IMG/VR virus record: IMGVR_UViG_3300032050_000069 | Length of the DNA stretch: 18,491 nt | Reading direction: 5' to 3' (one strand) | From: a virus | Lineage: Duplodnaviria; Heunggongvirae; Uroviricota; Caudoviricetes | Part shown: one piece after another, positions 1-18,491 of the stretch | Numbering within the stretch: position 1 is the stretch's first letter | Layout of the letters: the number at the start of each line of letters is the position of its first letter | Made by a program: the position numbers and the translations under genes | Notes under the pieces: model-generated | Databases searched by the model: none | Seen by the model: the letters and a program-made list of their open reading frames with translations, nothing else | Told to the model about the DNA's origin: nothing

Positions 1-2
1 GT

Positions 3-365
3 ACATTTGCTAATTTTGTATGGAATGACTATGCAATATGTGAAGCTGATAAATTCTTCTATGATAAAGAAGGTAATTACAACTTTGATGGTAGTAAGAT
101 AAAGCAAGCACATCAATGGTGTAGAGAGCAAGTGGAAATTCGTATGAAAGATAACGAAGCAAAACCACAATACTATCCTGAAATTGTAGTATCAAATACA
201 TTTACACAAGAGTGGGAAATGGATGAATACTTTAAGTTAGCAGAAAAGTATGGGTATAAGGTATTCACTTTGATTATGGAAAATAGACATGGTGGAGTAA
301 ATCAGCACGGAGTTCCTACTGATAAGTTAGAACAAATGAAAAATCGATTTGAAGTAAAATTATAA
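3..365 (+). CDS. AAA_33 / N4BP2-like P-loop kinase (putative polynucleotide kinase), 5'-truncated by the window edge
   Basis: The frame stays open from position 3 (TFANFVWNDYAICEADKFFYDKEGNYNFDGSKIKQAHQWC...), so the gene starts before the track's GTG at 132. Family-typical segments: EADxFF, HxWC, VVSNTF, ENRHG, HGVP. The Walker A motif would lie just outside the window. Confidence 0.8.
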   Translation, partial: TFANFVWNDYAICEADKFFYDKEGNYNFDGSKIKQAHQWCREQVEIRMKDNEAKPQYYPEIVVSNTFTQEWEMDEYFKLAEKYGYKVFTLIMENRHGGVNQHGVPTDKLEQMKNRFEVKL

Positions 366-369
366 AGAT

Positions 370-1509
370 ATGGAAAATAATAATTCAGTTTGCTACATTG
401 CAGCAATCAATGAGATTAACCCAATCGAAGGAGCTGATAACATTGAATTAGCAGTAGTTGGTGGTTGGAATTGTATCACTAAAAAAGGTGAGCAAAAAAT
501 AGGAGACTTAGTAATGGTTGCTACAACCGATGCTATTGTTCCATTTGAATTATCTGAAAAGATGGGTGTTACTAACTACTTACGAAAAGGTGGTAGAGTT
601 AGAACCGTTAAATTAAGAGGTGTTTATTCAGAATGTTTAATCATTCCAATCCAACATATTCCTTTTATGGAAAATTACTATGAAGGTAAGGATATGATGA
701 AGGTAATGGATATTTACAAATATGAACCACCTGTAAAGATGGTACAATTAGCAGGGGGTAAGAAAATTCGTTATCAAGACAATCCAAACTTCCATGTCTA
801 TTACAAATTCCCTAATTTAAAGAATGTGCCTAATATGTTCACCGAAGAGGATACAGTTGAAATCACTCGTAAGATTCACGGAACTAATGCCCGTTATGGT
901 ATTGTTAAGAAAGCTAAATTAACTATTTGGGATAGATTAAAAATCTCATTGGCTAAAAAGGTTAAGCCGGAATGGAAATGGGCTGAATACGAATTCGTAG
1001 TGGGTTCTCATAACGTAGAGAAAGGCTCAGATTCTAATGGATTCTATGATACTAATGTTTGGTATGAAATCGAAAAGAAATATAACATCAAACAAAAGTT
1101 GTGGGATTATGTAAAATCATCCGATTATGATATAATTGGAGATGGTATTACCTTATACGGTGAGATTTATGGAGCCGGAATCCAAAAGGGATATGATTAT
1201 GGGTTGAAAGAAATTGAGTTCGTAGGATTCGATGTAAAGGAGGAAGGTGAGTATTTAGACCCAATTAATTCAAAATTATTAATCGAACATATTTTAGAAT
1301 TACCTTATGTTGAACAATTATACTATGGTAGATGGTCACAAGAAGTGCAAGATAAGTATGTATTCAATAATTACATCAAAGGTACTAAAGTGCCAGAGGA
1401 GGGTATTGTAATCAAACATCAATCTAAAGGTAGAGAGAAGATAGCAAAGGTAATCAACCCTGACTATTTAATTTTCGCTGAAAAACATAATGTAGGTGAT
1501 TCACATTAA
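370..1509 (+). CDS. ATP-dependent RNA ligase, DRB0094 (Rnl5) family
   Basis: N-terminal OB-like module (IEGADNIELAVVGGW) and nucleotidyltransferase motifs I (KIHGTN), III (LYGEIYG), IIIa (FVGFDV), IV (EEGIVIK) and V (KVINPDYL). Confidence 0.9.
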   Translation: MENNNSVCYIAAINEINPIEGADNIELAVVGGWNCITKKGEQKIGDLVMVATTDAIVPFELSEKMGVTNYLRKGGRVRTVKLRGVYSECLIIPIQHIPFMENYYEGKDMMKVMDIYKYEPPVKMVQLAGGKKIRYQDNPNFHVYYKFPNLKNVPNMFTEEDTVEITRKIHGTNARYGIVKKAKLTIWDRLKISLAKKVKPEWKWAEYEFVVGSHNVEKGSDSNGFYDTNVWYEIEKKYNIKQKLWDYVKSSDYDIIGDGITLYGEIYGAGIQKGYDYGLKEIEFVGFDVKEEGEYLDPINSKLLIEHILELPYVEQLYYGRWSQEVQDKYVFNNYIKGTKVPEEGIVIKHQSKGREKIAKVINPDYLIFAEKHNVGDSH

Positions 1510-1515
1510 AATAAA

Positions 1516-1547
1516 TTTGGAAAATTAAAATAATAGCGGTATATTTG
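1516..1547 (+). promoter_or_regulatory. Bacteroidota sigma-A-type promoter upstream of the DIP1984-like gene
   Basis: TTTG at 1516-1519, 20-nt spacer, TATATTTG at 1540-1547 (TAnnTTTG). Confidence 0.8.
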
Positions 1548-1567
1548 TAAAAATAAATTCATAAAAG

Positions 1568-1996
1568 ATGAACGTAAAACAGGCATTAAAACAAAAAAAC
1601 AAATTGGTTACCGAAATGAAGGTTGCTTATGGCATTCTTCAAAAGTTTAACTCAATCGAAGAAGGTAATCCTCGTAGATACTCTATGGCGAATACTTTGG
1701 AAAAAATCAAAACTCTACAAGCAGAGTTAGTAGAATTGAAAACCAAAATCCACAAAGCAAATCAACCGGTGTATGATAAAATCTTTGCATTGGCAGAATT
1801 GAAGGGGATGATTAAGGAGTTGAAGAAAGTTTCAACCGAAGAAGGTAAAGTAAATGAAAGATACGGAAGTATCATTTCAGTAAAAGAAGTAGAATTAAAT
1901 GTAACCGATATTGATTCAGCGGTTTCGATATTGGAAACTCAAATTGAGGGATTGCAAAATGAATTAGATGTGCATAATGCAACAACTCAAATCTAA
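1568..1996 (+). CDS. DIP1984 / DUF6847-like coiled-coil protein
   Basis: 142 aa, all-helical. N-terminal MNVKQAL, central LKTKIHKAN and C-terminal LQNELDVHNATTQI resemble the family pattern (MKLAEAL...RINRTN...IQxxNWxTxL). Recognised from memory. Confidence 0.65.
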   Translation: MNVKQALKQKNKLVTEMKVAYGILQKFNSIEEGNPRRYSMANTLEKIKTLQAELVELKTKIHKANQPVYDKIFALAELKGMIKELKKVSTEEGKVNERYGSIISVKEVELNVTDIDSAVSILETQIEGLQNELDVHNATTQI

Positions 1997-2001
1997 AAAT
2001 A

Positions 2002-2203
2002 TTGAGTGAGTGGGGAATAGAAACTAATTTACTAGTATATTCTTACAAAGCAACTATGATGCCAAATAGCGGATAAACGAATAAGATAATGAATACTTAA
2101 CAAACTTCAACTATATTAGGGTCTCTTGTCGGCGATTTCAAAACAATCAAAACTCTATGAACCTGGATATCCTCTAAATTGGAATCTTTCCTCACAAACT
2201 CAA
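2002..2203 (+). ncRNA. Candidate structured ncRNA or 3' cis-element downstream of the DIP1984-like gene
   Basis: The ends pair: TTGAGTgaGTGGGGAA (2002-2017) with TTCCTCACaaACTCAA (2188-2203), 14 of 16 pairs, extendable by AGA(2019-21)/TCT(2185-87). Two internal helices: 2034-2045/2082-2097 and 2113-2120/2162-2170. Confidence 0.55.
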
Positions 2204-2225
2204 CCTTTAAAACAAACAAATAATT

Positions 2226-2645
2226 ATGAAACATTTTTTAACATTCCTTTTTGTTGTATCTCTTTCCGCAACTACAAAGGCTCAAATGATTTCGATTACA
2301 GGTGGTAATCTTAATCTACATGGAAAGGATAAAGGGTTTATTGAAGTTGAGGCAATGCAACATATTACAAAGAATGTAGCAACTCACATTTCTTACACAA
2401 AAACTATTGGTGGGTATGATATCGCTATGGTCGGTGGAAGATATGGATTTAAACAAAACCGATTGGGAGTTATGTTATCAGCCTGTTATATGGTTAATCA
2501 CAAAACTATGGCTATGGTTGGAGTAGATGTAAAACCATTTAAACATAGTCCAGTTCTTTTAACTTATAACATATCTAGCGATAAAGAACTTAAAACATTT
2601 GGAGTTAAGTTTCCAATATTTGATAATCACAAAAAACATCATTAA
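2226..2645 (+). CDS. Secreted protein, probable small outer-membrane beta-barrel
   Basis: Sec signal MKHFLTFLFVVSLSATTKA followed by Gln; about 8 short segments with alternating hydrophobic residues; aromatic terminal strand TFGVKFPIF. Confidence 0.6.
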   Translation: MKHFLTFLFVVSLSATTKAQMISITGGNLNLHGKDKGFIEVEAMQHITKNVATHISYTKTIGGYDIAMVGGRYGFKQNRLGVMLSACYMVNHKTMAMVGVDVKPFKHSPVLLTYNISSDKELKTFGVKFPIFDNHKKHH

Positions 2646-2647
2646 TT

Positions 2648-2905
2648 ATGTTTTTAACTTATTATGTAATTTGTTTCATCTATTGTGTTATAATGTCAAT
2701 TCGTAAATGGAATAGAGATGTAAGAGCTGGTGGATTGGGTATATCACCTGGCTTAGATTCTATTGCATTGTTAATTATGTGTTGGATACTAGCTCCAATA
2801 GATATATTCTTAACTTGGATAAGGGTATATAAGGAGGCTGAAGAAGCTAGAAGAAACCAAACTACATTAGATACAAAAGATTGGAAGAAAGAAGAAATTC
2901 TTTAA
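2648..2905 (+). CDS. Small membrane protein, two predicted TM segments
   Basis: Hydrophobic stretches 1-17 and about 38-57, GISPGLD loop; sits 2 nt after the upstream stop. Confidence 0.7.
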   Translation: MFLTYYVICFIYCVIMSIRKWNRDVRAGGLGISPGLDSIALLIMCWILAPIDIFLTWIRVYKEAEEARRNQTTLDTKDWKKEEIL

Positions 2906-2910
2906 ATTTA

Positions 2911-2998
2911 GGAGAGATGGCAGAGTTGGTCTATCGCACTTGACTTGAAATCAAGAGAACGGGAAACTGTTCCGTGGGTTCGAATCCTACTCTCTCCG
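2911..2998 (+). tRNA. tRNA-Ser (anticodon UGA), CCA not encoded
   Basis: Acceptor GGAGAGA/TCTCTCC, discriminator G, anticodon arm CTTGA-CTTGAAA-TCAAG (TGA at 2946-2948), long variable arm, T-loop GGTTCGAATCC. Confidence 0.95.
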
Positions 2999-3003
2999 CA
3001 TAT

Positions 3004-3150
3004 TGTAGTGTGTTGAAATTGGCAGACAAGCCTTCCTGTCTCGGAGGTGAGGAGCATCTGATAAACGTAGAATAATGGGTTGACCACAATGCCGGCAATG
3101 TTCTATGGCTAAAGACCTCGTATGGTGTTCGAATCCCATCACTACAGCCA
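3004..3150 (+). tRNA. Atypical tRNA-Asp(GUC)-like RNA, 147 nt, with 74-nt variable region and encoded CCA
   Basis: Acceptor TGTAGTG/CACTACA + G + CCA; D-arm TTG-AAATTGGCAGA-CAA; anticodon arm CCTTC-CTGTCTC-GGAGG; T-arm ATGG(T)G-TTCGAAT-CCCAT; insertion at 3048-3121. Confidence 0.75.
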
Positions 3151-3165
3151 AATAAAAAGAGTGTT

Positions 3166-3720
3166 ATGACATATAAGATTGAAAAAACTAAAATCAAAGA
3201 TTGTCTAATCATTAAGCCTGATGTGTTTAAGGATGAGAGGGGGTATTTTTCTACACCATTCGTTAAGGAGGTTTTAGAAGAAGCAATTAAGATTACCACC
3301 GGACAAAGTATAGAGTTTGTACAAGATAATGAATCGTTTTCAACTCAAAAAGTGGTTAGGGGTATTCATTTTCAGCAAGGAGAATGGGCACAATCGAAAT
3401 TAGTAAGATGTTCTTATGGATTAGTGAGAGATGTAATTGTGGATTTGAGACATGATTCGGAAACCTATGGTAAGCATATTACAATAGATTTGAGTGATAA
3501 GAATGGTAGAATGGTATTTGTTCCGAAAGGATGTGGACATGGATTTTCAGTTTTATCAGCGGAAGCGGTTTTTAATTACAAAGTTGATAATTATTATAAC
3601 AAGGATTCGGAAGGTGGAATTGTTTACAACGACCCTACACTCAATATAGATTGGGGATTCGATAATCGATTGGCAAAGGTTTCCGATAAAGACAAAAAGC
3701 TACCAAACTTCAAATTATAA
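3166..3720 (+). CDS. rmlC: dTDP-4-dehydrorhamnose 3,5-epimerase
   Basis: DERGYF, VQDNESFS, RGIHFQ, QSKLVRC, DLRHDSETYG, VPKGCGHGF, YKVDNYY, NDPTLNIDW motifs. Confidence 0.95.
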   Translation: MTYKIEKTKIKDCLIIKPDVFKDERGYFSTPFVKEVLEEAIKITTGQSIEFVQDNESFSTQKVVRGIHFQQGEWAQSKLVRCSYGLVRDVIVDLRHDSETYGKHITIDLSDKNGRMVFVPKGCGHGFSVLSAEAVFNYKVDNYYNKDSEGGIVYNDPTLNIDWGFDNRLAKVSDKDKKLPNFKL

Positions 3721-4232
3721 TGGATTACAAAGAATACATTAGAGATGTAAGTGATTTTCCAAAAAAGGATATCATTTTCAAAGACATCACACCACTATTA
3801 GCATCACAAAAAGCATTTTCATCAGTAATAGATGACCTTTCAGTTTTGATAGATGATAAATTTGGAATCGTAAATATAGCAGGTATTGAAAGTAGGGGTT
3901 TTATATTCGGTTCAGCAATTGCAGCTTTGAATGGAGAAGGATTCATTCCCATTCGTAAAGAAGGTAAACTCCCGCCACCAAAAGTTGCAACATTCTCCAC
4001 CAAAGAATATGGAACTGAAATGCTAGAAGTAAAAGAATGTGAGGATAAATTCAATAAAGTAATTATTGTAGATGATGTGTTGGCAACAGGGGGTACATTA
4101 ATAGCAGCTGAAAAGTTATTAAATAATGCAGGATATAAAGTAATTGGGGCAGTTACCTTAATAGATTTAACTTACTTACATTCTGAAATCAAAATTGGTG
4201 GCAAGCTCGTATATAGTTTAATTCAATATTAA
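3720..4232 (+). CDS. apt: Adenine phosphoribosyltransferase
   Basis: DFPKKDIIFKDITPLL, GIESRGFIFG, IRKEGKLP, EYG, and the PRPP-binding motif IIVDDVLATGGT. Confidence 0.93.
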   Translation: MDYKEYIRDVSDFPKKDIIFKDITPLLASQKAFSSVIDDLSVLIDDKFGIVNIAGIESRGFIFGSAIAALNGEGFIPIRKEGKLPPPKVATFSTKEYGTEMLEVKECEDKFNKVIIVDDVLATGGTLIAAEKLLNNAGYKVIGAVTLIDLTYLHSEIKIGGKLVYSLIQY

Positions 4233-4233
4233 T

Positions 4234-4491
4234 ATGGCAGAATTTAGTAAACAATGGGCAGAAATTTATGATTCGGGATTTCCGTGGGATTTTGATATAG
4301 TAGCTGAAGCAGAAAGTATTCCGAGAGGTTATTATAAACCAATTATATGTGAAGGATTTGGATTCTCAGCAATTGAAGTTGGTTTAGATGGTAAAATCTA
4401 TTTACTATTTAATGATTTTGATGGGGGATTAGATAAAGTTCAATATGAATCATTTATACAAAATCAAAAGCTAAAATCAACTGGTATATAA
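4234..4491 (+). CDS. Hypothetical protein (85 aa)
   Basis: ATG ORF packed tightly between neighbours; contains ICEGFGF. Confidence 0.7.
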   Translation: MAEFSKQWAEIYDSGFPWDFDIVAEAESIPRGYYKPIICEGFGFSAIEVGLDGKIYLLFNDFDGGLDKVQYESFIQNQKLKSTGI

Positions 4492-4661
4492 TGGGCAAAT
4501 TTTATGAGGATTTGGATACTCTAAATGAGTTAGTAAAAAAATTAGATAAGAAGAGTAAGATAAGTGAATTCATCATTAGGGCATTAAGAAATATGAAAGA
4601 AGAACCAACTAAATCAGTATCAGATGTCATCAAAGAAACAAAAAAAGAATTCGGAAATTAA
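4491..4661 (+). CDS. Hypothetical protein (56 aa), missing from the ORF track
   Basis: TAATG stop/start overlap with the upstream gene; MGKFYEDLDTLNELVKKLDKKSKISEFIIRALRNMKEEPTKSVSDVIKETKKEFGN; fills the gap exactly. Confidence 0.65.
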   Translation: MGKFYEDLDTLNELVKKLDKKSKISEFIIRALRNMKEEPTKSVSDVIKETKKEFGN

Positions 4662-4848
4662 TGATGGCCATTATTTAGAGTTAATGGATAGAATTCATAT
4701 TGTAATGATGAATGTGCAAGACCATTTATTAGACCATCCTTTAACCATATACCATTCTGATATAGTGAAGAAATTAGAAAAGGCACAGCATAATCTATGG
4801 AAGGCCTATCAATTAGTCGGTGAAAAGGAATATGGAAAAACGAAGTAG
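4624..4848 (+). CDS. Hypothetical helical protein (74 aa)
   Basis: Protein-like amphipathic sequence (GHYLELMDRIH...DHPL); start uncertain because it overlaps the upstream ORF by 38 nt. Confidence 0.6.
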   Translation: MSSKKQKKNSEINDGHYLELMDRIHIVMMNVQDHLLDHPLTIYHSDIVKKLEKAQHNLWKAYQLVGEKEYGKTK

Positions 4849-5266
4849 AGAGGTTCAGATGGAGTTATTACTTCATCACTTTAAACATAATATAAAAACT
4901 GAAATACGCCATTCTCCTATTGATGGAATTGGTGTTTTTGCTATTAGAGATATATTAGCAGGAGAAGAAGTTTTTCCACAATGGGAACACCCAACGGGAC
5001 TTTACATAATAGAAAATAAAAGATTTAGAGAACTGCCGGAAGAGGTTCAATCCCAAATAGATAAACATTATATTAGTAGAGTAGATGGGTTTAAGATAGT
5101 TAGATTATTTAATGGACTGAATTTTTTCTACAATTCATTTTGTTTTTGTAATAGTGCATATCCTAACTTTGGTGATACAAACATTTCAAATGATGGAATC
5201 GCTTTAAGAGACATCAAAAAGGGTGAGGAGATACTAGAAGCATATACTGAAAATATTCCTTTGTAA
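4832..5266 (+). CDS. SET-domain protein (putative lysine methyltransferase)
   Basis: SPIDGIGVFAIRDILAGE (motif I) and ALRDIKKGEEILEAY (C-terminal motif). The NHS motif reads NSA. ATG 4832 preferred over GTG 4820; ATG 4859 is also possible. Confidence 0.8.
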   Translation: MEKRSREVQMELLLHHFKHNIKTEIRHSPIDGIGVFAIRDILAGEEVFPQWEHPTGLYIIENKRFRELPEEVQSQIDKHYISRVDGFKIVRLFNGLNFFYNSFCFCNSAYPNFGDTNISNDGIALRDIKKGEEILEAYTENIPL

Positions 5267-5292
5267 TTTCATATTTTTTTCGTATATTTGTA
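5260..5292 (+). promoter_or_regulatory. Bacteroidota sigma-A-type promoter upstream of groES
   Basis: TTTG at 5260-5263, 19-nt spacer, TATATTTG at 5283-5290; the 18-mer TTTTTTCGTATATTTGTA (5275-5292) recurs exactly at 7362 and 8720. Confidence 0.8.
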
Positions 5293-5310
5293 TTCACATT
5301 TCAAAACAGC

Positions 5311-5351
5311 TGACAATTTGTCAATAATATGTTGATGGTATGACAGTTGTA
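5311..5351 (+). promoter_or_regulatory. Candidate heat-shock operator (TGACA-N3-TGTCA) plus a sigma54-like -24/-12 element
   Basis: Perfect inverted repeat TGACAATTTGTCA at 5311-5323; TGGTATGACAGTTGTA at 5336-5351 keeps the spacing of TGGCACG-N4-TTGCW with 3 mismatches. Confidence 0.45.
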
Positions 5352-5383
5352 ATATAAAGTAAAACTAAAAAATAAAATAAATT

Positions 5384-5659
5384 ATGAGCGTAAATGTAAA
5401 ACCATTACACGACAGGGTTATTGTAAAACCTGAGGAAAAGGCGGAGAAAACCGCAGGAGGTATTATCATTCCCGATACCGCACAAGAAAAACCACAAAGG
5501 GGTGAAGTAGTTGCAATTGGTAATGGGAAAGTAGATGAACCATTAACCGTTAAAGTAGGTGATACAGTTCTATTCGGAAAATATGGTGGAACTGAAATTG
5601 AAATTGAAGGTGAGAAATACCTTCTATTAAAAGAATCCGATATTTTTGTAATCCTTTAA
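5384..5659 (+). CDS. groES: Co-chaperonin GroES
   Basis: KPLHDRVIV, mobile loop [43 protein letters not shown]. Confidence 0.98.
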
Positions 5660-5665
5660 AATTAA

Positions 5666-7312
<1,647 letters not shown>

Positions 7313-7339
7313 ACCTTAAAAATAGGTAAAATAATAGGG

Positions 7340-7367
7340 AAAAGGCTTGGTAATTCAAGCCTTTTTT
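7340..7367 (+). terminator. Intrinsic terminator-like hairpin after groEL
   Basis: AAAAGGCTTG-gtaatt-CAAGCCTTTT, 10-bp perfect stem running into a T6 tract. Confidence 0.7.
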
Positions 7368-7379
7368 CGTATATTTGTA
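7345..7379 (+). promoter_or_regulatory. Bacteroidota sigma-A-type promoter embedded in the terminator hairpin
   Basis: TTG at 7347-7349, 20-nt spacer, TATATTTG at 7370-7377. Confidence 0.8.
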
Positions 7380-7397
7380 ATAACTAAAAATTATTAA

Positions 7398-7571
7398 ATG
7401 AAACCATATTTTGATTATTGGTATAAAAGAACCCTTAAAGATGGGTTAAAGGCCATAAGATTAGTAATAGGATTAGGATTAGCGGTATCGTTTGGATACT
7501 CGGTAAATCTACCCATTGGTATTATGGTGTTTGGGTATGTATTAGTTGATGCACTTATTGATAAAAATTAA
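7398..7571 (+). CDS. Small membrane protein (57 aa), missing from the ORF track
   Basis: MKPYFDYWYKRTLKDGLKAIRLVIGLGLAVSFGYSVNLPIGIMVFGYVLVDALIDKN; first ORF after the promoter, A-rich leader, two hydrophobic segments. Confidence 0.7.
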   Translation: MKPYFDYWYKRTLKDGLKAIRLVIGLGLAVSFGYSVNLPIGIMVFGYVLVDALIDKN

Positions 7572-7577
7572 ACAAAA

Positions 7578-7754
7578 ATGAAAAACTTTAAAACATCGGA
7601 GCTATTAATCTTAGCAATCTCAATCGTATTAATCTTCGTATCGGAGTATTACTACCTCATTGAAAATAATGTAAACAAAGCAATCTTTATTGGATTGTGG
7701 CCACCTACTATTATAGGCTTGTTAAATTATGTAACCAACAAAACAAAAAAGTAA
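7578..7754 (+). CDS. Small two-TM membrane protein (58 aa) with an IFIGLWPPT motif, missing from the ORF track
   Basis: MKNFKTSELLILAISIVLIFVSEYYYLIENNVNKAIFIGLWPPTIIGLLNYVTNKTKK; resembles the GxFVGLWxPT class of small membrane proteins. Confidence 0.75.
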   Translation: MKNFKTSELLILAISIVLIFVSEYYYLIENNVNKAIFIGLWPPTIIGLLNYVTNKTKK

Positions 7755-7755
7755 G

Positions 7756-8163
7756 ATGGAAAATTTAGATATATACATTCTAACATCTATTGTAGCAACC
7801 CTATTCATTGTATTTGGCGTTACAATGTATAGAGAGTTTAGCCGAATGGGTAGAGAGGGGTATAATCCAGACCCAAATGAAAAAAAATATGGTAGAGAAG
7901 CCCTATTCGTTTTGATGGCACGATTATTTGATGACCAGAAAGTTCCGAAGAAAGATAAGGAGGTTATTTATAAGGCAATGCATAGAACTATCGCTGATAT
8001 GGAAAGTGATGGTATATACTTTTCCGAAGATGCGAAAGAAGAACTTAAAAGACATAGAGATGAAGCATTTTGTGAATATAGTGGGCTACCGTCGGTAAAG
8101 GCCTATGATACAAATTATATAGTAAAAAATGAAAAACTTAATCGTAGTATCCCATCCCGATAA
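7756..8163 (+). CDS. Hypothetical protein with an N-terminal membrane anchor
   Basis: Hydrophobic residues about 7-23 followed by a soluble domain ending FCEYSGLPSV. Confidence 0.75.
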   Translation: MENLDIYILTSIVATLFIVFGVTMYREFSRMGREGYNPDPNEKKYGREALFVLMARLFDDQKVPKKDKEVIYKAMHRTIADMESDGIYFSEDAKEELKRHRDEAFCEYSGLPSVKAYDTNYIVKNEKLNRSIPSR

Positions 8164-8701
8164 AGGTAGTTTTTGTTACAATGGTATTATGAAAACCATT
8201 GAAAAGACTTTAAGGGAAAACAAAGAGGACATACACATATTAGACCTTTACAAACAAAATGTAACTTTTAAATTCGAAGCACAAAAGGTTGAAGAATATA
8301 AGAGATTAGTAAGTTGGGCAGATAGGATATATTTTATTTCACCTGTTTGGTGGTTTAGATGTACTCCTGCTTTGGAATCATTTTTTGACCAGGTCTTTAC
8401 ACCTGGTTTTGCCTATAAGTTTAAACCCATAACAAAGAAATATGGTGTTCCGATTCCACTGTTGAAAGATAAAAAGGTAAGAACATATCTAACGCATGGA
8501 GCACCTGCACTACCTGTATTAACGATGTATCTTAATTCAGTTAAGTTACGATTGGTAATGGGTGTATATTCATTTGTATTCGGTTGGTTTAAAACAAAAA
8601 CTCGTCAATTTTGGAGTGTTCCATTTGTTTCACATAATGAAAGATTAGTTTATTTGGAAAAGGTTAAAGAGGATGTGAAATCAGACCTAAATTCCAAATA
8701 A
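8129..8701 (+). CDS. NAD(P)H-dependent oxidoreductase, flavodoxin-like fold (Flavodoxin_2 / MdaB-like)
   Basis: LIVVSHP...SF, DLY, WADRIYFISPVWW, ALESFFDQVFTPGFAY, THGAP motifs. Confidence 0.9.
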   Translation: MKNLIVVSHPDKGSFCYNGIMKTIEKTLRENKEDIHILDLYKQNVTFKFEAQKVEEYKRLVSWADRIYFISPVWWFRCTPALESFFDQVFTPGFAYKFKPITKKYGVPIPLLKDKKVRTYLTHGAPALPVLTMYLNSVKLRLVMGVYSFVFGWFKTKTRQFWSVPFVSHNERLVYLEKVKEDVKSDLNSK

Positions 8702-8703
8702 GA

Positions 8704-8737
8704 TTTGTTAAATCCATTCTTTTTTCGTATATTTGTA
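8704..8737 (+). promoter_or_regulatory. Bacteroidota sigma-A-type promoter abutting the uvsE start codon
   Basis: TTTG at 8704-8707, 20-nt spacer, TATATTTG at 8728-8735; the ATG at 8740 follows after only 4 nt. Confidence 0.8.
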
Positions 8738-8739
8738 TT

Positions 8740-9645
8740 ATGAGAGAAAACAAACCAAATTTAGGATATGCCTGTATCAATATGAGTATGGGTAAAAAGG
8801 TTACTACCAATCGTGCAATGATTAAGAGAACTTTTGAGGCGAGGGGGTTAGATTATGTATCCGATTTGGCATTGGCTAACTCAAAGGATATAATAAAGAT
8901 TTTAGAGTGGAATAGATTAAATGGAATTATGTTATTCCGTCTATCATCCACTATCATTCCGTGGGGTGACCATATTGATATAACACAACTTAAAGATTAC
9001 AAAGAGATTAAGAGTGAGTTAAAGAAGGCAGGTGATTTTGCTAAGTTTTGGGGTATGAGAATCAACTCCCATCCAGGCCCATTTGTTGTTCTTACTTCAC
9101 CTAATGAAACCGTAGTGAGTAATGCGATTAGAGATTTAGAATTGCATGCTACTATATTTGATATGATGGGTTTATCTAAAACTCACTACAACAACATCAA
9201 CATACATTGTAATGGTGTATATGGCGATAAGCAAAGTGCAATGGATAGATTCATAGAAAACTTTAAGAGATGTTCCCCATCAGTTAGGAAAAGATTGACA
9301 GTGGAGAACGATGATAAGGCTTCAATGTATTCAGTTAAAGACCTAATGTATATCCATCAAAATACCGGCATTCCTATTGTATTTGATTATCATCATCACC
9401 AATTTTGTACCGGAGACCTTTCGGAAGAACAGGCTCTTCGATTAGCTGCAACCACATGGCCTAATGGAATTCGACAAGAGGTTCATTATTCTGAATCAAA
9501 GGCATTGCACGAAAACAACCAAAAAGAAAAACCACAAGCCCATTCCGATTATATTAACCAATTACCTAATACTTATGGATTGGATATAGATATAATGGTG
9601 GAGGCCAAAGCAAAAGAATTAGCTATATTACCATTCTTAAATTAA
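8740..9645 (+). CDS. uvsE: UV DNA damage repair endonuclease (UvsE/UvdE family)
   Basis: LGYACIN, LFRLSS, HPGPFVVL, INIHCNG, LTVENDD, VFDYHHH, HYSES, AHSDY, DIMVEAKAKELA. Confidence 0.95.
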   Translation: MRENKPNLGYACINMSMGKKVTTNRAMIKRTFEARGLDYVSDLALANSKDIIKILEWNRLNGIMLFRLSSTIIPWGDHIDITQLKDYKEIKSELKKAGDFAKFWGMRINSHPGPFVVLTSPNETVVSNAIRDLELHATIFDMMGLSKTHYNNINIHCNGVYGDKQSAMDRFIENFKRCSPSVRKRLTVENDDKASMYSVKDLMYIHQNTGIPIVFDYHHHQFCTGDLSEEQALRLAATTWPNGIRQEVHYSESKALHENNQKEKPQAHSDYINQLPNTYGLDIDIMVEAKAKELAILPFLN

Positions 9646-9649
9646 GTGA

Positions 9650-10504
9650 ATGAGATTCGTTTATCTACCGACGTTAAATGTTTTAATCATATTTTTTAAT
9701 AAATCTGGTAGCACATTATATTGTGGGTGGATTGAAAATGTAATAACATTTTTAGGAGTTCCTTATGAATTAAAATTACATAACGAAATAGATTATATTG
9801 ATTTTATAGAAAAGGTATATGATAAAAAACCAAAGATATATTTCTTTGTTCGTAATCCTTTGGAGAGAGTTGTAACTTCGTTCTATTGGTTAAATACATT
9901 CGATATAAAATCAAAGGATAGCCAATTTCCATTAGATGAATTCATTACCTATGCGGATAATTTAGAGCAATCAATAGAAAAAAGTGATGATATGCATCTC
10001 CTACCACAGAGTTGGGAATTGATTAAATGGAATAACTACATAAATGGTAGAGAAAACTCAATGTTTGAATTTAAAAATTTTAGATACGATAAGAGGTTTT
10101 TTAAGGGTTGTGAGATTGTTATTGTTCAAATTGAAAAATTCCAAAAGAATTTCGATGCACTAATTCAATCGCTATTTGCTGATAATTATATTCCATCCTA
10201 TAATAAGTTGGAAGAGGTAGGTAATCATCATTACTACAAAAACTCATTTGGAATTATAGAAGAACTCCATCAACAAAAAACTAATTTTGAAATGATGTTC
10301 TCTTTACTTTCCTATAACTTTGTTGAATCAAATTTAAAAAAGCAAACCCACCACAATAATTTGTATGGGGGGTTGATAATTCGATTGGAAAAAATTAAAG
10401 AAGGAGTTCTCTCCCTAAATAAAATAAATGAAATTCTGGCTAATGAAAGCAAGTGGTTAGGATACGATAATTCCCTTATTTTAAATATGAATAGATTTAT
10501 ATGA
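9650..10504 (+). CDS. Sulfotransferase family 2 protein (paralogue A)
   Basis: 5'-PAPS loop FNKSGSTL, 3'-PAP motif FVRNPLERVVTSF, HLLPQ. Confidence 0.75.
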   Translation: MRFVYLPTLNVLIIFFNKSGSTLYCGWIENVITFLGVPYELKLHNEIDYIDFIEKVYDKKPKIYFFVRNPLERVVTSFYWLNTFDIKSKDSQFPLDEFITYADNLEQSIEKSDDMHLLPQSWELIKWNNYINGRENSMFEFKNFRYDKRFFKGCEIVIVQIEKFQKNFDALIQSLFADNYIPSYNKLEEVGNHHYYKNSFGIIEELHQQKTNFEMMFSLLSYNFVESNLKKQTHHNNLYGGLIIRLEKIKEGVLSLNKINEILANESKWLGYDNSLILNMNRFI

Positions 10505-11571
10505 TGAAAGCATTAACTTACGATGACATCCAATTAGTTCCCGCTTATTCGGAAATCACATCAAGACAAAACATCAGCCTCAATACCCTATTAAGTAGAA
10601 GATATGGTTTGTTGAATCCAATTGTTGCATCACCTATGGATACTATATGTGGTGAAGAGATGGCCTATAAAATGATGTTATTGGGAGGAGTTGGTTGTGT
10701 GCATCGATTTATGACGATTGAAGAGCAAGTTGAAATAATTAGGAATTTGAGATACCGAATCTATGGAGATGGCTTTGGTGGCCCATTTGAAGATTGGGGG
10801 GTAATGTATGATGATTGGCATGCCGAAGAACCTTATGTTCCAATTATGGCGGCCATAGGAGTTCAAAGTGAAGATAAGGATAGAGCAAAAATGATTACTG
10901 ATGCGGGTGTGAATGTTCTCCTAATTGATGTAGCACATGGTCATCATAAGAATGTTATTCAGATGATTAAGTGGTGTAAGGATAATCTGAATGATAAAGT
11001 TGATGTAATAGCTGGAAATATAGCAACTGCGGATGCGGCTATTGATTTAGAAAGGGCAGGGGCTGATGGATTAAGAGTTGGTATTGGTGGAGGTTCTCTT
11101 TGCACTACAAGAGTTAAAACAGGCTTTGGTATTCCAAATGTTACTTCTCTTCAACAAGTTTTAGAAGTTTCAACTGTGCCGGTTATGGCAGATGGTGGGA
11201 TAAGAAGTAGCGGTGATATAGCAAAGGCATTGGCAATAGGAGCATCTAATGTTATGTTAGGCTCATTATTGGCGGGAACTGACGAAGCACCTGGTCAAAT
11301 TATAGAAAAGGCAAATGGTTTATATAAAAGATATAGAGGTGCAGCATCTTTGGAAACTAAACTAACACACAACCAACAGGCGAGAAATGTTGAGGGAGAG
11401 AGTACAGTAGTTCCATATAAAGGAGGGGTTAAGTTCATCGTTAATGGTATATTAGATGGAGTAAAATCTGCTTTAAGTTATGCGGGAGCAAATAATCTAA
11501 AAGAATTTAAACCAGATTATGTTGAGGTTACGAATGCAGGAATGATAGAAGCAAAACCACATTTAATATGA
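10501..11571 (+). CDS. IMPDH/GMP reductase family enzyme without CBS domains, probably GMP reductase
   Basis: ASPMDT, IDVAHGH, GNIAT, catalytic loop [33 protein letters not shown]. The flap lacks the Arg-Tyr dyad of IMPDH. Confidence 0.85.
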
Positions 11572-11789
11572 GAAAGGATGCAGAAGAGCAAAAAAAGTTA
11601 TATTGTAAACAAATGAAAGAAATGGCATTAGAAGATAGATTGTTTCTTAAAATTGATTCATCGATAATCAAAGATGAGAGTAATGATATGGAATTGGGAA
11701 AGAAGATTAGAGCTATGTGGAATAAAAAAGATAAACAAATCGAAGATAGATTGAAATGGTTAGAAAGTAGAATGAATGATAATGAATAA
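11568..11789 (+). CDS. Hypothetical protein (73 aa)
   Basis: ATGA-type overlap with the upstream stop; NDMELGKKIR motif. Confidence 0.65.
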   Translation: MRKDAEEQKKLYCKQMKEMALEDRLFLKIDSSIIKDESNDMELGKKIRAMWNKKDKQIEDRLKWLESRMNDNE

Positions 11790-12006
11790 GAAAAAATTGA
11801 TTTTGCTTAATGATAATGTAAACTCCTTCGATGGTGTTATATTGGCATTGATGGAAGTGTGTGGGTATAACATTTATCAGGCAGAACAATGTGCTCTTAT
11901 AGTTCATAATACCGGAAAGTGTATAATCAAAGAGGGATTTATTGAAGAGTTGGATAAGTGGAGGGGTGAGTTGAAACGAATGGGATTAAAAATTAAAATT
12001 GAATAA
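11776..12006 (+). CDS. clpS: ATP-dependent Clp protease adaptor ClpS (Bacteroidota type)
   Basis: LILLNDNVNSFDGVI...VCG...QAEQCALIVHNTGKCIIKEG matches the Bacteroidota ClpS pattern NDDVNTF...QAEQC..IVH..GKC. Confidence 0.85.
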   Translation: MIMNKKKLILLNDNVNSFDGVILALMEVCGYNIYQAEQCALIVHNTGKCIIKEGFIEELDKWRGELKRMGLKIKIE

Positions 12007-12007
12007 T

Positions 12008-12316
12008 ATGAATTTAGAAAAAAATTATCGATTACAATTGCAAGAGGCCTTATCACAAGAACCTGTAAATGGTATGGGTAAGTGGGCAAAGCAAACAAAG
12101 ATTGATTCAATTAAAGAAAAGATTGATTGGATTGAAAATGTTAAGGATGTAGCATTAGGTGATTTTGATTTTGGAAGTGGATTAGATAAGGATAGTTGGA
12201 TTGCAGGTTATATTGTTGGATTTGCAGTTGCTGCAGATGGATTGAGGATGAAAGATGAAGAGGAAAGGGGTGAAGTGGGTGATGAATCAATAGAAAACGA
12301 AATAAACGAAGAATAA
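12008..12316 (+). CDS. Hypothetical protein with an acidic tail
   Basis: ATG at 12008, 1 nt after the clpS stop, is preferred over the track's TTG at 11999. Confidence 0.65.
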   Translation: MNLEKNYRLQLQEALSQEPVNGMGKWAKQTKIDSIKEKIDWIENVKDVALGDFDFGSGLDKDSWIAGYIVGFAVAADGLRMKDEEERGEVGDESIENEINEE

Positions 12317-12484
12317 ATGAAAAATTTAAAAGCATTATCGGTAATACTGATTACAATAGTAGGAACTTTGGCAGTTGTATTTGGTGAGGTGGATGACTCA
12401 CCAGGTTTAGGAGGAATAGGTTTAATTCTTATAGGTGGTGCTTCATATCTAAATTTAAAGTTAATAAAAGAAAAACAAAAATAA
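12317..12484 (+). CDS. Small two-TM membrane protein (55 aa) with a GExDDSPG loop, missing from the ORF track
   Basis: MKNLKALSVILITIVGTLAVVFGEVDDSPGLGGIGLILIGGASYLNLKLIKEKQK; starts directly after the upstream TAA. Confidence 0.75.
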   Translation: MKNLKALSVILITIVGTLAVVFGEVDDSPGLGGIGLILIGGASYLNLKLIKEKQK

Positions 12485-12485
12485 A

Positions 12486-13130
12486 ATGACAAATACAAAA
12501 TCACACGCCGAAGTTGAATTTGAGATTTTGAGTAAGGTAGTACCTGATGCAATAGCATTAGATTTTAAAGATGAAATACTGGCTATATGCAAAAAGTTTA
12601 GTCAAAGTGGGCAAAGTGGCGGTTCTGCCCCATATACCTCCGCAATAATTTCATCGGTAATCAATAAATTATGCACATTTCAAACCATTTCCCCATTAAC
12701 GGGTGAAGACGATGAATGGTCTGAAGGATCAAGTGATCCCGATGGTATATTATATCAAAATAAAAGAAACTCCGCTGTGTTTAAAGATGATAGTGGTGTA
12801 TGGTATTTAGATGCAATTATATGGAGAGGGGATACGGTCGGTGAAAGTGGAAACAATTGGGACAACTTCAGCGGAACTGTTGAGGGGATTAGGAGTAGAC
12901 AATACATTAAAGAGTTTCCATTCGAACCAAAAACATTTTATGTTGATGTAACAAGAGAGATGCTTCCAGCTGATTGGGAAGAAGAACCATTCTTTCAAGA
13001 TAAGGATTACTATATCACATCTGAATATGAAGCAACCGGTGTAAAAAATTGGATTGCGGGTGATAAGTACCGATATGTGATTAAAGACCGTAAACAATTA
13101 GAAGAAGTTTGGAAATACTATAAGAAATAA
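12486..13130 (+). CDS. Conserved phage-type hypothetical protein (214 aa)
   Basis: FSQSGQSGGSA...ISPLTGEDDEW...YQNKRNSAVFKD pattern, recalled from phage hypothetical proteins; function unknown. Confidence 0.75.
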   Translation: MTNTKSHAEVEFEILSKVVPDAIALDFKDEILAICKKFSQSGQSGGSAPYTSAIISSVINKLCTFQTISPLTGEDDEWSEGSSDPDGILYQNKRNSAVFKDDSGVWYLDAIIWRGDTVGESGNNWDNFSGTVEGIRSRQYIKEFPFEPKTFYVDVTREMLPADWEEEPFFQDKDYYITSEYEATGVKNWIAGDKYRYVIKDRKQLEEVWKYYKK

Positions 13131-13134
13131 AATT

Positions 13135-13392
13135 ATGACAAAAGAAGAATTAGTAGAAAGTTTGAAAGAGGGTGAAGTGGTAGTAACCTTTAAGAAAAAA
13201 GATGGTAGTGATAGAGTAATGAGATGCACTAAATCATTCGATGTAATACCAGAAGAAAAACATCCAAAGACGACTTCGGATACAATAGCTAAATCAACTA
13301 CAACAAATACCGACCTGATTATGGTGTGGGATTTGGATAAAGAAGGTTGGAGAAGTTTTGATTATAAATCACTTTTGAAGATTGGTGAGTAA
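13135..13392 (+). CDS. WYL_2 / DUF2693 SH3-like beta-barrel protein
   Basis: VVVTFKKKDGSDRVMRCT and VWDLDKEGWRSF motifs. Confidence 0.8.
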   Translation: MTKEELVESLKEGEVVVTFKKKDGSDRVMRCTKSFDVIPEEKHPKTTSDTIAKSTTTNTDLIMVWDLDKEGWRSFDYKSLLKIGE

Positions 13393-13700
13393 TGCTACTA
13401 ATTCAAAATATAGAGACTATAATAGATAGAGTTGTATTAAGAGAGTGGTGGGTTGAGAACTATGAATTGATAGGTGATAATCAATACCAATTTTTAGTAT
13501 CAAACATTAAAACTCTCAAAAAGTTTACAATTCAGGTCGAAAGGCTGCCAATAGGTGATAAAAAGTTGATATATGAAGTATGGGCGTGGAAAGAAGATGG
13601 GAATATAGTAAGGAGAATGGTAGATTTAAAACACTTTAAGCAAGTAGATGATTTTGAAAAAGTTTTAGAAAAAATAATAATTAACTACTCAAATGAATAA
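13392..13700 (+). CDS. Hypothetical protein (102 aa)
   Basis: TAATG overlap with the upstream gene. Confidence 0.65.
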   Translation: MLLIQNIETIIDRVVLREWWVENYELIGDNQYQFLVSNIKTLKKFTIQVERLPIGDKKLIYEVWAWKEDGNIVRRMVDLKHFKQVDDFEKVLEKIIINYSNE

Positions 13701-14199
13701 AATGCAAAACATATCGAAAAATCAAATCGAATTCCTCACAAAGTTAAAGGAAGAAAGGGGTAATATAGATTCAATATTACTATCATTAACAAAGTGGTCA
13801 TTAGTAGAATATACCGAACATTATGGAAACTATGAAGGTAGTGATTTTAATTTGGAAGTGGATACCAATTGGAAATGGGTGAGGTTAGGATATGATGTGG
13901 ATGATTTGGATTCCTTAATACAAACATTAGAGAATCTACCATTAGGGGAAATCGGCTCTATGGATTTAACTCAGCATTTTATATGTGAGGATATGAGTGA
14001 TGGTGATACTGAAATTATAGCAAGTGATTTCACACCAGAATTATCAGAAGAGTTGGCGGAAGAGATAGACCTATATGAATTATATTGGGATAGTGAAATC
14101 AATAATAGTGAATACCATTTTGATAAGGGTAGTATCTTTCAAATAGAGATTACTTTAAAAGAAGGAGAACCGATTATATTTGAAGAGGGTTTAGGATAA
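13693..14199 (+). CDS. Hypothetical acidic protein (168 aa)
   Basis: Long ORF overlapping the upstream stop; D/E-rich. Confidence 0.7.
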   Translation: MNKMQNISKNQIEFLTKLKEERGNIDSILLSLTKWSLVEYTEHYGNYEGSDFNLEVDTNWKWVRLGYDVDDLDSLIQTLENLPLGEIGSMDLTQHFICEDMSDGDTEIIASDFTPELSEELAEEIDLYELYWDSEINNSEYHFDKGSIFQIEITLKEGEPIIFEEGLG

Positions 14200-14216
14200 C
14201 TCACAACAATAGCCGT

Positions 14217-14280
14217 TGAGCGGGGCGGGGGTTGGGGGTATCGTTCTCCCTTTGTCCTTCGGGTCCGAAAAATTTCGGAG
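14217..14280. other. GC-rich intergenic element: G-tracts plus a near-perfect palindrome
   Basis: GGGG-C-GGGGG-TT-GGGGG at 14222-14238, a C(TTCG)G tetraloop at 14257-14262, TCCGAAA-AA-TTTCGGA at 14264-14279. Confidence 0.5.
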
Positions 14281-14309
14281 GATAAGATTTATTGATAGTA
14301 TTTAAGTTT

Positions 14310-15011
14310 ATGAAAGCAATACATTTAGTAGATAGGGATAAAACAATTATCACTTTTAACAAAGGTGGTAGTACCCTTTTCACCTATACACTCAAACTAT
14401 TCCTTAATTGGAAAGGGATTGAGGTAACGGGTGAGTATATAGGAGGTAGAGAAAGTATTGCGGTGACCCGTAATCCTATTAACCGATTTTTTAGTGGATT
14501 CTTACATTCACATACGGTACCGAGAGGTGGAGATTGGGATTTTGTAGAGAGGGGTGATATAATCCGAAAAATGGAAAGGTGGATAGAGAAATCAAAAAAT
14601 GGGGATATAAGAGATGATTGGCATTACGAAAGGCAAGGTGTGATACTAAACGAAATGGGATTTAGTGGTAAAACCTACCGAATAGAAGATATAGGTGATG
14701 AGATAAACCGAATGGCGAATTGGCCTGCCCCCAACGCAAATCCGGATTGGAGTTCTACCGAACCCTTAGTTCGAAAGGGTGGATTGGGGTTATTAGATGA
14801 TTTGGGTATCGAAATGAGTGAATGGGATTGGCAAATCTTTATTGGTTTTTGGAAAACGGTTGAGAACAATTTAGAAAACATTCATCATAGGAGTAATGAA
14901 ACCCGCTTAATCCGATTCATCATTCAAAGTGAAAGACCGGGTTTGTACGATGTCATTACTAATTGGTTTGCGGAAGATATAAAAAGATTTGGATATGGGG
15001 GGATTATATAA
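14310..15011 (+). CDS. Sulfotransferase family 2 protein (paralogue B)
   Basis: FNKGGSTL, VTRNPINRFFSGF, HYERQ; aligns by eye with 9650..10504 at both ends. ATG 14310 preferred over TTG 14292. Confidence 0.75.
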   Translation: MKAIHLVDRDKTIITFNKGGSTLFTYTLKLFLNWKGIEVTGEYIGGRESIAVTRNPINRFFSGFLHSHTVPRGGDWDFVERGDIIRKMERWIEKSKNGDIRDDWHYERQGVILNEMGFSGKTYRIEDIGDEINRMANWPAPNANPDWSSTEPLVRKGGLGLLDDLGIEMSEWDWQIFIGFWKTVENNLENIHHRSNETRLIRFIIQSERPGLYDVITNWFAEDIKRFGYGGII

Positions 15012-15222
15012 AACATACGATTGCCATCGAAAGAGCCACACCGAAGTGATGGAGGAGTTAGAGAATTGGATACTACTAAACCAATACGATACTCCATTAG
15101 AAATCATTACCGGAAATTCGGAAGCGGTGAAGAGTATAGTGAAGGAAATATGTAAGGGTATGTGGATAGAGGTAAGAGAGGGTTGGATTAATAAAGGAAC
15201 AATGATAATAGATTCTATATGA
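14995..15222 (+). CDS. Stand-alone Smr-like domain protein
   Basis: DCHRKSHTEV...ENWILLNQ...LEIITGNS resembles the Smr pattern DLHG...IITGxG. ATG at 14995 (the track start 14989 is TTG). Confidence 0.55.
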   Translation: MGGLYKTYDCHRKSHTEVMEELENWILLNQYDTPLEIITGNSEAVKSIVKEICKGMWIEVREGWINKGTMIIDSI

Positions 15223-15611
15223 TAATAGAAATCCGAGATGGAGAGGAAGCGTTCATACCCGTAAAGAGGGTTGGAGCGGGTGAGAGACAACCTTACCTTA
15301 TAAGTGGCTCATTGGATATGTATGGGGATATAACCCTAACGGGTAACCTTATCGTTCAACAATCCCAATGGGTGTACCTAAGAGGACCGGTAACTTCATC
15401 GGCAGCCCTAATCAATGGAGGGGTTACGGCATCTAACCTCCTCATACGAAAGAGTAGGGGGGATGGAGAAACGAATTCCGAATGGGGTAATGTAGAGGTA
15501 GAGGGGAATATGGTAGTGGGAGGAGTGAACCTATTAGATAAGATAGCCGTTTTAGAAGAGAAGGTAACCCAATTAGAAAAATTGGCGGAAACTAAAAATA
15601 ATTCAGCATAA
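15219..15611 (+). CDS. Short fibre-like beta-strand protein with a C-terminal coiled coil
   Basis: ISGSL, GDITLTGNLIV, VTASNLL, GNVEVEGNMVVGG repeats, then LLDKIAVLEEKVTQLEK. Confidence 0.6.
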   Translation: MIIEIRDGEEAFIPVKRVGAGERQPYLISGSLDMYGDITLTGNLIVQQSQWVYLRGPVTSSAALINGGVTASNLLIRKSRGDGETNSEWGNVEVEGNMVVGGVNLLDKIAVLEEKVTQLEKLAETKNNSA

Positions 15612-15633
15612 GAGTATAGCCATAGTATAGAGT

Positions 15634-15831
15634 ATGAATAAGATAAGTATAGATAAGAGAAGAAGAGAAGGTTTACAAAGATTAATCGAAACACTCATAA
15701 AGATAGAAGAGTACGAACTATGCCATCAGATACACCACATACTGAATAGAAAGGAGAACCAAACCCTATGCCATAAGTGTTCACTACCATTAGGAGAGGA
15801 GGGGATATGTTGGAGATGCCTAACAAAATAA
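15634..15831 (+). CDS. Small protein with a UVR-like helix and C-terminal CxxC-x10-CxxC zinc ribbon
   Basis: IEEYELCHQI and CHKCSLPLGEEGICWRC. Confidence 0.6.
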   Translation: MNKISIDKRRREGLQRLIETLIKIEEYELCHQIHHILNRKENQTLCHKCSLPLGEEGICWRCLTK

Positions 15832-15953
15832 AAAGTAATAAAAAGAGAGTAGGGATAGAGGTAATCAAACTGCTGATAATCCTAATCCCCATATGGTTGG
15901 TATTAAGAGGGGGGATAATCCTTCTATTCACCCTATTAAAGGAATTTTATTAG
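15816..15953 (+). CDS. Possible small membrane protein (45 aa), missing from the ORF track
   Basis: MPNKIKSNKKRVGIEVIKLLIILIPIWLVLRGGIILLFTLLKEFY: basic N-terminus then a hydrophobic stretch; overlaps the upstream gene by 16 nt. Confidence 0.4.
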   Translation: MPNKIKSNKKRVGIEVIKLLIILIPIWLVLRGGIILLFTLLKEFY

Positions 15954-16141
15954 ATAGGGTATATGGGTATAGGGAGTGTGGAGATGTGGTGGCAAAATGG
16001 AGATATGGGGGTTTAAAAGGAGTGATTAGCGATTAAGTACTAAACCTTTTCACTATGTGGTGTAGTAAGGTGGGGTGAGGGTGAAAGCATCCGTATTATA
16101 CTCTTTAATGTTAATTTCTTAATATTATGAACGGTGTGAAA

Positions 16142-16167
16142 AAGTGGGGGAAAGTGGGAGGAAGTGG
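16142..16167 (+). repeat. Three AAGTGG direct repeats at an exact 10-bp period
   Basis: AAGTGG starts at 16142, 16152 and 16162. Confidence 0.6.
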
Positions 16168-16208
16168 CATATACACATCCATACATAGAACGATTTTTTC
16201 CTGGCACG

Positions 16209-16241
16209 CAAAGGTACAACAAAAAATTCACATATCCAAGC
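16209..16241 (-). promoter_or_regulatory. Bacteroidota-type promoter pointing leftward into gene-less DNA
   Basis: The minus strand reads GCTTG-N20-TACCTTTG. Confidence 0.7.
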
Positions 16242-16289
16242 GTTTATACCAAAATTTTTTCTATATTTTATCCCCTTTTGTTAGAAATT

Positions 16290-16374
16290 ATTCGGTGCAC
16301 AGCCGACGAGAGCAGAATTTTATTCGGTTACAATTGTAAATAGTATGTAACAAATGTAAATTCGGTGTTACATA
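16290..16374. repeat. Cluster of short repeats and palindromes at the end of the minus-strand operon
   Basis: ATTCGGT at 16290, 16322 and 16360; palindrome TTACAATTGTAA at 16328-16339; inverted repeat TATGTAACA (16344-52)/TGTTACATA (16366-74). Confidence 0.55.
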
Positions 16375-16704
16375 TTAATCTACCCAACCACCACCTCTGA
16401 CCTTCACTTTTATTTTTGGGTCATTGTATAGAGGGTCTCCACCTTTACCAATCGCGGCATCCTTAAGGGATTCAGAATAGGCTTCATCACCGGCTCTACC
16501 CAACTCTTTTGCTTTTTTTAGCTCATCGGTAGTTAAGGCTTCACCTTTAGTAAATGCTGCGAAATGTTTTGTGTGATAAGAACCTAATGGTTTGATGATG
16601 TTGTTGTTACGAAGATGTGCGGCCTTTCGGTCTAAGTAATCGAAAAGCTGGTCATCACTCAGCCCTTTTAGTTCCTCATCGGATAATTCTTTAAAGTTCG
16701 ACAT
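16375..16704 (-). CDS. Hypothetical protein (109 aa)
   Basis: ATG at 16704 preferred over the track's TTG at 16713; last gene of a three-gene minus-strand unit. Confidence 0.7.
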   Translation of the reverse strand: MSNFKELSDEELKGLSDDQLFDYLDRKAAHLRNNNIIKPLGSYHTKHFAAFTKGEALTTDELKKAKELGRAGDEAYSESLKDAAIGKGGDPLYNDPKIKVKVRGGGWVD

Positions 16705-16984
16705 AACCTTCAACGATTAATTGTTCTCTAATGGCCATATTCTCTTCGGATTCTTCTTTAGAGGTCTTACTAGCTAATCGGTCAGAAGTAATGAGGGTAA
16801 TGGCGGCAACGGCTTTATTATATGTTACATACCTTTTCCCAAAGAGTTCAGAACCAAATGAAGGCCCTTTAGTTATAGTTACCATATCACCAAATACATG
16901 ATGAGGGGTTGGTTCTACTCGGAAGTTTGAGACCTTAGTGAATTCTTTTCCGGACTTCTTGTCCAATTTCCATTCAATACTCAT
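16691..16984 (-). CDS. Hypothetical protein (97 aa)
   Basis: ATG start with A-rich leader; co-oriented and overlapping with the next gene. Confidence 0.7.
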   Translation of the reverse strand: MSIEWKLDKKSGKEFTKVSNFRVEPTPHHVFGDMVTITKGPSFGSELFGKRYVTYNKAVAAITLITSDRLASKTSKEESEENMAIREQLIVEGYVEL

Positions 16985-17005
16985 AGTTTTATGTTTTAAG
17001 GTTTA

Positions 17006-17224
17006 TTATTTGTGAAATAGGTTTCCAATCTCCGCCGGTCTCCAACCACAATTTAATGCATCGTTTAGATTTGCGATGTTCTCATAAGTGAGGTGAGTCC
17101 AATAGGATAGGGTATTTAATTCATCCATAAGGTATTTACCAACATTAGGATAGTTTGCACAATAAGAGTGGAGGCGATTTACGTTTTCCTCATTCATTCT
17201 CTCAATTAGGGTTTCTACTTTCAT
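17006..17224 (-). CDS. Hypothetical protein (72 aa)
   Basis: ATG at 17224 chosen because its leader (AGATATGAAA) mirrors that of the gene at 17655. Confidence 0.7.
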   Translation of the reverse strand: MKVETLIERMNEENVNRLHSYCANYPNVGKYLMDELNTLSYWTHLTYENIANLNDALNCGWRPAEIGNLFHK

Positions 17225-17247
17225 ATCTATTATCATTTATTACATAA

Positions 17248-17280
17248 CAAACATAGGGAAAAGCAGTGATATATCCAAGC
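17248..17280 (-). promoter_or_regulatory. Bacteroidota-type promoter for the minus-strand operon
   Basis: The minus strand reads GCTTG-N20-TATGTTTG. Confidence 0.8.
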
Positions 17281-17328
17281 GTTTTCCGATATTTATTTTC
17301 CCATTTTCGAAAAAAAAGTTGGGGTTTT

Positions 17329-17361
17329 GCTTGGATTTGTGGAGGAAAAGCCGTACCTTAG
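17329..17361 (+). promoter_or_regulatory. Variant promoter pointing into a gene-less structured region
   Basis: GCTTG (17329-17333), 20-nt spacer, TACCTTAG (17354-17361); one mismatch to TAnnTTTG, same GCTTGGAT as its three neighbours. Confidence 0.55.
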
Positions 17362-17363
17362 TA

Positions 17364-17573
17364 GGGCGGGCGGGAGGATAGTATATCCCTATAAGGGGGC
17401 GTAACTCGTTGATAATGAGGGAGTCATGGAAGCGCAAGGATTCTGTCTCCATGGTCGGAAAAACTAATGCTGTTTAATCCAGTCCCTATCTGTACTAAAC
17501 CAGCCCTTCGGATTGGGGGACTGTATATACAGATTGATATCGTCTATACAGCATTGATTACCAACGACTTACG
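17364..17573 (+). ncRNA. Candidate structured ncRNA or DNA secondary-structure element
   Basis: G-rich start GGGCGGGCGGGAGG; outer inverted repeat 17400-17416/17557-17573 (15 of 17 pairs) enclosing stems 17423-17430/17448-17455, 17481-17486/17517-17522 and 17521-17527/17545-17551. Confidence 0.45.
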
Positions 17574-17599
17574 AAAATCCAAAAAATAATTGAGGAAAT

Positions 17600-17632
17600 G
17601 CTTGGATTATTCAATCTTTTTTAGTAGATTTA
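17600..17632 (+). promoter_or_regulatory. Variant promoter for the rightward operon
   Basis: GCTTG (17600-17604), 20-nt spacer, TAGATTTA (17625-17632). Confidence 0.65.
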
Positions 17633-17654
17633 CTATGTAATAAATGAGAGAGAT

Positions 17655-18233
17655 ATGAAAAACAAATTGAAATTCAGTTATGTAGGTATGGAGTTTGAAG
17701 TTCCATCTACCTGCCTTCGTACTACCGATTATTGGGGAAAACCTTTAGAAACCCCTTACATCTCTATCGGTCGTAAAGAAGTGGCTTCGATGAGTAAGGC
17801 CTTTGTTAAGAAAAACTATCCTAACCTATTAGTGTGGGCTAGTTCAGAGGTGTTCGCTAATGGTAATTCAGTTTCGGTTAATGTGTGTAACTCCGATGGT
17901 TCAGATTTGGATTATGATTCTACTGAATGGAAAACAATCAATGGGTTTACCAATTCGTTAGCCGGTGGTAAGTATGATGGTATGCATGACATCTATGAGT
18001 ATAGTGAGCCAGGTAAAACTGATAATGGTACTAAGTTAGACATCTACGCTAAGTATGTTCATTGTAGTAATCAGGCTCCGCATGGGAGTTGGCCATCAGC
18101 CGTTAAGTGTTTGAAAGGGTTAATTGCCGGTGAGTATGTGTTCGGTCCCCTTACTTTGGAAAACGCAATTGCGAAGGCCAAAGGGTATGGTTATTCAGAA
18201 TCTAACATTGAGAAAGCATTAAACTTAATTTAA
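17655..18233 (+). CDS. Hypothetical protein with an LPD29-like domain
   Basis: ASSEVFANGNSVSV...GGKYDGMHDIYEY resembles the S.GxSI.V...G.FDGM.D.YEY signature recalled for large polyvalent protein domain 29. Confidence 0.55.
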   Translation: MKNKLKFSYVGMEFEVPSTCLRTTDYWGKPLETPYISIGRKEVASMSKAFVKKNYPNLLVWASSEVFANGNSVSVNVCNSDGSDLDYDSTEWKTINGFTNSLAGGKYDGMHDIYEYSEPGKTDNGTKLDIYAKYVHCSNQAPHGSWPSAVKCLKGLIAGEYVFGPLTLENAIAKAKGYGYSESNIEKALNLI

Positions 18234-18234
18234 T

Positions 18235-18477
18235 ATGAGAGCATCAGTTAAGAGAGAGAAATTGTTAAAGAACTCAAAAGGTCAATACCGATACCAATTC
18301 AATTGGATAGGTGGTGGGTTCAATGATATTTGGGCTAAGAACATCATAGAGTTTATGGCTGAGGTGAAACGCCAGTTTGGAAACTCTAACCTAAAGGTGG
18401 ATTATACTACCGTTCACAAAGCAACTGAAAGTAGTGCTAAGGAATGGGATAGAGCAGGTAATATGATGTGTTGGTAA
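18235..18477 (+). CDS. Hypothetical protein (80 aa)
   Basis: ATG 1 nt after the upstream stop; FNWIGGGFNDIWA motif. Confidence 0.7.
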   Translation: MRASVKREKLLKNSKGQYRYQFNWIGGGFNDIWAKNIIEFMAEVKRQFGNSNLKVDYTTVHKATESSAKEWDRAGNMMCW

Positions 18478-18491
18478 AATAAATGGGGAAA

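Follow-up and report, generated by a model that had tools for sequence, protein, structure and literature searches.

Few tRNA-shaped RNAs are known outside translation: the tRNA-like domain of tmRNA, YrlA, viral tRNA-like structures and the allo-tRNAs. Each of them has taught something of how cells reuse the tRNA fold. The allo-tRNAs, which are the nearest described in print to the RNA reported here, are long-armed tRNAs of bacteria and phages with non-serine anticodons, GUC being among the commonest; they are defined by an 8/4 or 9/3 configuration of acceptor and T stems, and have been proposed to act as suppressors and/or regulatory RNAs (Mukai et al., 2017; PMC5389517). The same paper makes no mention of Bacteroidetes. 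Aspartate identity depends on G73 and on G34, U35 and C36 as major determinants, with G2–C71 as a minor one, and bacterial tRNA-Asp strictly keeps G1–C72, which helps to place the 3′ end in aspartyl-tRNA synthetase, AspRS (PMC9976931). Identity nucleotides can also serve regulation; in the E. coli thrS operator and in yeast AspRS mRNA they bind the RNA's own synthetase (PMC9976931).

The window, by which we mean the whole stretch of 18,491 nt of Caudoviricetes phage DNA that was analysed, contains a 147-nt tRNA-shaped RNA gene at 3004–3150 on the plus strand, with a cloverleaf of all four arms, G73 and an encoded CCA. Its features, and the tRNA gene that precedes it, are as follows.

2911–2999, plus strand: tRNA-Ser(UGA), called by ARAGORN and scoring 54.2 bits in Rfam; 4 nt upstream of the element
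3004–3010, plus strand: 5′ strand of the acceptor stem, UGUAGUG, pairing with 3140–3146; U1, G2 and U3 are near-invariant in the family
3011–3030, plus strand: U8, G9, the class-II (tRNA-Leu-type) D arm, then G26
3013–3015/3027–3029, plus strand: D stem of 3 bp, with a loop at 3016–3026 that contains G18 G19
3031–3047, plus strand: anticodon arm; covarying stem 3031–3035/3043–3047, loop CUGUCUC at 3036–3042
3048–3120, plus strand: variable-arm domain, 73 nt, branched
3048–3052/3116–3120, plus strand: variable-arm helix P1, with many compensatory changes; a bulge, 3053–3056, follows its 5′ strand
3057–3059/3113–3115, plus strand: variable-arm helix P1a, UCU with AGA, with many compensatory changes
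3060–3066/3107–3112, plus strand: internal loop GAUAAA(C)/(G)GCUAA, the most conserved part of the arm
3067–3074/3099–3106, plus strand: variable-arm helix P2, with many compensatory changes
3076–3088, plus strand: hairpin A, UGG-G-UUGA-CC-A-CA, with the conserved motif GGGU[U/A]GACCAC and a bulged A
3090–3097, plus strand: perfect palindrome UGCCGGCA at the apex of the variable arm
3121–3139, plus strand: U48, then the T arm; covarying stem 3122–3127/3135–3139 with an extra T3126, loop UUCGAAU at 3128–3134
3140–3150, plus strand: 3′ strand of the acceptor stem (3140–3146), discriminator G73 (3147) and encoded CCA (3148–3150)

The acceptor stem is a perfect 7-bp helix whose first pair is U1–A72 and the T stem has 5 bp and one bulge, giving a 7/5 configuration. 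In its D arm and at the base of its variable arm, the element hardly differs from the tRNA-Leu(UAA) of the same phage. The anticodon loop reads G34 U35 C36, that is GUC, followed by U37 and C38, and differs from the loop of the phage's canonical tRNA-Asp, CUGUCAC, only at position 37 (A37U). C38 is likewise an aspartate determinant. An earlier note made from the sequence of the window had claimed the four arms, G73 and the encoded CCA, and these lie at the coordinates that it gave. The Asp elements that it listed (GUC, C38, G73 and G2–C71) are present in the window copy and conserved in the family; the pyrimidine at position 37 is U here and U or C elsewhere; and the Leu-like D arm and the bulged T3126 were read correctly. 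Its proposal of a chimeric tRNA-like RNA can now be put as a tRNA-Leu-type body joined to a tRNA-Asp-type anticodon stem-loop. Within the variable region, P1, P2, the TGG/CCA hairpin and the palindrome stand as it drew them, while its AGC/GCT helix gives way to the covarying UCU (3057–3059) and AGA (3113–3115) of P1a.

ARAGORN made no call at 3004–3150, where the earlier note had expected a low score or a mis-called intron, nor on the relatives examined. Rfam 15 gave nothing for the element at gathering score, nor at E ≤ 10, and it stayed unmatched when nine phage loci and eight bacterial loci were scanned along with the window, at gathering thresholds and at permissive ones of E ≤ 10 or E ≤ 0.1. 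The tRNA covariance model RF00005 left 3004–3150 unmatched. So did RF02553, the YrlA Y RNA, in scans of the window and its relatives. A full-text literature search found no such RNA described for Bacteroidota or phages. The family of giant-arm tRNA-like RNAs to which the element belongs is absent from Rfam 15 and is missed by standard tRNA finders.

The minimum free energy of the element folded as a single sequence was no better than that of shuffled sequences (z = +0.71); one sequence alone therefore proves little, and the support comes from relatives, of which about 275 distinct ones were collected from IMG/VR phage contigs and Bacteroidota chromosomes. A search of IMG/VR for exact words from the D arm brought up 15 homologues. 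With a degenerate pattern for the anticodon arm, ∼94 phage loci were found, whose 74 distinct sequences are 104–172 nt long. A third scan, anchored on the variable-arm motif and the T loop and so free of anticodon-loop bias, added ∼70 more phage copies. Among GenBank phages (INPHARED) the sole member lies in an unannotated 636-kb phage assembly, LR756504; two further family members used as INPHARED queries gave no matches. When the degenerate anticodon-arm pattern was applied to one genome per GTDB species, at least 120 loci were found, and those among the matches listed are nearly all on Bacteroidota chromosomes: at least 137 copies in at least 114 loci, often two to five in tandem, from Cyclobacteriaceae, Saprospiraceae, other Cytophagales, Chitinophagales, some Flavobacteriales and Bacteroidaceae. 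Cultured carriers include Persicobacter diffluens NBRC 15940, in which five copies stand in tandem, as well as Algoriphagus and Cyclobacterium. One exact-pattern match, in Hoylesella (L296), was a false positive within coding sequence. In a sample of 151 Bacteroidota genomes carriage was ∼9% (14/151 by BLAST and 13/151 by covariance model).

From the 74 phage copies, RNAalifold predicts the acceptor, anticodon and T stems together with three variable-arm helices, and compensatory changes occur in 25 of the 30 predicted pairs. A covariance model, R1, was built from 148 non-redundant phage and bacterial copies. It scored the window copy at 126.7 bits over its full length (E = 1.3e-33) and bacterial members at 94–133 bits; ordinary tRNAs reached at most 57 bits, with tRNA-Leu highest (41–57 bits). 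It is the covariation among relatives and the R1 score, not the single-sequence fold, that place the structure beyond chance. The homologue search with insert covariation that the earlier note had suggested thus yielded relatives in both phages and Bacteroidota, with P1, P1a and P2 all covarying. We conclude that the element is a genuine gene for a structured RNA, whose body is of the tRNA-Leu type and anticodon stem-loop of the tRNA-Asp type, and whose large variable arm bears conserved motifs. Hundreds of copies preserve the structure, the positions of identity type and the insert, and show covariation, in keeping with the earlier view that this is not a decayed pseudogene.

The covariance-model score makes the element a member of a family that we provisionally call AsnC-linked giant-arm tRNA-like RNA, and the family signature is complete in the window copy (U1–A72, G2–C71, G73, U8 G9, G34 U35 C36 Y37 C38 and GAUAAA/GCUAA). 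Neither the window copy nor the other phage copies have the AsnC-like regulator as a neighbour; its absence is a mark of the phage subfamily and does not exclude these copies from the family. The window copy is 81–88% identical to other phage copies over its full length; its identity to Cytophagales-type copies, 87–88%, is limited to the first 84 nt, as far as hairpin A.

Position counts were made over 263 parsed distinct members (138 phage, and 125 bacterial among the matches listed). Three acceptor pairs are near-invariant, U1–A72 (258/263, 98%), G2–C71 (262/263, 99.6%) and U3–A70 (249/263, 95%), as is G73 (262/263, 99.6%); U8 and G9 are each invariant (263/263). Acceptor pairs 4–7 covary freely. 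The D-stem pair 10–25 also covaries, being A–U in 120 members, U–A in 81 and G–C in 56, and position 10 has no fixed G. Loop statistics were taken from the 80 members that had been found without reference to the anticodon loop: U35 and C36 are invariant, G34 is present in ∼97% and C38 in ∼95%, whereas U33 is found in only 61%, with C in 28% and A in 9%. Position 32 is variable; at position 37, U or C is nearly always found. One bacterial genome is an exception, with two copies that carry UUC in place of GUC. The CCA is fully encoded in 11 of the 138 phage copies and in 17 of the 125 bacterial copies among the matches listed, and C74 appears always to be encoded. At the extremes of size, variable arms reach ∼140 nt and D loops ∼46 nt.

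In decoding tRNAs, U33 and a purine at position 37 are close to universal; the window copy keeps U33 but has U37, and so departs from the canonical pattern. With positions 34–36, 38, 73, 1–72, 2–71 and 3–70 conserved and positions 4–7, 32, 33 and 37 variable, the family shows the pattern expected of an RNA that a synthetase reads at both ends, not one of decoding. The phage record (103 kb, ∼40% complete) encodes a tmRNA and 22 tRNAs, a canonical tRNA-Asp(GUC) among them, and the element is therefore not needed for Asp codons; 12 related loci likewise have a canonical tRNA-Asp. A working, if odd, elongator would be either a second tRNA-Asp reading GAC/GAU or an allo-tRNA-like missense tRNA, charged by SerRS, that puts serine at Asp codons. 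Such a molecule could be expected to have the complete cloverleaf, G18 G19, canonical T loop and 7-nt anticodon loop with GUC that are seen here, and to lie within tRNA arrays at tRNA-like spacing, as the element does. The anticodon GUC is moreover among the predominant ones of long-armed allo-tRNAs (PMC5389517), and a change of A73 to G73 can switch tRNA-Leu towards serine identity, so that a Leu body with G73 could suit SerRS (PMC9976931). Nevertheless, the loss of conserved U33, the pyrimidine at position 37, the T-stem bulges (32 copies), the very large D-loop and variable-arm insertions and the canonical tRNA-Asp alongside all argue for a non-decoding RNA. SerRS is not known to read anticodons, and the strict conservation of positions 34–36 and 38 would be left unexplained if SerRS were the charging enzyme; in addition, the configuration is 7/5 rather than the 8/4 or 9/3 of allo-tRNAs, and the D arm and variable-arm base are of the Leu type, not the Ser type. 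We therefore regard a role in elongation as unlikely.

The positions conserved in the family overlap with the set that confers aspartate identity (PMC9976931), and the enzyme that would read the RNA is most likely AspRS. Easy aspartylation is nonetheless counted against by the U1–A72 pair, by the lack of a fixed G10 and by the position of the giant arm, which may clash with the enzyme. Class II synthetases approach the tRNA from the variable-loop side, where this arm lies.

The variable arm has a constant core, consisting of P1, a 3- to 4-nt bulge, a short covarying helix and the GAUAAA/GCUAA internal loop, which is kept even in the shortest bacterial members (108 nt); the internal loop is conserved in phage and bacterial copies alike. 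Hairpin A occurs in 179 of the 263 members, both phage and bacterial, and its outer pair is G–C in 86 of these and U–A in 42, with about a quarter non-paired. Outside the core and hairpin A, arm length ranges from ∼30 to 140 nt. This bears on the possibility that an ordinary tRNA results once the 73-nt insert is cut out as an intervening sequence, the ends possibly being resealed by the ligase. The insert does occupy one place only, with a gene for an RNA ligase not far away; however, its base is a normal class II variable-arm helix, its motifs are conserved and its helices covary in phage and bacterial copies, and no intron or ribozyme family in Rfam matches it. Were it removed, U37 would remain, as would, across the family, the variability at position 33. 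We think it unlikely that the insert is excised, and give the reading as a spliced ordinary tRNA next to no weight.

The surroundings of the element differ between phages. In the window, an rmlC-like ORF on the plus strand starts 16 nt after it, and in many related loci the gene immediately before the element is a tRNA-Ser, a frequent left neighbour in jumbo-phage tRNA arrays. Many other carriers are 40- to 65-kb phages without tRNAs, in which the element sits in a replication module with DnaB, a PD-(D/E)XK nuclease and PhoH, and these modules are without repair genes. No conserved protein partner is consistently found beside the phage copies; the best cluster, in 18 of ∼90 loci, reflects lineage synteny. 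A promoter and terminator scan of the window gave nothing above shuffled sequences, with no terminator between the upstream ORFs and the rmlC-like gene. As no promoter or terminator separates the element from its neighbours, it is probably cut from a long transcript as tRNAs are.

The window opens with a fragment of an AAA_33 kinase and an RNA ligase of the DRB0094 type, both on the strand of the element and 1.5–3 kb upstream of it. Altered anticodon loops are known to let phage tRNAs evade tRNA-targeting defences, and the anticodon loop of the element is that of tRNA-Asp save for position 37. The element might thus be a phage decoy or spare part that works with the adjacent kinase and ligase, absorbing or surviving an anticodon nuclease directed at tRNA-Asp and being resealed by the ligase. 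This seems to us quite improbable: the family is mainly chromosomal in Bacteroidota, in a conserved locus with its own regulator, and many of the 40- to 65-kb carriers hold the element in a replication module that lacks both tRNAs and repair genes. Furthermore, the cluster that includes a window ORF, probably the ligase, is found within 5 kb in only 7 of ∼90 phage loci, which also makes for a weak link to the nearby ligase as the processing enzyme that the earlier note had envisaged.

In bacteria, copies lie near tRNAs in just 4 of 114 loci among the matches listed; by a crude count, 31 of 125 bacterial copies among these matches have a terminator-like hairpin within 80 nt downstream. A divergent gene for an Lrp/AsnC-family regulator, ∼141 nt upstream, is present in 66 of the 114 bacterial loci listed, and is followed by sufB and sufC. 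The best NCBIfam match of this regulator is AsnC, at 171.6 bits, which is under the equivalog cut-off of 227 bits. A close orthologue (52–72% identity) was found in 15/15 carrier genomes and in 1/15 non-carriers, and adjoins the RNA in 8 of the 15 carriers. The association of regulator and RNA is a strong one, with counts uncorrected for shared ancestry. FadD, downstream in 32 bacterial loci among the matches listed, is an ordinary long-chain acyl-CoA ligase, and its presence is probably just synteny. Judged by these sequences, the home of the family appears to be the chromosomes of Bacteroidota, where it often stands head-to-head with the AsnC-like regulator, and the element, far from being phage-specific or a phage invention, is a phage copy of this chromosomal gene family.

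The identity of the regulator raises the question of asparagine. In the indirect pathway, amidotransferases depend on the pair U1–A72 (PMC9976931). One can therefore imagine a carrier for tRNA-dependent, off-ribosome asparagine synthesis, on which AspRS would load aspartate and GatCAB would read U1–A72 and amidate, under the control of the AsnC-like regulator. The conserved Asp-type anticodon and G73 would suit such a carrier. In E. coli, asnC is divergent from asnA, an arrangement that recalls the bacterial locus. GatB is present in 14/15 carriers, but it is as common in non-carriers (12/15), and the AsnB-type synthetase (11/15 carriers, 13/15 non-carriers) shows no complementarity with the RNA; AsnA is absent from all 30 genomes tested. 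Given also that the regulator, though closest to AsnC, falls below the equivalog cut-off, a role in asparagine synthesis is not supported, and the carrier scheme as a whole is very unlikely.

The phage copies have several features of their own. Among 92 distinct phage versions, 78% have a perfect palindrome of at least 8 nt (8–12 nt) immediately following hairpin A, compared with 8% of 50 bacterial versions among the matches listed and 6.5% of shuffles at the same site. The apical palindromes are diverse among phages, with GCUUGCAAGC, GCCGGCCGGC, UGCAUGCA, GCUAGC and UUGUGCACAA as examples, and that of the window copy occurs once in the 103-kb phage genome. Where the hairpin loop is of 4 nt, it is self-complementary in 16/22 distinct phage versions and 0/15 bacterial ones among the matches listed, 1/16 being expected. 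A D-loop hairpin insert is found in 65/138 phage copies vs 3/125 bacterial copies among the matches listed, and 29% of these inserts contain palindromes of at least 8 nt vs 7% of controls. An extra T-stem nucleotide occurs in 28/138 phage copies and in 4/125 bacterial copies among the matches listed; its recurrence in phages indicates that the bulge is not decay. Palindromes, D-loop hairpins and T-stem bulges are therefore rare outside phage copies. Of these three features, the apical palindrome and the T-stem bulge are present in the window copy, which is without the D-loop insertion.

A hairpin has no need of a self-complementary loop, and pairing between two molecules is therefore suggested. 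RNAcofold predictions of the homodimer are dominated by duplexes of the T loop (UUCGAA) and the acceptor stem, which mask the share of the palindrome. In a more far-reaching version, the phage copies would self-associate through the apical palindrome, often with a second one in the D-loop hairpin, to form a bivalent or multivalent particle that grips a dimeric host partner with high avidity; the partner could be α2 AspRS or whatever binds the host's AsnC-linked RNA, and a host regulatory RNA would have been turned into a weapon. We consider this an outside chance only.

The reading that we favour, and think probable, is that the element represents, on a phage, a conserved family of tRNA-like RNAs of class II shape whose home is the chromosome of several Bacteroidota lineages, and that it is processed as a tRNA, not used in decoding, and read by a synthetase, with AspRS the best candidate. 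On this account RNase P would cut at U1 of a polycistronic transcript and the 3′ end would be trimmed to leave a CCA-ended RNA, as for the tRNA neighbours, which would then go unused in ribosomal decoding. A protein would read both ends in the manner of an aminoacyl-tRNA synthetase; if it is AspRS, it may aspartylate the RNA or merely bind it. The internal loop and hairpin A of the variable arm could form a docking platform for a second partner. The phage would have taken the gene from its host, would express it outside AsnC control, and may have remodelled the RNA so that its self-complementary apical loop can pair with a second copy.

The family is abundant, being found in ∼9% of sampled Bacteroidota species genomes and on well over a hundred phage contigs. 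It is linked to a regulator of an amino-acid-sensing type, and its capture by phages has been either repeated or ancient. Identifying the enzyme that reads the Asp-type set, and the partner of the giant arm, would add a new piece to Bacteroidota physiology, and the phage-only loops, D-loop hairpins and T-stem bulges provide a case in which the remodelling of a host RNA by a virus can be tested. Annotation pipelines should neither leave the element blank nor label it as tRNA-Asp or as a pseudogene.

How, then, does the element compare with known RNAs? With the class II tRNA-Leu (RF00005) it shares a 3-bp D stem, the D loop GAAAUUGGCAGAC, the variable-arm base U-GAGG...CCUC-G-U, the T arm and the 7/5 configuration. 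Bacterial tRNA-Leu is defined by A73 and a Leu anticodon on a class II body, of which the element has only the Leu-like body: it has G73 rather than A73, U1–A72, GUC, U37 and a 73-nt branched arm where tRNA-Leu has one of ∼15 nt. With bacterial tRNA-Asp(GUC) it shares the anticodon stem-loop save for position 37, including GUC and C38, as well as G73 and G2–C71. Unlike the element, tRNA-Asp is a class I tRNA with a 5-nt variable loop, G1–C72, A37 and U33; in their place the family has a class II body, U1–A72, a pyrimidine at 37 and a variable position 33. Allo-tRNAs have arms of ordinary class II length, whereas the arm of this family is a branched domain of 30–140 nt with conserved motifs, and its 7/5 configuration sets it apart from them as well.

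Phage T4 species 1 RNA (rnaC) resembles the element in being an RNA of ∼140 nt within a phage tRNA cluster; it is stable, has no assigned function, and has a tRNA-like T arm and an acceptor-like stem. It is without the GUC anticodon arm and the variable-arm motifs of the element. Homology between the two was rejected, as R1 gives rnaC 12.5 bits (E = 0.037), below ordinary T4 tRNAs. The termini of YrlA lie in its Ro-binding helix, whereas those of the element pair in an ordinary acceptor stem that ends in G73-CCA, and the element also has an anticodon arm, which places it outside YrlA; no Ro/Rsr gene was seen near it. The likeness to YrlA lies in its being a non-decoding tRNA mimic with a T arm and a D arm, found in bacteria and some phages (RF02553; PMC4201824). 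Finally, the conservation pattern of the family fits binding of a synthetase by identity nucleotides, as in the thrS operator and yeast AspRS mRNA. These are parts of mRNAs that have no full cloverleaf and CCA, whereas the element is a free-standing gene.

The window opens with what look like the two members of an RNA-repair pair, an AAA_33-type kinase fragment followed by an RNA ligase, a short way upstream of the two RNA genes of the window. The best NCBIfam match of the ligase is to the DRB0094-type RNA ligase. These genes and the other cargo of the window are as follows.

3-365, AAA_33-type kinase fragment
After the kinase fragment, both genes lying within 3-1509, RNA ligase of 379 aa (PHA02142 OB fold and RNA_ligase domain)
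4820-5266, SET-domain protein
5678-7312, GroEL-type chaperonin
8740-9645, UV endonuclease UvdE
10501-11571, IMPDH/GMP-reductase-family enzyme
12486-13130, Tad3-like anti-Thoeris protein

Outside the window, ARAGORN located further RNA genes in the phage's own 103-kb genome (G000, contig C1).

6838-7219, phage-encoded tmRNA
61526-65953, tRNA cluster with 22 genes, which together serve almost every amino acid
63046-63118, within that cluster, canonical tRNA-Asp(GUC) with an unusual T arm

RNA genes also accompany copies of the tRNA-like RNA in other phages. On a 287-kb phage contig (L069), a tmRNA gene (1511-1856, + strand; RF00023, 82.8 bits) begins 27 nt beyond the tRNA-like RNA (1316-1484). 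On a 180-kb phage contig (L028), a GOLLD RNA (1-301, - strand; RF02032, 203 bits, the match being cut by the end of the locus) adjoins the tRNA array and lies about 1.2 kb from the tRNA-like RNA copy of the same phage.

At the phage loci L128, L129, L137 and L147 and about 20 others, the D loop carries an inserted hairpin of one class, whose loop is conserved and non-palindromic (GGUUGUCUCAGUUAUGACC type); this suggests a second conserved binding site, confined to phage copies. The Persicobacter diffluens chromosome carries a tandem run of five near-identical tRNA-like genes with a period of 172 nt (L264; G002:C1:3606437-3607247). Two bacterial tandem copies at another locus (L362, 70-179 and 292-400) have the loop CUUUCUC, and hence the Glu-type anticodon UUC rather than GUC, the only departure from G34 seen. 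On a phage contig (L198), a family member is represented by its 3' two-thirds, which run from the variable arm as far as G73; on the 5' side stand unrelated sequence and the 3' end of a different tRNA, so that the copy may have been disrupted or split.

Phage T4 species 1 RNA (rnaC; 1909-2047, - strand, of the T4 tRNA region, L125) is likewise a tRNA-like stable RNA, but it is not related to the giant-arm family. Its 3' end forms a canonical T arm, CCGGG-UUCGAAU-CCCGG, and an acceptor-like stem is present, with two U-U mismatches in the T4 stem.
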